Program-made: the position numbers and the translations under genes
Notes under the pieces: generated by a model
The model's database searches: none
What the model saw: the letters and a program-made list of their open reading frames with translations, nothing else
What the model was told of the DNA's origin: nothing
Shown: positions 1 through 64,000 of the stretch, piece after piece
Layout of the letters: every line of letters begins with the position of its first letter
Numbering within the stretch: the stretch's first letter is position 1
DNA from: Poseidonia sp.
GTDB lineage: Archaea; Thermoplasmatota; Poseidoniia; Poseidoniales; Poseidoniaceae
Direction of reading: 5' to 3'
Assembly (NCBI GenBank): GCA_965661285.1
Contig: CBFIDD010000004.1
Location: forward strand, 163,328-227,327
DNA length: 64,000 nt

Positions 1-810
1 CCTCACTTTGTTCGAAAACAAGGTGAGAACTTAACCAAAGGAAACGTGGCCTTGACGAAGGGGCAACGACTCACCCCTTCACGCATCGGTCTCTGCGCTA
101 CGATGGGTTACGCCATCGTCCCTGTCTTTTGTCGACTCAAGGTGGCCATCGTTTCGACGGGAGATGAACTCAAATCACCGGGTGAACCGCTCAAGCATGG
201 CGAAATCTACGAATCAAATTCATTCGGTCTGGCAGGCTTGGTGGAGTGGGCGGGTCATGAACCCGTCCGGTTCCCCGCCGTTGCCGATTCAATGGCCTCG
301 CTTCGTGACACGCTGAATGAAGCGGCCAAAACGTGCGACCTTGTGCTCACCTCCGGGGGCGTATCCATGGGAGAATTTGACTTCGTTCGCCGAATCATGG
401 AGGAAGAAGGCGAACTTCATTTTTGGCGGATGAAAATTCGACCCGGCTCACCACCGTTGTTTGGCCTGTGGAACAGCACACCGCTTTTCGGACTGCCCGG
501 AAATCCCGTTTCCAGTCATGTGGTGTTCCGGATGTTGGTTGCGCCCTACCTTCGACAAGCCTTGTCAACCGATGCGCCCAAGGAATGGAAGGTGCGAGCC
601 AAGCTTTGCGATCCGGTGAAGTCCACCCGTGACTGCATGACACTCCGGCGCGTCACCTTGGTTTCAACCGATGAAGGTATGATGGCTCACCAACCTCGCC
701 ACCAAGGTTCAGGCAACATTGAGAGCCTCGCCAGTGCTGACGGACTAACCCTCTTGCAACCCGGTCAATCCGGTGAAGTGGGTTCGTGGATTGACGTGCT
801 TGTGTTGTAG
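1..810 (+). CDS. moeA: Molybdopterin molybdotransferase MoeA (5' end outside window)
   Basis: Frame is open from base 1 (PHFVRKQGENL...). MoeA motifs VAIVSTGDEL, IYESN, LTSGGVSMGEFD, FGLPGNPVS, QGSGNIESL. Confidence 0.92.
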   Translation, partial: PHFVRKQGENLTKGNVALTKGQRLTPSRIGLCATMGYAIVPVFCRLKVAIVSTGDELKSPGEPLKHGEIYESNSFGLAGLVEWAGHEPVRFPAVADSMASLRDTLNEAAKTCDLVLTSGGVSMGEFDFVRRIMEEEGELHFWRMKIRPGSPPLFGLWNSTPLFGLPGNPVSSHVVFRMLVAPYLRQALSTDAPKEWKVRAKLCDPVKSTRDCMTLRRVTLVSTDEGMMAHQPRHQGSGNIESLASADGLTLLQPGQSGEVGSWIDVLVL

Positions 811-818
811 GTGGTATC

Positions 819-1688
819 GTGAAGCACATGCAGGAGACAGCCGGAGATTTGCTTTCCACGCTCCGTCACCTCTATCCGAACTCGAGCACCACGACCCTTC
901 GGAAAATGCTCACACAGGGGCGCGTGCTGGTCAACGACACGGTCGTCCACCGCGCCAAACACCCGCTCCGAGAGGGGGATGAGATCGAAGTCCTTCAGCG
1001 GCAGCGCGCCGAAGAGAGAACGCCTCCACCCAAGGCCAAATCTGGCGTTGAACTCGATGTGTTGTTTGAAGACGATACGCTCTTGGTGGTCAACAAACCG
1101 CATCAACTCCTCTCGGTGGCCACGGACCGACTCGAGGAGGATACCCTTCACAGTCGCTGCGTGGACTACCTCCGTTGGTCGGACGAAAAGGCGTGGTGTT
1201 ACATCGTTCATCGTCTCGACAAAGCCACGTCCGGCATCATGGTTATGGCAAAATCAAAGCGAGCGAAGCGAGACCTTCAGGAACAATTCCTGGAGCGAAC
1301 CGTTCATCGCACCTACCACGCCAAGGTCGAGGGAACACCGCACCCTTCGTCGGGAACGGTACGTACTTGGTTGCTTGAAGATAAGCACCTCAACATCAAA
1401 GCGGTAAACAAAAACCACCCTCAGGGAAAGGAAGCGATTTCGCACTATCATGTGGTTGCAACCAGTGGCGAGGTCAGTTCGGTGGAGATCTCTATTGAGA
1501 CCGGGCGGCGACATCAAATTCGGATGGCCATGCAGCATCTTGGTACGCCTGTGGTCGGTGATGAGCGGCACGGGGCCACCACAAATCCTCACAAACGCAT
1601 CATGCTTCACGCTCTTGCTCTCGAATTTCTTCATCCCGCAAACGACGATCCTGTTCGTTTTGAAGCACCCCTCCCGCGAGGATTTTGA
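819..1688 (+). CDS. RluA/RluC/RluD-family pseudouridine synthase with N-terminal S4-like domain
   Basis: Motifs VVNKP, VHRLDKATSG (catalytic Asp), ETGRRHQIR, PVVGDERHG, MLHA. Start is GTG 819 or ATG 828. Confidence 0.9.
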   Translation: MKHMQETAGDLLSTLRHLYPNSSTTTLRKMLTQGRVLVNDTVVHRAKHPLREGDEIEVLQRQRAEERTPPPKAKSGVELDVLFEDDTLLVVNKPHQLLSVATDRLEEDTLHSRCVDYLRWSDEKAWCYIVHRLDKATSGIMVMAKSKRAKRDLQEQFLERTVHRTYHAKVEGTPHPSSGTVRTWLLEDKHLNIKAVNKNHPQGKEAISHYHVVATSGEVSSVEISIETGRRHQIRMAMQHLGTPVVGDERHGATTNPHKRIMLHALALEFLHPANDDPVRFEAPLPRGF

Positions 1689-1762
1689 ATCCGAACCCGG
1701 TGCAGACGCTCGATTGAACGGCGCTTCTCGAAATCCAAGTGGATTTCGGGTGTTGCGAACAC

Positions 1763-2113
1763 ATGGAGGGTTCAATCAATTTGGAAGCCCATGGCCAGAC
1801 AGTCTTCGCATTCTTCGACGTGGTTGGTGCCGATGTCTTCGACTCGACCGCATCGCAAGCAACAGCGTTGGGGCGCGAAAATGGGGTTCAGTACTGGAGG
1901 TTCCACAGAGGCGAAATTTCCGTATCCGATATCAACCCTTGTTCTTTGTTGCAGCGGCGCAGTACTTCGTTTTTGGTAAGAATAGAACCGCGAATATATC
2001 AGCGAACACACAGAATCATGGTCGCATTGGCAAAAGCACGACTTGAAGAACTGTTGACCGTCCCTTGCCACTGGAGCGTTCGCGATGTCGGTTGGCCAGG
2101 ACGGTTGGATTGA
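1763..2113 (+). CDS. Small hypothetical protein
   Basis: Fills the gap between the rluA-type gene and uvrA on the same strand; ATG at 1763; overlaps the uvrA start by 29 nt; no recognisable motif. Confidence 0.4.
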
Positions 2114-5021
2114 GGTCAAGGGTGCGCGTACCCACAATCTCAAAGACATCTCTGTTGAACTTCCAAAAGGCCAGTTCGTCGTGATATCGGGCGTGTCCGG
2201 TTCGGGAAAATCCAGCCTCGCTTTTGACACCCTCTATGCAGAGGGCCAACGCAGGTATGTCGAGAGCCTTTCTTCCTATGCTCGGCAATTTATCGGCCAA
2301 ATGAAAAAAGCCGATTGTGATTCGATCGAAGGCCTCTCGCCTGCTATCTCCATTGACCAAAAACAAGGGAGCCATAACCCCCGTTCGACGGTCGCAACGG
2401 TTACAGAAATCCAGGACTATCTTCGTCTCTTGTGGGCGAGGATTGGGAAACCCCACTGTCCGACGTGCGGCAAAGAGGTGGCTCGTCGAACCGTACAAGA
2501 GATCGTGGACGACATTTTCTGGCGGATGGAAGGCCACGGCGTCGCCGTGTGGAGCCCTGTGGTACGTGCCCGCAAAGGCACACATGCAGAGCTTTTCCGA
2601 CAGTTGGTTGAACAGGGTTACCTCAACGGGCGCGTTAACGGTCACGAGACGTCGTTTGAGGAACCACCGACGTTGGACAAAACATTCCGTCACGACATCG
2701 ATGTCCGCATTGACCGTTTGCGTTGTACTCGGGACCGGAAACAGCGCTTGACCGAAGCAGTGGAAGGTGCGCTTCGCTTGGGTGGCGGCACGTTGGCGGT
2801 GGAAAGTCTTGAAGCACCAAAGGACACGGAAACACTGAGCAAAAATTCCCACGCTCACCTCACCGAACAAGGCCAAACCATTGCGTGGTCGGAAGATTTC
2901 GCATGTCCGGACCACGGCGCCTTCATGCCCGAACTTTCTCCCAGAGTGTTTTCATTTAACTCCCCGCTTGGTGCATGTGGCACCTGTCAAGGGCTTGGCG
3001 TTCAGCGCCAATTCAACGTCGACCTCATCGTTGACGGAAACATGAGCGTCTCAAACGGTTGCGTTATCCCGTGGCGGCAGTCAATGTCACCGTCTTGGTA
3101 TCGGAAGTTGCTGGAATGCACCTGTGCGCACTACAACATCTCAACCACCCTTCCGTTTGAGATGCTTGACGAAGACGAGAAGGATATCCTTCTCTACGGG
3201 TCCGGCTCGACGGTTATTCACTACGAATTCACGTCTGAAAACGGCTCGCAATACAAGTACAGCAAGCCATGGGAGGGGATCATCCCTCGTCTCGAAAAGA
3301 CCTATGCAGAGACGACTTCGGAGCGAACGAGAAATCGCCTCATCGCCTCGATGACCGACCTGGATTGTCCTGCATGCGGTGGCGAGAAATTGAACGATGC
3401 TGCCCGGTACGTTACCGTCGGCGGCATTCGGCTTCCCGAGGTGAGCGCCTGTTCGGTACACGATGCGCTTGGGCTCGTTCGGGCTTGGAACCCGGAGGGC
3501 GAAGGGCCCCCTGCAGCCTTCCAAGATCTTCTCGAAACCCTTGACGAGCGGAGCATGTTCATCGGTTCTGAAATCATTAAAGAAATTGAAGGTCGACTCG
3601 GTTTCTTGGACAGTGTCGGGTTGGACTATCTTACGCTCGACCGGAAAGCCAACACCCTCTCTGGTGGAGAAAGTCAGCGGATTCGCCTTGCAACACAAAT
3701 CGGCAGCCGTCTGACCGGTGTCATGTACGTGCTTGACGAGCCGTCCATCGGTCTTCATCAACGCGACAACGACCGTTTGCTGAAGACGCTGCGCGAACTG
3801 AGCGATTTGGGGAATACCTTGCTCGTCGTAGAGCACGACGAGGATACGCTTCGCCAAGCAGACTGGCTTTGCGACCTCGGCCCGGGAGCCGGTCTTGAGG
3901 GCGGTGAAGTGGTGGCCAACGGCACACCCGAAGAGGTCATGGCTTCTGAGCACTCCATCACGGGGGCGTATTTGAGCGGACGACGAAGCATACCCTGGCC
4001 TGAAGAACGCGTTGCGCCCGGAAAACGCCACCTTACGGTCAAAGGCGCACAGCACAACAACCTCCAGAACATCAATGCCGCCTTTCCCATTGGATGCATG
4101 ACGGCCGTTACGGGCGTTTCAGGGTCAGGGAAGTCCTCGCTGGTTTCGGGAATTCTCGCACCAGCACTCCAGCGACACGTCCATCGGGCCGAAGTCGTAC
4201 CCGGTCGTCATCAAGGCCTTGAAGGCGTGGAACATGTTGACAAGACGATCATCATCGACCAGTCACCGATTGGGCGAACGCCGCGGTCAAACCCTGCAAC
4301 GTACACGAAAGTGTTTGACGAAATTCGGAGCTTGTTTGCCAACACGAAACTCTCGAAAGAGCGAGGCTACAAGCCGGGGCAATTCAGTTTCAACGTCAAA
4401 GGCGGTCGCTGCGAAGCCTGTCGCGGGGGCGGTTCCATCAAATTGGAAATGAATTTCTTGCCCGATGTGTGGATCACGTGCGATATTTGCAATGGAAAAC
4501 GTTACACGCGGGAGTGCCTCGAGGTTGAGTGGCGTGGAAAAAACATCTACGATGTCCTCGAAATGCCGGTTTCTGAAGCGGTTGATTTTTTCAAAAATCA
4601 TCGTAAAATCCACCGGACATTGGAGACGTTGAACGCCGTAGGCCTCGGCTATATCCGTCTTGGCCAACCGGCAACCACCCTCTCGGGTGGCGAAGCCCAG
4701 CGCGTAAAATTAGCAAGTGAGTTGAGGCGAATGCCCAACAAGCACACCGTATACATTTTGGATGAACCCACAACAGGATTGTCCTTCAGTGATGTGGCCA
4801 AACTCATCAACGTCCTGCATCAACTTCGCGACAAAGGCCACACGATGATCATCATTGAGCATCATTTGGACGTCGTGAAATCCTGTGACTGGGTCATCGA
4901 TCTGGGGCCAGAGGGCGGGGAACGTGGCGGGCAGGTCATCGCCGTCGGGACACCAGAAGACGTGGCGAAGGCCAAGGAAAGCGCCACAGGGCAATTCTTG
5001 GCAAAGATGCTGAAAAAGTGA
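2085..5021 (+). CDS. uvrA: Excinuclease ABC subunit A
   Basis: Two ABC ATPase modules (GVSGSGKSS twice; LSGGESQR and LSGGEAQR; VLDEP and ILDEP), zinc-finger Cys pairs, [17 protein letters not shown]. Confidence 0.98.
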
Positions 5022-5084
5022 AGGCGCAGACTACAAAGAGCGCATGGAACAACCTCCCCTTGTCCAACGGACGAGGTGACCGGT

Positions 5085-8000
5085 ATGCCGATGACACGTG
5101 TCGAAGTCACACCACGTCAAGGCGAAGGAATGCGCGATGTTCGAGGGGATGTTGTCCGCCGCCAACTCATGGCGGACCACAACGTTGCTGTTGCCAACGT
5201 GCGTTCCATTTGTGGCTACCTCATCAGCGGCGAAACAGCTTCCTCCGCCATTGCAGAGCGTGTAGACGACCTCTTTGCCGACCCCATTATCGAAATCGGT
5301 GCAACGAACACGTCCATGTTGGCGACGCCGACCTTTGGTGACGTCCCGGAAACGGTCATCACGGTGGGCTTCAAACCCGGGGTGACCGACAACCCGGGTA
5401 AGGCGGCAACCGACGGGTTCCTGACGCTTTTCCCAGACGACAGGGATGCGAACATTGCGACCTACACCACCTATGTGTTCTACGGGTTGCCGGCGGATTG
5501 CGACGCCACGTGGCTTGCTGGCACGCTCCACAACGGTTTGATTGAGCGGGCCCTTATCGGCGACCGCCAAGCGTGCGCAAACCAGGCATGGCCGGAATTG
5601 ATGTTCCCCACGCCTCCCGAACAGGTCTTCATTGAGCCCCAAGCCGTTGACCTCGAATGCGATGATGCAACCCTCGAAGAGATTTCCACCACCGGGTTGC
5701 TCGCTCTCAACTTGAACGAAATGCACGCCATTCAGGCTCACTACCGGGACGAAACGGTGCGCCAACAACGCATCGAGATGGGAATTTCCCCCAGCGCTCC
5801 AACCGATGTTGAACTGGAATGTTTGGCTCAGACATGGAGCGAACACTGCAAACACAAAATCTTCGCATCCCGCATTCACCATGTTGACCATGAAACCGGC
5901 GAAGACACCGTGGTGGATTCTCTGTTCAAAACCCACATCATGAAACCCACCCACGATATGCAAAACGAGGTGGACTGGCTCCTTTCCGTCTTCCATGACA
6001 ACTCTGGCGTCATTGCGTGGGACGACCGATGGAGCGTCTGCATGAAAGCCGAGACGCACAATTCACCCTCGGCTCTCGACCCCTACGGTGGCGCCATGAC
6101 CGGTATCGTAGGCGTCAACCGAGACATCCTCGGAACTGGACTCGGGGCTCGCCCCATTGCCAACACCGACGTGTTCTGTTTTGGCCCGCCCGACTGGGAA
6201 GGCGAACTCCCGGACAATCTCTTTCATCCTTCGCGCGTCCTTCGCGGCGTTCACGCTGGCGTTCGTGTGGGTGGAAACGAATCTGGCATACCCACGGTGA
6301 ACGGGGCGATCGTGTTTGACGACCGCTACATCGGCAAGCCGTTGGTGTACTGCGGTACGGTTGGTATCATGCCGCGGGAACTCCCGGACGGACGTCCGTC
6401 GCACATCAAAACACCCGTTTCGGGCGATATTGTCTACATGGTTGGGGGCCGTGTTGGCTACGACGGCATCCACGGTGCTACGTTTTCTTCGCTTGAACTC
6501 ACCGAGGAATCACCTTCCAGTGCGGTACAAATCGGCGACCCCATCACGCAGAAGAAAATGCTTGACATGGTCCTCGAGGCTCGCGATGCGGGCCTCATCA
6601 CATGCATCACCGACAACGGCGCAGGCGGCCTTTCGTCTTCCATTGGCGAAATGGCAGAATACACGAACGGTTGTGAAATCGACCTCGCCACCGTCCCGCT
6701 CAAACAAGCAGGGCTTTCACCGTGGGAAATTTTGGTATCCGAAAGCCAAGAACGCATGACCATCGCGGTCAAGCCAGAAGACCAAGCTGCCTTTGAAGCG
6801 CTTGCTGCCCTCCATGAAGTCGAAGCAACGGCCGTAGCGACCTTCACTTCCACCGGTATGTTTCATGTTCGCTATGGCGAGACCACCGTGGCTTACCTCC
6901 CTATTGAATTCCTTCACGACGGCGTCCCTCAACTGCAATTGGAATCGGAATGGCGACCGCCCGAACTTCCAACCTTTGTTCCACCAGCCAAAGCCAACCA
7001 TACCGACCTCCTCCGCGGTATGCTGCAACGACCCAACATCGCCAGCAAGGAAACTTGGGTTCGCCAATACGACCACGAGGTCATCGCTCAAACCGCCATC
7101 AAACCCTTTGTTGGCGTAGAGCGAGATGGACCGGGCGATGCAGGGGTCATCGCACCGATTCACGGCGACCCGCACGGGCTCGTCATCTCCTGCGGCATCG
7201 CTCCCCGTTATTCGGACATTGATGCCGGCGCCATGGCGGCCGCCAGTATTGATGAAGCGGTTCGAAATGCTGTTTGTGTTGGACTGGACGTGGATAAGAT
7301 GGCCGGGCTGGACAATTTTTGTTGGCCCGACCCGATAGAATCCACGAAAACACCGGACGGTCGTTTCAAACTTGCACAACTCGTTCGTGCCAACCGTGAG
7401 TTGGAGCGCGTCTGCAGAGCCTATCGCCTTCCATGCGTGAGCGGTAAGGACTCCATGAAAAACGACTACGGGACGGGGCCTGACAAGATCTCCATTCCAC
7501 CCACGCTGTTGTTCTCGCTTTTCGGCGACCACCCTGACGTGCGGAAGAGCGCTACGAGCGATTTCAAAACTGCAGGCGACAAAATCTACCTCGTCGGGCG
7601 ATCAAAACAAGAACTCGGCGCCGCAGAACTGGCGTTTATGCTGACTGAAAGCGGTCAGGCCGAAGGCGTTGGGGGGAATGTCCCGTTGCTTCCACATCCC
7701 GAACAAAACCTCGCCACCTACAGGGCGCTGTCCCAAACCATTCGAGATGGCCTGGTTCGCACAGCTCACGACTGTAGCGAAGGCGGCCTTGCCGTGGCGA
7801 TAGCCGAGATGTGCATCGGTGGGCGCATCGGCGCCACCGTCGACATCGACGGTACGGGGCCCGGTGATGTTTGGGGCCGATTGTGGGGCGAGTCGCTTGG
7901 GCGAATCGTCGTGGCGGTTCCAGAGGAGCACGAAGCAGCCTTCCTTTCTGCAATGAAGGGACATCCAACCACGGTCCTTGGTGAGGTCACCGACAGAAAC

Positions 8001-8105
8001 GCCATGACCATCACCGATGGCGATGACGACCTCATCGGTCTTGATGTTGACACGATGGCAGCGCTTTGGAAAGGCACCTTGGATTTGACGGGAGGTGTGG
8101 TGTGA
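5085..8105 (+). CDS. purL: Phosphoribosylformylglycinamidine synthase PurL with two N-terminal PurS-like repeats
   Basis: WSEHCKHKIF, KAETHNSPS, DNGAGG, SESQERM, AHDCSEGGL. SD-like GAGGTGA precedes ATG 5085. Confidence 0.95.
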   Translation: MPMTRVEVTPRQGEGMRDVRGDVVRRQLMADHNVAVANVRSICGYLISGETASSAIAERVDDLFADPIIEIGATNTSMLATPTFGDVPETVITVGFKPGVTDNPGKAATDGFLTLFPDDRDANIATYTTYVFYGLPADCDATWLAGTLHNGLIERALIGDRQACANQAWPELMFPTPPEQVFIEPQAVDLECDDATLEEISTTGLLALNLNEMHAIQAHYRDETVRQQRIEMGISPSAPTDVELECLAQTWSEHCKHKIFASRIHHVDHETGEDTVVDSLFKTHIMKPTHDMQNEVDWLLSVFHDNSGVIAWDDRWSVCMKAETHNSPSALDPYGGAMTGIVGVNRDILGTGLGARPIANTDVFCFGPPDWEGELPDNLFHPSRVLRGVHAGVRVGGNESGIPTVNGAIVFDDRYIGKPLVYCGTVGIMPRELPDGRPSHIKTPVSGDIVYMVGGRVGYDGIHGATFSSLELTEESPSSAVQIGDPITQKKMLDMVLEARDAGLITCITDNGAGGLSSSIGEMAEYTNGCEIDLATVPLKQAGLSPWEILVSESQERMTIAVKPEDQAAFEALAALHEVEATAVATFTSTGMFHVRYGETTVAYLPIEFLHDGVPQLQLESEWRPPELPTFVPPAKANHTDLLRGMLQRPNIASKETWVRQYDHEVIAQTAIKPFVGVERDGPGDAGVIAPIHGDPHGLVISCGIAPRYSDIDAGAMAAASIDEAVRNAVCVGLDVDKMAGLDNFCWPDPIESTKTPDGRFKLAQLVRANRELERVCRAYRLPCVSGKDSMKNDYGTGPDKISIPPTLLFSLFGDHPDVRKSATSDFKTAGDKIYLVGRSKQELGAAELAFMLTESGQAEGVGGNVPLLPHPEQNLATYRALSQTIRDGLVRTAHDCSEGGLAVAIAEMCIGGRIGATVDIDGTGPGDVWGRLWGESLGRIVVAVPEEHEAAFLSAMKGHPTTVLGEVTDRNAMTITDGDDDLIGLDVDTMAALWKGTLDLTGGVV

Positions 8106-8947
8106 TGACGCCTCGTGTCGCCGTACTGTTTGGGTTTGGCATCAATTGCGACCACGAAACAAAAGCCGTTTTCGAACTGGTTGGTGCAATGGCAGACCGT
8201 CTTCACGTGAATCGCCTCATCGCAGGCGATGCACAACTTGAGGCGTACGATATTCTGGCTGTTCCAGGTGGATTTTCTTTTGGCGACCACCTCGGCAGTG
8301 GACGGTTGCTCGGAAACCGAATGCGCTTTGCTATGCGAGATGCGTTGCAAGCCTTTGTTGAGGCTGGAAAACCCATCATCGGCATATGCAATGGTTTCCA
8401 AGTCCTCGTCAAAACAGGACTTCTCCCAGGTCCAGAGGCTGGACAATCACCCGACTTTGTTCAACGGGGCAGCTTAACCCTCAACGACAGCGGACGGTAC
8501 GAAGACCGTTGGGTGACGCTTGAATTTGACCCGGACAGCCCGTGCATTTGGACCAAAGGCATGACTCGAATGGAATGTCCGGTGCGACACGGTGAAGGAA
8601 AGTACGTCATGCCATCAAGCGAAGATTTGGACCGCCTCGAAGCCAATCACCAATTGACCGTCCGCTACGTTGACCCGGGCACTTCAACTGGAGAAGGCAT
8701 GACCAACCAACCACTTCCCTATCCAATCAGTCCAAACGGTAGCATGAGAAACATTGCTGGAATTTGCGACGCAACAGGCCTTGTGTTTGGCCTTATGCCT
8801 CACCCCGAAGCGATCTACGCCAGATGGCTGCATCCAACACACACACGCCAAGGCGACGAACACGCCTCTGGCACACTGGACGGTTGGGAGGGCGAAGGAC
8901 TGCAACTCTTCCGAAATGCAGTGGAGTACGTCAAACAACGTTCTTGA
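8105..8947 (+). CDS. purQ: FGAM synthase glutaminase subunit PurQ
   Basis: GINCD, PGGFSFGD, GICNGFQ (catalytic Cys), GLMPHPE. The purL TGA stop and purQ ATG overlap; SD GGAGGTG upstream. Confidence 0.95.
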   Translation: MTPRVAVLFGFGINCDHETKAVFELVGAMADRLHVNRLIAGDAQLEAYDILAVPGGFSFGDHLGSGRLLGNRMRFAMRDALQAFVEAGKPIIGICNGFQVLVKTGLLPGPEAGQSPDFVQRGSLTLNDSGRYEDRWVTLEFDPDSPCIWTKGMTRMECPVRHGEGKYVMPSSEDLDRLEANHQLTVRYVDPGTSTGEGMTNQPLPYPISPNGSMRNIAGICDATGLVFGLMPHPEAIYARWLHPTHTRQGDEHASGTLDGWEGEGLQLFRNAVEYVKQRS

Positions 8948-8956
8948 GTGTCGATC

Positions 8957-10009
8957 ATGAATAGCGAGAACCGAATCGTTCACATCGACGGTTTACGGGG
9001 TCTTGCAGTTCTGCTCATGGTGCTTGTTCACGCAGCAGCCACGTGGGAGCCCGAACTGTCAGGGCCGTGGCTGTTTTTTGGTGTCGTCGTGTCTGGAGCA
9101 GGCGGACTTGCCGCCCCACTCTTTGTTGCACTGCTCGGGTGGGGTATGGCACAGAAATCGCTTCCCGTCTCCAAACGCATCTGGAGAGCGGGTTTTCTCT
9201 TCCTTTGCCAGTTCTTGGTGAACCTTAGCGCTCCGCATCTTTTCGAACCATGGACACCTGGGGTGCTTTCATTGATGGGGGCACTTGTTCTTCTTGAACC
9301 GGCGTGGCGGAGGGTCTGTGATCGCTTGGGCGACCTCAGGAAAGCGTTTGCGATCGCCTTTGCAGGGGTCGTAGGCCTAACGTTCATTCTTTCACCGTGG
9401 CAGGGGCCATCGGCGTGGGATCCTCGTGTTTCAACCGAAACTGCGGTGATGTTTCTTCAGCACATGACCATAACAGGCCTCTACCCAGTCTTTCCCTGGG
9501 TGGTTTTTGCCTGGTTTGGCCATCTTGTCGCTTCGATGAAGGACCGGAACTTGAGAGAGCGTTGGCTGTGGAGGTCAACCGTTGTCGGGTTGCTTCTCTC
9601 GGCCGCTGTTCTTCTTCGCAGCTTAGAACAGGGACGTCAGTGGGCCCTCCCCACAGGGGATGCGGCGTTGACGTTCTTTCCCGCCAACGGTGCCTTTCTG
9701 ATCGCAGCACTCACGGGCGTGAGTCTGCTGTGGTGGGTTGCAGAGCGCTTCCCACTCACCGATCGTCTGGCCGACCTTGGTCGAGTTTCCCTGACCGTCT
9801 ACGTGTTTCACTTTCTTCCGTTCACCGTTTTTCATGCGTACGATGACATCCATCGGTGGAACCCAGCATTGACCGTCTTGGTCGTTGTGTTCTACACAAT
9901 GGCCTGGTCCCTTGTGGGTACTTGGTTGTCTCGGCGTACGCAGCCCATCACGCTGGAAGCGTGGATGAAGCGACTTGAACCTTCGTCGTATCGTGAACAG
10001 ACCGACTGA
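8957..10009 (+). CDS. Multi-pass membrane acyltransferase-like protein (HGSNAT/DUF1624/DUF418-like)
   Basis: N-terminal RIxxIDGLRGLAVLLMVLVH, LYPVFPW and LGRVSLTVYVFH motifs; many hydrophobic segments. Confidence 0.7.
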   Translation: MNSENRIVHIDGLRGLAVLLMVLVHAAATWEPELSGPWLFFGVVVSGAGGLAAPLFVALLGWGMAQKSLPVSKRIWRAGFLFLCQFLVNLSAPHLFEPWTPGVLSLMGALVLLEPAWRRVCDRLGDLRKAFAIAFAGVVGLTFILSPWQGPSAWDPRVSTETAVMFLQHMTITGLYPVFPWVVFAWFGHLVASMKDRNLRERWLWRSTVVGLLLSAAVLLRSLEQGRQWALPTGDAALTFFPANGAFLIAALTGVSLLWWVAERFPLTDRLADLGRVSLTVYVFHFLPFTVFHAYDDIHRWNPALTVLVVVFYTMAWSLVGTWLSRRTQPITLEAWMKRLEPSSYREQTD

Positions 10010-10060
10010 GTCCTCCACCTTCGTTGGGCTATCACGGGACGTGATGGTCCTACCCGGGAG

Positions 10061-10085
10061 AAACGGGGCGGCCGAGGCCACCCCG
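10061..10085 (-). terminator. GC-rich hairpin after the rhodopsin stop, between convergent genes
   Basis: Minus strand CGGGGTGGC-CTCG-GCCGCCCCG (9-bp stem with one G-U pair) followed by TTTCT, about 30 nt past the rhodopsin stop. Confidence 0.5.
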
Positions 10086-10115
10086 CTTCAGGGGGTTGGA
10101 GAACCTGGTTTGGTT

Positions 10116-10964
10116 TCACTCAGCAGCTGCCAAGGCTTCGGTAGCCTTCTTGGCACCCATCCATGCAACGACACCGAAACCAATCTTGTTGATGATGTCA
10201 GCGATGTTGTAGAGGATAGCCATGATTTCTGCATCGACAGCGTCGGGCAGAATGTCAGCGGTTGGGTTGAACAAGTAGCCGAGGGGGTAGATGATCCAGC
10301 CAACGCAGATGAACCAGCGTAGGGCGTTGGTACTCCACATGAGCTCAGGGGCAATCTTGCTGTTGTCGACACCCCTACCAGAGGACCAGGGGGTACCGGT
10401 AGCCACGATGATCATGGCCCAGCCGACTCCACCAAGGACGAGGCCAGCAATACCAGGGATAGCCCCGGATTCGCCGAGGTAGCCGAATCCAATCATGATG
10501 AGGGCGCCGGTGAAACAGATGCCAGTGAAGCCCAGTCCAGCGACCTTGTCGTCGGTGATGGCGTCCTTGCCCACGAGGGACGGAAACTTGAGGGCCATCA
10601 ACGGAACGGTGATGATCCAGTCCATGTAGCGGTACTCAATGGAAACGGTACCGAGGTCGGTGTAGACACCGCGCATGTAGTAGTAGTGGAAGGCAGCGAT
10701 ACCGACGATCAGGGCCGAGATGGTCATGGTCGTTCGGTATTGTGGCGCCACGGAGTTGCGCTCTGCCATGAAGAAGACAAAGGCGGCACCCATGGAGATG
10801 TAGCCGACGAAGAAGAGGAAGAACGTGATGAGACCGAGGGTATCATCAGCATACTTCGCCGAGGGGTCGACGATTTCCGCAGCACTGACCGTTCCGGCCA
10901 TCGCAAGGGCAAATGTGGCAATCAAAAGCAGGCTCGTTGTTTTCGAGAATTTTTCAGTTTTCAT
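10116..10964 (-). CDS. Proteorhodopsin-like microbial rhodopsin (DTK motif), probable light-driven proton pump
   Basis: Signal peptide plus 7 TM helices; helix C RYMDWIITVPLMALKF; helix B His (FHYYYMR); helix G ADIINKIGFG with the retinal-binding Lys. ATG 10964. Confidence 0.95.
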   Translation of the reverse strand: MKTEKFSKTTSLLLIATFALAMAGTVSAAEIVDPSAKYADDTLGLITFFLFFVGYISMGAAFVFFMAERNSVAPQYRTTMTISALIVGIAAFHYYYMRGVYTDLGTVSIEYRYMDWIITVPLMALKFPSLVGKDAITDDKVAGLGFTGICFTGALIMIGFGYLGESGAIPGIAGLVLGGVGWAMIIVATGTPWSSGRGVDNSKIAPELMWSTNALRWFICVGWIIYPLGYLFNPTADILPDAVDAEIMAILYNIADIINKIGFGVVAWMGAKKATEALAAAE

Positions 10965-10994
10965 GGTTCTCAAACCGATGACCTAACGATTCAG

Positions 10995-11002
10995 TATATA
11001 AA
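10995..11002 (-). promoter_or_regulatory. Archaeal TATA box of the rhodopsin gene
   Basis: TTTATATA on the minus strand about 30 nt upstream of ATG 10964, in an AT-rich intergenic stretch. Confidence 0.65.
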
Positions 11003-11046
11003 TGGGTGTATTTTTGCTAAGTTTCGCGCGTGGATTTTAACGATTT

Positions 11047-12813
11047 TCACACATCACCGGTTTGTACAGACCATAATCGGGCGTAAACACCATGCAACTC
11101 AATCAGCGATTCATGCGTTCCATCTTCAACCACGTTCCCGTTCTCAAGAACCAGGATACGGTCTGCGTGGCGTACAGTGGAGAGTCGGTGGGCGATGACG
11201 ATGGCTGTTCTGTCCTTTGAGATACGTTGGATTGACCGCTGGAGAGCGGCCTCCGTTTCATTATCAACTGCTGATGTGGCTTCGTCAAGAATCAGGAGGG
11301 GGGCGTCTTTGAGCACCGCCCTTGCGATGGCAACCCGTTGCCGCTGACCGCCCGAGAGGCGATGCCCCCCTTCGCCCACCATCGTGCCCCAACCGTCCGG
11401 TAGCTCACTGACAAAGGAAGCGGCTTCAGCGATTTCCGCTGCCTTGACGACTTCGGCATCGGAAGCCGAAGGTTGGCCGTATCGTATGTTTTCCATGATG
11501 GTGGTGGGAAAGAGGGTGATGTGCTGGTCGACAAGCGCTATCGAGGAACGAAGCGCATGCAAGGTCCAAGCATCCAAAGGCTGATCACACCAGAGAATCC
11601 GTCCATCTTTGGGTTCAGCAAATCTGAGAAGAAGGCGAACGAGCGAAGTTTTTCCAGCCCCAGTCGAGCCGACAACGCCCGTGGTTTTTCCATGTTCAAA
11701 CGTGAGGGACAACCTGTCGAACAACAAATTTCGCCCTGGATAACCAAAGGAGACCTCGTCAAGTTTCAGTGAGGACGTTCGCTCACCACCCTGAGGAACA
11801 AACTCGCCTTGTTTCAATTCCACGGGCGATGCCAAGACGTCCAACACACGCGTGGATGAGGCCATGGCACGCTGGTAGAGGTCAAACGTCTCACCCAATC
11901 GTGTCAAGGGCCACAGCAAACGCTGGGTCATGAAGACCAACACCGAATAGGCGCCGACCGCCATGGTTCCTTCAAGCGTAAACCATCCACCCAACAGGAG
12001 GGTGGCCGTGAAGCCAACAAGAATGGCCATGCGAATCAACGGCGTGAAGGCTGCTGATAATCGAATAGCATCACGATTGGCGTCCCTGTAAGCGTTACTC
12101 AATTCCTCTACTCGTCGCAGTTCACTCGCCTCTGCGGTAAAGGACTGAACGGTTGACATCCCCGAGAGGTCGTTCTCGAGCAAGGCGTTCATCTGGCCAG
12201 CAGCATTTCGAACTTTGGCGTAGCGAGGCTCCAAACTACGCTGGTAGCGAAACGAGCCCCATACGATCAAAGGAATGGGGAGGACGGCAAACAACGCCAC
12301 TTCCCATGAAATTAACAAGAAAACGGCGCCAACCACCACAACGGTGGTGCTGACCTGAAGCAAATCGTTCGCCCCTTTGTCCAAAAACCGCTCCAACTGG
12401 TTGATGTCGTCGTTGAGAATGGCGAGGATATCGCCCTTCTGCCGTTCATCGAACCACACCATGCCTTGTTTCTGCACGTGGTCAAAGGTGTCCAAGCGAA
12501 GTTCGTGTTGAACGGTTTGTGCAAGGTTGCGCCACAAAACGCCGTAGAAATACTCGAACAGCGACTCGAGCCCCCATATCAAGAACGTGAGTACAGAGAG
12601 AAGGACCAATTGATGCCACGGGTCAACCACGCCCACACCCGCAAGGATGGAATCCTCCCGCAGCACAACGACATCGACTGCAAGACCGATGAGGAGCGGA
12701 GGTGCGAGGTCCCAGAATTTGTTGAAGATCGAACAAAACGCAGCCAAACGCACCGTCTTCCGATGCGGGCGCATGTAATTCAGCAGACGACGAAACGGCC
12801 CCTCATCGCCCAT
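11047..12813 (-). CDS. ABC exporter, fused TMD + ATPase (MsbA/MdlB-like)
   Basis: N-terminal TM domain; Walker A GSTGAGKT, signature LSGGQRQR, Walker B ILDEATS, IAHRLST. Confidence 0.93.
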   Translation of the reverse strand: MGDEGPFRRLLNYMRPHRKTVRLAAFCSIFNKFWDLAPPLLIGLAVDVVVLREDSILAGVGVVDPWHQLVLLSVLTFLIWGLESLFEYFYGVLWRNLAQTVQHELRLDTFDHVQKQGMVWFDERQKGDILAILNDDINQLERFLDKGANDLLQVSTTVVVVGAVFLLISWEVALFAVLPIPLIVWGSFRYQRSLEPRYAKVRNAAGQMNALLENDLSGMSTVQSFTAEASELRRVEELSNAYRDANRDAIRLSAAFTPLIRMAILVGFTATLLLGGWFTLEGTMAVGAYSVLVFMTQRLLWPLTRLGETFDLYQRAMASSTRVLDVLASPVELKQGEFVPQGGERTSSLKLDEVSFGYPGRNLLFDRLSLTFEHGKTTGVVGSTGAGKTSLVRLLLRFAEPKDGRILWCDQPLDAWTLHALRSSIALVDQHITLFPTTIMENIRYGQPSASDAEVVKAAEIAEAASFVSELPDGWGTMVGEGGHRLSGGQRQRVAIARAVLKDAPLLILDEATSAVDNETEAALQRSIQRISKDRTAIVIAHRLSTVRHADRILVLENGNVVEDGTHESLIELHGVYARLWSVQTGDV

Positions 12814-12900
12814 GGCTAGCCGAGAAGGTGGGCCCTTGAGAAGGCTCGCTCTCCATCACGTCGGGCGCAAGCCCTATGCTCCCCCCTCGCTGACCGCCCG

Positions 12901-13722
12901 ATGAGCATCATGAATGTCGGGTCGTCCACCGTGCTGGAGAAGGTATGCCGTCCTGGTCGAGGAGCTCGCCACATCACCCTCATTGACCCGGCCAAGCAAT
13001 CGGCTGAGATTGCAGCCCAGCGAGCCATGCTCGCCGTTGAATGCGGCTCAAAGATGATCTTTATCGGGGGCTCGACCGACACGCCCGACGATGTTGTTCA
13101 CGCCACCTGCACCGCGATTCAAGAGGCCTTTGAACTCCGAATGTTTGCTGCAAGCCAAGACCCGACGAGCGATGAACAGGCCTGGGACATCCCTGTCGTG
13201 CTGTTTCCGGGCGGCGCACACGCACTTTCCCCTGCTGCCGACGCCATCACGTTCATGATGTTGATGAATTCCACGAAGCGAGAATTCCTGGTGGGTGAAC
13301 AGGTTCGTGGCGCTCCTTATTTGCACAAATTTGGTGTTGAAGCGCTTCCAACAGGCTACGTTGTGTGTGCTCCGGGAGGACGTGTCGGTGAGGTTGGGGC
13401 AGCGGACTTGATTCAACCAGAAGACGGCGAACTCGTCCACGCATACGGGTTGTGCGCCAAGATGTACGGCTTTTCTTTGCTCTATCTCGAAGCGGGCAGC
13501 GGTGCCGACGTTCCCGTTCACACCGACCTCATCAAACAGGCCGCTTCGGTCGAGGGATTGACGCTCTTGGTTGGCGGCGGCCTGCGCACCGCAGAAGATG
13601 TGAGGCGCGCCGTTGAGGCCGGAGCAAACTGGATTGTGACTGGGACCATCACCGAAGACGCATCGTCAATGGAAGAACTCCGAGAACGCTTGCTTGGATT
13701 GGTTCAAGCCTGTTCGGTCTGA
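12901..13722 (+). CDS. Geranylgeranylglyceryl phosphate synthase (GGGPS/PcrB family)
   Basis: HITLIDP, IFIGGST, PVVLFPG, YLEAGSGA, LLVGGGLR, GANWIVTGT. Confidence 0.92.
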   Translation: MSIMNVGSSTVLEKVCRPGRGARHITLIDPAKQSAEIAAQRAMLAVECGSKMIFIGGSTDTPDDVVHATCTAIQEAFELRMFAASQDPTSDEQAWDIPVVLFPGGAHALSPAADAITFMMLMNSTKREFLVGEQVRGAPYLHKFGVEALPTGYVVCAPGGRVGEVGAADLIQPEDGELVHAYGLCAKMYGFSLLYLEAGSGADVPVHTDLIKQAASVEGLTLLVGGGLRTAEDVRRAVEAGANWIVTGTITEDASSMEELRERLLGLVQACSV

Positions 13723-13723
13723 T

Positions 13724-14992
13724 TCAATCTTCGTCGTCCTCGAAGATCACAGGGTCGCCCGTACCACCTGGAGATGGCGGACGAACGCCGTCAACATCCA
13801 TGCCCGGTTCTAATTCGGTTTCTTCGGTTTCCAGCGCCACCTTTTCTCCTTCAGCGAGTTTGGCCATGTCATCAGCCGTTGGGGCCTTGATGGTGCGTTC
13901 AACATCCGGAGCGTTGGCGTACAGTTCACGCTTCAATTCCCGACTCTCATGACTTCGAACCAGTGAGAGTGAATCGGCGAACACACGACCGACAACCTCT
14001 CGAGTTCGCTCACTGCGTCGGGCAGAGTGAAGTTCGTGTTCCATGGAACTGCGCTGTTCCTCCAACTCACGCAGTTCAGCTGTTCGGTCCTGAAGCGCTG
14101 CTTCCAAATCCGTCATGGTGAGGGTCATTTGTTGGATACGCTCGTCGCGCTCGAACACATCGTTGTGAAGGCGACGCTCTCGTCGACGCAGCGATTCATA
14201 TTCGCGATTACGCTCGAGCAGCCGGCGCTTTAATTCCTCGATTTGTTCAACCAGATAATCGTGCTCAGCAGAAACCGAGCGAGGGCCCTGCATGACCCGC
14301 TCGAGTTGTTCTTCAAGCTCAGCCAAACGTCGGTCCCGGGCGTCAAGCAAACCGCGCAAGCGGTCGGCGATGTCGCGAAGGCGCTGACGTTCTTCTTCGA
14401 GGGCTTCCGCAGCCGCTTTTTCAACATCGAGTTGGCGCTGACGTTCGTCCACTTGCTGTTTGAGCAAACGGACTTCCTCGGCGGTCACTGACGTCAGTCC
14501 GGCATCAGCCGCCTTTTCCAACGCCACGACCATTTGAGAGATGCGTCCTTCCATTTCCCCGATGACCTCGTCTTGTTCGGTGGTGAGCGTACGAAGTTGC
14601 TCGAGTTCGCCCTCCATGGACGAACGCTCTTGCTGTGAGAGCGAGGATTGCTGGGATGCCAACTCATCTCGAGTATCGGCGAGAAGTCGCTCGAGGTGAA
14701 TAATTTGGGCCTCGTTTTCCTTTAGCGTCTGTTCGGCTTCTGCAAGGCGGGCCACCTCAGGAGCGATGGTGTCTTGCCGATCGGCCAAGTCGAGCTCAAC
14801 CACCCTCAGTCGTTGTTTGACCGCAACCAGTTCGTCGTTGCGTTTGCCCAACTCCTTCCAGGCCACCAAGACCTCTTCGACGAGTTGTTCAACAGGGTAG
14901 CCCTTGAGCATCCCCTCAAGCGCTGCTTGTTCATCGGTGGTGGATGAACCAACACGTCGAATGCCACCGGGTGACGAACTCTCTACAGCCAT
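13724..14992 (-). CDS. Long coiled-coil protein, unknown function
   Basis: About 330 residues of E/R/L/Q-rich heptad-like sequence between short low-complexity ends; no ATPase motifs, no TM segment. ATG 14992. Confidence 0.8.
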   Translation of the reverse strand: MAVESSSPGGIRRVGSSTTDEQAALEGMLKGYPVEQLVEEVLVAWKELGKRNDELVAVKQRLRVVELDLADRQDTIAPEVARLAEAEQTLKENEAQIIHLERLLADTRDELASQQSSLSQQERSSMEGELEQLRTLTTEQDEVIGEMEGRISQMVVALEKAADAGLTSVTAEEVRLLKQQVDERQRQLDVEKAAAEALEEERQRLRDIADRLRGLLDARDRRLAELEEQLERVMQGPRSVSAEHDYLVEQIEELKRRLLERNREYESLRRRERRLHNDVFERDERIQQMTLTMTDLEAALQDRTAELRELEEQRSSMEHELHSARRSERTREVVGRVFADSLSLVRSHESRELKRELYANAPDVERTIKAPTADDMAKLAEGEKVALETEETELEPGMDVDGVRPPSPGGTGDPVIFEDDED

Positions 14993-15084
14993 ACGGCAAC
15001 GCATCGCAGATTTACCACACTTGAACCTTCCCAAGGTCGCAGGGCAGGAAAGCGGGTATTTGCTACCCTTCAGTCGTCGCCGCC

Positions 15085-16089
15085 TCAGTTGATGGCGGTG
15101 TACATGTCGTCAGGCATTTCGCTGGCGAGTTTGAGAGCGCCGGCAGCAACCGAGTTGATGGGGTCCTCAACGCACCAAACACGAACATCGCCGATGTCGG
15201 AGATTTCGTTGGCCAATCGGTCAGCGATGCCTTCGATGAGGGAACCGCCACCCGAGAGGATGATGTTGTTGCGCAGAATTTGCTGGTATTCTGGGTCGGC
15301 ACCAGCAACGTTTCGCTTAATGGCGTTTCCAATCTTGGGAATGATGAGTTCACAGGCTTCCAAAATGAGGTCGCCGATGTCAACCACCTGTCGCTTTCCG
15401 TCAACGGACAACTCCACGGTCACTTCGTGGGCTTCACCACCGACGTAGGACGATGCTTCCTTCCACTTTCGGACCATGTCTTTGGTGATTTGAGCACCGG
15501 TGTACTTCTTCTTGATGAGCTCCATCAGTTGAAGGTCCAACCAGTCACCGGCTTCGGTGATGGTGACTTGGTCTTCGTCGGTCGGGAATGTTCCGTAGAC
15601 ACGAGCGATGTCGGTGGTACCGGCACCGATGTCCACCACGATTGAGCCTGCGATTTCGTCGATGCCGTAGGCGGTGGCAAAGGGCTCGGTGACGACCATG
15701 ATGGCGTTCACTTGACCTCGTAGCGTGGCGACGAGGTTGGACTTGTCGGTAAAGGAGACGTGGCTGGGCGAACAAATCACGCCGAGAACTTCGTCGTATT
15801 CTTCGGGGTCAACGGTCTCAAGAAGATGGGAAACGAAGGCCTTTGCGGCAGCGAGGTTGGCTTCGTCATCTTGCGTGACACCGGCCGCCATGGGGCGGTA
15901 CAGGTTGCAGGCAAGCTTGTTCTTGAGCGCATCATCGCCGAACAGGACATCTCGGCCCAGGAAATTTCGTGCGACCGGGTCTTTTGGACGGCCAACAACG
16001 GTTTCGATCGTGTGCAATTTACCAGCGCTCGAGGCGATGGTCGATTGGTAGGTTCCAAGGTCAATTCCAACATACAGGCGGTCGCTCAT
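15085..16089 (-). CDS. MamK-like actin-family ATPase
   Basis: Actin-fold motifs GIDLGT, VVTEPF, VDIGAGTTDI, LSGGGSLI, plus MamK-type segments VVGRPKD, GTFPTDEDQVTITEAG, PEYQ, GALKLASEMP. SD GGAAGGTGA. Confidence 0.9.
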   Translation of the reverse strand: MSDRLYVGIDLGTYQSTIASSAGKLHTIETVVGRPKDPVARNFLGRDVLFGDDALKNKLACNLYRPMAAGVTQDDEANLAAAKAFVSHLLETVDPEEYDEVLGVICSPSHVSFTDKSNLVATLRGQVNAIMVVTEPFATAYGIDEIAGSIVVDIGAGTTDIARVYGTFPTDEDQVTITEAGDWLDLQLMELIKKKYTGAQITKDMVRKWKEASSYVGGEAHEVTVELSVDGKRQVVDIGDLILEACELIIPKIGNAIKRNVAGADPEYQQILRNNIILSGGGSLIEGIADRLANEISDIGDVRVWCVEDPINSVAAGALKLASEMPDDMYTAIN

Positions 16090-16270
16090 TTTTGTTCACC
16101 TTCCCACGTGGGATGGTCAACCGAGCATGGCACTGGCCTTCAAGGTTCACATTGGGATTTTGGAAGAGAATTCATGAAAAAACTCTTCAAAACGAGGCTT
16201 TGAACGGCACTCATCAATTAAGTCGATCATCGTTGTCGCTTTTATCGATACCCCAAAACGGACCCGTCAA

Positions 16271-19200
16271 TTAATCTCCCTCCCGTCTCCGGTTTCGAGA
16301 ACCACGTATGAACCAGGCAGTCGCCAATCCAGACAGTACTCCGAGGAAACTCCACAAAACGACTGGCGACCTTACCGCACTCGTTCTTGTGGCGTCGGGT
16401 TCCGCAGCGGTTTCGTTGGTCCCGGGGATCTCAAGATCCTTGCTCAAATCGAGTTGCAGCGATGTGGTAAATGCCGCAGGAGAAGCATTGGTTGTCTTCA
16501 ATTCAACGACCATATTGTAGCGTTCTCCTCTTTGGAGAAACGGGGGAAGGTCATCAGGTAATGTCCACAGACATTGGCTTGTGCCAGGAAGAAGATGTTC
16601 CTGAGAACACGTGAGGAGTGTGATGTTTGGAGCCGATTGGGATCGCACCAACACCGTCGAGATGTATCCATCACCGTCTGCATCCAAAACACTCCAACCA
16701 ACCGAAACCTGCCCGTCAAGGACGGAACCGTTCTCGGGGGCGAAAACCGAGGTCACCACCAACGGGTTATCATCCGGGTAGCATCCATCGCCTCGAACCG
16801 GCCAAGAGACATCCACTGTCGTACACATGTCAACATCATCGGTGATGCCGTCGCCGTCGGTATCGTCCAAGCAACCATCGTCATCGATATCGTACCCCTC
16901 AGCACCGATTTGGGGACACGCATCGTTGATGTTGGCCACACCGTCCTGGTCGTCATCGTCCAAGCAACCGTTCTGGTCTTGGTCGTCCTCGCTCGCATTC
17001 TCCATCGGACAAGCATCCATGATGTTCGAAACACCGTCTCCATCATCATCGAGATGGTCGGCTGAATCACGGTCAACCCCTTTGACAACAAGAGCGAAAC
17101 CAACAGCATCGCCGTCAAGGCCGACAGCACCGCTCATACCACCCGGTTGGACAAAGCGTGCGACGACTTCGATATCGATGAACTCAGACCCGTTGAGCAC
17201 ATCCTGCGGCAGGTTGATTCCAACCACGGTCTCGTTGGATGACGGAAAAGCGGTGCTGTTGTTGGCATCGGTTACACTCCCGAAATACGCCGTGGGCGTG
17301 CCATCGCCTTGAATTTGGTCGGGGAGGTACAACGTGCCATCATCAAGTCGAATGCGTAGTTGGACATCGTCCACCATCGCAGGCTCCGGTTGAGCAGGGA
17401 ACGCCATACGGACTCGCACTTCTTCGCCTGCTATGGGGGTCAGTCGCTGGGTGAACATCTCGCCGGTCCGTAAAAAAGGCCCAACACTCCCTGTTCCGTC
17501 CCAGCCACCGGTGTCCATTCCTGAGAGGTTTCCTGCCGTTCCACCGTTTGCGGTAAACCACGCCTCAACCGACCCTTCTGTTCGTCGGTAACTGTCATGG
17601 ACCCACATATCCGCTGATGGTGAAGTTTCCTCCTCCAGCGCGGAGGGTGAAAGCAACTGGCTGAGGTTGAGCATCCCCCATCCGTCGTAGGTGTTGTGAA
17701 GGGCATGACCGCCGTTACCACCGTTCCGTACTCCGTCGGATAACGGAGAGACCGCCATGGCAAGCGAGGCGCGCATGAGGGCGTTCGAGGGCGAAAAACC
17801 CTCACCCAGTGAGATGTGCTGCACGTCCATGTCCTCTGCCCATACAGGTTGTAAATCGGAGATGTTTTGCAATGTGAGCGGAGCGTAGGCCGGGACAATC
17901 CACCCTTGCTCATACAACTGTTGGACAATCGCGGCGGCACCGGTGGCGTGAGGCGTGGCCATGCTCGTGCCTGATGAGGAACGAAGATTGGCGTTGTTGG
18001 TGTTCCAAAACCCATCCGCGCCCGCCGATTGGATGTTCGCGCCGGGCGCGACGAGGAAGATACCGTCGGTGTTGGCTTCGGTTGGTCCATAGGCGGTTGA
18101 AACCCATCGTTCTCCACTGGTGGCCTTCGTTCCTGCGCTGACGGCCACAACGTTCCGGCCGTTTGCTGGCTCCAACACCCCTTCGCCGCTATTGCCTGGC
18201 GCAATGAATGCCAACGACCACGGCATCGCTCGCGCATAGGCATCGAAGCGTCCAGTTCGTTCCGTGTAAGCCGTCGTGTCGTCTCCCCATGAATTCGAGT
18301 GGAGGAGGGCTCCATGGTGGCTGGCTTCCCACAGCAATCGGTCGGCGTCGGGAGGCACCCAACCGTCCTGTGAGACGATGTCTTGAACCACCAGCGTCGA
18401 CGCGTATGCTAATGTTGAACCGTTGGCCGGCTTGCTGTTTTCCCGGTCGCTGTACACATCATGACACGCCAGGGAACCGATGACGTGTGTTCCATGTCGA
18501 TAGTCGCTGTGCCCCGGGGTATCGTTGTCATCGAGGCTGGTGTTCATATGCTTGATTTTCCGATGTTCTTCGCCAAAGATACCTACTGCAGGGTACACCG
18601 CTTCCGCCTCGGCATATGGGGAGGTGCTGTTCGTTGCGTTCCGAAAACAGGTGTGGTCGGCATCGATTCCGCTATCAGCAACACCGAGGACAACGCCAGA
18701 ACCGTTCAATCCAAGTTGCCAGAAAGGATGTTGAGAGGTGAATCCGTGTTCCATCAGGGAAGCAGCTTGGCCGTTGCGGCCTTGGGCTTCAAGGACGGGC
18801 TCAATCCACAGCACCCCATCGAGTTGGAGCATCCATTCCACAAGGTGAGCATCATCGACGTAGACGAACGCGGATGCCGGCACATTTCCGTAAACATCCA
18901 ATGATGCTGACAGGACATGAGCGCCACGGTGCTCAAAGGACCGCAGGAGTCGCTGGGCGGCATCTTCGGGTAATCGAGGCTCGAAGAGGATGTTGATGGC
19001 TGAAGGACCTGTTTCCAACGGAGAAATGTCTGAGCGCCATGACGCCGGATGAACGGATTCCTGCCCCACTCCTTCCGGCCAAGACGACATGGGCGTCGAC
19101 CACACCAACAAGGCATCGGACCGGACACTTCTCAACGGCTGAATGTTGTGAGAAAGCAAGCTTGACCACTTCTCGGAAGTCCACACACCGTCGGGAAGAA

Positions 19201-19315
19201 CAAGCAAGTGTTCGCCGGCCGGCAGCTCGTTGGGTTCTTCCCGGAGATCGCTGAGCGTCCATCCCGATGCAAGGGGCAAGAGGAGCATTGCCACCAGCCA
19301 CGCACCACCTCGCAT
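16271..19315 (-). CDS. Secreted, membrane-anchored S8 subtilisin-like serine protease with TSP3-like Ca-binding repeats
   Basis: Signal peptide; catalytic triad VADSGID / HGTHVIGS / SSGTSMATP; DDDGDGV/DTDGDGI repeats; C-terminal TM helix followed by a basic tail. Confidence 0.9.
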   Translation of the reverse strand: MRGGAWLVAMLLLPLASGWTLSDLREEPNELPAGEHLLVLPDGVWTSEKWSSLLSHNIQPLRSVRSDALLVWSTPMSSWPEGVGQESVHPASWRSDISPLETGPSAINILFEPRLPEDAAQRLLRSFEHRGAHVLSASLDVYGNVPASAFVYVDDAHLVEWMLQLDGVLWIEPVLEAQGRNGQAASLMEHGFTSQHPFWQLGLNGSGVVLGVADSGIDADHTCFRNATNSTSPYAEAEAVYPAVGIFGEEHRKIKHMNTSLDDNDTPGHSDYRHGTHVIGSLACHDVYSDRENSKPANGSTLAYASTLVVQDIVSQDGWVPPDADRLLWEASHHGALLHSNSWGDDTTAYTERTGRFDAYARAMPWSLAFIAPGNSGEGVLEPANGRNVVAVSAGTKATSGERWVSTAYGPTEANTDGIFLVAPGANIQSAGADGFWNTNNANLRSSSGTSMATPHATGAAAIVQQLYEQGWIVPAYAPLTLQNISDLQPVWAEDMDVQHISLGEGFSPSNALMRASLAMAVSPLSDGVRNGGNGGHALHNTYDGWGMLNLSQLLSPSALEEETSPSADMWVHDSYRRTEGSVEAWFTANGGTAGNLSGMDTGGWDGTGSVGPFLRTGEMFTQRLTPIAGEEVRVRMAFPAQPEPAMVDDVQLRIRLDDGTLYLPDQIQGDGTPTAYFGSVTDANNSTAFPSSNETVVGINLPQDVLNGSEFIDIEVVARFVQPGGMSGAVGLDGDAVGFALVVKGVDRDSADHLDDDGDGVSNIMDACPMENASEDDQDQNGCLDDDDQDGVANINDACPQIGAEGYDIDDDGCLDDTDGDGITDDVDMCTTVDVSWPVRGDGCYPDDNPLVVTSVFAPENGSVLDGQVSVGWSVLDADGDGYISTVLVRSQSAPNITLLTCSQEHLLPGTSQCLWTLPDDLPPFLQRGERYNMVVELKTTNASPAAFTTSLQLDLSKDLEIPGTNETAAEPDATRTSAVRSPVVLWSFLGVLSGLATAWFIRGSRNRRREGD

Positions 19316-19413
19316 GAACTGACGAAGTTCCCTTTTTGCCTCAATCTATCGGTGGTGTGAGCGACCGTGCCCGCGCCAGCGCGTTTAAGGATGGATGGCA
19401 GGTCGGAGGGCCG

Positions 19414-19686
19414 ATGAAGGCCTACCGAGTATCTGGAACGGCGCCCTTCGGCAGCCAACGACAGCCATTTTCGTACGATGTCCCCGCCGAGGATGCCGAG
19501 GCAGCAACAGCCAAGGTGTACTCAACACTTGGTTCCCGCCACCGTATCTCACGTCGCAAGATTAACATTGACAGCGTGAATGAAGTCGACCCGCGAACCT
19601 CTACAGAACCGGTCATTCTCCACACCTTCCGAGACGAGATTGCCGCCAAGGGCGGGCGAATTGCGCCTCAAGCAGAAGAAGAGTGA
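19414..19686 (+). CDS. rpl18a: 50S ribosomal protein eL20 (L18Ae/LX)
   Basis: MKAYRVSG...KVYSTLGSRHRISRRKINIDSV; TTTAAG box about 30 nt upstream; lies near pfdA-ftsY as in the conserved archaeal cluster. Confidence 0.88.
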   Translation: MKAYRVSGTAPFGSQRQPFSYDVPAEDAEAATAKVYSTLGSRHRISRRKINIDSVNEVDPRTSTEPVILHTFRDEIAAKGGRIAPQAEEE

Positions 19687-19716
19687 ACCTCACTGTGAGG
19701 CCAACCGGGTTAACCG

Positions 19717-20079
19717 TCACGACTCGTAGGGCCACTGCACGGCCCAGTCAAACAACGACTGCATGATCGGGCTCAGTCGTTTTCCGTGTTCACTCAATAC
19801 ATAGAGATAGGATTGGGGCGATTGAGGCTTTCTTGTCTGAACGACCAGCCCTGCCGTTCCCAATTCCTTGAGCCGTCTGGAAATGGTTGTTGATGAGGCA
19901 TTAACGCCGGACTTGATGGCCGTAAACCGAAGTGGATGCTCACTTCGGTCGAGCACCGTCAGAATGTGGAGTGATTTTGATTTGGTGATCAACTCCAACA
20001 CGTCGTCGACCTTGCCGTAGGTAGGGTCGCATGTCTCGTCGGATAGGGATGGCACGGTGTGACCAAGGTTCACATCCAA
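19717..20079 (-). CDS. HxlR-family winged-helix transcriptional regulator
   Basis: ILTVL...PLRFTAIK...STTISRRLKELGTAGLV...YVLSEHGKRLSPIMQSLFDW pattern. Confidence 0.8.
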   Translation of the reverse strand: MDVNLGHTVPSLSDETCDPTYGKVDDVLELITKSKSLHILTVLDRSEHPLRFTAIKSGVNASSTTISRRLKELGTAGLVVQTRKPQSPQSYLYVLSEHGKRLSPIMQSLFDWAVQWPYES

Positions 20080-20178
20080 ATAAAGACAAAGTCACACCAG
20101 TGGTACCTCACGACCCCCCCTTCGAAAAGTCTCAGCGGGGGCTTCTTCAACCCCAACCGACTCCGGCAGACGAAGGAC

Positions 20179-20748
20179 ATGGTTGACAGAGCCCAACTTC
20201 AACGCCTTGCGCAAGAGGTGGAGACGCTCCGCAAACGTTTGGAAGAGATCAACCTCCGCATTGAGCAGGTCGACGCTGTGCTTGCAGAACACGCCATCAC
20301 CGATGCTGTGCTTGAAACCCTTCTCGGTCGCGGTAAAGGGGCGAGCATCTCCACGCATTTGCCCATTGGTTCTGGCGTGAGTCTTCCCTATCTGCATGAA
20401 GGTGCCGAAGAAGGCCTTGCCCTGGTCGACCTTGGCTCAGGTGTGTTTGGGGAGCGACCTTGGAGCGAAACGCGGTCACTCACGCAGAAGCGCAGAGATG
20501 ACATCCAGCGCCTTCGTGACGAGTTGAAGCAACAATCTGACCAAACCGAAACCTCGCTCGGCCAAGCCGCACAGACCTTCAACAGCCTTGCTGAAACCAT
20601 CAAAAAACAAGCTGTCGCTGAGCCTGTGGCCACGACAAAAACCGAAGAGCCCGCGACTCCCGAATCAACGCCGTCCACGCCTGCTCCAGCTCCCCGCCGC
20701 TCAAGAAAGCGTGGCATGTTTGGTGGCGATTTGACGCTTGACGATTGA
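20179..20748 (+). CDS. pfdA: Prefoldin alpha subunit with C-terminal extension
   Basis: Coiled coil - beta hairpins (LPIGSGV, LVDLGSGVFGE) - coiled coil; directly upstream of ftsY. Confidence 0.75.
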   Translation: MVDRAQLQRLAQEVETLRKRLEEINLRIEQVDAVLAEHAITDAVLETLLGRGKGASISTHLPIGSGVSLPYLHEGAEEGLALVDLGSGVFGERPWSETRSLTQKRRDDIQRLRDELKQQSDQTETSLGQAAQTFNSLAETIKKQAVAEPVATTKTEEPATPESTPSTPAPAPRRSRKRGMFGGDLTLDD

Positions 20749-20756
20749 GGGATTCG

Positions 20757-22151
20757 ATGGGACTGTTTGATCGTTTTCGAAAGCGCGTCCATGAAGTGGC
20801 TGAAGAGATCGACGGCGAGGCCCTTTCGGTGGACGCCACCTCTGAGGAGGCCAAGGCGCTGATAGCAACGCCCTCCCAACCTCCTTCATCACCCGAGGAG
20901 TCCGATGACGACTGGGATGATGTCGACGAAGAACTGGTGCCCACCACGCCCGCTGCAGTTGAAGACGATGACGATTGGGATACATGGGATGATGACGAAC
21001 CCGTCGCTCCCGTGACCCTAACGAAAAAAGAGCGAAAACGGCTCGAACGAAAGGAAAAGGAACGCCGCCGCCGGGAAGAAAAAGCCCGAAAAGCCATGAA
21101 GAAGCGAGGCGCCGTTGACGTCGCTCGGCCAAAAGGCTCCAAAGTCGACTTGTCCATGATGCGAACCACGACGGGCCGACAACTTGTGAATGTCCAACAA
21201 GCACCCAAGGGCTCCAGCAAAACCGCCGCCATTCAAATTGCAGACGGTCAATCCATCGATGTCGATTTGGGCGGTGGTGTCGTTTCGGAGGGTGGCCGCA
21301 TCATCAAGCCCGGCGAAGCCTTGGAGAATCTGTTGGAGGAACTTGAATGGGTGTTGTTGGAGTCCGATATCTCGGCCCAAGCCTCAGGGGCCATTATTGA
21401 CAGTCTTCGAACCGCCCTGGTCGGGGCTCGCCTGCGTCGTGGCGCCGACTTGTCAAAGGTGCTTGAAGCGGCCATAAAGCGTGCGCTACGAGCCCTGCTT
21501 GAGGCTGGGTACTGGGACTTTGATGCCTCCGTGAACGGGTTCATCGAGGCAGGCGATGTGCCTGTGGTCATCATGCTGGTTGGCGTGAACGGGACCGGAA
21601 AAACCACCACGGCAGCGAAAATCGCGCAACGCCTCCTCAACAACGGCCGATCCGTCATCGCTGCAGCGGGCGACACGTTCAGGGCGGGCGCGATTCAACA
21701 ACTTGAGACGCATTGTGAACGCCTTGGTATACGCTGCGTTTCCAGCCAACGTGGCGGAGATTCGGCAGCGATCGCACGAGACGCCATTGACTCCGCTAAG
21801 GCGAAAGGCATCGATGTCGTGCTCGTTGACACCGCCGGCCGCATGCAAAACAAGACCAACTTGATGAACGAACTCAACAAGGTCAGGAAGGTCACTAATC
21901 CGCATCTCACACTTTTCGTTGGGGATTCCTTAGCCGGCAACGACGCCGTCGAGCAAGCGAAGATGTTCCAAGACATCATGCGGTTTGACGGTGCGGTGCT
22001 GACCAAGATGGACACCGATGCAAAAGGCGGTGCTGGGCTGTCCATTGCGTTCGCAACCGGCCGCCCCATCGTGTTTGCAGGGGTTGGGCAGGAATACGAC
22101 GACCTGATGCAATTCGACCCGGAATGGCTTCTCAACCAGCTCTTTGAGTGA
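20757..22151 (+). CDS. ftsY: SRP receptor FtsY
   Basis: GVNGTGKTTT, DTFRAGA, DTAGR, TKMDTDAKGG, GVGQEYDDL; acidic N-terminal region. Confidence 0.96.
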   Translation: MGLFDRFRKRVHEVAEEIDGEALSVDATSEEAKALIATPSQPPSSPEESDDDWDDVDEELVPTTPAAVEDDDDWDTWDDDEPVAPVTLTKKERKRLERKEKERRRREEKARKAMKKRGAVDVARPKGSKVDLSMMRTTTGRQLVNVQQAPKGSSKTAAIQIADGQSIDVDLGGGVVSEGGRIIKPGEALENLLEELEWVLLESDISAQASGAIIDSLRTALVGARLRRGADLSKVLEAAIKRALRALLEAGYWDFDASVNGFIEAGDVPVVIMLVGVNGTGKTTTAAKIAQRLLNNGRSVIAAAGDTFRAGAIQQLETHCERLGIRCVSSQRGGDSAAIARDAIDSAKAKGIDVVLVDTAGRMQNKTNLMNELNKVRKVTNPHLTLFVGDSLAGNDAVEQAKMFQDIMRFDGAVLTKMDTDAKGGAGLSIAFATGRPIVFAGVGQEYDDLMQFDPEWLLNQLFE

Positions 22152-22189
22152 GGCGTAGGAAAAAATACCCCCGCACCCGACACCCGTTC

Positions 22190-22570
22190 ATGGCCGATAT
22201 GTTTGCGGACGAGGACGCCGCCCGATTCTTTCAGATGGTTCAGATGCTTCAACGCTCAACGTTGTTGCAAATGGGCTTCATTCCCGACCAGTCGGGGACC
22301 TATCACTACAACATGGGCGAGGCCCGTGAAGGCATCGAGGTCCTTCGTATGTTTCAGCGAAAAACCGACGGAAATCTCAGCGACCAAGAGACGCAAATGC
22401 TCCGCGCGGTGATCAGTGAGTTGCAAATGCAGTTCACACAGGCACCGCAGCGCAAACGCGAGCGGGACGAAGAAACCGCTCAAAGTGAAGTGATACGAGA
22501 AACCTTTTCTCAACCTCAAGGCGGTCCTGTCGAAGACCTCTCAACACCTGCAGATGGTGAGGAAGAATAG
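22190..22570 (+). CDS. DUF1844-like protein
   Basis: Pattern ...AREGIEVLRMFQRKTDGNLSDQETQMLRAVISELQMQF typical of DUF1844. Confidence 0.7.
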   Translation: MADMFADEDAARFFQMVQMLQRSTLLQMGFIPDQSGTYHYNMGEAREGIEVLRMFQRKTDGNLSDQETQMLRAVISELQMQFTQAPQRKRERDEETAQSEVIRETFSQPQGGPVEDLSTPADGEEE

Positions 22571-22614
22571 CGGTTGATTGATGAGTTATCGCTCGTTGCC
22601 CTGCATTGATTGGC

Positions 22615-23277
22615 ATGGGATTGGTGACCGAAGTCGATGACGAATCTGCGCCTACGGTGCTCATCGTTGACAACAACCCAATGTCCTCCATGCGCCTTTC
22701 GAATCTCTTCAAAACACGAAATTTCAACGTGGAATTGTGCGAGGACGGCGACCAAGCCGTCGACGAATACATTCGAATTGACCCGGAACTGGTTGTCCTT
22801 TCTCTGGACATTCCCTCTCTCGACGGCCACCTTGCGGCCTTGGAGATGCGAGAACACGGCGGAGAAAGCCGCATCGTGTTCGTTGCCCCCGCCCGAATGG
22901 CTGACCTTGCTCGTAACGCCACGTTTTCTGCGGGCGCTGTGGCCTGGTTGCAAAAACCCGTCTCCAACGAGAGTTTGGAAACCGTCTGGAAAACCATCTT
23001 GGGCGCGATACCCGAAGCCCCCGGCCTCGAGGACCTTGACGAACTTTACCCCGACCGCATTCAGGTTGAGGCTGATGAGGGGCCGCTTCTACCACTTCCC
23101 GCCACCCTTCCTCTCCCCGAGGTGGCTCTTTTGCCTGAGCTGCCCGTGGTGGTGCCGGTTGATTCCACGGAAAGCAAACCCAAGAAAGGAACGAAACGCT
23201 TCGTAGTTGTCGTGGCGCTTGCCTTGGTCGCTGGCGGGCTTGGCTACGCTTACCAGCAGGGCATGTTGCCAGTTTGA
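22615..23277 (+). CDS. Atypical (pseudo-)receiver domain protein with C-terminal TM anchor
   Basis: CheY-like fold motifs VLIVDN...PELVVLSLDIPSLDG...GAVAWLQKP; Pro-rich linker; KK-flanked hydrophobic C-terminal helix. Confidence 0.8.
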   Translation: MGLVTEVDDESAPTVLIVDNNPMSSMRLSNLFKTRNFNVELCEDGDQAVDEYIRIDPELVVLSLDIPSLDGHLAALEMREHGGESRIVFVAPARMADLARNATFSAGAVAWLQKPVSNESLETVWKTILGAIPEAPGLEDLDELYPDRIQVEADEGPLLPLPATLPLPEVALLPELPVVVPVDSTESKPKKGTKRFVVVVALALVAGGLGYAYQQGMLPV

Positions 23278-23330
23278 GTGTCAAACCATTTTACCAAGGG
23301 AGTGATAATTCATCCCTCCATCCCCACTTC

Positions 23331-24167
23331 ATGAGGGGCGTATGGTTCGTTCGAATCCTTGTCCTCGTCCTTGTTTCGTTTTCCGTATACGGGGCCATCA
23401 CGTACGGCGAATCAGAGCAGGATCATTCTGGGGGAGAGGCCACTCCCACAAATGAAAATCTGGGCAGCCCTGAAACCGAGAGCGCCGATGATGCACCCGC
23501 CGACGCAGCCCAACCGTTGGAATGGTCTGAGGCTGAAGAGGCTCCATCGCAAACACCCAACACCCTGGCCTACCTTCTCGGAGGGTTAGGAGGCCTTTTC
23601 TTGCTGTTCATCTCAGCCATATTTGTTGAATTCATCGGCGTTATCATGCTCGTAGCCCTGATTGTGCCGATGGTTTCGCAACGAAGAAAACACAAGGAAG
23701 ACCAAATGAACAGGGGTCGTGTTTTGGGTTATATCGAAGCCAATGTCGGCATCCATTTTTCCGCTCTTCGGGATGGATTGGGGCTTGCGAACGGGGTCAC
23801 GGCTTACCATACGAACGAACTCGAACGGGCGGGCAAAATCTTCTCATGGAAGAGCGGCAAACACCGACGATATGCATCTTCCATTCTTGACAAAGAGCAG
23901 CGCAAAAACATTCGTAATCCATTGTCGGGAACACGTCTCGCCATTTTGGAGGTCCTCGCGCAATCCGGCCAGTTTGGGCTTGAGAGCAAGGAGCTCCGAG
24001 AACGACTGCACATCTCTCGGCAGTTACTGAGTCACCACATCAAAGAACTTCACGCCTCAGCGTTGATCGAGCCATCTGAACGCTCGAAAAGAGCGTGGCG
24101 AGCCTCCATGCACGGGCACGATCAACTCCACAAAAGCCGAACCCTCCAAGAATTCACCAACATGTAA
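23331..24167 (+). CDS. Membrane-anchored tandem winged-helix protein
   Basis: N-terminal hydrophobic helix, acidic linker, TM segments, then two wHTH-like units (GIHFSALRDGLGLANGVTAYH; ELRERLHISRQLLSHHIKEL). Confidence 0.7.
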   Translation: MRGVWFVRILVLVLVSFSVYGAITYGESEQDHSGGEATPTNENLGSPETESADDAPADAAQPLEWSEAEEAPSQTPNTLAYLLGGLGGLFLLFISAIFVEFIGVIMLVALIVPMVSQRRKHKEDQMNRGRVLGYIEANVGIHFSALRDGLGLANGVTAYHTNELERAGKIFSWKSGKHRRYASSILDKEQRKNIRNPLSGTRLAILEVLAQSGQFGLESKELRERLHISRQLLSHHIKELHASALIEPSERSKRAWRASMHGHDQLHKSRTLQEFTNM

Positions 24168-24215
24168 AATCAATTTACCAATCTCTTAATATCAACTTGG
24201 GAGCGTCTTTTCCTC

Positions 24216-26582
24216 ATGGAACGCACGCCGCTTGTGGCCATTGGCCTGTGCTTGACGATGCTTATGGCGGGATGCCTGAATGTCACAGAGAACGTTGAGG
24301 TGCCCGATGTGGTGCTTCCAAACGACTGGTCGACCATCACCGCGAGAACCGTTGCCAGCCCCCAGTTGTTTGCTTACGACGATTGTGATGAATTGGAGCG
24401 ATCGCTGAAACAATCCATCGAAGAGGAATACAGGGTGGACCTGCTGCAAGCCGTTGCTGAGCAATACGACTACGGCGGCGTGTGGTTTGACGGTGCTGAA
24501 ATGGCCATGGACGACGGCGCTGTGGCGGATAGCAGCACCACCGCACAGCCACGCACGACGGCCCCCCCTCGAGTGGAAGGTGAGGATTTCTCAGGCACCA
24601 ACAACCAGGAGTCGGGCGTGGATGAAGCGGACTTCGTGAAAACCGATGGCTACCACATCTACTATCTCCAAGGCCAACAACTCCACATCTTTGGTGTTCC
24701 CGAATTTGGAGAAATTGAGGCCACCTTCAACACCACCCTCTCGGGAAACCCGGTGGCCATGATGTTGGACGGCGACCAGCTTGTGGTCATTTCCAGCATG
24801 AACCCTTGGTCCATCTCACGGAACCACCCTGTGGTTGATGTGATGGGGTGGGGAGATGATTACGGCATGTGGCGGTCGAACAGTCTCACCAAGTTCACCG
24901 TGTTTGACATCACAAATCGCAGCGCCCCTGATATCGACCGAGAATTGTTCATCGAAGGATCATACATCACGGCACGTGAGATCAATGGAACGGTTCGAAC
25001 CGTCACCCATGCATGGATGGATGTACCCGGCGTGACATCATGGTTGGACCTCCCAACCGGATATTGGAACTTGGACTACGAGGACCCGCTTCGCTTGGAG
25101 ATACGAGAAAAAGTGGCCTACCAAACGATGATGAGCAACAGCGAGGCCCTGGACGGTCTTTCGCTGACCGATTTGATTCCCCAAGTCTACGAATACAGCA
25201 ACGGAGACATCACGGTTCACACCATGAACGACAACGAATGCCGTGATTTCGTTGCGCCCGAAGACGGCATGGAGCGGGGCATCTCCAGTATTTTCTCCCT
25301 CGACTTGGCTTCCAGCGCCTTTGATTACGAGGTTGACCATGTGGTGGGCACCTACCCTCAAGTCTACGCCTCAAGCGATGTCTTGGTGCTGGCCGAGTCG
25401 GCCTTTTCCGACTGGTGGTTTTGGGGCAACGATGACAGCGATGAAATGACCAACCTCCACACCTTCGACATCAGCGCAAGCGATGCCACCCTCTACACCG
25501 GTTCAGGCCGTATTGACGGCACCGTCCTCAATCAATTCTCCATTTCCGAACACGAAGGCGTCCTGCGAGTGGCGACCACCGTTGGCCAGTGGGCGCGATG
25601 GTGGATGGAAGACCCTGAACCGATGTCGTCGCAACTCGTCACCCTGGTTCGCTCCGTTGATGTCGATACGGGAAAGCAGGTGCTCACCGAGGCTGGACGC
25701 GTGGACGGGATTGCACCCGGCGAACGCATCTGGAGCGCACGCTTTGATGGTGACCGCGCCTACATTGTAACCTTCGAACAAATCGACCCGTTGTGGGTCA
25801 TTGATGTGTCGGACGAAACCAATCCGACCATCCTTGGTGAACTCAAGGTTCCCGGCGTATCCACCTACATTCATCCGCTCTCAAGGGACCACCTGCTGAC
25901 CATTGGCTTTGGCCCGGCCAACGAAGACGGCACCGGTTTGGATTGGGCAGGAACGCAACTCTCGCTGTTCGATATATCGGCGCCAACCGACCCCCAGCAG
26001 GCCGATGTGCTTCGTTTGTCCCCGGTCGCTCAACAAAACGAACACATGTGGTCGTGGTCGTGGTCAGAAGCCAGCTACGAGCACAAAGCCTTCCAATACT
26101 GGGCGCCGAAGTCCATGCTGGCCGTTCCGCTTTCGACCTACCGTTGGGTCAACACCGAATACGACGATGGCCGGTACGGCTACGGGCATTACGAGTACAT
26201 CACGAAGTTGATGCTCGTGCACGTCAACGAATCCGACGGTTCACTGTCCGCGTACGGCGAGGTCAATCATTCATCGTTGTACAACACCGAAGGGCCATCC
26301 CCATGGTGGGACGATCGCAATATCCGACGTTCCATTTTCATGGGCGATTTCGTCTACGCTCTTTCTTCGGCCGGGGTGACGGCAACCAACCTCACGACCT
26401 TGGAAGAATCGGGGCGTCTTTCAATCCCCCATTCCTCCCAGTACAACGAGCCTTACGTGTCCGATGGCGAGGCTGAAGATGCTGAGGGTCAGGAAAAGGA
26501 ACCTGAGCGGGCCGAAGAGAGCGACAGCACCGATGATGATGCCGTTGCGGGCGAGGCACCAACCTCTTCTGACCGTTCTTGA
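24216..26582 (+). CDS. Secreted beta-propeller domain lipoprotein (Beta_propel-like)
   Basis: Lipobox LMAGC; FSGTNNQESGVDEADFVKTDG, NQFSISEHEGVLRVATT, ERIWSARF, TFEQIDPLWVID, GELKVPGVSTYIHP. Confidence 0.85.
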   Translation: MERTPLVAIGLCLTMLMAGCLNVTENVEVPDVVLPNDWSTITARTVASPQLFAYDDCDELERSLKQSIEEEYRVDLLQAVAEQYDYGGVWFDGAEMAMDDGAVADSSTTAQPRTTAPPRVEGEDFSGTNNQESGVDEADFVKTDGYHIYYLQGQQLHIFGVPEFGEIEATFNTTLSGNPVAMMLDGDQLVVISSMNPWSISRNHPVVDVMGWGDDYGMWRSNSLTKFTVFDITNRSAPDIDRELFIEGSYITAREINGTVRTVTHAWMDVPGVTSWLDLPTGYWNLDYEDPLRLEIREKVAYQTMMSNSEALDGLSLTDLIPQVYEYSNGDITVHTMNDNECRDFVAPEDGMERGISSIFSLDLASSAFDYEVDHVVGTYPQVYASSDVLVLAESAFSDWWFWGNDDSDEMTNLHTFDISASDATLYTGSGRIDGTVLNQFSISEHEGVLRVATTVGQWARWWMEDPEPMSSQLVTLVRSVDVDTGKQVLTEAGRVDGIAPGERIWSARFDGDRAYIVTFEQIDPLWVIDVSDETNPTILGELKVPGVSTYIHPLSRDHLLTIGFGPANEDGTGLDWAGTQLSLFDISAPTDPQQADVLRLSPVAQQNEHMWSWSWSEASYEHKAFQYWAPKSMLAVPLSTYRWVNTEYDDGRYGYGHYEYITKLMLVHVNESDGSLSAYGEVNHSSLYNTEGPSPWWDDRNIRRSIFMGDFVYALSSAGVTATNLTTLEESGRLSIPHSSQYNEPYVSDGEAEDAEGQEKEPERAEESDSTDDDAVAGEAPTSSDRS

Positions 26583-26644
26583 AACGCCCGTGTTCCTCGG
26601 ACGGCATCACCACCCTCATGAAGAGCGGCGGATTGAGGTGGACC

Positions 26645-27577
26645 ATGCGCACAGCCGTGGCCACGTTTGGTTTTGGTCGGCCGGACCATTTTGAGCGCAT
26701 GCTTCGTTCGCTCGGCACGTGCCCTGAGGTGATGGAGGGGGCGGTGGATGTCATTCATTTCCTCGACGGAGGGCCTGGCGCTGAGCAAGATGCGCTTCGT
26801 GATGTGATCGAGGCAAGCGGCGTGCCCTACACCTCCATCGTTGCCCGTCCTGAAAACCTCGGTGTCGGGCGCCAACTTATCGGCGCTCGACGAGAGGTCT
26901 TGGACGAGCAGGGCTATGACCGGATGGTGTTGGTGGAAGACGACATCGAACTCAATGCGACCTACTTGACGACCTTGCTCCGGCTCTCAGATTGGGCCGA
27001 ACAATACGGGGACGTTGGGACCGTCCAGGTATGGAACGTTGAGGCGGGTGAGGAGGACGACTTACGCCCCCACTTGCATCAGGTTGAGTTGACCAACCGT
27101 CATTTTGTCACCTACTGCATCACGAAGCGTGCCTGGGAAATCATCAAACCCGTCCTCTACGCCTACGAGGAAAAGTTCCTTCTTCGCCGGCCGTACGCCA
27201 AGCGGCCGCATTACCGTATCCGTCGGTTCATGCGCCAACAACTCAAACAGGCTCGAACAACGCCACGGGGCCGGTTGCTAAACCCTCCCGCGCAGGCCGT
27301 TCACAATCCGTTTCCCTCCGTTCCGTGGCGTTCTGCCCCGACCAGCCAAGATGCCATCACTTCTCTTGCCATGTATCTCTCAGGGTTGCATCGCATCACC
27401 ACCCGTGTGCCCCACGCTTACTATTTTGGTGTCACAGGCGTCCATTGCACGCCCGAACTCTACGAGTTCATGGGCTTCAACGACCAGGGCTGGTGGAAAT
27501 GGGATGCGGCACCCGAGCATTTTGAGATTCGATACCAAGATTCAAACGGGGATTGGCTCAGTTCGACCTACCGTTGA
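26645..27577 (+). CDS. GT-A fold glycosyltransferase
   Basis: ATFGFGRPDHFERMLRSL, FLDGG, RPENLG, acidic metal-binding VEDDI motif, C-terminal GVH. Confidence 0.7.
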   Translation: MRTAVATFGFGRPDHFERMLRSLGTCPEVMEGAVDVIHFLDGGPGAEQDALRDVIEASGVPYTSIVARPENLGVGRQLIGARREVLDEQGYDRMVLVEDDIELNATYLTTLLRLSDWAEQYGDVGTVQVWNVEAGEEDDLRPHLHQVELTNRHFVTYCITKRAWEIIKPVLYAYEEKFLLRRPYAKRPHYRIRRFMRQQLKQARTTPRGRLLNPPAQAVHNPFPSVPWRSAPTSQDAITSLAMYLSGLHRITTRVPHAYYFGVTGVHCTPELYEFMGFNDQGWWKWDAAPEHFEIRYQDSNGDWLSSTYR

Positions 27578-27583
27578 GTGAGA

Positions 27584-28495
27584 ATGATGGCCCCTACGAT
27601 CGGTTTGGTGGGTTGCGGCCGTTGGGGCAGTCATCATCTTCGGATTCTCAACGAACTGAAATCAGCTGGACGAATTCATCGCGTCGCCGTTTGCGATATT
27701 GACGCTGACAAACGACGGGAAATCCAAGCCGATGCCGTTTATGCCTCCTTGGACGAGATGCTCAACAGCGAATCCCTCGACGGGCTGGCCATCGTCACGC
27801 CACCCGAGACGCATGTTGGGCTTGCCCGTCAAGGATTGTCTCACGGGCTTCCGTTGCTGGTTGAGAAGCCCTTGGCTGCCAATGCTGCGGAAGCCGACAG
27901 ATTCCTCAACTCTCTCGACGGAACCGCCGTCATGGTGGTCGGATATATCCTCCGACACCATCACGGTATTGCACGACTTCGCTCAGACGATGTTCGAGCG
28001 TCTCTGGGAGGGATTCAATCCGTGAAGTATCTTCGGACGACGACACGAGAACGACCTCCCAATGCACGCCCGGTCCCGACCCTTGGCGTCCATGCTCTGG
28101 ACCTCATCTCGTGGTTCTTGGACACACCCCTCATGTCGGGTGAAGTGGTTTCGAAAGTGACGGCTCCGGACAGTGCTTCGGTAAACCTGATGTTTCCCTC
28201 CGGGCAGAAAGGAGAATTTGAGGTCGCGTGGGCGGCATCGGAAGAACAACGTCTTCTCCACGTGAACGGAACGACGGGCCAGGCTTCCCTCGACTTTGGC
28301 AGCGGGCTTCTCACGCTCAATACAAACGGTGCTTCAGCCACCCTTCAATCCACGGGCGAGGAGCCATTGCTCGCTGAATGGAATCATTTCCTTCACCACA
28401 TACAACGAGGCCACGCCTACGTTTTCCCTCCTGTTGAACGCCTTCACGACCAAAGTGTGTGGCTTCATACGCACGGCGGCGAGGATTCCCTCTGA
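27584..28495 (+). CDS. Gfo/Idh/MocA-family oxidoreductase
   Basis: IGLVGCGRWG Rossmann motif, IVTPPETH, LVEKP, GVHALD. Confidence 0.88.
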   Translation: MMAPTIGLVGCGRWGSHHLRILNELKSAGRIHRVAVCDIDADKRREIQADAVYASLDEMLNSESLDGLAIVTPPETHVGLARQGLSHGLPLLVEKPLAANAAEADRFLNSLDGTAVMVVGYILRHHHGIARLRSDDVRASLGGIQSVKYLRTTTRERPPNARPVPTLGVHALDLISWFLDTPLMSGEVVSKVTAPDSASVNLMFPSGQKGEFEVAWAASEEQRLLHVNGTTGQASLDFGSGLLTLNTNGASATLQSTGEEPLLAEWNHFLHHIQRGHAYVFPPVERLHDQSVWLHTHGGEDSL

Positions 28496-28547
28496 CCCAA
28501 CCACTTCTTTGCGAGAATTGAAGAATGCCCTGCTCTTGGGCGAAACC

Positions 28548-28901
28548 ATGGGCCTCTCCATGACCACCGTTCAACGCATGCTCGGGGCAAGCCTCGTTGC
28601 CAGCCTGGGTGTTTGGTTCCTTCAGGGAACGGTCATGGACGGCGTGCTCACGCTCATCGCATTGTGCGGGCTGACGGGCCTGATTTGGGGGCTTTCGGAA
28701 CGTGAGTCGACGTTTGGCTATCTCAATCTCTCCGGCAGCGGCCCGTGGAACATTCTTGCTGTGGTGTTGAGTATCGTGGTGTTCGCACAAGTATCGATTT
28801 CAATTTGGGCCTTTCCTACCGTGGGCGCTTATCTCCTCTCACTTTCGTTTATTGGCTCGTTTTGGCTGACCGGCCACATGATGCAACCGGGCGGCGCCTG
28901 A
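28548..28901 (+). CDS. Small multi-pass membrane protein
   Basis: About four hydrophobic segments; ATG 28548 avoids overlap with the upstream gene. Confidence 0.6.
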   Translation: MGLSMTTVQRMLGASLVASLGVWFLQGTVMDGVLTLIALCGLTGLIWGLSERESTFGYLNLSGSGPWNILAVVLSIVVFAQVSISIWAFPTVGAYLLSLSFIGSFWLTGHMMQPGGA

Positions 28902-28965
28902 ACGAGTCCACGACCCCCTCTCTTGGGCGAAGGGTCAAGGGCCGGCGGCGAGGACGAGGCGCTTG

Positions 28966-30309
28966 ATGGCAACCCACGGTGACCACCCGACACTTCCTGA
29001 ACATCTTGAGTCGCTGCTCATGGACGATGTCCACACGGTCTTCCTGAAGGCAGATTGTCCGCCCCGAATTAAGCGTGGCGCCATCGGTTCACTCAAGCTG
29101 GTTGAAGCGGAATCCTCCGTCGCCAATTGGGACACCCTCACACTCGAACAGCTCGAAGAAGACTTGGTTGCCTTGGTGGAAGAGCACCGTTATCGCAGCG
29201 ATTGTTTCTTGGAAATTGACCGGAAGGGCTGTCGCGTCATCCAACTGGGCGACCTTCGCATCACGTCAGCATGGCCGCCATTTTCCGATGCAAGGGAAAT
29301 CACGGTTGTGCGACCCGTTGCAAAACTCAGCCTCGGTGACTACGACTTGGACAATCGTTTGGTGGAACGTTTGCGCAACCACCACCGGGGGGTCTTCATC
29401 TGCGGCCGACCCGGCTCAGGCAAAACCACGCTGGCCCAGGCCATTGCCGAATACCTCGACAACGACGTCGGAGCGTTGGTGAAAACGATGGAGGCGCCTC
29501 GCGACCTGCAGCTTGCGGACCGCATCACGCAATATGCGCCCCTCGAGGGGGATTTGGAAAAAACCGCCGAGATCATCTTCCTTGTTCGTCCCGATTTTGT
29601 CATCTTTGACGAAGTCCGACGCGCCCGAGATTTCGAGATCTTCGCCGATGTTCGGTTGGCAGGCGTTGGTTTGTTGGGCGTCACGCACGCAAACTCAGCC
29701 TTGGAGGCCATTCAACGGCTCATCGGCAAGGTTGAACTCGGCTTGGTCAGTCAAGTTCTCGACACCATCTTGCACGTTGAATCTGGAAAAATTCAGCAAG
29801 TGTTGGAGTTGCGGATGACCGTCAAACCGCCCACCGGGATGCAAGAAGAGCTGGCACGTCCGGTGATTGAAGTGGTTGAATTCCCGAGCGGCAAACTCAC
29901 TCATGAAATGTTTGCCTTTGGTTCAGAAATCGCCGTTGTCCCCCTCGAAGGGCGCGCCACAACCAACGACCTTTCACCGGTGAGGGCCATGGCAAAGGAT
30001 CGCATTATCGAGACCGTTCGTCAATGGGTGGGTGTCGAGTGTCAAGTTCGTTTTTCGAGCGACACGTCCGCTGTCATCTACGCTCCTTCGAACATGATTT
30101 CGACCTTGGTCGGGCGCGGTGGTGAGAACGTCAAACAACTGCAAAACGAGTTGGGCGGCATGCGATTGAGTATTGAATCGTTTGATGACATGCCCGAAGG
30201 GCTGGAGCAACCCAACCGGTTTTGGCAGGACAACCGCAAGAAAGGAGACGCGTGGGAGAATCCCCGCCGAAAAGGCAAGTCTGCCCGTAGGAAGCAACGA
30301 AAACGTTAG
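28966..30309 (+). CDS. PINA-like ATPase (PilT/VirB11-type ATPase + KH domain) lacking an N-terminal PIN domain
   Basis: Walker A GRPGSGKT, KTMEAPRDLQ, RPDFVIFDEVR, FADVRLAGVG, KH motif LVGRGGENVK. Confidence 0.85.
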   Translation: MATHGDHPTLPEHLESLLMDDVHTVFLKADCPPRIKRGAIGSLKLVEAESSVANWDTLTLEQLEEDLVALVEEHRYRSDCFLEIDRKGCRVIQLGDLRITSAWPPFSDAREITVVRPVAKLSLGDYDLDNRLVERLRNHHRGVFICGRPGSGKTTLAQAIAEYLDNDVGALVKTMEAPRDLQLADRITQYAPLEGDLEKTAEIIFLVRPDFVIFDEVRRARDFEIFADVRLAGVGLLGVTHANSALEAIQRLIGKVELGLVSQVLDTILHVESGKIQQVLELRMTVKPPTGMQEELARPVIEVVEFPSGKLTHEMFAFGSEIAVVPLEGRATTNDLSPVRAMAKDRIIETVRQWVGVECQVRFSSDTSAVIYAPSNMISTLVGRGGENVKQLQNELGGMRLSIESFDDMPEGLEQPNRFWQDNRKKGDAWENPRRKGKSARRKQRKR

Positions 30310-30359
30310 TCGGACGCGCATTGCGTTATCATCGTCCCACCAAGGATAATGGCACATTC

Positions 30360-30365
30360 TTTAAA
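30360..30365 (+). promoter_or_regulatory. TATA-like box upstream of the poly-Asp / tubulin-like gene pair
   Basis: TTTAAA about 40 nt upstream of ATG 30403, in the intergenic gap. Confidence 0.45.
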
Positions 30366-30402
30366 TGTCAAACAGCGGAGGTCGGGCCAGAGAGGTCTCA
30401 CC

Positions 30403-31092
<690 letters not shown>

Positions 31093-31103
31093 GGTGAAGA
31101 AAA

Positions 31104-33197
31104 ATGTGGGAACATCGCAGTGTATCAGACAAATCATTCCAGGAAACCGGGCGCATTTTGCCCAATGAGACCTACGTCAAGCTGATGGACGAAGTGGAAG
31201 CCGTGGTCACACGGGCACAGGACGACAAGTTCGACGCCGAGACCTTCATGACGTACATTCCTCGCAAGGGTCCGTGGGAAGAAATTCCACCCTCAGACCA
31301 TTCCAAGGCTGACGCCCGAACACGCTACATCGGTCCAGCGAGCGCCAAACTCCTCAACACCAACCTGGTTTTGGGATCGTCGTGGATTGACTCGGACCGG
31401 TTCAAGTACGAGCGAAGGATCGCCAACCTCGCTGACTACCTGAAGCAGAAGACCATCATCAATGCCAACATGTGGACGCCCAAGCAGTTGTTCACCACGC
31501 AGACATTCTTCTTTTGCTCAACCGGCGATGAAGAGCGTATGGGCGGGGCCATCCTCGAAGGCGATACCCGCAACGACGACCACCTGTTCCTCGGAACGGA
31601 AGGCAAGGAATTCCCAGAGTGGGAAGTCATCCTCTGGGGCCTCGGTCACCGCGGTGTCGTTCCCGACTCCGACCCGCTCGACCGTGTCTACTACCCGTCG
31701 CTGATGCACCGAAACGTGTCCTTCAACAATCGATTGGGATGGACTCGCTACTCGCCAGCCGGTTTCGGTAAGGACGCCTCTGGCTACTTGATGACCCGGC
31801 CCAACACCTGGATTTGGCCTGCCGTTAACGGCAACCGAGAAACGGCCACGGCCTTCAACCTCCTCGTGAACCTTCCCGACCGAAGCTCGTCCTTTGGCGA
31901 AGAAGGCATTTCCGACGTCTACATGACGACCGGCAAGACCTCGCTTTACACCATGATGGGCATGATGCAATCTTCAACCGTCCGACAGGCCTTCGGTGCC
32001 GGTTCGGAAATGGTCCCCTTGGAGTTCCACTGCATCGAACCCGGTCTTGACGAGTGGATCGGCAATTCCAGCGACGAGGACAAGTACAGCCGCCTGTTCG
32101 AAGTCTGTGCGACCCTCGGCTACGTCTTGACCGACCCGCACATTGGCACCCTCGGCGGCGCTGCCAAGCGACGTCGTCTTATCATGTACCCTTCGGACCA
32201 AGGCAACCTCTTGACCTGCGCCAACGCCAGTCAAGTGGCCGACCACGCCCTCAAGTCCAATTACGATGCAACGGTGTTTACCAAGCTCGACCAGGCTGAT
32301 TTCATGAACCGCGTCACCCGCCGATTCAAGGCCTACGCCGATTTGGTCGCCGCCTCCGATGTCGCTCGAGGCGCACGATGGATCAGCCAAGCCGAGGTTG
32401 ACGGCGAGAAAATGATTGGACCCAACGTCCACTCCATCCTTTCTGTTCGTGGTTATGACATCCTCAACATGCAGGAATATCTGAACACGTTTAACGACGT
32501 GTCGGCTGCTCCCGAGCGCTTGATGCGCCGCATCATCCAGACCGTGGCCACCAACGCCCTGAAGACCGTTTATCCTGTTGACATGTTGGGCGAATCGTCC
32601 GGACCCGCACCGTTTGAACACATCTTCAACTCGCCCGATGACAACCCGCTCGTGTACTACACCGACGTACGATTCCTCGTGCCGACCTCCATTGACAAGT
32701 TGCGTTTCCAAACCGCCGCTCGCGGCGCTGACCGTGGTCGCATGCGAGAAGCCTATGCTTCGCTCACCGCCGCCGACCCCATGACCAGCCTGTCCATCCA
32801 AGACCTGTGCCTGCCGTTCCTGGCCGACCTGGGTGCGGACACCTGGCAAACCGGCACGGGCATCAACGAGAACGAAATCGTCGTGGAAGTCACCATGGCC
32901 GTAAACCCGGGCCGTGTTTGGCGTTCCTACCTCGAGCCCACCATCAAGGAAGTCTTTGACATGCCCAAGGGCGACAAGGGCACCGCTGCTCAACTTTGGG
33001 GCGACGTGTTCATGACCAACGAAGTGCTTCACGACAAGATGAAGAAGGACGGCAACGAACACTACCTCAACTTGCTCAAGATGGCCTATCACTGGTCCAA
33101 CAACGAGGCTCAGAAGGAGCACAAGTTGGGCAAGTATGCCAAGAAACCGGCTGCGAGGAAGTCCACGACCAGGAATTCCACTGCCAGGAAGAAGTGA
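31104..33197 (+). CDS. 697-aa protein; candidate highly divergent tubulin/FtsZ/CetZ-superfamily member
   Basis: The ORF itself is robust (SD GAGGTGA, strongly C-ending codons). The family call rests on colinear CetZ-like segments (see findings); the canonical GGGTGSG is absent. Confidence 0.6.
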   Translation: MWEHRSVSDKSFQETGRILPNETYVKLMDEVEAVVTRAQDDKFDAETFMTYIPRKGPWEEIPPSDHSKADARTRYIGPASAKLLNTNLVLGSSWIDSDRFKYERRIANLADYLKQKTIINANMWTPKQLFTTQTFFFCSTGDEERMGGAILEGDTRNDDHLFLGTEGKEFPEWEVILWGLGHRGVVPDSDPLDRVYYPSLMHRNVSFNNRLGWTRYSPAGFGKDASGYLMTRPNTWIWPAVNGNRETATAFNLLVNLPDRSSSFGEEGISDVYMTTGKTSLYTMMGMMQSSTVRQAFGAGSEMVPLEFHCIEPGLDEWIGNSSDEDKYSRLFEVCATLGYVLTDPHIGTLGGAAKRRRLIMYPSDQGNLLTCANASQVADHALKSNYDATVFTKLDQADFMNRVTRRFKAYADLVAASDVARGARWISQAEVDGEKMIGPNVHSILSVRGYDILNMQEYLNTFNDVSAAPERLMRRIIQTVATNALKTVYPVDMLGESSGPAPFEHIFNSPDDNPLVYYTDVRFLVPTSIDKLRFQTAARGADRGRMREAYASLTAADPMTSLSIQDLCLPFLADLGADTWQTGTGINENEIVVEVTMAVNPGRVWRSYLEPTIKEVFDMPKGDKGTAAQLWGDVFMTNEVLHDKMKKDGNEHYLNLLKMAYHWSNNEAQKEHKLGKYAKKPAARKSTTRNSTARKK

Positions 33198-33246
33198 GCT
33201 CGTCCTGAATAAGGATTGAAGAACATGAGGCCCCGCCTCTTGCATC

Positions 33247-34830
33247 ATGGCGAACGGTAACGACGGAAGCGGGCGAGCCCCCGTTGCGATTGTTCGCCCC
33301 ACCACCACGGTCACCAGCGGCGTGGGCGTCACGCAGAAACTCGTCACGGCCGCCGTCGCGTTTGGCGACCTGATGCAGGGCACGTTTGGCCCTCAAGGCC
33401 TTGACAAGATGCTCTACAAAACCAACGGGGAAACGGCCGTGACCAACGACGGGGCAAAAATTGTCGCCGAATTGCTCGTGAAGCATCCCGCGGCCAAAGC
33501 CTTCGTTCAACTTGCAGATGCACAAGAACAGGCCTGTGGTGATGGCGTTACTGGATGCCTGCTCTTCGCCAGCGAGTTGATGCGGGAAGCCGGTCGCTTA
33601 CTGGAACGAGGTCTCCACCCGTTGGTTTGCATCCAAGGCTTCCAAACCGCCCTCGACACAGCCTTGACGCATCTCGACGATGTATCGGAGTCATTGGCCG
33701 AAGACGATGAGCGCCTTCAGGCCGTCGCCCGAACCGCCATGACGGGGACCTCAGCCGACACCGGGGATGACTTCCTTTCCTCGCTCTTGGTTCAAGCTCT
33801 CCGAACCGTGGGCTCTCAAAGCGAAGTGGATTTCGAGGATGTTCGAATGGCCAAGCGAACCCAAGGCAACGTCTTCGATACCCGCTTGGTCGACGGCCTC
33901 GTCCTCGACACCGCTCTGTCACTGGACCGCCTCCCCCGTCGACTTGAGAACGGAACGGTGCTTGTGTTGACCTGCCCGCTTGACCAAGAGGACACCGTTC
34001 GGGAAACAGAAATTGAAGTCGAGGATGCCGAGCAGTGGATGGCATTTGTTGATGCCCGCGATGCACTGCTGAAGAGCAAGGTCGAGGCCGTTTTGGCCAC
34101 TGGCGCCACGGCCATCTTCAGCGCAGAAACCATCGAACCCAGCATCATTCACGCGCTGACCGACGCTGGTTGTTTTGTCCTCGGTGGGCTTGAGCGTTCC
34201 GGCGTGGAGGACATCGCTCAAGGCGCGGGTGCAACGATGTGCGATCATCTTGACGACGTGGATGACGCCATGCTGGGAACGTTCTCATCCCTTGAAATTG
34301 AAACCGGGGAAGGACTTGACGGCCGGAGAGAACGACTCTGCCTTCGTTTTGGACCGACTGCGGGTCTGGTGACCCTTGATGTCGGTGGAGGCGATGGCGT
34401 CGCCGTAGAGGAAACCATCCGGGGACTCTACGATGCCCTCCGTTCCACGTCGTTGGCCATGAAATCAAAGGCGATTGTCCGTGGCGGTGGAAGTGTTCAC
34501 ATGGGTGCTTCGCTGGTTGTCAAGGAAGCCGCAGAACGCCAGGCAGGACGGGAGCGCTTGGCCATGGAAGCCTTTGCACGGGCGCTTGAGAACATCCCCT
34601 CAACACTTGCTCAAAACGCTGGCGTTGACCGGCTGGATACCTTGCTTACCCTTCGGGCCCAACACCGCAGCGGGAAGGGCCACACGGGCATCGATGCCAG
34701 CGGCAAGGCCGTCGAAATAACCGAGGCGTGGCTGCCCGCCGACACCCTCCACCATGCGCTTGAATCCGCAACAGAAACGACATGCGGCCTTCTCAGGGTT
34801 GACCAGGTCATCTCTGCCCGCGGGGATTGA
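33247..34830 (+). CDS. Divergent group II chaperonin (thermosome-like subunit)
   Basis: FGPQGLDKML, VTNDGA, HPAAK, GDGVT (canonical GDGTT), GGG, FARALENIPSTLAQNAG, LLRVDQVI. Confidence 0.88.
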   Translation: MANGNDGSGRAPVAIVRPTTTVTSGVGVTQKLVTAAVAFGDLMQGTFGPQGLDKMLYKTNGETAVTNDGAKIVAELLVKHPAAKAFVQLADAQEQACGDGVTGCLLFASELMREAGRLLERGLHPLVCIQGFQTALDTALTHLDDVSESLAEDDERLQAVARTAMTGTSADTGDDFLSSLLVQALRTVGSQSEVDFEDVRMAKRTQGNVFDTRLVDGLVLDTALSLDRLPRRLENGTVLVLTCPLDQEDTVRETEIEVEDAEQWMAFVDARDALLKSKVEAVLATGATAIFSAETIEPSIIHALTDAGCFVLGGLERSGVEDIAQGAGATMCDHLDDVDDAMLGTFSSLEIETGEGLDGRRERLCLRFGPTAGLVTLDVGGGDGVAVEETIRGLYDALRSTSLAMKSKAIVRGGGSVHMGASLVVKEAAERQAGRERLAMEAFARALENIPSTLAQNAGVDRLDTLLTLRAQHRSGKGHTGIDASGKAVEITEAWLPADTLHHALESATETTCGLLRVDQVISARGD

Positions 34831-34903
34831 TGATTGACCGAAACCCGCATGTCGCTATGTTCAAGTGCATCCGACGGGGCAAGTGCGATAACGGGTTCCC
34901 TTC

Positions 34904-36544
34904 ATGAATGCCGTTTCATCGCCGCCTCGAGCGCTCCTCAGCGTCTATGACAAAACCGGAATCGTGGCCTTTGCCAAGGGGCTCTCGGACCTCGGCTTTG
35001 AGCTCATATCAACGGGGGGGACGGCTCGCACGCTTCGAGAAGCAGGCCTTGACGTGCGTTCGGTGTCCGAGGTAACCCAGCATCCGGAAATCTTTGACGG
35101 ACGGGTGAAATCGCTCCATCCGGCCATTCACGGCCCTCTTCTCGCTCGTTTGCATCAAAACGACGATACTGTCGAACTGGAACGGTTGGGCTACGCACCC
35201 ATTCCCGTGGTGGCTTGCAATCTGTATCCGTTTGGCGATGCCGCGTCCAAGCAGCCGCCCTTGCCCGACGAGGAGTTGTTGGAAATGATTGACATCGGAG
35301 GTCCCACGATGGTTCGTGCGTCTGCAAAGAACCACCAGCACGTGTTGATCGCCACCAATCCGTCCACCTACGACCGTATTCTTGAAGCCCTGAAGACTGC
35401 CGACGACGTTTCAAGCGTGCCGATGGACCTCCGCCGCTCCTTAGCGCTCGAAGCTTTTGAGCACACAGCGTCGTATGACGTGGCCATCGCCCAAGAACTG
35501 CATCGTCGTACCGTCGGCGACCCTGCTCAAGGCATCACCATGGAAGAACAACGAGATCGCCTTCCCTCCAGCATGCTTGCAGCCAGCCATCGGCTGAGCA
35601 CATTGCGCTACGGTGAAAACGGCCACCAAGCGGCTGCTCTCTATGTCAATCACGATGCACCTCAGGGCCACAACACCCTTGTCACCGCACAAGTGGAGGG
35701 AGAGAAAGCCATGTCATACAACAATTACAGCGATGCAGACGCTACGCTTCGGCTGTGTCGGGCACTTTCCACCGATGAATGGCCGGCCACGCCCCATGCT
35801 TGTGTGATTGTCAAGCACAACAACCCGTGCGGCGCCGCCCTCGGTGCTTCCCAACGTGAAGCGTTTGAAATGGCGCTTGCCAGCGACCCGGAATCGGCGT
35901 TCGGCTCCATCATTTGTTTCAATGAAATCGTGCAGGCGGACACGGCTGAGGCGATGGGTGGTCTCTTTGTTGAAGTCATGATGGCGCCGGGTTATACCGA
36001 CGAAGCCAAATCCGTGTTGATGCAAAAGAAAAATCGCCGGCTGTTGACCATCGAATCCCCGAACGACCGTTTAGCACCGCTTCAACGGCAGGTGGTTCGC
36101 AAGCCCATTGAAGGCGGTGTTCTGGTTCAAACCGAAGAGCCCCCCGTCATCGACTGGGACAAGGCCACCACCGTCACGGATGCGCAGCCAACACCCGAGC
36201 AAATCGACAGCATGAAATTCGCTGTTCGGGTGTGTGAACAGGTGAAATCAAACGCCATTGTCATGGTGCAGGGCACGGCCACCGTCGGCATTGGCCCGGG
36301 TCAAACCTCACGTGTTGAGGCGGTTAAAATCGCAGCGCGTCGGGCCGGTGAACGAGCACAGAACTGCGTATTGGCTTCAGACGCCTTCTTTCCCTTCAAG
36401 GACGGACTCGAACAGGCGGCAGAGGCAGGCGCAACGGCGATTGTTCAGCCGGGTGGCTCCATTCGGGACCAGGAAGTTATCGATGAAGCCAACAGAAGGG
36501 AAATCGCCATGCTCTTCACCGGGCATCGATTGTTCCGCCACTGA
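34904..36544 (+). CDS. purH: Bifunctional AICAR transformylase / IMP cyclohydrolase
   Basis: RALLSVYDKTG, STGGT, GRVKSLHP, IDIGGP, LRYGEN, VKHNNPCG, ASDAFFPF, QPGGSIRD. Confidence 0.97.
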   Translation: MNAVSSPPRALLSVYDKTGIVAFAKGLSDLGFELISTGGTARTLREAGLDVRSVSEVTQHPEIFDGRVKSLHPAIHGPLLARLHQNDDTVELERLGYAPIPVVACNLYPFGDAASKQPPLPDEELLEMIDIGGPTMVRASAKNHQHVLIATNPSTYDRILEALKTADDVSSVPMDLRRSLALEAFEHTASYDVAIAQELHRRTVGDPAQGITMEEQRDRLPSSMLAASHRLSTLRYGENGHQAAALYVNHDAPQGHNTLVTAQVEGEKAMSYNNYSDADATLRLCRALSTDEWPATPHACVIVKHNNPCGAALGASQREAFEMALASDPESAFGSIICFNEIVQADTAEAMGGLFVEVMMAPGYTDEAKSVLMQKKNRRLLTIESPNDRLAPLQRQVVRKPIEGGVLVQTEEPPVIDWDKATTVTDAQPTPEQIDSMKFAVRVCEQVKSNAIVMVQGTATVGIGPGQTSRVEAVKIAARRAGERAQNCVLASDAFFPFKDGLEQAAEAGATAIVQPGGSIRDQEVIDEANRREIAMLFTGHRLFRH

Positions 36545-36569
36545 TGTTTGCTGAACAACCTTGACGGCA

Positions 36570-37082
36570 TCATGCCGTGGTCGGAACGCGCCAGCCAACC
36601 CACCAAATCCCAACAAGGGCGATGATGGCGATGGTGGTTTGACCGAAGCCTGGGTCTCCAAGGATGGTGATGTACCAAATTGACGCAGCCGATACGAGCG
36701 CAATCAAACCGCAAATGGCGATTTTGGAATGAAACGGCAGCGCCCTTCCCGACCGGTAAAAGCCCAGCAACAGCGCCCCGAACACGCGGTTGGTGAGAAG
36801 CCAGCGAAACAATCGCTGGGAAGAGCGTCCGTAGCAGTATGCAGCGGCGACCAGCCACGAGGTGGTGGGCCATCCCGGAAGGAAAACACCAATCCCAGCA
36901 AAGACCACAAAAACACTTCCAACCACAACCCAAACGGTTCGAACCAGAGGGTTGGCGCTCGGTTTGTGCGCCGAGAGAACCGTCTCAATCACTTCCTGAT
37001 CAGCCATCGATTCGTATTGTTTCGCAAGGGCCATGGCAGCCTCCTTACGTTGAATCGACGGGCGAACCGCGGTTCCGGACAT
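36570..37082 (-). CDS. YbaN/DUF454 inner-membrane protein
   Basis: GIGVFLPGWPTTSW...YGRSSQRLFRWLL motif with flanking TM helices. Confidence 0.8.
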   Translation of the reverse strand: MSGTAVRPSIQRKEAAMALAKQYESMADQEVIETVLSAHKPSANPLVRTVWVVVGSVFVVFAGIGVFLPGWPTTSWLVAAAYCYGRSSQRLFRWLLTNRVFGALLLGFYRSGRALPFHSKIAICGLIALVSAASIWYITILGDPGFGQTTIAIIALVGIWWVGWRVPTTA

Positions 37083-37170
37083 CTGTTCTCTTCGCGACCC
37101 AGTCAAGAGCGTGCTAAAACTCTTGGTTTGGTGAGGAAAGGGTTGAAACACCCATCATCTTAGGCGAAGC

Positions 37171-37851
37171 ATGGATTCGAAGCCCCTTGGGGGACGAATT
37201 GCGACGGGATCGGCCCCCTTGCGGTGCGCTGTTTTCATCTCGGGTTCCGGGAGCGGCATGGAAGCCATGGTGTTGGCGCAGCGCCAGCATGACTTGCCGC
37301 ACGAAACCACGGTGGTGGTGTCAAATCACGCCGATGTTGAGGGCGTTGTTCGGGCTGAACGGTTGGGCGTTCCCACGGTGGTGATCGAACGTGAGGTTGA
37401 GGGACGCACCCTCAGCCGAGAGGAACACGAATCCCTCATTCTCGAACGGCTTGAGGCGTATGAGGTTGAATTGATCGTCCTGTCGGGGTACATGCGTCTT
37501 CTCTCGCCGGTTTTTTTGTCAGCATGGGAACAGCGCGTCGTGAACATTCACCCCTCCCTCCTCCCCAATTTCCCGGGCGCCCATGCTCACCGAGATGTCC
37601 TTCAAGCCGGCGTTCACCTCTCGGGGTGTACGGTGCATCTGGTTGACGAAGGGATGGATACCGGGAGCATTCTCGCACAGACGCCGGTTCCCGTTTTCCC
37701 CGATGATGTAGAATCAACCCTCAGTCAGCGGGTAAAAATCGAGGAGCACCGCCTCTACCCTCTTGTCATTACGTGGATTGCAGAGGGTCGCGTGCACATC
37801 ATACCGAATGGCGTCCGAGTTGAGGGTGTTGAAGATCGCTTGGTCGATTGA
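37171..37851 (+). CDS. purN: Phosphoribosylglycinamide formyltransferase
   Basis: FISGSGS, LSGYMRLL, NIHPSLLPNFPG, GCTVHLVDEGMDTG, EHRLYP. Confidence 0.96.
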   Translation: MDSKPLGGRIATGSAPLRCAVFISGSGSGMEAMVLAQRQHDLPHETTVVVSNHADVEGVVRAERLGVPTVVIEREVEGRTLSREEHESLILERLEAYEVELIVLSGYMRLLSPVFLSAWEQRVVNIHPSLLPNFPGAHAHRDVLQAGVHLSGCTVHLVDEGMDTGSILAQTPVPVFPDDVESTLSQRVKIEEHRLYPLVITWIAEGRVHIIPNGVRVEGVEDRLVD

Positions 37852-38332
37852 AGTTGGAGAACGCTGACCTGTGCTCCGACATGTCCACGGTGGGGAGGCT
37901 CTCGACCAGGCCGAGCACACTCGTCGCAGATTCGTCGCCGGTGTATCCATCAGGAAGATGAGCGAACAAGGGTTGTCGACGTCCGTTCTCATCGAGGGGG
38001 ACGCCTCCTTCGGGCGTCGCTTCAAGAAGTGCAGCAACCGCTTCGGGCGTGAGAAGAAATGCATCGCATGGGACCAGGAGGATCGAAGCACCGATCGTTT
38101 TCTTCACCCAAGGTATGATCTGGTGCAAACCGTCCACATGCGGCGGGTCAACCATGACTTCGCCATCGAACAAGGCCGCCCGCTTTTCTTTTCCACACAA
38201 AACCACGCAGCGTTCAATGCCAGCATCGAACAAACACTGCCGAAGCCGTTCTATGCCTCCAAACATGTTCGCCTTTTCTTGCCCCATGCGCTGGCTGGCA
38301 CCGCCTGCGAGGATAACGCCAACAGGTTTCAT
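37799..38332 (-). CDS. mobA: Molybdenum cofactor guanylyltransferase-like NTP transferase
   Basis: VILAGGASQRMGQEKA, VPCD, QPLFA, FSNFNRPSD. Confidence 0.75.
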   Translation of the reverse strand: MKPVGVILAGGASQRMGQEKANMFGGIERLRQCLFDAGIERCVVLCGKEKRAALFDGEVMVDPPHVDGLHQIIPWVKKTIGASILLVPCDAFLLTPEAVAALLEATPEGGVPLDENGRRQPLFAHLPDGYTGDESATSVLGLVESLPTVDMSEHRSAFSNFNRPSDLQHPQLGRHSV

Positions 38333-38342
38333 GTGCCTTTCC

Positions 38343-38558
38343 TCAATGCATGCTGTCAAGTTCGTCCAGCGCCGATTCAAGCTCGCTGAGCAGTCCTCGA
38401 ACACGATTCAACAGCGCCTTTCGTTCTCGGCTCGAGCGGGCTTCTGGCAACCACTCGAGAAGGCGTCGAACATCCTTTGCGTCTCGGTCAACCGTCCACT
38501 TGAGGACGTTTTCCAGTACCGGGTCATCAGCTGGCAGCAGGCGCTCGACCATGGACAT
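38343..38558 (-). CDS. Small helical hypothetical protein
   Basis: 71-aa amphipathic helical ORF fitting tightly within the minus-strand gene run. Confidence 0.6.
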   Translation of the reverse strand: MSMVERLLPADDPVLENVLKWTVDRDAKDVRRLLEWLPEARSSRERKALLNRVRGLLSELESALDELDSMH

Positions 38559-38577
38559 CAACGGCGATGATGCTCCT

Positions 38578-39198
38578 TCAATGCTCCGCTTGGAGTACAC
38601 GTTCACGAATGCGTTCAAACATCTCTCCACCGGGCGGGGCCGACTCGACCAACGGGCGGCATCCAAGCGCCGTTCGTCGCAGCGAAAGGAAGAGGACACA
38701 GTATTGGTGCCAATGTGGGCTCTGTTGTGCAGCCGCCTCAAGCCAAGGGTCGTCGGGAACACCATGGCCACCTCGAACCAACTCTTCAGCGACCTCGAGC
38801 ACCACCATCAGCGGCTCCCTCCGTTGGAGCAAGTGAATGAACGCCATCCAGGGGTCTTGACCAAGTTCGTCGGCATTTAAGTTGGCCAACAGCAGGCCGG
38901 CCATGCTCAAATCCTCACGTCCATGACGTTTCCATAACGCAGGAATGAGCTTGGCCAGGACGCGTTTTCGAGGCGCGTGGGTGAGCATCCACGAAGCGAT
39001 TTGTCGCAGGTCGGGAAGCGGCGTTCCAACATGGAAGCGGAAACCACCGTCGGTCATCGTGACGTCCGTGCGGGGTTTGTTGGCAAAATCGCCGACACAA
39101 ACGGCATAGGCCTCCTTGAGGAAGCGAAGGCCTCGCCGTTTTGTTTTCAAGCGGTGAGACGGTTGGCGCTCGAGCCAATCATCCAACAGCGGGTTCAA
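38578..39198 (-). CDS. HEAT-like protein, possibly DNA alkylation repair (AlkD-like) family
   Basis: GTPLPDLRQIA...LWKRHGREDLSMAGLLL resembles the AlkD-family N-terminal pattern. Confidence 0.5.
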   Translation of the reverse strand: MNPLLDDWLERQPSHRLKTKRRGLRFLKEAYAVCVGDFANKPRTDVTMTDGGFRFHVGTPLPDLRQIASWMLTHAPRKRVLAKLIPALWKRHGREDLSMAGLLLANLNADELGQDPWMAFIHLLQRREPLMVVLEVAEELVRGGHGVPDDPWLEAAAQQSPHWHQYCVLFLSLRRTALGCRPLVESAPPGGEMFERIRERVLQAEH

Positions 39199-39683
39199 CG
39201 CTCGTCACCCTCACTGGATCGTTTTCTAAAGTTATCAAACAGGTCACCAACCAAGCCAACGGAATCTTTCAACGTGTCCATGAGCGTGTCGATCATGGCT
39301 TTATCACCGTATTTCTCCTTCATCATTTCACGCAATTCGTGTTCGATTTCCTCGTGGAGGCTGTCGTCGATCTCAAATTGGGTGCGGAGGTTGGCCAACA
39401 CTCGAAATTCATCTCTCGAAAGCGAGGCGTTCACGATGGCCACCTCGAACACTTTGGTGTAAATCGTTCGCATCTCTTTGGGTGAAACCAATTCTCCACT
39501 TCGGGATGCTGTTCCGGCTTGGATGGCCTCGTAAATGTAGGCCGGCTCTTCGGGCGCCAGGTTGAGTGTGCTGGCCAGTTTGATGATGAGGCGCTTTTCT
39601 TCGCGAGTCAGAACCCCGTCGGACAACATGACTTCAACCGTAGAACGAAAGACGTCCAACGCTCCAAGTTCAAGCGACGACAC
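39195..39683 (-). CDS. TerB-like tandem helical protein
   Basis: MLSDGVLTREEKRLIIKLASTLNL plus a second degenerate unit (IVNASLSRDEFRVLANLRTQFEI). GTG start. Confidence 0.6.
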   Translation of the reverse strand: MSSLELGALDVFRSTVEVMLSDGVLTREEKRLIIKLASTLNLAPEEPAYIYEAIQAGTASRSGELVSPKEMRTIYTKVFEVAIVNASLSRDEFRVLANLRTQFEIDDSLHEEIEHELREMMKEKYGDKAMIDTLMDTLKDSVGLVGDLFDNFRKRSSEGDER

Positions 39684-39790
39684 GAGTCACCGACGCGCTT
39701 CCACTTCTTGAAGAAACCGTATAGGGAAGAAATTGCAACGACCGCCGGGATGGTTGGCACAGGATTAAAAAGGGCTTGATGGCTGGAATT

Positions 39791-39886
39791 GTTTGTTCAC
39801 ATTCACTTCCCTCGCTCTGCGAGTGGAATGCCACGGACCCAAACGACACCCGTCGTTGGCCCCAAGCACGGTGGCTGTGTGCAAAC
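39791..39886 (+). ncRNA. Candidate structured 5' leader (three-way junction) of dnaG
   Basis: P1 39791-39801/39876-39886, P2 39807-39828, P3 39830-39834/39871-39875 with inner hairpin 39842-39857. Sits between a TTAAAAA box (39765-39771) and SD AGGAG (39888-39892). Confidence 0.4.
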
Positions 39887-39901
39887 TAGGAGCGTAAAAA
39901 A

Positions 39902-41167
39902 ATGCGAAGAAACAACTCAAACCGCGGAGGCGGACGATCAGACCGCGGAGGCGGAAAAGGCAAGGCCATGAAATATGAAATTCGGGCTGATATTAAGGTG
40001 AACGGCACCGTCCAACGCAAGGACATCATTGGCGCCATTATGGGGCAAACCGAGGGTTTGCTCGGCGACGAACTTGAATTGCGAAAACTCCAACGCACGG
40101 CCCGAGTCGGCCACGTCGATGTTGAAATGGAAACCAAAAACGGCAAGGTACACGGGACCATCGTGATTCCAAGCAGCCTTGACAACGTTGAGACGGCTAT
40201 CATTGCGAGCTCGCTTGAAACCATTGACCGAATTGGCCCCTGCGACGCCATCATCAAAGTCGTTCAGATCAACGACATCCGTGCCACGAAGCGAACGGCA
40301 GTGGTCGACCGAGCCAAGGAACTTCTGCTGACCCTCGTCAATTCCGGTGAGGCTGCCTCAAAGACCGTCATCGAAGAAGTTCGCTCGGTGTTGACCGTCG
40401 GTACAGCCAAGTCCTTTCACGGACTCACGTGCGGACCGAATGTTGAATCGTCGTCTTCCCTCATCATTGTGGAAGGTCGAAACGATGTTCGAAACCTTCT
40501 CAACTGTGGCGTGAAGAACGCGATCAGCGCTGATGGTGCTGGAAACATCAAGCAGGAACTCATCGACCTTGCCAATGGAAAGGAGAGCGTGACCGTAGCC
40601 ATTGATGGCGACCGGGGTGGCGAGATGTTGTTCATGCAACTCTACGACATGATGAAAGTTGACCATGTTGCACAAGCGCCGGTTGGCCAAGAGTGGGAAT
40701 TGCTCCCTCAGAAAACCGTCACCATGTGTCTGCAGAAGAAAACCGAGGCTGCCAAATTCAAGCACCAACTCGATAAAAAGATCGCCGAGGATGAAAAGAA
40801 GTTCGGCGGCAAGAAGGACAAGGACTGGGACAAGGGCATGGACGAAGAATTCACAACGGAAGAAGCGGCCACCGCGCCCGCAGAAATTCAGGAACTCTTT
40901 GACAAAGTGGACGAAATGGGCAAGAACAAAGCCGTCATTCGTTTCGCTGACGGAACATTCTCAGATGAGATTGGACCTTCCAAGCTCGAGTCAGCGCTCA
41001 ACGAGGCTGAAGAGGCCGAAACCGTGCTGCTCAACGGCTCGGTGACCGAGAAGGTACTCAATTACGTGAACCAGTCTTCGGCGAACACCCTCGTTGGGAC
41101 AAAGGAAGGCAAGGGCTTCGAAGCATCCGACGATTTGACCGTTTGGTTTGCTGAAATTCATCGATAA
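39902..41167 (+). CDS. dnaG: Archaeal DnaG (TOPRIM; exosome-associated)
   Basis: KYEIRA...DIIGAIMGQTEGLLGDELELRKLQRTARVG, IIVEGRNDV, DGDRGG. Confidence 0.93.
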   Translation: MRRNNSNRGGGRSDRGGGKGKAMKYEIRADIKVNGTVQRKDIIGAIMGQTEGLLGDELELRKLQRTARVGHVDVEMETKNGKVHGTIVIPSSLDNVETAIIASSLETIDRIGPCDAIIKVVQINDIRATKRTAVVDRAKELLLTLVNSGEAASKTVIEEVRSVLTVGTAKSFHGLTCGPNVESSSSLIIVEGRNDVRNLLNCGVKNAISADGAGNIKQELIDLANGKESVTVAIDGDRGGEMLFMQLYDMMKVDHVAQAPVGQEWELLPQKTVTMCLQKKTEAAKFKHQLDKKIAEDEKKFGGKKDKDWDKGMDEEFTTEEAATAPAEIQELFDKVDEMGKNKAVIRFADGTFSDEIGPSKLESALNEAEEAETVLLNGSVTEKVLNYVNQSSANTLVGTKEGKGFEASDDLTVWFAEIHR

Positions 41168-41212
41168 GTGCAGAACGGTTCACTTATGTTCTTGCGCGGC
41201 TAAGACTGCGTC

Positions 41213-42388
41213 ATGGACGACGAAGCGTTCGCGCCGTGGCCAGCCGAGGACGACGAGCCTCAGGACAACACCGATGATCATCCGTCCGCCGGCATGCCCG
41301 GCCAGCCCGCAAGTGATGAGGTCGAGGCAGGAGGGCCTCAAGAAGGTGAAGACACGGCTGACGAAGCCACCACGTTGGCCAGCGAACCCTCGTCAGGCGA
41401 TGTGGAGGCAGGGCCCGAAGTCGATGAAAACGCTGCTGTTGAACCGTGGACGCTCCCCGTACGAGCGGCCCCCATTCTCGCCCTCCAAGGGGAAAACGTG
41501 GTGGAGTTCCCGTTGAGCCAACACGTCAATGGGTTGGAGTCCACTTCACTGGTTGTGGATGACAAACTCATGCGTATTGTGGAGGCACGATACGACCCCG
41601 ATGGCGTTCGACGACTCAATGTACGCATGGCTCTGGTGAAGGAACACATCTCAGGGTATTCTCATACACATCTTGACTTGTTTCAGAAACTCCAGGGCGT
41701 GTGGTGGAGTTCCATCGGTTTTGGCGTTCTTGCCGCCACCACGGTTGCTCAGGGCCTCTTAGCTCTTGGCAGCGGCGCCTTTGTGTTGGCCGGCATCGCT
41801 GGGTTATTGATGGCCAAACTCGACCTTCACCGCCTTTCCTTTTCCGACCATGGGGGGCGCCACGATTTCTACCTCTCCGGTTGGCGACAAGAGCCTTACC
41901 TGATTCACAACAGCACCGCACTTCTTGGGCCGGCTTTTGTTGAATTCCTGCGAACCTCGGAACTGGAAACCGAACACATTGATGCTGTGATCAAGGCCCT
42001 CGGAGCACCAGCGAAACCTGCACCTGAACTGCAGGTCGCTCCGAAACAAACCACGCCTGCCGCCCTACCGGAACCAACGACCCCTGCACCGCTTGCCGTA
42101 CCTACAGCAACCACAACACCTGCTCTTCCATCTCCCTCCCCAACACATGATGTCGGGTTGGTCCCGATGACCGTTTCGAGCGGCCCCCCAATTTCCAATC
42201 CGCCCGCACCCCCCACGAAGCCCTTGCCGCCCCCAACGGCTCCTGTTCAGCACGCGTCACCTCCGCCATCACTGCCCGCCGCACCGCTTCCGGCACCGCT
42301 ACCACCGGCCCCCCTTCCTCCACCGATGGCGCCTGCACCGCCGACGAGCAACGTGGATGAGGACGCTCTTTGGGACGATTTGTCCTGA
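41213..42388 (+). CDS. Membrane protein with acidic N-terminus and Pro-rich C-terminal tail
   Basis: Acidic disordered start, beta-rich domain interrupted by two TM helices, long polyproline-rich tail ending DEDALWDDLS. Confidence 0.75.
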   Translation: MDDEAFAPWPAEDDEPQDNTDDHPSAGMPGQPASDEVEAGGPQEGEDTADEATTLASEPSSGDVEAGPEVDENAAVEPWTLPVRAAPILALQGENVVEFPLSQHVNGLESTSLVVDDKLMRIVEARYDPDGVRRLNVRMALVKEHISGYSHTHLDLFQKLQGVWWSSIGFGVLAATTVAQGLLALGSGAFVLAGIAGLLMAKLDLHRLSFSDHGGRHDFYLSGWRQEPYLIHNSTALLGPAFVEFLRTSELETEHIDAVIKALGAPAKPAPELQVAPKQTTPAALPEPTTPAPLAVPTATTTPALPSPSPTHDVGLVPMTVSSGPPISNPPAPPTKPLPPPTAPVQHASPPPSLPAAPLPAPLPPAPLPPPMAPAPPTSNVDEDALWDDLS

Positions 42389-45283
42389 TCAGGCTTTGAC
42401 GCCACCAGCGGACGGTAAGTTCACGCTTTGGGCTAATTTTTTGATTTCATCCGAAAGTCCGGCCAATTCTCTTGGCAGTGGCCAATCGTCCTTCTCCAGT
42501 GGTACGTGCCGGCCTAGGCCAGGGATACGTTCCAACGCCGTTCCCAGTTCAATCGCATCAGCGAGAAAGTCTCCCTTTGCACCGGAATGCCGGGCTTCCA
42601 ACCGTCGCCGCATCCAGCGCTTGAGCGGCGCGACCAGTTGGGTCAACTCGGTCAACATCCGGGCCCGCTCACCGTCGCCCGTGTTCCCTTCCGGAAGGAG
42701 CCTGAGGCTGAGGCGTAGCAATCGGCCAACTCGGACATCCCGCGGCGTGATATTGACGTGCTGGGCCAAACCTCTTCGGACCTCGGGGAGGGCGTTCATG
42801 CCCTGCTGCGCCACTTTATTTGCAAGGTCATTCAAGCCCAAAAGGGCGACGAGCTCCCTCAAAACATCCAATGCTCGTTGGGTTGCTCTATCCGAAGACA
42901 TCACCTCTACAGCCTCCGGCTCAACGACAACGCTCTCCGTGCTGGCCACACTTGCGGATGGCGCATCAACCGCTGGCTCGATATCTTCTTCAGGTTGGAT
43001 CTCGCCAACAACCCCTTCAACGGGCGCAGTCACTGCTGGAGATTCTGATAACGAGGTTGCGTCCTCTTGCTTTTCCAACGCCCGCTCCTCCCGTTCGCGC
43101 CACCCACGCCAACGCTCAACAGACCATTTGTCATCGGCAAAAAATTCCTCATCCGACACACCATCATCGTGCAGATGCTTTGTGTCTGGGTGCCGCACCT
43201 CTTCTTCCGCTGATTCGATTGGGCGCCCCGTGTTGTTGTGCGCGGGTTCTGTCTCTTCAGCATCCGTCGCAGGTTTGTGATCCATGGCTTCCAGCATGGC
43301 TTCATGGGCGTCTTCGAGGGTTGTTGCAGGTTGGAGCACCGGGCGATCGGCGTGTTCAGGAATGGGAACCAGGGTCGGGCGAGTTTGTTCAGGTTGCCAC
43401 AGGTGGAGTCGATACGCAGGGTCCTCGACAGGACGACCTGCCAAGTGGGCGGTGAATTGCGGAATGGCTCGGTTGAGACTTTCGAGTCGTCCCGGCTCTT
43501 TGATGTGCATCTCCACTTCCAAACCCAACGCAACATCTCGTTCCCAAGGAAGAACGGACAGACGCCGGCGTAGCAACTCGTGATGCTCCAGATGCGGGCG
43601 AGCGGAACTCAACTCCTTTGCAACCCGAACGGGGTCGTGCTTGACCAACTCCATCCATCCATGGACGGACCACCCTGCTCGCATGAGTTCAGTCAGCTCT
43701 CGAACAAGTGGATCTTGGAGGCGCATCGCAGCGACGGAGGCAGCATGAGCGGGGCGAGCGGACCCCCCTGAACGCGTCAATTCAGCGACATGATGCTCCA
43801 ATTCACGGAGGTTCATTCGGTCCGTCCTTGGTTCTCTTTCAAGGACACCGGATTGCCGCATGGCCGCTAATTCTTGGTCCAACATGAGGCGGTGACGTTC
43901 GTTTCTTCGGTTGGTCCTCTCAACATAGGCTTCCATTTCTTCAAGCACATCGTCATGAAGGTCTTCCGAAGCCACCACTTGTCGGCGCATCTCGATGTCG
44001 TCCCCGCCAGAAAAGGATGTATCCACGCTGTCAAAGGCATTCATCAGGCGCACACGGCGGTCCCATCGATGGCGTTCTGCGGTCATTCGCTCCAAGGTGT
44101 TCAGCGGGTCCTCGAACACGCGTTGTTGCCAGGCTGCTACAGCCAGCCCAGCGTTTTCGTAGAATTGAAGCAACTCCAACCCGTCAAGTTCAAGTTGTTT
44201 CCACAACGCGTCGAACTCATCAACGACGTCTTGCAATTCATCGGTTCTTTCGAGATGACCGATGAGCGGCGTCGATGCCTTCACCCTTGATGGCCAATAT
44301 CGGGCGAAACGTTTCCATCGTTCGACCAATTCCAGATGCCGCTGAACGGAGGCTTCGATGGTCTCGTGATTCGCTTCCCACTGCATCAGGTCACTGGGTT
44401 GCAGGTCGCCTTCATGAGGGAACACAATGCCTTGCCTTCTCCACTCGCGAACTCGGTCAGAAAACACCTGCCTGCGTTGTTCAAGGGCTTGGGCAAGGTC
44501 GTGCACTTCTCGGGACAGGTCGTCCAACGCCTGGTCGTCCTCGTTATCCATGAGTTGACTGCACCGCAACGCAAACTCGGATGCAAGAGCCGGGTCAAAC
44601 GGTTGAATCATGTGGACGGCATTCAGCCTTACCTGCTCTTTTTTCCCGTGAAATTGTTGCCAACGTTCGAGGTGATGAAGTGCTTCGAGGAGCGGCCATT
44701 CCATCACGTCCTCTACGGCATAACCGAGCAAACGCAAATGCTCTGCTCCCGATTGAATCATGGCTCGTTGTCGTCGTTCATCGGTTTCGACCAGTTCGAG
44801 ATGACGAACGAGTTCATCTGCGTGAATTGGGGAGGCGAAGAGTCTGTGAAGTGGAGCGATAGCAGCATGACTCGAAACATCAAGCGCTGCAAGTCGTTTG
44901 TAAAACATGGACCAAACATCGCCCTGCTCCTCACCGAACCATGCTGTCTTGCTCTTGTTCATCGGAGGCTCCCAGGGTGCGACACGATGAAACGCACGCT
45001 CGAGTTCAAGCGCAACGGCCTCGACAGAGAACGGGTCACCCAGTTGGGTTTTGTAGGCTTCAATCGCTGATGCATCCACGGATGAATGTTGACAGAAGGC
45101 AACGATGCGGTCTTCGAGTACAGATGCCGTTTCTCTGCGCTCTTCAAGCCACATCAGACGTTCGCTCATCGCACTGTCGTGTTCAGCGAGGAAGCCTTCA
45201 ATCTCAGCGCGTTGGAAACCGAACTGCACGAGTGATTCGACGCGTGCTCCAACAGCGTCCGACTCCACCTCTACGCCGCTCAT
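42389..45283 (-). CDS. Large all-helical / coiled-coil hypothetical protein (964 aa)
   Basis: Long uninterrupted ORF rich in E/L/R/W helices, with an acidic disordered linker before a C-terminal helical domain. Confidence 0.8.
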   Translation of the reverse strand: MSGVEVESDAVGARVESLVQFGFQRAEIEGFLAEHDSAMSERLMWLEERRETASVLEDRIVAFCQHSSVDASAIEAYKTQLGDPFSVEAVALELERAFHRVAPWEPPMNKSKTAWFGEEQGDVWSMFYKRLAALDVSSHAAIAPLHRLFASPIHADELVRHLELVETDERRQRAMIQSGAEHLRLLGYAVEDVMEWPLLEALHHLERWQQFHGKKEQVRLNAVHMIQPFDPALASEFALRCSQLMDNEDDQALDDLSREVHDLAQALEQRRQVFSDRVREWRRQGIVFPHEGDLQPSDLMQWEANHETIEASVQRHLELVERWKRFARYWPSRVKASTPLIGHLERTDELQDVVDEFDALWKQLELDGLELLQFYENAGLAVAAWQQRVFEDPLNTLERMTAERHRWDRRVRLMNAFDSVDTSFSGGDDIEMRRQVVASEDLHDDVLEEMEAYVERTNRRNERHRLMLDQELAAMRQSGVLEREPRTDRMNLRELEHHVAELTRSGGSARPAHAASVAAMRLQDPLVRELTELMRAGWSVHGWMELVKHDPVRVAKELSSARPHLEHHELLRRRLSVLPWERDVALGLEVEMHIKEPGRLESLNRAIPQFTAHLAGRPVEDPAYRLHLWQPEQTRPTLVPIPEHADRPVLQPATTLEDAHEAMLEAMDHKPATDAEETEPAHNNTGRPIESAEEEVRHPDTKHLHDDGVSDEEFFADDKWSVERWRGWREREERALEKQEDATSLSESPAVTAPVEGVVGEIQPEEDIEPAVDAPSASVASTESVVVEPEAVEVMSSDRATQRALDVLRELVALLGLNDLANKVAQQGMNALPEVRRGLAQHVNITPRDVRVGRLLRLSLRLLPEGNTGDGERARMLTELTQLVAPLKRWMRRRLEARHSGAKGDFLADAIELGTALERIPGLGRHVPLEKDDWPLPRELAGLSDEIKKLAQSVNLPSAGGVKA

Positions 45284-45462
45284 CGGTCCTCGTCAACAAC
45301 ACGGTGGCGGGAGGGCTTTCAATATGAGCGGTTCAAACGGCTAAATTCGCCCATCTTGCAGCATCTCTTTGCCGACGGCTCATCAGCAAGGGGGGAGAAA
45401 CGAGCCTCTTGCCCCCCGATTCTTCCGCAGACCATAAAGGCGAATTGGACCGCTGAGGAACA

Positions 45463-47751
45463 ATGAGTCTGCTCGTTATTGGTTTAGGAACTCTTTCTGT
45501 TGGCGTGGTCGGTGGCATTGGCTATTGGATGGTCAAGGCCAACCAAAAGATGGTTCGATTGCTCGATATGCAAACGCTGCTTCGAGAATCGCAGTCAACG
45601 CATTTCCATCATCTCAACATCGCCACGGAAGGTGTCATCTCTGACTTGAACGCCCTCCAAACAACGCTTGAGGCGTTGCGAGCGACCCACCCCGACATCG
45701 ATGCATCAATGGCCGTTCACCAGTTCCTTCAAACCTATGAAACGGACCAATCCCGCCTCATCGATGTTCAAGAGGCATGCAAGGTCTTGCAGTCCATCGT
45801 TCAACACCAACCCGTCGACGGCGAGGCCTCGGGTAACCTCTCCGTGGTCCATGCGTCTCTTTTGCGACGATTGCTGACCGTTCTTGACCACCATCAGCTG
45901 ACCATCACTGCCTTGCACATGGACGGAGATACGGCTCACCGCTTGGGTCTGGCCGCCTCCTCTCTCCAACGTTATGATTGGGCTGAAAGCGCCTTGGGTG
46001 TCGCCTACCAACTCTCTCCCGGTCAGTCAAGTGTTCTCGAAGGACTGGAACACATCGCTCGATTGCGAGGGGACGACGCTCTTTACCGACATTGGCTTGA
46101 GGCTCGGATGAAGATTACACCCGACGATCCCGAACTGCTCCGCTCGCATGCACACCTGCTTGCCTCCCTTGGCGATGAGGAGGCAGAGCACGCCGTTCGT
46201 CGCCTTGAAGCACTGGGCGTTGACACTGCGGCGGACCGCTCACTCCTTTCGGGGTTGCGGGCCCGCGCGGGTGCGCGAACAGAAGCCATCGAAGCGATTC
46301 TCCAAGCGCTCGAAGAGGACCCAAACCGTTCGGATGATTGGCTACACTACGCACAGTTGCTTGAAGACGAAGGTGAGTTTGAAGTGGCCCTCGAAGCCAA
46401 CGAACGCTGCTTGACGCTCGACCGTCAAAACGGCGAGGCTTGGGCGCTCAAAGCCCGTCTCTTGTCCAAGAAACAAGGGCATGTCCGAGAGGCGCTCAAG
46501 GCCGCTACCCACGCCGTTGCCTTGGAAGCGGGTGGCGTAGATGCGATCTTCCTCAAATCCGAACTCCTCGAGGTTGAGGGTTCTGCAGTGGCTGCCGAAG
46601 AGACCCTCCTCAAGGCCTTGAACGCACAGCCCCACAACGGCGAATTGCGCGCTCGTATCGCTGGTCGGTATCTCCTGCAGCATCGGGTCGATGAGGCATC
46701 CGACCTGCTTTCGGCCACACCCGACGGCATCGACCACGCCCTCCTCCATACCGTTGAGGGCCGTCTTCACCTTGCCCACGCTGACCGCCTGCGAGATGGA
46801 ACCGGCCTCACCGATGAGAATTTGCTTGAGGCCGCGCTCAGTGCATTCAACGGTGCGCTGGCTCTCAACCGGGAACTCGATGTCGCTTGGCTTGGTCTCG
46901 CACGGACGCAGCGCATGCTGGGCGATACGACTACAGCAAGCGAGTCCCTTGACCGCGCGGCCAGATTGAGCAACCAAAACGATCCGTCCATCGCCTGCGA
47001 AGCAGCGTTGCTGGCTCTTGACAACGGCGACCTTCAATCGGCATCGTTGCATGTCGATGCAGCGGAGGTGCACGGACAGAAAGCCACAACAGCCTACATC
47101 CGAGGAAATATCGCTGCTGTGAAAGGGCAACTGAAGCAGGCGCTGTATCACTACAGTGACTGTCTTACCCTCGACCCCAGCCACATCCGTGCACGGTTGA
47201 ATCGCTCCTCTGTCTACATGGGTCTTGACGAAGCCAGAAAAGCGCTCGACGATGCGGAAGCCCTGCTCGACCTCGCACCCCAACTCGCCGTGGCACGGGT
47301 GCGTAAAGCCGACGCACACATGCACCTCGCAGAATGGGAAGCGGCTTCAAAAGAATTCAAACACGTGCTCGAACATGCTCCACATCACACCCACGCACTC
47401 ACACAATTGGCGGCGTGCTACATGGGTATGGACCGTGCCGAGCGTGCGGAAGGACCGCTGAACGAAGCCCTTCGACAATCCCCCGACCACGCACCCGCCT
47501 GGCATCAGCGAGGTCTGTATTACATGCATTTCAACAACATCGAAAACGCTCTTTCTGATTTCGAGGCTGCAGTTCGTTGTGATGGCCACCATTTGGACGC
47601 TCGCCTGCAAATCGCCGCCCACCACCACGGTCTCGGGAACATGGAAGAGGCGGAAACAGCATGGAAAGCCATCTTGAGCATCGACCCTGAACACCAATTG
47701 GCAAAAACTCGGTTGCAAGCGTGCGAGAAAAACTTGATGAAAAGCGCATGA
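45463..47751 (+). CDS. N-terminally anchored TPR-repeat protein
   Basis: N-terminal TM helix; many TPR-like units (e.g. ALYHYSDCLTLDPSHIRARLNR, AWHQRGLYY, AWKAILSIDPEHQLA). Confidence 0.88.
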   Translation: MSLLVIGLGTLSVGVVGGIGYWMVKANQKMVRLLDMQTLLRESQSTHFHHLNIATEGVISDLNALQTTLEALRATHPDIDASMAVHQFLQTYETDQSRLIDVQEACKVLQSIVQHQPVDGEASGNLSVVHASLLRRLLTVLDHHQLTITALHMDGDTAHRLGLAASSLQRYDWAESALGVAYQLSPGQSSVLEGLEHIARLRGDDALYRHWLEARMKITPDDPELLRSHAHLLASLGDEEAEHAVRRLEALGVDTAADRSLLSGLRARAGARTEAIEAILQALEEDPNRSDDWLHYAQLLEDEGEFEVALEANERCLTLDRQNGEAWALKARLLSKKQGHVREALKAATHAVALEAGGVDAIFLKSELLEVEGSAVAAEETLLKALNAQPHNGELRARIAGRYLLQHRVDEASDLLSATPDGIDHALLHTVEGRLHLAHADRLRDGTGLTDENLLEAALSAFNGALALNRELDVAWLGLARTQRMLGDTTTASESLDRAARLSNQNDPSIACEAALLALDNGDLQSASLHVDAAEVHGQKATTAYIRGNIAAVKGQLKQALYHYSDCLTLDPSHIRARLNRSSVYMGLDEARKALDDAEALLDLAPQLAVARVRKADAHMHLAEWEAASKEFKHVLEHAPHHTHALTQLAACYMGMDRAERAEGPLNEALRQSPDHAPAWHQRGLYYMHFNNIENALSDFEAAVRCDGHHLDARLQIAAHHHGLGNMEEAETAWKAILSIDPEHQLAKTRLQACEKNLMKSA

Positions 47752-47780
47752 CCACCAACGCCTGAAGGGAGGGGTGTTGA

Positions 47781-48806
47781 TTGACCGAAGTCAAAGAGTT
47801 GAATCTGACAGAAATCCTCACAGCCCTTCAGGATTTCATGACCCAAGACGGGGCCATATCGAACGAGCAGCGAGAATTTTACAGGATTTTCTCTCAACAC
47901 CTCCGAGAGCACGATGGCGTGTTTACCGTCGAGGATATTGAGAATCTTTTGATGCTTGGAAAAAAAGACGTCCCCGACCTGTTGGACGAGGAATTTTTCA
48001 AGATGGGCGAGGCTATTTTGACCCGCTATCGAAACAAAAACGAAGATGCACTCAACGAGCGCATTCGTCGTTTGGCGGAAGAAGAGGCTCGTAAGCGTGC
48101 GCTCGCCGAAGAAGAACGAAAGAAGCGGGAAGAAGAGGAGCGCCTTGCTGAAGAGGCCCGCCTCGCCGAAGAGGCCCGCCTTGCCGAAGAGGAGCGCCTT
48201 GCTGAAGAGGCCCGCCTCGCCGAAGAGGCCCGCCTTGCCGAAGAGGAGCGACTGGCCGAGGAAGCCCGACTTGCTGAGGAAGCCAGGCTGGCTGAAGAGG
48301 CCCGACTCGCTGAGGAGGCTCGCTTAGCAGCAGAGGCTCGTCTTGCGGAAGAAGCTCGTTTGGCCGAAGAGGCCCGACTCGCCGAGGAAGCCCGCTTGGC
48401 AGAAGAGGCCCGACTCGCCGAGGAAGCCCGCTTGGCAGAAGAAGCTCGCTTAGCCGAAGAGGCTCGCCTTGCGGAGGAAGCCCGGTTAGCCGAAGAGGCC
48501 CGACTCGCTGAGGAGGCTCGTTTGGCTGAAGAGGCCCGACTCGCAGAGGAAGCTCGCTTAGCCGAAGAGGCTCGCCTTGCAGAGGAAGCCCGGATAAAAG
48601 CCGAGTTGGAAGCGGAAGCTCAGGCAAAACAAGCGTATTGGGACAATCAAGAACTTCCGGCAGACGAACCAAAAATTGTCCCCGATCTCCCCGCCGACGC
48701 TGCACCCATCGCTGCCGAAGGAGGTCGCTCTGGAGGCGTCGTGTTGAAACTCTTGGTCGGCACCGTTCTCCTCCTCGGTGCTGGTGCAGCCTTCTTCCTT
48801 TTGTGA
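47781..48806 (+). CDS. Tail-anchored protein with long (EEARLA)n charged helical rod
   Basis: TTG start after SD-like GGAGGGGTG; small helical head, about 26 hexapeptide repeats, C-terminal TM helix. Confidence 0.8.
   Translation: MTEVKELNLTEILTALQDFMTQDGAISNEQREFYRIFSQHLREHDGVFTVEDIENLLMLGKKDVPDLLDEEFFKMGEAILTRYRNKNEDALNERIRRLAEEEARKRALAEEERKKREEEERLAEEARLAEEARLAEEERLAEEARLAEEARLAEEERLAEEARLAEEARLAEEARLAEEARLAAEARLAEEARLAEEARLAEEARLAEEARLAEEARLAEEARLAEEARLAEEARLAEEARLAEEARLAEEARLAEEARLAEEARLAEEARIKAELEAEAQAKQAYWDNQELPADEPKIVPDLPADAAPIAAEGGRSGGVVLKLLVGTVLLLGAGAAFFLL
48132..48596 (+). repeat. About 26 x 18-bp coding tandem repeat (EEARLA/EEERLA)
   Basis: Arg codons recur every 18 nt from 48141 to 48591; first two 54-bp blocks (48132-48239) are identical; later copies vary mostly at synonymous sites. 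Confidence 0.95.
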
Positions 48807-48854
48807 GCGGGGCGGAAGCAAGCCATTTTGAGCGATGAGCGATGAGGATCGTCC

Positions 48855-49397
48855 ATGCCTCTCTCATCCGGTGACGTTGCTCCAGCCTTCGAACTGCCCA
48901 ACGCCAATGCGAACGTGGGCTCTGCAACCTTGACCTTTTCGGATGCAAAAGGAGAACACGGAACGGTTGTTCTGTTTGAGTGCAATCACTGCCCCTACGT
49001 CGTTGCAAGCGTGGGTCGAATCAACGCCATGGCAGCGACCTGTCTTGACAATGGGATCGGCTTTGTTGGCATCAATTCCAACGACCCTATCGTTTACGAA
49101 AACGACTCCTTTGAGCACATGGTCAAACGCGCCGAAGGCGGAATGCCTTATGCGTACCTTCACGACTCCACGCAAACGGTCGCCCGTGCCTACGACGCGA
49201 AGCGAACGCCCGAATTCTTCCTCTTTGATGCCGATGACCGCCTGGTCTATCAGGGAAGAATGGACGACAGCCCTCGAAATCCGAACGACGTTTCAACATC
49301 CGAGTTGGCCGATGCTATCGATGCCATGCTGAAGGGCGAAGCACCAGCGGTTGACTACACCGACTCCATCGGATGCTCTGTAAAATGGAAGGCGTGA
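48855..49397 (+). CDS. Thioredoxin-fold AhpC/TSA/redoxin family protein
   Basis: GDVAPAFELP, FECNHCPYV, INSND, RTPEFFLFD, YQGRMDD, SIGCSVKWK. Confidence 0.9.
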   Translation: MPLSSGDVAPAFELPNANANVGSATLTFSDAKGEHGTVVLFECNHCPYVVASVGRINAMAATCLDNGIGFVGINSNDPIVYENDSFEHMVKRAEGGMPYAYLHDSTQTVARAYDAKRTPEFFLFDADDRLVYQGRMDDSPRNPNDVSTSELADAIDAMLKGEAPAVDYTDSIGCSVKWKA

Positions 49398-49499
49398 GCA
49401 AGCATGACCGGTTGCCGTCGTCAGTGCGATTGGGATGATAACATGGTGTGCCGCTCGTGCGGTATCGATTATTCTCCGCCATCTGAAGAAGAGTGAACT

Positions 49500-49922
49500 T
49501 CAGTATTGTTCCAACACCAATTCGGTGGTGGTGCTTGCGATTTCGTTGGGGGCAGCCAGCCACATCTTATCCAGCAGTGCACGCAAAGCCATGGTATCGT
49601 CCACGTGGACCAAGGCGACAAGGTCGGCTTCCCCCGAGACCTCGTAGACGATTTCAATGCCTTCCCACCCGGTGACTTCACTTGCAAACGAACCGATTTC
49701 GGAACCAGGTGCGACTTTGATTCGGACCAGAGCCGTCAAACCGACGCCTCCTTCACGGATGGTATAGCCTCGAATGGTGCCGTTTTCTTCCATGTTCCGG
49801 ATGTGGGTTCGCACCGTTCGCTCGCTTGCCTCAACTTTTGAAGCGAGGTCCACGTAGGACATGCGTCCGTTTTTTCGGAGTTGGGCAAGGATGGCTCGGT
49901 CGATTTCTGCAATGCGAGGCAT
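49500..49922 (-). CDS. Lrp/AsnC-family transcriptional regulator
   Basis: IDRAILAQLRKNGRMSYVDLA...ERTVRTHIRNMEENGTIRGY HTH plus RAM domain (YEVSGEADL). Confidence 0.92.
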   Translation of the reverse strand: MPRIAEIDRAILAQLRKNGRMSYVDLASKVEASERTVRTHIRNMEENGTIRGYTIREGGVGLTALVRIKVAPGSEIGSFASEVTGWEGIEIVYEVSGEADLVALVHVDDTMALRALLDKMWLAAPNEIASTTTELVLEQY

Positions 49923-50128
49923 GAATCGCCCTTCACAAGGCCCTATTTCAAACCTTTTCCGGCAAAGTGTGTATGTTTCATGAACCTAAATCAATAATTA
50001 GGGTCGTAATCAAGAAAAATCCCACTGAAAACAAGCACACTTATTCAACAGCATTTTCCTCGGAAGCGTTTGAAAAAACCCGTTTGATTCAAGGGGCGAC
50101 TTGGCTTCGCCAGCGTTGAGGGACCTCC

Positions 50129-51382
50129 ATGGAAGGACACATTTCCGGCCTCGATTCGCGCATGGTGTTGGACAGTCGCGGTCAGCCCACCGTCGAAGTT
50201 GACTGCTTTGTTGATGGCAACCTCTTGGGGAGAGCCATCGTGCCTTCGGGCGCTTCCACGGGCGCCTACGAGGCTCTCGAATTGCGCGACGGGGACGCCA
50301 GCATGTACCTCGGCAAAGGGGTCACAAAAGCGGTCAACAACGTCAATGACCACCTGGAGGAAGCTCTGGTCGGATTGCCGGTGGATGAACAACGGGTCAT
50401 TGACGAAGTGATGATTGAACTTGACGGCACGCCCAACAAATCCAAGTTGGGTGCCAACGCCATGCTTGGTGCCTCGATGGCTTGTCTCCATGCTGGTGCT
50501 GCCTTCCACGAACTTCCTTTGTGGAAGTATGTGGGCGGTGTTGCGGGAGGGCTGATGCCCGTGCCCATGTTGAACATCCTGAACGGCGGGGCTCATGCTG
50601 CATCCAACGTTGATGTGCAAGAATTTATGGTCATGCCTCACGGCTTTGACACCTTTCAAGAAGCCCTGCGAGCCGGTGTTGAAACCTACCATGCTCTCAA
50701 AGCGGAGCTCAAGAACGACGGTCTTCTCGGTGGCATCGGTGATGAAGGTGGCTTTGCTCCCAATTTGCCAGCGAACGAAGACGGTCTGAAGTACATGGTG
50801 CGTGCCATCGAAGGCGCTGGATATTCCACTGAAGAAATCGGCATCGCTCTGGATGTCGCTTCCACTGAATTCCTCAAGGACGATGGCTATCATATGGATG
50901 GCCGGGTGCTTTCTTCGGACGATCTCGTCGAAATGTACGGCGGGTGGTTGGATGAATACCCCATTTTGTCCATTGAGGACGGCTTCGGTGAGGATGACTG
51001 GCGAGGTTGGGCTGCGTTCACCAAGGCGTACGGTCACCGCGTCCAGACGGTCGGCGACGACCTGTTCGTAACCCAATCGGAACGTCTGTCCCAAGGGATT
51101 GAACTCGGCGCTGCGAATGCGATGCTGGTGAAAGTCAACCAGGTAGGAACGGTCTCGGAAACGCTGGAAGCGATGGACCTTGCCTCGAGCAACGGCATGA
51201 ACAATGTCGTGTCCCATCGAAGCGGAGAATCCGAAGACGTCACCATTGCTGACTTTGCCGTTGGGACGCGTGCAGGCCAAATCAAAACCGGTGCCCCTGC
51301 CCGGTCAGACCGTGTTGCGAAATACAACCAATTGTTGCGAATTGCAGCAGATGTTCACGAATACCGCTCCCCGTTCAGTTAA
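50129..51382 (+). CDS. eno: Enolase
   Basis: LDSRGQPTVE, VPSGASTG, LGANA, GDEGGFAP, VGDDLFVT, KVNQVG, SHRSGESED, GQIKTG, RVAKYNQLLRI. Confidence 0.98.
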   Translation: MEGHISGLDSRMVLDSRGQPTVEVDCFVDGNLLGRAIVPSGASTGAYEALELRDGDASMYLGKGVTKAVNNVNDHLEEALVGLPVDEQRVIDEVMIELDGTPNKSKLGANAMLGASMACLHAGAAFHELPLWKYVGGVAGGLMPVPMLNILNGGAHAASNVDVQEFMVMPHGFDTFQEALRAGVETYHALKAELKNDGLLGGIGDEGGFAPNLPANEDGLKYMVRAIEGAGYSTEEIGIALDVASTEFLKDDGYHMDGRVLSSDDLVEMYGGWLDEYPILSIEDGFGEDDWRGWAAFTKAYGHRVQTVGDDLFVTQSERLSQGIELGAANAMLVKVNQVGTVSETLEAMDLASSNGMNNVVSHRSGESEDVTIADFAVGTRAGQIKTGAPARSDRVAKYNQLLRIAADVHEYRSPFS

Positions 51383-51408
51383 TTCCTCTCGGGCGGAGAT
51401 GAAATCCC

Positions 51409-51657
51409 ATGGATTACGCGTGGTACTCCCTTTCTCTGGTGTTGTCGTTCGCCATCGCACGATGGGTTACCGAGAATTTCAAATTTCATCTCCGAACAAC
51501 GAATGTTTGGGTCCATCATTGGATTCTTGCACTGGTCGGAATGGTCATTCTCCTCTGCCTGAGTGTGGATGAGTCATGGGTTTGGGGAGCGGTTACCGGT
51601 GTCGCCCTCGAGGGCCTCCGCCGAGATCAATGGTCCATTCTTCGCAGAACGAAGTGA
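51409..51657 (+). CDS. Small membrane protein
   Basis: 82 aa with three hydrophobic segments and a WVHHW motif. Confidence 0.6.
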   Translation: MDYAWYSLSLVLSFAIARWVTENFKFHLRTTNVWVHHWILALVGMVILLCLSVDESWVWGAVTGVALEGLRRDQWSILRRTK

Positions 51658-51728
51658 CGCTCCTGGGGGTCGCACAAGCCCCAAGGAAAAAACCGCGCCT
51701 TAAGTAGACCCGAAATCGGGGGGTTGGC

Positions 51729-53297
51729 ATGAACCGTGCGATTACGCTTCTTATCGTAGCCTGCCTCAGCCTCTCCACCGTGACGTTCGGTGTTGCCGCT
51801 GATGAAACCCAAGACATTCCCGCTAACGCCGCAGCCACGGGCTCGCACGATGCACTCGTGGCAGCGCTCACACACGCCGGCCTGGTCGAGACCCTCCAAG
51901 GCGACGGACCGTTCACGGTCTTCGCTCCAACCGACGCTGCCTTTGAGGCCGCTGGTATCAACCTGGACAACTTCACCACCGACGAGGCCAATGCAACCCT
52001 CTCTGACATTCTCCTCTACCACGTGGTGGAAGGTGCAGTCGATGCAGCCAACGTCTCCGACGGCATGGTGGCCACCATGGTGAACGGGGACAACGCCACG
52101 TTCACCGTCGACAATGGCACGGTCATGATCAACGGCGCAACGGTCACCGCTACGGACGTCATCGCCAGCAACGGTATCATCCACGTGATTGACACCGTCC
52201 TCACACCCCCTGCCGACGAGCCCGCTCCACAAGGTCCGCCCGGCGTCATCTGCTACAATGTCGTGACCCACACCATTGTGGTGGGCGCTGACGAAGCCAC
52301 CTGTGGCGCATACATGTACCTCGAGGACTCTGAGATGAACGGACAGAACGTGACCGGATGCTACAACAGCATCACCCACGCCTTCGCCAACGTCAGCCAA
52401 GCAGTTTGTGAAGGATACATGTGGGTTCCGCCCGTCAACATCGCCATGACGGCCCAAGCAACCACCGTTCACACCTCCCTCGTGGCAGCCCTCACCAAGG
52501 CAGACTTGGTGGCAACCGTCAGCGGAACGGACAATTACACTGTCTTCGCACCCAGCGACGATGCCTTTGCGGCTGCAGGTATCGACTTGGACGCCTACGA
52601 AACCGAAGAACAAATCGCAGCACTTGCTGACATCCTCCTCTATCACGTCGTGGCCGGTACCGTCCAGTCCGCCGACATCGCTGCAGGCACCAGCACCGTG
52701 GTTGCGGCCAACGGAGACGACCTGACCATCGTTTCTGGTGAGGCCGGCGTGACCGTCAACGGAGCCAATGTCACCATCGTAGATGTGCCTGCCTCAAACG
52801 GTGTCATCCACGTCATCGATCAGGTTCTGTTGCCACCTGCAGACGAGCCAGTTGAGGTTGATCCGTTCGAAGGCATCGATTGTGCGGCCACTGTTGGTGT
52901 CGACGGCACCGCCTTCAGCCCCACCGTCGTGAACATCGCAGTGGGCGAGACCGTTTGTTGGTACTGGGAAGATGCCAGCATGCCTCACAACGTGAAGCAA
53001 GTTGACGGCTTCAAATCCACCACCTACGTTGAGAACGGCGTCACCTCCGGCGAAGCAGCCTCAACCGTCGCCTTTTCCCACACCTTCACCGAAGACACCA
53101 CCTTTTACTATGCATGTGAACCGCACATTGCCATGGACATGTTCGGCGAAGTGGTCGTCGGTGACGGTGCCCCGGAACCCGCATCTGAACCCGAGGAGGA
53201 GAACGAGGACACCCCCGGCTTCATGCTTGTCTCAACCGTGGTAGCCGTGATCGGTGCCTTGGCCTTGATGGGTCGACAAAACCGACGAAATCTCTGA
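51729..53297 (+). CDS. Surface protein: two fasciclin (FAS1) domains + cupredoxin domain + PGF-type C-terminal anchor
   Basis: Signal peptide; two TVFAP(T/S)D...LLYHVV...ASNG(I/V)IHVID units; type-1 Cu ligands PHNV...CEPH...M; TPGF-TM-basic tail. Confidence 0.88.
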   Translation: MNRAITLLIVACLSLSTVTFGVAADETQDIPANAAATGSHDALVAALTHAGLVETLQGDGPFTVFAPTDAAFEAAGINLDNFTTDEANATLSDILLYHVVEGAVDAANVSDGMVATMVNGDNATFTVDNGTVMINGATVTATDVIASNGIIHVIDTVLTPPADEPAPQGPPGVICYNVVTHTIVVGADEATCGAYMYLEDSEMNGQNVTGCYNSITHAFANVSQAVCEGYMWVPPVNIAMTAQATTVHTSLVAALTKADLVATVSGTDNYTVFAPSDDAFAAAGIDLDAYETEEQIAALADILLYHVVAGTVQSADIAAGTSTVVAANGDDLTIVSGEAGVTVNGANVTIVDVPASNGVIHVIDQVLLPPADEPVEVDPFEGIDCAATVGVDGTAFSPTVVNIAVGETVCWYWEDASMPHNVKQVDGFKSTTYVENGVTSGEAASTVAFSHTFTEDTTFYYACEPHIAMDMFGEVVVGDGAPEPASEPEEENEDTPGFMLVSTVVAVIGALALMGRQNRRNL

Positions 53298-53312
53298 GGT
53301 TGGGCCGCACCG

Positions 53313-54227
53313 ATGTTCAAGCGACTGGCGTCGGCCGGCCTTCTTGCCGTGGTGGTTATCGTCGCCGTGTGGGCGTCGCTCGTGGTCAACTACGAGGACG
53401 ACCTTGGCACAGACAACACCGTACAAGTCACACTTGGCGAGAATTTGACCGGCGGCTCCTCTGACGGACTTGCCACGCTCAGCTTCGAAGCCGGCGCAGA
53501 ACCACTGCTTTGGTCATCTCTGACCATTGAGGTTGATGTGGACGGCACGACCAACGCCTGTGGTTTTGGGGCCCAGTCAGCCGATGCGGAGGCGTCGGCC
53601 AAGGTACAACCCCGACTGGGTGCTGATGGGCTGACATTTACGACCGTCGTGGATGCCACCGACGAGACGTCTTTCACGCATTTCTCGCTCCCACATCAAA
53701 AAGTTGGGAACGAATCCAACCACACGATGAGGTTTTCAAAAACCGATGTGTTCCTTGGAAGCGACGTTTCGTGGGCGTTCATTGAGGACACCTCTTTTGA
53801 GGACATCGCCGAACTTGGAGACACCGGGCTGAGCAACGACACGACGGAACGGCTTGAGTGGTACGATTACGATCTGGCCGTCCACCGCGTCAATCCCAAG
53901 ACCGGCGTGTATGTCTTGATGGTTCAAGACATGGTCTACAAAGTTCAGTTCGTGAGTTATTACAACGACGCCGATGAAAGCCGCCATCCCACCATGCGTA
54001 TTGCAACCCTGAACAGCAGTTCTTTCCCAGCACTCAGCGACCCTGCCCTGGTTTCACCGTCCCCCTGCCTCATCTTAGCGGGAGATGATGATTCGGTGTA
54101 CTGGAACGCTACGGAATACATAGAGCTCATTGAACATGATATCGACTTCGCTTCGGCCGGGTCGAGTGTCTCCGTAACCGTTGCTTACGAAGGTCGTAGC
54201 GTACGAATTGTTGAAAATCAGGGATGA
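53313..54227 (+). CDS. Membrane-anchored protein with HmuY-like segment
   Basis: N-terminal TM helix; WYDYDLAVHRVNP...VYVL...YKVQFVSYYND...PTMRIA resembles the HmuY C-terminal core. Confidence 0.55.
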   Translation: MFKRLASAGLLAVVVIVAVWASLVVNYEDDLGTDNTVQVTLGENLTGGSSDGLATLSFEAGAEPLLWSSLTIEVDVDGTTNACGFGAQSADAEASAKVQPRLGADGLTFTTVVDATDETSFTHFSLPHQKVGNESNHTMRFSKTDVFLGSDVSWAFIEDTSFEDIAELGDTGLSNDTTERLEWYDYDLAVHRVNPKTGVYVLMVQDMVYKVQFVSYYNDADESRHPTMRIATLNSSSFPALSDPALVSPSPCLILAGDDDSVYWNATEYIELIEHDIDFASAGSSVSVTVAYEGRSVRIVENQG

Positions 54228-55303
54228 GGGTTCGCAGTATGATGCGACGACAACTCCTCGCCGCGGTGTTGTTTCTCATCGCCCTTCTCGTTGTGCGACA
54301 ACTCTACCCCTATGTTTCAGGAAACGAACCCACCGTTGTCGACGGCTACGAGGTCAATCGTGTTGCTTCGGACTTGGGGGGGCCGACCTGCTTGGTTTGG
54401 GCCAATGAAACGTATCTTTTGATTTGCGATAGAGATCGGGGCGCCATCACAGAACTCGACATCACGACTGACCAGCGTCGAACGTTGTTGAGCGGGTTGG
54501 ACCGGCCGCACGGTTTGGCACTCAACGGCGATCAGGCCTTTGTTTCAGAGGCAGGAAAACTCACCGCTTACACGGTCGCTCAGGACGGCCTTTTTGTCCA
54601 ACCGAACGTGTTGGTTGATGGAATCCCCGTCGGCAATCACCAAACCAACACGGTTGAGGTTCTCCCGAACGGCACCCTCCTTTGGCACAGCGGCTCTACA
54701 TGTAACGTCTGCGATGAACAAGACGAACGAAACGCAGCCCTGCTCTGGGTGAATGCGTCCACCGGTGAGCACGGCATCTTCGCAAGCGGTGTGCGAAACT
54801 CCTTTGATGGGGTTTGGGTTGATGGCCACGGGTATTTCTTCACGGACAACGGCCGGGACTGGGACGGCGACCACCCGCCCGAAGAACTGAATTTCATGAT
54901 CGAGGGTGCTGCCTACGGATGGCCAGACGATGAGCCCGATACGCCTGTTCCTGTTGGAACCGAGGCTCCGGTTGGAGCGTGGACGCCGCACACGTCCATG
55001 AACGGCATTGACCTGCGGCCGGTACACTCCTCACTTCCCGGGCTTTCTTCTGCTGAAGGGTTTACGCTCTACGCCACCGTGTACGGCTCCTGGAATACAC
55101 TGCTTCCCCAAGGCCACGAAATTCTCAGAATCGATGTGTTCCCCGGCGAAGATGAAGGCGTCTACACCACTGAAATCACGCGGTTTGCATGGGATGCGGG
55201 CACACCGTTGCCGCTGACATTTCATCCCGACGGAACGCTGTACTACGCCATCTTTGGTGGTGGGGGCTCACTGTACACCATCACCGAGTCATCGCTTGGA
55301 TAG
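54224..55303 (+). CDS. Glucose/sorbosone dehydrogenase-family (PQQ-type) beta-propeller
   Basis: N-terminal anchor; LSGLDRPHGLA, HQT, GSTCNVCDE, GVRNSF, TDNGRD, PPEELN, YGWP, HTS. Confidence 0.82.
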   Translation: MRVRSMMRRQLLAAVLFLIALLVVRQLYPYVSGNEPTVVDGYEVNRVASDLGGPTCLVWANETYLLICDRDRGAITELDITTDQRRTLLSGLDRPHGLALNGDQAFVSEAGKLTAYTVAQDGLFVQPNVLVDGIPVGNHQTNTVEVLPNGTLLWHSGSTCNVCDEQDERNAALLWVNASTGEHGIFASGVRNSFDGVWVDGHGYFFTDNGRDWDGDHPPEELNFMIEGAAYGWPDDEPDTPVPVGTEAPVGAWTPHTSMNGIDLRPVHSSLPGLSSAEGFTLYATVYGSWNTLLPQGHEILRIDVFPGEDEGVYTTEITRFAWDAGTPLPLTFHPDGTLYYAIFGGGGSLYTITESSLG

Positions 55304-55311
55304 AAGCGGCA

Positions 55312-55977
55312 TCACGCCAGTCGATGAGCCAGCGCTTCAACCGCCTCTCCGGGTTGCGCCAGCGACCTGATGTAGCGTGCGACGGTATGGTTGGACTGCT
55401 CAAGGTCGACAAAATCGCCACACCATTCCAGGTCCGTCTCCGGGGCCGGCTTTGATGAAGCGGGCGACTCAACGGTCCAAACCGAACAACCGCTTCCGTC
55501 TCCGGAAGCCACTTGTAAGCACCACGGTGCGGGTGCAATCCCGTGATCACCGCTCAAATGATGGCGCTGGATGAAACGGACGATGCAATCGTCAACGATG
55601 TGAAGAAGGCCCGCCTCGTTCAGCATCTCCAACACGCCTTCGTGTTCTGAACCCGGCTGGAACCATAGCAACGGCATGTCTTCCTGTTCAAATCTCATGA
55701 TGAGTTCCAAAACGGCTTGTTTTGCTCGTTCAGGGGCAAGGAAAAACACGACGACCTCCGGGCGAATACCGTCTTCAATGGAGGTCCGAATCGGCCGACC
55801 GAGAATGGCGCCGCCTGCGTCCCTCGGGTGAATCGGTACCAAACGCCAACCCTTGCCGTCCAAGTCGTGAATCGCTTGATGCGCAGGGCGCTCGGGCTTG
55901 AGGCCTGCACCCAAGATGTGAATCGTCGAGGCGCTTTGGACCATCCCTTGAATGGCCGGGTGAGCGTCTCGAAGCAT
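55312..55977 (-). CDS. CoA-binding protein (YccU-like) with C-terminal extension
   Basis: IHILGAGLKPERPAH, LVPIHP, LWFQPGSE, IVDDCI. Confidence 0.75.
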   Translation of the reverse strand: MLRDAHPAIQGMVQSASTIHILGAGLKPERPAHQAIHDLDGKGWRLVPIHPRDAGGAILGRPIRTSIEDGIRPEVVVFFLAPERAKQAVLELIMRFEQEDMPLLWFQPGSEHEGVLEMLNEAGLLHIVDDCIVRFIQRHHLSGDHGIAPAPWCLQVASGDGSGCSVWTVESPASSKPAPETDLEWCGDFVDLEQSNHTVARYIRSLAQPGEAVEALAHRLA

Positions 55978-56032
55978 GGTTATTTTTCAGAGCCATCCCT
56001 TTTCAAACGATGTTCAATCCCCAAAACAGCAG

Positions 56033-56039
56033 TATAAAA
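56033..56039 (+). promoter_or_regulatory. TATA box of the SDR-oxidoreductase-Rieske operon
   Basis: TATAAAA ends about 24 nt before ATG 56063, consistent with a leaderless transcript. Confidence 0.6.
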
Positions 56040-56062
56040 GTGACATGAAGTGTAATGAATAC

Positions 56063-56794
56063 ATGAGCAAATCATTTCTTTTGGTTGGTGGGAGCAGCGA
56101 TATCGCACGCCACTTGGCGACGTTGCTTCTGGACGAAGGACATCACGTGACCCTTCTCGCTCGAGACGCAGAACGTGTCGCAGACCTCGTCCAGCGGGGA
56201 GCGATGTTCGTTCAAGGCGACGCTCTTAATGAATCGACCGTCCAAAGCGCCGTGGCCCAAGCAGCCGAACAATGTGAAGACGGCCTCTCTGGCATGGCGC
56301 ACTTGGTGGGCTCCATCGCCCTGCGACCCCCTCATGCCACAAAACTAGATGATTTCACGGCCGTGCTTCACACCAATCTCATCTCTGCTTTTCTCGCCCT
56401 CAAGACCGCCGGAAAGGCGATGCTCAAGCGGGGAACCGGGCGCATGGTCTTCACGTCCAGCGTCGCCGGTAGCTACGGGCTGACCAATCACGAAGCCATC
56501 GCTGCTGCCAAGGGCGGCATCGAAGCCATGGTCCGTTCGGCCGCATCAACGTACGCTCAGCGCGGTCTTCGGGTCAATGCGGTGGCCCCGGGCTTGACCG
56601 AGACCCGCCTCGGTGCGACCGTGCTGCGGTCGGACGCCATCCGAGAAGCCTCGGTCGGTATGATTCCCCTCAAGCGCATCAATGAACCGGAGGAAATTGC
56701 CCAAAGCATGCATTGGCTGCTCACGGGAGCTCCTGACAATTTGACCGGTCAAGTTCTCCACCTCGACGGCGGCATGTCAAACATCCGAGGTTAA
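56063..56794 (+). CDS. Atypical short-chain dehydrogenase/reductase
   Basis: VGGSSDIA, VFTSS, HEAIAAAKGG (IxxxK in place of YxxxK), RVNAVAPG, TGQVLHLDGG. Confidence 0.88.
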   Translation: MSKSFLLVGGSSDIARHLATLLLDEGHHVTLLARDAERVADLVQRGAMFVQGDALNESTVQSAVAQAAEQCEDGLSGMAHLVGSIALRPPHATKLDDFTAVLHTNLISAFLALKTAGKAMLKRGTGRMVFTSSVAGSYGLTNHEAIAAAKGGIEAMVRSAASTYAQRGLRVNAVAPGLTETRLGATVLRSDAIREASVGMIPLKRINEPEEIAQSMHWLLTGAPDNLTGQVLHLDGGMSNIRG

Positions 56795-56797
56795 GCC

Positions 56798-58042
56798 ATG
56801 GACATCGCCGTGGTCGGAGGCGGGCTTGCGGGGCTGGCTGTTGCGCTCGGTTGCGAGCAGGACGGTCACAACGTTACCCTGTATGAGGCGTCATCGGAAT
56901 TGGGTGGGCGGATGAAGACGCGCATCGAAAACAACCATCCCCTCGACGTCGGTTTCCATGTCCTCCACACGGCCTATTCCACCGTTCAACGCTGGATTGA
57001 CCTTGACGGGCTTCACGCCAAACCCATGGATGCTTGCACCATGACCATCGCGCCGTCTACTGGTCGCCGCCGTCTGTTGGGCGATGCGCTTCGCAACCCT
57101 CGGTACTTGCTCTCAACGCTCAAATCCGTGGGCATTGCTGACGGACTTCGATTTCTGCGATGGCGAATGAGCACCTCGTCTCGAGACCTCGAGCGAGGCA
57201 TGGACGCACCGTCGCCCACCATCGCAGAAGGGTTGCAGAAGCGGAACTTTCGCACTTCAACCCAGAACGTCTTGCGCCCACTCTTTGCAGGAATCACCCT
57301 CGACCCCACGCTTTCCGAACGCCTCGCTTTTGCAGACTTCACGTGGGGGGCCATGTCCCACGGCGACATGGTCATGCCCCGCGAGGGCATCGCTGCCGTA
57401 CCGCAGCAACTCGCTGCATCTCTCGGTTCCACCACGGTTCGATTGAACTCGCCTGTTGAAGCCATCACCGCAAAAAGTGTCGTGTCAAACGGGAACGAAG
57501 ACGGGTACGACCGCGTCGTTCTTGCGGTCCCACAACATGTTGCCTCCACCCTGCTCCCGGCATCAGCGGGCCGTCATCAACCCGAGGAGCGTTTAACGAC
57601 CACCGTGGTATTTGTCGCACCGCGCGCTCCGTTCACGCACGCACGCCTTCTCTTGAACGAAGAGTGGGGCATGGAAAACCAGCAGGTGCTTCATGTCCAC
57701 CTCCCCACGAATCTTCATCCGCATCCTGAGGGCGAGCACTGGGTGGTCGCAACGCTGGTGGGCGAGCATGCCAAAGCGGTTGACGTTCAGTCGGTCAAGG
57801 CTGAATTGTCAGCGTGGTTCGGTGACGCTGTTCAACAGTGGAGCCATTTGACGACGACCACCATGCGGCATGCCTTGCCGCACATCGACCCGAACCACCA
57901 TGCTCGAGTCATGCCGGAGATTGAACTCAACGGCGTCCTGTTGGCTGGCGACCATCGCGCCCACCCTTCCGTGCAGGGCACCCTTCGCAGTGCGGAGCGC
58001 GTGCTCGAGCATCTGAACATCCCACTCCCGAGGAGGCCCTGA
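56798..58042 (+). CDS. FAD-dependent oxidoreductase (amine oxidase / phytoene desaturase-like superfamily)
   Basis: VVGGGLAGL, YEASSELGGR, DVGFHVL, LAGDH...SVQGTLRSA. Confidence 0.85.
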   Translation: MDIAVVGGGLAGLAVALGCEQDGHNVTLYEASSELGGRMKTRIENNHPLDVGFHVLHTAYSTVQRWIDLDGLHAKPMDACTMTIAPSTGRRRLLGDALRNPRYLLSTLKSVGIADGLRFLRWRMSTSSRDLERGMDAPSPTIAEGLQKRNFRTSTQNVLRPLFAGITLDPTLSERLAFADFTWGAMSHGDMVMPREGIAAVPQQLAASLGSTTVRLNSPVEAITAKSVVSNGNEDGYDRVVLAVPQHVASTLLPASAGRHQPEERLTTTVVFVAPRAPFTHARLLLNEEWGMENQQVLHVHLPTNLHPHPEGEHWVVATLVGEHAKAVDVQSVKAELSAWFGDAVQQWSHLTTTTMRHALPHIDPNHHARVMPEIELNGVLLAGDHRAHPSVQGTLRSAERVLEHLNIPLPRRP

Positions 58043-58043
58043 T

Positions 58044-58400
58044 ATGACCTGGCATAACGTGATGAAATCAAACAAATTGAAACCTGGAAAAAAGAAGATG
58101 AAGATCGTCAAAGGTAAGATGATCATGGTGGGCCGTCAAGGTACAGCATTGTTCGCTACCGAAGCCCTGTGCCGCCATATGCGCTGGCCGCTCGCTTGGG
58201 GAGCGAAGGTCGAGGACGATTGTGTTCGCTGCCCGCTTCACCAGACGACGTACAACCTTGACGACGGGTCGGTCGTTGCGTGGTCGCCCTTCCCCTTGTT
58301 TCCCGCGTATGGAAAACTGTTGGGGGCCATGTCAAAGAAAAAGGATTTGAAAATCTACGATGTTCGAGACCACGAAGGCATGGTTCAAGTGAATTTTTGA
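58044..58400 (+). CDS. Rieske [2Fe-2S] ferredoxin
   Basis: CRH and CPLH ligand motifs. Confidence 0.88.
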   Translation: MTWHNVMKSNKLKPGKKKMKIVKGKMIMVGRQGTALFATEALCRHMRWPLAWGAKVEDDCVRCPLHQTTYNLDDGSVVAWSPFPLFPAYGKLLGAMSKKKDLKIYDVRDHEGMVQVNF

Positions 58401-58479
58401 CCCCCTGCGTCGGCCTATGTAGGATTGGTTAACAAGGACGGAAACCCCATCTGTTGCAGGGGGCAGCGATATCGAAGCG

Positions 58480-59214
58480 GTGATTGTCGTTGTTGGCCTC
58501 TTCGCTTGCGTCTTGGCTGCGGCCTTGACCGTGCCAGCAGGTTTTGGTTTGGCCACGATGACCACACCGCTGTTTCTGATTTGGTTTGAACCGCACCACG
58601 CCATCGCTGGCGTCGCCATCGTTCACGGCGCTCACAACGCCATGAAATCCCGTATGCTCAAGCAGCACATTGACCGGGATGCGCTGCGAAGGTTCGGCTG
58701 GGCTTTGCTCTTGGGCGCTCTGGTCGGAGCGCTTCTCCAAACCGTGATCCCTTCGGACCCGCTGTTGCTTCTTGTCGGGCTCGCCCTCATCGTGTTGCCT
58801 GTGTTGAAAATCAGCGAATCATGGACATCCATCCGGTTGCCTGAGGCTGAAGACCGTATCGGGGGCTTTGGTTCCGGTTTTCTTGGTGGCCTGACCGGGC
58901 ATCAAGGAGCACTTCGGGCCATGTTTCTGCGACAGCGCCTGCCCGATAAATCGGAATACGCAGCGACCGCAGCGGTTCTTGCGCTGGTCGTCGATGCGAC
59001 CCGAATCCCCATCTATTTGTGGAACGATGTTTCGGTTTTGACGGTGGACACGTTGTTGCTTGTTGGATTTGTTGTCGCCGCCCTCGTCGGTGCGCAAATC
59101 GGAAGGATTTGGCTGGAAAAATGGAAGAGCGACGACATCCAAAAGGGCATCATGGTGGGTCTTGTTCTCTCGGGTATTCTTTACGTGAGAGAGGCGCTTG
59201 TTGCGCTCTCATGA
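58480..59214 (+). CDS. TSUP (TauE/SafE) family membrane protein
   Basis: AGFG, GFGSGFLGGLTGHQGALR; about 8 TM segments. Confidence 0.82.
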   Translation: MIVVVGLFACVLAAALTVPAGFGLATMTTPLFLIWFEPHHAIAGVAIVHGAHNAMKSRMLKQHIDRDALRRFGWALLLGALVGALLQTVIPSDPLLLLVGLALIVLPVLKISESWTSIRLPEAEDRIGGFGSGFLGGLTGHQGALRAMFLRQRLPDKSEYAATAAVLALVVDATRIPIYLWNDVSVLTVDTLLLVGFVVAALVGAQIGRIWLEKWKSDDIQKGIMVGLVLSGILYVREALVALS

Positions 59215-60348
59215 CCGAGACTCAAGCCAGTTTCGAAGGCGCTGCGTACCTTCGTGAATGTTCTCAAGCGAGGTGGCATAACTGACGCGAATGAGACCTT
59301 CGCCGCCCTTCATGAGCGAGCCGGGGATCACCTGCACCTTGGCTTGCTCGAGGGCTTCGGTGGCGAATTCAATGTCCGACATCCCCGTTCCCGTGATGTC
59401 GCACAGGATGTAGAACGCCCCTTCGGGTTCAGGCACAGCGATACCGGGCAGGGACGAGAACGCCTCGTGAACGGCCAATCGGCGTTCGGCAAAGGCCGCT
59501 TCCATCACCTCAATTTCTTCGGTGAGCTCAAGGGCCTTTTCAGCGGCTGGCATCAGGAAGGTCGGTACGTGCGTAGCGGCACTGACGTTGACTTTCTTCA
59601 CCCCGTCCATGACCTCGGTCGGGCCGGTTACCCAGCCCAAACGCCACCCGGTCATGGCCCATCCTTTGGACCATCCGCCAATGGTGATGGTTCGCTCTGC
59701 ACCGCCTTCGAAGGCGCAAGGTGAGGTGTAACCGCCGTCAACCCAGACCAGCGTGGAATAGATCATGTCGTCAAGAATCCAAAGGTCATGTTTGACGGCA
59801 AAGTCAACGATGGCCTTGGTCTCTTCTCGGGTGTAAACAGCACCGGTAGGGTTGTTGGGGGAGTTGATGATGATGGCTTTGGTTTTGGCAGAGACATGGC
59901 GCTCGAGAGCGTCAAAGTCCGGGTGGTAGTTGTCTCGGCGAACGGGAACATGAATCGGTGTTGCACCGGTGAGACGAACCATGCCGTCGTAGGACGGCCA
60001 AGCGGGTGAGAGGAGAAGCACTTCATCTCCAGGAGCCATCGTGGCGAGCATGCCGTAGAGAAGCGCTTGTTTGCATCCCGGCGTAACGACGACATCATTT
60101 GCTTTGACGTTGATTTCAAACTGCGTGAGATGGCGTTGGACCGCTGAGCACAGGGACTCGGTGCCCTGGGGGCGCGTGTAGGCGGTTTCGCCGCGGTCAA
60201 GGGCGGCTTTGGCTTCGCGAACGATGGGCTCGGGGGTGTTAAAATCGGGTTGACCAACCGTAAACCGGACCACTTCAGGCCCGGGTGGGGCGAGGAATGC
60301 AGCAAACCCTGAGCCCACATCAGCAAGTCGAGGATTCAATTCCGGCAT
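59209..60348 (-). CDS. Class I/II PLP-dependent aminotransferase
   Basis: GQPDF, INSPNNPTG, DDMIY, SKGWAMTGWRLG (PLP Lys), PEGAFY. Confidence 0.93.
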   Translation of the reverse strand: MPELNPRLADVGSGFAAFLAPPGPEVVRFTVGQPDFNTPEPIVREAKAALDRGETAYTRPQGTESLCSAVQRHLTQFEINVKANDVVVTPGCKQALLYGMLATMAPGDEVLLLSPAWPSYDGMVRLTGATPIHVPVRRDNYHPDFDALERHVSAKTKAIIINSPNNPTGAVYTREETKAIVDFAVKHDLWILDDMIYSTLVWVDGGYTSPCAFEGGAERTITIGGWSKGWAMTGWRLGWVTGPTEVMDGVKKVNVSAATHVPTFLMPAAEKALELTEEIEVMEAAFAERRLAVHEAFSSLPGIAVPEPEGAFYILCDITGTGMSDIEFATEALEQAKVQVIPGSLMKGGEGLIRVSYATSLENIHEGTQRLRNWLESRS

Positions 60349-60431
60349 GCGTTTTCCTCCAGAACAGTGGTGGCTGGTCTCGTGATTTGCCTTTCAAGGC
60401 TCGTATGATATTTTCAACCTGAGAAGGGTTT

Positions 60432-60505
60432 TGGAGCACGGACGGAGATTCGAACTCCGGTCTCAGGATCTGCAGTCCCGCTCATAGCCACTCTGACATC
60501 CGTGC
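60432..60505 (-). tRNA. tRNA-Cys(GCA), CCA encoded
   Basis: Minus strand GCACGGA TG TCAGAGTGGCTATGA G CGGGA CTGCAGA TCCTG AGAC CGGAG TTCGAAT CTCCG TCCGTGC T CCA: full cloverleaf, U73 discriminator, no intron. Confidence 0.96.
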
Positions 60506-60603
60506 TGTATTCACGCCCAGTGACATGACCTATTTCAACGCGCCTTTGACCTCAGTGGCAACGTCAGAGGATTGTTTAAACGGATTCAGGTCAAGCACAT
60601 GTC

Positions 60604-61551
60604 ATGGCAGAGGCCGAAGATTCACCCGCATCTTCAACCGACGATAAGCCGTTTTTTGCCATCGATGCAGAAGATGTTGCCGAGGCCACGGCGGCTGCAA
60701 CGGCCACCACCACCGCATCATCATCGGCGACACCGCAGCCGCCGCAACCCATGATGCTCGGGACCTTGAACAATCCAAGCACGCCCTCGAGCCCTGACCC
60801 CCCTTCGGGTGCGGCGAGTGATATGAGCGCCAACCCTTGGGGGGCGCCAACGCCCCAGTTGACCGGCGCCATCAATCAGGTTCAGGGACAAGGGATGTTC
60901 GCCGTTCCTGCGCCCATTGAAGAAAAGGGGTTCAGGTGGGGGCAATTTTTCATCGGGGTTGGTGCACCGTTTTTCGTGTTCATCGTTATCGGACTCATTG
61001 GGGCTGCTTTGGAACCGTCGTGGGATGATGCCTATCGGTCTGAAGAACCGATCCTGTCGAGCGAAGACGGTTCGTATTTTCAACACCAACTTGAACTTTC
61101 AGACAACGAATACGTGACGTATTTCAATGCGTATTTTGAAGATGATGGGGATTCCATCTACCTCAACAGTGGTTGGGCTGACGATGACGAAGATGACGGC
61201 CGGGCGTTTACCATCTACCAAGATTCCCCTGACCGATTTGTGGCCATCGGCCAGTATTATCCGTCCAATCAAACCCTTTCGTTCACCTTATCTGAAACAT
61301 CCACCGATCGGCTTGAGTGTTTTGTTGAATACACGGATGTTGATTTTGAGGAACAGCAAGAACGAGCCACGGATTTCATCAATGCCATGCTTTGCTTTGC
61401 TCCTCTCGCCTTCATCATCGGGACCATCGCAGCGTTTGTCAAAGGGAATCGGGCGTTGGGCTATGGACTGATCACTTCGCTCTTTGTGGGTTTCGTGGTT
61501 TTACCGGTTCTGTTCATTGGTCTGCTGATTGTGGCGTTCAGTAGTGTGTAG
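60604..61551 (+). CDS. Hypothetical membrane protein
   Basis: Pro/Ser/Thr-rich N-terminus, one TM helix, acidic beta-rich domain, two C-terminal TM helices. Confidence 0.75.
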   Translation: MAEAEDSPASSTDDKPFFAIDAEDVAEATAAATATTTASSSATPQPPQPMMLGTLNNPSTPSSPDPPSGAASDMSANPWGAPTPQLTGAINQVQGQGMFAVPAPIEEKGFRWGQFFIGVGAPFFVFIVIGLIGAALEPSWDDAYRSEEPILSSEDGSYFQHQLELSDNEYVTYFNAYFEDDGDSIYLNSGWADDDEDDGRAFTIYQDSPDRFVAIGQYYPSNQTLSFTLSETSTDRLECFVEYTDVDFEEQQERATDFINAMLCFAPLAFIIGTIAAFVKGNRALGYGLITSLFVGFVVLPVLFIGLLIVAFSSV

Positions 61552-61559
61552 GGTTGCGT

Positions 61560-62075
61560 ATGATTCAGCACGTCCACGGCATCCCTTCCGAGCCCTATTT
61601 TCACACCCGGTACAGGGTGCTGAGAGAGCCCTTGGGCATGCCTCCGGGCAGCGAACGGCTTTCCGATGACGGCGAAGCGGTGCATGCATGGATTGAGGTT
61701 GAAGCAGAGGTGGTCGCTGTTGGCCGAGCCCACCTCATCCCGGAAGATTCCGACGGTTCAGGCGCCGACCACAAGGGACCCAATGCAGCCCGCATTCCAC
61801 CGTTTGGGCTACTTGCCGACGGGTCCGCTCAGCGGCCGGCGTTCCAAATTCGGCAGATGGGGACCTTGCCGGGCCATCAGCGCAAAGGCTACGCAGCCTG
61901 TGTTCTCGGTGAACTTGAACGTATCATGTTTGAGGAGTTTGGTTGCAAAACCGGGCTCTTGCAAGCCAGGCAGCACGCTATTCCGTTCTACGAATCGCAG
62001 GGCTGGACCGTTATCGATGAGCCCTACAACATCGGAGTTATCGGGCCACACAGGTCCATGATGAAGCGATTTTGA
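61560..62075 (+). CDS. GNAT-family acetyltransferase (ElaA/YiiD-like)
   Basis: RYRVLREPLG, QIRQMGTLPGHQRKGYA, ARQHAIPFYESQGW, PHRSMMK. Confidence 0.88.
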   Translation: MIQHVHGIPSEPYFHTRYRVLREPLGMPPGSERLSDDGEAVHAWIEVEAEVVAVGRAHLIPEDSDGSGADHKGPNAARIPPFGLLADGSAQRPAFQIRQMGTLPGHQRKGYAACVLGELERIMFEEFGCKTGLLQARQHAIPFYESQGWTVIDEPYNIGVIGPHRSMMKRF

Positions 62076-62269
62076 ACATCCAGAGTATATATCCCCTTAC
62101 TTCTTCATGTTATCATCGGCAGTTTCCATAAACGCCCATTGAATGTTAAAATGAACACATAAGACGGAACAAAAAGATGGATTTGCGCCCGAAAGAGGGA
62201 GTAGAGATGAGATCAACACCATACATAAAGACAAAAGAAAATAAAACATCCAGCACGCAGGATACAAAC

Positions 62270-63019
62270 ATGAAAGATTCTCGTTCACCGAGAAACCACG
62301 GTAAATCAAAACCCGATTTCGATTATTACGTGGCGAAAAAATACAATTCTAAATCGGAAAAGGAACGGGAATTGTATTTCCAAAAATTACTCGATGCGTT
62401 TCGAACCCTCTCCGAAGAAGCTCCTGAGGTGTTTGATTCCATTGCTCCAGAAATGCTACAGCGAAGCATTTGGTCGTGGAGAGGGGCAGACCCACTGCTT
62501 TCAAAGAAATTCAACAACTGGCTCCTCGCAGACTATCAATGGACGCCGTTCGACGACATTCTTCCAAAAGAATCCACAGATTATCGCCCTCTGGAGGTGC
62601 CGCCGCTCGACCCTGAAGATTTGACTGACGCACATCATGCCTTGATCGAAGCGCTCCAGGACCGGTTCCGTGGCGACCCGCACCGCTGGGATGCTTCCCG
62701 ACGAGATCAATTCGTCATCCTCGGCATGATGGCCACCGCAGGAGGATACGGCGTCCGTCAAGGCAAATTGATTCACAGCCTTGGCATGGGGCTTGCAGAA
62801 AGCGGTGTTCGGGGCGCCAACACCGTTCGAGCAGCAAAAATCGCCCTTTCACGGCTTGCCAAACCCTTCGGTCTGCAGCTCTTTGCGCCGGCCGTCGGCA
62901 ACGGACCGGAACGGATTCATATGTTCAGCGACGAAGAACTCGCCGATGTGATCGCTCGTTATGTGTTCAATCACGAAGCCTCCATACTTCTTCCTGCAAC
63001 CAACGTCCCTAACCTCTAG
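62270..63019 (+). CDS. Orphan hypothetical protein
   Basis: Open frame 62177-63019; start uncertain (ATG 62270 chosen); AT-rich 5' part; no motif recognised. Confidence 0.6.
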   Translation: MKDSRSPRNHGKSKPDFDYYVAKKYNSKSEKERELYFQKLLDAFRTLSEEAPEVFDSIAPEMLQRSIWSWRGADPLLSKKFNNWLLADYQWTPFDDILPKESTDYRPLEVPPLDPEDLTDAHHALIEALQDRFRGDPHRWDASRRDQFVILGMMATAGGYGVRQGKLIHSLGMGLAESGVRGANTVRAAKIALSRLAKPFGLQLFAPAVGNGPERIHMFSDEELADVIARYVFNHEASILLPATNVPNL

Positions 63020-63086
63020 GCAGATATTTGGGGCTCGATCAGGTCGTCGCGCTCTTCATATAGGGTAGGGCCATTGTATTGAGCAG

Positions 63087-63339
63087 AGGGAACGCTGGGT
63101 TCCCTATGAACGACCCGTGGAAAACGATGCAAACGGAGGATTACGTCAACAACGAAAGCAATGCACTGAACGGCCTTTTCGCAGCCAACATGCCCTGCGA
63201 AAGCAACAAGACGCCCGCTCAGATGACTTGCTTGACGTCCATTGCTGATTCAAATCAGCGTAAGCTGCGTCGAAATCCCAAATTCAGTGTTCTGACCAGT
63301 TCAGACGCCGTTTTGGAAAGAGAGAACAGCGGGTTCTCT
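63087..63339. promoter_or_regulatory. Two copies of the palindrome AG(G/A)GAAC-N5-GTTC(C/T)CT
   Basis: AGGGAAC-GCTGG-GTTCCCT at 63087-63105 and AGAGAAC-AGCGG-GTTCTCT at 63321-63339. Confidence 0.45.
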
Positions 63340-63377
63340 GTGTAAAACAACCAAAAACAAAAGGAAGTGAAAAAAAC

Positions 63378-64000
63378 ATGAAGACGAAAATGATGAGCGT
63401 GCTATTGGCTTTGTTCCTCGCCCTTTCGGCTGTTTCGGCAGCCTCGGGTGATGGTTCCGACCCCCTCGACCCCTCAGACGGCGGTGCCGACTGGGACGGC
63501 GATGGTTTGACCAACGCTGAGGAGCAATCCCAAGGCACCAACATGAACAATGCAGACAGCGATGGCGATGGTCTCCCAGACGGTTGGGAGGTTTCGAACG
63601 GACTGAACCCCACGAACGGTGGCGATGGAAACGCAGACCCTGACGGAGACGGCTTGACCAACTCCCAAGAGTATGCGAAGGGTACCAACCCGAACAACTC
63701 CGACACCGACGGTGACGGCAAGTCCGACGCAACCGACCAGTTCCCTAACGACCCCAACGACGGTGAGTTCTCTGACTCCGACGGTGACGGTATCCCTGAC
63801 GCTTACGATCCTGACTTCCAGGAGTCCGGAGCAGGCGCAGGTAACGGCGACACCGAAGGCGGCGGCGAATCCGACGCTGGTGGACAGGGCGAAGGCGAAG
63901 GCCAAGGTCAAGGACAAGGTCAGGGCCAAGGTCAAGGCCAAGGTCAAGGCCAAGGTCAAGGCCAAGGTCAAGGCCAAGGTCAAGGCCAAGGTCAAGGCCA
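63378..64000 (+). CDS. Secreted TSP3-like Ca-binding repeat protein with (GQ)n tract; 3' end outside window
   Basis: My translation: MKTKMMSVLLALFLALSAVSAASGDGSDPLDPSDGGADWDGDGLTNAEE...DSDGDGLPDGWE...DPDGDGLTNSQE...DTDGDGKSD...DSDGDGIPDAYD...GEGEGQGQGQ. No stop before 64000, so it is absent from the ORF track. Confidence 0.88.
   Translation, partial: MKTKMMSVLLALFLALSAVSAASGDGSDPLDPSDGGADWDGDGLTNAEEQSQGTNMNNADSDGDGLPDGWEVSNGLNPTNGGDGNADPDGDGLTNSQEYAKGTNPNNSDTDGDGKSDATDQFPNDPNDGEFSDSDGDGIPDAYDPDFQESGAGAGNGDTEGGGESDAGGQGEGEGQGQGQGQGQGQGQGQGQGQGQGQGQGQGQGQG
63900..64000 (+). repeat. Coding Gly-Gln dipeptide repeat, mostly 12-nt GGCCAAGGTCAA units
   Basis: At least 16 GQ units up to the window edge. 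Confidence 0.95.

Follow-up and report, generated by a model that had tools for sequence, protein, structure and literature searches.

What would a MamK-like actin be doing in a marine archaeon that apparently makes no magnetosomes? This question is raised by a single gene, here called actin1, in a stretch of Poseidonia sp. DNA (64,000 nucleotides; "the window" denotes this whole stretch). To our knowledge, almost nothing is known about the cell biology of the Marine Group II archaea to which its host belongs; published abstracts rank them with the most abundant archaea in surface waters of the ocean and describe them as uncultured. The gene and its presumed ribosome-binding signal are as follows.

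15085..16089, minus strand: actin1, an intact open reading frame of 334 aa with an ATG start, encoding a MamK-like actin-fold ATPase
16096..16104, minus strand: Shine-Dalgarno-like sequence GGAAGGTGA, 6 nt before the actin1 ATG, as read from the sequence

The reading frame is the one described in the original prediction, and the complete set of actin ATPase motifs claimed there, including the Glu of TEPF, was recovered as well: D10, G12, T13, E135 (TEPF), D153, G155, G157, T158, G280, and G281 are invariant in all 11 aligned orthologues. By inspection of the list of invariant columns, all five ATPase motifs listed for MamK in PMC10653835 occur in actin1, with core residues that are constant throughout these 11 orthologues. 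The strong Shine-Dalgarno sequence and the biased codons proposed at the outset were also found (Nc, 41.1; rank 62 among the genome's 1295 open reading frames of ≥150 aa), the codon bias being compatible with the high expression read from them and not proof of it. Actin1 is 71 to 88% identical to its orthologues from 11 other genera in three families; at the same loci, the corresponding values are 53 to 71% for the neighboring GGGP synthase and 60 to 72% for FtsY, where whole. More than 1000 homologues were found, the best 120 of which are 83 to 98% identical and come from Poseidoniales metagenome-assembled genomes. In their source annotation, homologues are labeled MreB or hypothetical, and the public label "rod shape-determining protein MreB" is misleading for these genes.

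The best solved relative of actin1 is Magnetospirillum MamK, to which a phmmer alignment runs over the full length (query residues 3 to 330, chain residues 10 to 338; E = 9.3e-64) with one gap of a single residue. All six MamK segment pairs given in the original prediction were found, in order, in this alignment (PDB 5jyg/5ljw): RLYVGIDLGT/RLFLGIDLGT, VVGRPKD/VVGYPKD, the identical VDIGAGTTDI, and GALKLASEMP/GALRLAEELP, together with GTFPTDEDQVTITEAG/GTVPGPEDQVTLTKAG and PEYQQILRNNIILSGGGS/PEYQATVLQNIVFAGGGS. The claim that actin1 lies closer to MamK than to MreB, ParM, or salactin was borne out by NCBIfam scores (MamK, 341.8 bits; BeeR, 216; MreB, 86; salactin, 36; ParM, 20), by PDB sequence scores (MamK, 219 bits; BeeR, 146; MreB, 53; eukaryotic actins, ≤38), and, for MreB, by a Foldseek search with the poor predicted structure of actin1 (pLDDT 65), in which MamK was found at E = 1e-26, BeeR at 3e-22, and MreB at ~1e-14. 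Curated cutoffs were nevertheless not reached: on the MamK model NF040964, actin1 scored 341.8 and its paralogue (see below) 363.8 bits against a cutoff of 400, on the BeeR model NF053558, 216 against 530, on salactin NF053533, 35.6 against 400, on ParM NF010498, 20 against 417, and on the MreB models, 65 to 86 against 293 to 515. In Pfam, MreB_Mbl was the top family (85.6 bits; cutoff, 27), a threshold that MamK-like proteins in general also pass according to a precomputed Pfam column, and the Salactin family was just passed (31.6 versus 27.1). Either MamK or BeeR was the best NCBIfam model for all 79 full-length proteins that were scored (78 representatives plus the paralogue). Because MamK is the closest curated family, the alignment is collinear over the full length, and all ATPase motifs are in place, actin1 is a member of the MamK-like superfamily, which comprises MamK, BeeR, saltatorellin, and unnamed relatives.

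Membership in this superfamily does not make actin1 a magnetosome protein. In each of two trees, actin1 joined its paralogue and then the long actins of candidate division KSB1 bacteria (support, 96 and 96/95), and the clade of P0165, a close relative of the solved MamK (508 bits on NF040964 and 463 bits against the PDB MamK), stood apart (97 and 100/97), with a weak backbone and with Escherichia coli MreB as a single long outgroup branch in both. Forcing a union with the P0165 clade, a constraint group that was named after inspection of the trees, gave an AU p value of 0.72 on a quick 108-row tree, for which the free search had missed a better tree, and of 0.032 on a careful 68-row tree, where the forced union was 50 log-likelihood units worse. 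Actin1 thus probably, though not certainly, falls outside the magnetosome MamK clade. The genome (93% complete) was also searched for companions of MamK and MreB; the original prediction had reported neither other mam genes nor mreC/D nearby. MreC and MreD profiles were without a match genome-wide, with controls positive in seven and five bacteria, respectively; MamP was not found genome-wide, nor was MamI, whose control search was positive in no control genome, and MamQ gave only a generic LemA-like match of 50 bits against a cutoff of 250. No mam-type Pfam family was matched among the scanned neighbors of actin1, whose surroundings consist of an S8 protease, a coiled-coil protein, GGGP synthase, a rhodopsin (from Pfam), and an ABC transporter (read from its translation). 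With a score of 342 bits against the cutoff of 400 and a genome in which neither MamI nor MamP was found, actin1 is not a magnetosome MamK, and the NCBIfam, PDB, Foldseek, and MamI/MamP/MamQ searches agree with the description of an actin that resembles MamK, rather than MreB, ParM, or salactin, and whose host is a nonmagnetotactic Marine Group II archaeon.

Directly downstream of actin1 lies a gene for a coiled-coil protein, which we call coil and whose start at ATG 14992 was set from an alignment of orthologues.

13724..14992, minus strand: coil gene, 422 aa from ATG 14992 (a program-made open reading frame list begins it at TTG 15034)
14528..14944, minus strand: N-terminal module of coil, residues ~17 to 155, matched exactly by the mini-coil profile A3
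13727..14527, minus strand: coil residues ~156 to 422, with helices 2 and 3, invariant blocks, PGG, and the acidic tail

This gene adjoins actin1 on the same strand at each of the 11 loci compared in other genera, and the gap is 92 nt in every genus examined. Its AlphaFold2 model (pLDDT 78.5) consists of long helices (residues 34 to 163, 170 to 235, and 242 to 359) followed by a disordered acidic tail, and the invariant blocks AGLTSxTAxEVR and GPRSxSAEHxYL...RNREYE..RRRERRLH fall within residues 156 to 422. Coil varies more between genera than the actin does (46 to 73% versus 68 to 88% identity) and shows average codon usage (Nc, 50.9; rank 784/1295). No Pfam family was matched above its cutoff; NCBIfam profiles gave weak SMC-like coiled-coil matches, and a Foldseek search with the coil model matched nothing solved (best E, 4.5), its top hits being coiled coils of a generic kind, among them the iSH2 domain of PI3K p85. 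The nearest named look-alikes in the ESM Atlas were crescentin rod clusters (0.92, with only 144 shared features), which we take as a lead only. In a profile search, 42 of 251 genomes matched coil, all of them Poseidoniales, and no homologue was found in the other sampled Thermoplasmatota. Homology to the ~430-aa partners that accompany MamK-like actins in other Thermoplasmatota was ruled out (HMM E of at least 0.038).

The genome carries a second actin copy (at G000:C2) that is 47% identical to actin1, and the two paralogues were sisters in both trees (98 and 99/98). At nine of nine loci, this second copy directly followed the gene for a 338-aa protein with zinc ribbons at both ends (Pfam hints below the cutoff). 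The paralogue and the zinc-ribbon protein probably constitute a sister system or a copolymer partner. Across the order, the actin was found in 76, coil in 74, and the zinc-ribbon gene in 76 of 121 Poseidoniales genomes, and both actins and both partners occur in the same 14 of 21 sampled genera. None of the four genes was found in seven small-genome Thalassarchaeaceae genera (1.2 to 1.6 Mb versus 1.6 to 2.2 Mb, about a quarter having been lost). At four loci of these actin-less genera, the S8-actin1 block is missing from the interval flanked by the genes for GGGP synthase and ribosomal LX, and the same slot holds an intact gene of 140 to 165 aa homologous to coil residues ~17 to 155. Coil residues ~156 to 422, absent from this short form, were found only together with the actin. 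The short form was found in 32 of 43 genomes of the seven genera. The short coils group in a single clade (100/99) within the long forms of Thalassarchaeaceae and go back to one truncation event, so that the joint loss of the four genes counts as one data point rather than many. As one small-genome lineage dropped the whole set, the set appears to be dispensable.

At the locus of G029 (g17), inspected for a loss within a genus, the contig stops at the GGGP synthase gene. In G004, a genome with 6% contamination, the syntenic locus occurs complete for a second time and there contains a third actin copy, which was read as contamination. An obligate link to the archaellum was ruled out by the pattern of archaellin (PF01917), which does not follow that of the actin: genera g9, g10, and g18 have the actin, with archaellin found in 0/8 genomes, while g16 and g21 have archaellin in 9/10 genomes, with no actin found. 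The original prediction had mentioned neither the coil gene nor the other paralogue and its partner, and the loss of the set from one lineage had likewise gone unnoticed there.

Upstream of both genes, and farther upstream of actin1, the following elements were noted.

16137..16150, minus strand: GTGAACCTTGAAGG, a candidate element upstream of actin1
15020..15030, minus strand: GAAGGTTCAAG motif, about 30 to 45 nt before the coil start
16271..19315, minus strand: S8 subtilase, 1014 aa (Peptidase_S8, 96 bits), directly upstream of actin1

The 14-mer GTGAACCTTGAAGG is unique in the genome, and a recognizable copy was seen by eye 50 to 65 nt before the ATG in about 9 of 12 upstream stretches, that of the window included; its core, TGAACCTT, read as the reverse complement, gives the core of the motif that precedes coil. 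The latter, GAAGGTTCAAG, was present with at most about two changes in 12/12 orthologous upstream regions and has five exact matches genome-wide, where about 0.7 would be expected; with its 7-mers just 1.1- to 1.8-fold enriched in intergenic DNA, it is not a general intergenic word. Other intergenic copies (≤1 mismatch) precede, by 22 to 44 nt, the genes for an HhH protein, a 335-aa protein, topoisomerase I, and a KH-domain ATPase, four genes among which no common theme of a regulon was found. The subtilase, with a C-terminal membrane anchor and an N-terminal hydrophobic stretch taken to be a signal peptide, lies upstream of actin1 at 11/11 loci, with a partial match at a contig end in L034. 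In all 12 orthologues, the C terminus consists of a hydrophobic anchor followed by a short tail; no motif common to the 12 cytoplasmic tails was found, with DPF or PPF plus an acidic end in 3/12. Since synteny across the order extends to the whole neighborhood (GGGP synthase, LX, prefoldin, and FtsY), adjacency by itself is weak evidence for a partnership between actin1 and coil.

How does this set compare with known actin systems? MamK (PDB 5jyg, 5ljv, and 5ljw; NF040964) is nearest in sequence, profile, and fold, shares the five ATPase motifs, likewise has no long terminal extension, and likewise has accessory proteins encoded nearby, namely, MamJ, MamY, and McaA/B. Actin1 differs from it in its archaeal host, an identity of only ~33 to 34% (structural alignment), a score under the curated cutoff, a genome in which magnetosome genes were not found, a lineage-specific coiled-coil partner with no detected similarity to named proteins, and its grouping with KSB1 actins in the two trees. 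The long MamK-like actins of KSB1 (P0122 to P0136; locus L053) are the nearest relatives found outside Poseidoniales (42 to 47% identity; sister group in both trees). There, too, two paralogues exist and the actin is combined with a coiled-coil element; however, that element is fused, with a long low-complexity linker, to the N terminus of the actin (190 to 900 extra residues) and is not homologous to coil (hhalign probability, 0.6%), which also ruled out gene fission or fusion as the origin of coil. At the one KSB1 locus seen, Roadblock/LC7 proteins are encoded next to the actin, as is a small Ras/Arf-like GTPase.

BeeR of Opitutus terrae (PDB 8r2n), as described in PMC11929497, polymerizes with ATP in vitro into a three-stranded tube and has a disordered N terminus of 30 to 50 residues as its hallmark, whereas the phosphate-1 motif of actin1 starts at residue 8, with no such N terminus. 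Saltatorellin of Saltatorellus ferox, set beside actin1 by description only, forms filaments in E. coli and Magnetospirillum gryphiswaldense according to bioRxiv 10.1101/817700. Both are polymerizing MamK-like actins of nonmagnetotactic organisms, but they are bacterial and actin1 is archaeal. Salactin, placed nearest MamK by the authors of PMC10746226, and volactin are, like actin1, archaeal actins outside the crenactin/Asgard line; they differ in their Methanotecta lineage, in having no partner in common with it, and in the scores of actin1 (32 to 36 bits to salactin models and 26 bits to volactin). Finally, ParM-ParR, crenactin-arcadin-2, and MreB-crescentin each pair an actin with its own helical partner in a small operon, as proposed here for actin1 and coil, although no sequence or fold relation of these adaptors to coil was found (Pfam and Foldseek).

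Taken together, we consider it rather probable that actin1 is a filament-forming MamK-like actin that works with coil, that a second pair exists alongside, and that the whole set is dispensable. The ancestor of Poseidoniales would have had an actin1-type gene, probably acquired from bacteria, and an early duplication would have given rise to the two paralogues. Actin1 most likely forms cytoplasmic, nucleotide-dependent filaments that work with coil, perhaps through direct binding. Coil would be modular, with an N-terminal rod (residues ~17 to 155) that has a job of its own and a putative actin-linked part (residues ~156 to 422) with two helices, invariant hinge motifs, and the acidic tail; it is the occurrence of the full protein in actin-bearing genera and of the first rod alone in actin-less ones that leads to this prediction of the filament-touching part. 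As to the role of such filaments, control of cell shape or size, or internal organization, would rank first, followed by positioning of cargo or of the neighboring membrane-anchored protease and, last, by DNA segregation.

The same observations can be read differently. Coil might be an independent structural protein, for instance a crescentin-like intermediate-filament rod, that merely shares a slot and a loss with actin1. This is possible, if on the unlikely side: the order-wide synteny, a single loss event in a lineage that gave up much more than this set, the retention of the N-terminal rod without any actin, and the crescentin lead would all fit, but the part lost with the actin is only that beyond residue ~155, which holds the most invariant blocks of coil, the two genes stay at their fixed spacing on one strand, and MamK-like actins elsewhere also have coiled-coil neighbors or fusions. 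That the filament, with its partner as an adaptor, moves chromosome copies as a DNA segregation motor of the ParM, AlfA, or salactin type seems doubtful to us. While the zinc ribbons hinted at in the partner of the paralogue could bind nucleic acid and coil has its weak SMC-like matches, the ParM (20 bits) and salactin (36 bits) scores are far from that of MamK, Pfam gives coil no DNA-binding domain, the genes are chromosomal, single copy, and order-wide, and seven genera do without them although DNA segregation is needed there as well.

More improbable still is the function implied by public annotation, i.e., that of an MreB, a membrane-bound guide of envelope synthesis. It is favored by the names of homologues and by the Pfam MreB_Mbl match, but the NCBIfam MreB scores are far below both their cutoffs and the MamK score, neither MreC nor MreD was found in the genome, and actin1 is far from E. 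coli MreB, admittedly one long outgroup branch, in both trees; moreover, we know of no peptidoglycan wall in Poseidoniales that would need guiding. As for a true MamK organizing magnetosome-like organelles, we give it hardly any credence. MamK is indeed the closest solved and curated family, and on the quick tree the AU test was compatible with its union with the magnetosome clade; against this stand the score below the NF040964 cutoff, the outcome of the Mam searches in the genome and among the scanned neighbors, the split in the careful tree, and the fact that, among the matches listed, no publication tied Marine Group II to magnetosomes or MamK.

Returning to an actin1 filament that works with coil, a wider proposal can be ventured tentatively, namely, that Marine Group II has a two-filament actin cytoskeleton of bacterial origin, with two ancient paralogues that each have a dedicated lineage-specific adaptor, a modular coil, and a one-step loss along with streamlining. 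One rod of coil would then act without the actin, and the second rod plus the acidic tail would couple to the filament; coil might in this way keep the neighboring membrane-anchored surface protease, or else the envelope, in position, and the one-step loss would have gone along with the transition to those Thalassarchaeaceae cells that are smallest and most streamlined.

Among the matches listed in the literature searched, partly by title and abstract, no publication on this Poseidoniales actin was found. New here are the two sister paralogues with partners of their own, the common distribution of the four genes, the truncation of coil in actin-less genera, and an archaellin that does not track the actin. 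BeeR and saltatorellin offer a precedent for jobs of MamK-like actins beyond magnetosomes. If our reading is true, actin1 would add a clear archaeal case to the MamK-like superfamily, where the study of roles outside magnetosomes (BeeR and saltatorellin) has only just begun, and this highly conserved, codon-optimized actin, together with dedicated partners, would represent the first described cytoskeletal system of Marine Group II.

The actin1 gene is intact and opens with ATG 6 nt behind a Shine-Dalgarno-like sequence, GGAAGGTGA, and it shows strong codon bias (Nc 41.1; 62nd among the 1295 ORFs of ≥150 aa in the genome); both properties had been claimed in the original prediction. When all PDB chains were searched with phmmer, the top match was Magnetospirillum MamK (5jyg, 5ljw, and 5ljv; E, ~1e-63; 219 bits), with residues 3 to 330 of the query aligning with residues 10 to 338 of the chain across a single one-residue gap, and all six MamK segment pairs listed in the original prediction are present in this alignment. 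BeeR (8r2n; E, 1.7e-41), MreB (~1e-13), and eukaryotic actins (no better than 1e-8) followed. The scores of the NCBIfam models agree with the expected position of actin1 nearer to MamK than to MreB or ParM.

Gene and NCBIfam scores of actin1
15085..16089, minus strand: actin1, intact ORF of 334 aa, start ATG
MamK: 341.8 bits, cut-off 400
BeeR: 216 bits, cut-off 530
MreB: 86 bits, cut-off 293
Salactin: 36 bits, cut-off 400
ParM: 20 bits, cut-off 417

The best Pfam family was the broad MreB_Mbl model (85.6 bits). An AlphaFold2 model, built from 11 close orthologues, was mediocre (pLDDT 65; pTM 0.67) and, used in Foldseek, retrieved MamK first (E, 1e-26), BeeR next, and then MreB and actins. By our reading of invariant columns, against the five-motif actin ATPase scheme outlined in PMC10653835, the core residues of phosphate-1, connect-1 (TEPF), phosphate-2, and adenosine do not vary across 11 actin1 orthologues, in keeping with the catalytic Glu assigned beforehand to TEPF. 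The closest homologues, from MAGs of Candidatus Poseidoniales, Poseidoniaceae, and Thalassarchaeaceae, are named "rod shape-determining protein MreB" or hypothetical at their source.

In the genome containing the window (1.98 Mb in 8 contigs; 93% complete), family searches returned neither MreC nor MreD, as had been stated for the surroundings of the gene. The accompanying claim that other mam genes are missing nearby stands for MamP, which had no match; for MamI, also without a match, the negative is weak because none of the control genomes gave a MamI match either, and the MamQ search yielded only a generic LemA-like match (50 bits versus a cut-off of 250). The third Pfam MreB_Mbl match of this genome (G000), at C1:371614-372663, lies within a 642-aa frame that, judged by its length, probably encodes Hsp70/DnaK and not an actin.

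Comparison of orthologues places the start of coil, the coiled-coil gene immediately downstream of actin1 on the same strand, at the ATG at position 14992, giving a 422-aa product and a 92-nt gap between the two genes. Rhodopsin and GGGP synthase are among the neighbors, and the order S8 protease, actin1, coil, and then GGGP synthase on the opposite strand was found in 11/11 loci, drawn from 11 other genera in three families. Since the wider region (ribosomal LX, prefoldin, and FtsY) is likewise syntenic, this adjacency is a weaker argument for partnership. No Pfam family reached its cut-off with coil. Its model contains three long helices (residues 34 to 163, 170 to 235, and 242 to 359) followed by a disordered acidic tail; the helix breaks coincide with the invariant motifs AGLTSxTAxEVR and GPRSxSAEH, and residues 236 to 285 form the most invariant stretch of the orthologue alignment. 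Foldseek gave no meaningful match to this model (best E, 4.5). In the ESM Atlas, the Thermoplasmatota clusters of the protein itself came first, and crescentin rod clusters followed as weak matches. Among 251 Thermoplasmatota genomes, the coil profile matched 42, all within the two sampled Poseidoniales families.

At its C-terminal end (window 16271-16500 in our genome), the S8 protease finishes, in all 12 orthologues (L025 to L035 and the window), with a hydrophobic anchor and a short, variable cytoplasmic tail. In L025, L027, and L028, this tail carries DPF or PPF and then an acidic end, slightly like the coil tail (DPV[IL][FY]EDED); the tail encoded in the window lacks this pattern.

Contig C2 carries another MamK-like gene, which encodes a 341-aa protein that is 47% identical to actin1 and scores 364 bits on the MamK model. 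In 9/9 loci from other genera, this paralogue directly follows a lineage-specific 338-aa protein that has a zinc ribbon at each end; the remaining neighbors differ between loci.

Second actin locus of the genome
G000 C2:139875-142024 (locus L044, 5986-7011 and 7134-8150), both on the minus strand: paralogue and zinc-ribbon protein

An apparent third actin copy in another sampled genome, G004, was rejected: the whole actin1 locus is present twice there, and the genome has 6% contamination.

The actin1 query, which also picks up the paralogue, matched 76 of the 121 sampled genomes from 21 genera of the order (family f1, 59/59 plus the genome studied here; f2, 2/2; f3, 14/59), and nearly every positive genome holds both copies. 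Full-length coil was found in 74/121 genomes and the zinc-ribbon protein in 76/121, and all three sets of matches are confined to the same 14/21 genera; none of the three proteins was found in the 43 genomes of Thalassarchaeaceae g11 to g14, g16, g20, and g21, which measure 1.2 to 1.6 Mb and are mostly 83 to 97% complete. Beyond the order, seven sampled Thermoplasmatota genomes had a MamK-family match, and the sister family in the same class had none (0/7 genomes). We also considered whether archaellin tracks the actin and rejected an obligate link, the two patterns being different: archaellin was not found in actin-bearing g9, g10, and g18 (0/8 genomes) but was found in 9/10 genomes of g16 and g21, where no actin was found.

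Four loci from the actin-less genera (two from g13 and one each from g16 and g21) have GGGP synthase and LX only 0.6 to 1.6 kb apart and lack the S8-actin1 block, yet the coil profile still matches there. The match is an open gene of 140 to 165 aa on the expected strand, homologous to coil residues ~17 to 155 and stopping where the first coil helix stops. A profile of this short gene matched 32/43 genomes of the seven actin-less genera, in frames of 141 to 189 aa except for one that a contig end cuts to 109 aa. Where the actin is present, the profile matched the N-terminal part of a 385- to 481-aa frame (window 14528..14944 in our genome), with the exception of three frames shortened by, or close to, the end of a contig. 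The short coils formed one clade (support, 100/99) in a careful 17-row tree built from the N-terminal parts; the clade lies within the long forms of Thalassarchaeaceae, and its stem measures 1.8 changes per site. Thus, a single event, or a brief series of them, removed S8, actin1, and coil residues ~156 to 422 from one lineage, along with the paralogue and its zinc-ribbon partner at an unlinked locus, and left the first rod of coil as a working gene. This natural truncation is the main argument for tying the distal part of coil to the actin; it happened once, in a lineage with many other losses, and so is suggestive rather than statistical.

The small genes found between GGGP synthase and the short coil vary from one actin-less genus to another.

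Small-gene frames in the slot
L055 9793-10161: 122 aa
L058 5613-6140: 175 aa, Cys-rich
L059 7967-8812: 281 aa

Of 1.84 billion representatives scanned, 1294 matched at E ≤0.001 and 130 at ≤1e-30. Past the orthologues, the nearest proteins, assigned where named to candidate division KSB1, are 523 to 1232 aa long, with a C-terminal actin (42 to 47% identity) preceded by a coiled-coil domain and long low-complexity linkers. One homologue, P0168 (768 aa), joins a full N-terminal FtsZ (351 bits) to a C-terminal MamK above the cut-off (446 bits). In a quick mixture-model tree (108 rows) and a careful LG+G4 tree (68 rows), the two paralogues were sisters (98 and 99/98, respectively) and joined the KSB1 actins (96 and 96/95), with the clade of P0165, a homologue scoring 463 bits against solved MamK, set apart (97 and 100/97). 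BeeR-like proteins were nested within the superfamily, the backbone of both trees was without resolution, and other Thermoplasmatota copies were placed elsewhere than the Poseidoniales actins. When the Poseidoniales actins were forced together with the MamK clade, the resulting 108-row tree exceeded the quick free one by 13.9 log-likelihood units (p-AU, 0.72), which means that the free search was incomplete; for 68 rows, the forced tree fell 50.2 units below the free one (p-AU, 0.032). With the constraint tests mixed, a position of these actins outside the magnetosome MamK clade is probable, not proven. Since most representatives carry no taxon name, a bacterial origin is something that we can only infer.

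In the single KSB1 locus examined (L053, MAG contig, 5341-11662), a 707-aa actin with an N-terminal coiled coil comes first; next are a short actin sharing 70% identity with it, a DUF4388-Roadblock protein, a Roadblock/LC7 protein, and a small Ras/Arf-like GTPase, with no mam-like gene within 6 kb; the cluster looks like an actin with an MglA/MglB-type polarity module. The long KSB1 actins have the coiled coil fused N-terminally, whereas in Poseidoniales it is a separate, nonhomologous gene. In three other Thermoplasmatota families (f43, f46, and f40; L015 to L017), MamK-like actins are extended at the N terminus by a Lys/Arg-rich stretch, and each precedes a protein of ~430 to 450 aa without a Pfam family. 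The head of these proteins is globular and the tail either coiled-coil or low-complexity (Pro/Gln-rich); they are homologous to each other (26 to 37% identity) and show no relation to the Poseidoniales coil. Coiled-coil partners thus recur near MamK-like actins, yet without mutual homology. In two genomes of Thermoplasmatota family f19 (L020 and L021), the actin lies inside a chemotaxis cluster, in the order CheA-type kinase end, CheD, actin, a 324- to 342-aa protein without assignment, and CheC.

Upstream of coil, GAAGGTTCAAG or a near copy lies 30 to 45 nt before the start in 12/12 loci, and by our reading GTGAACCTT(G/C)AA, with a core that is the reverse complement of the GAAGGTTCAAG core, lies 50 to 65 nt before the actin start in ~9/12. 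Genome-wide, five exact copies of GAAGGTTCAAG were found versus ~0.7 expected.

Exact copies of GAAGGTTCAAG
window 15020-15030
window 9974-9984
G000 C1:534354
G000 C2:245761
G000 C5:170687

A comparison with intergenic DNA showed that GAAGGTTCAAG is no general intergenic word. Near copies in other intergenic regions precede, by 22 to 44 nt, mutually unrelated genes, which encode an HhH protein, topoisomerase I, a KH-domain ATPase (window 28963-30309), and a 335-aa protein.

On the basis of these comparisons, actin1 and coil most likely form a dispensable MamK-like actin filament system with a dedicated, modular partner. As its motifs are intact and the two studied nonmagnetosome relatives, BeeR and saltatorellin, provide precedents, actin1 would be expected to polymerize. 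Our literature searches found no paper describing actin1 or any actin in Marine Group II; the actin family itself is known already, and what appears to be new is the archaeal arrangement of two paralogues with two partners, together with the truncation series. The natural truncation offers a concrete prediction of which part of coil would be linked to the actin.
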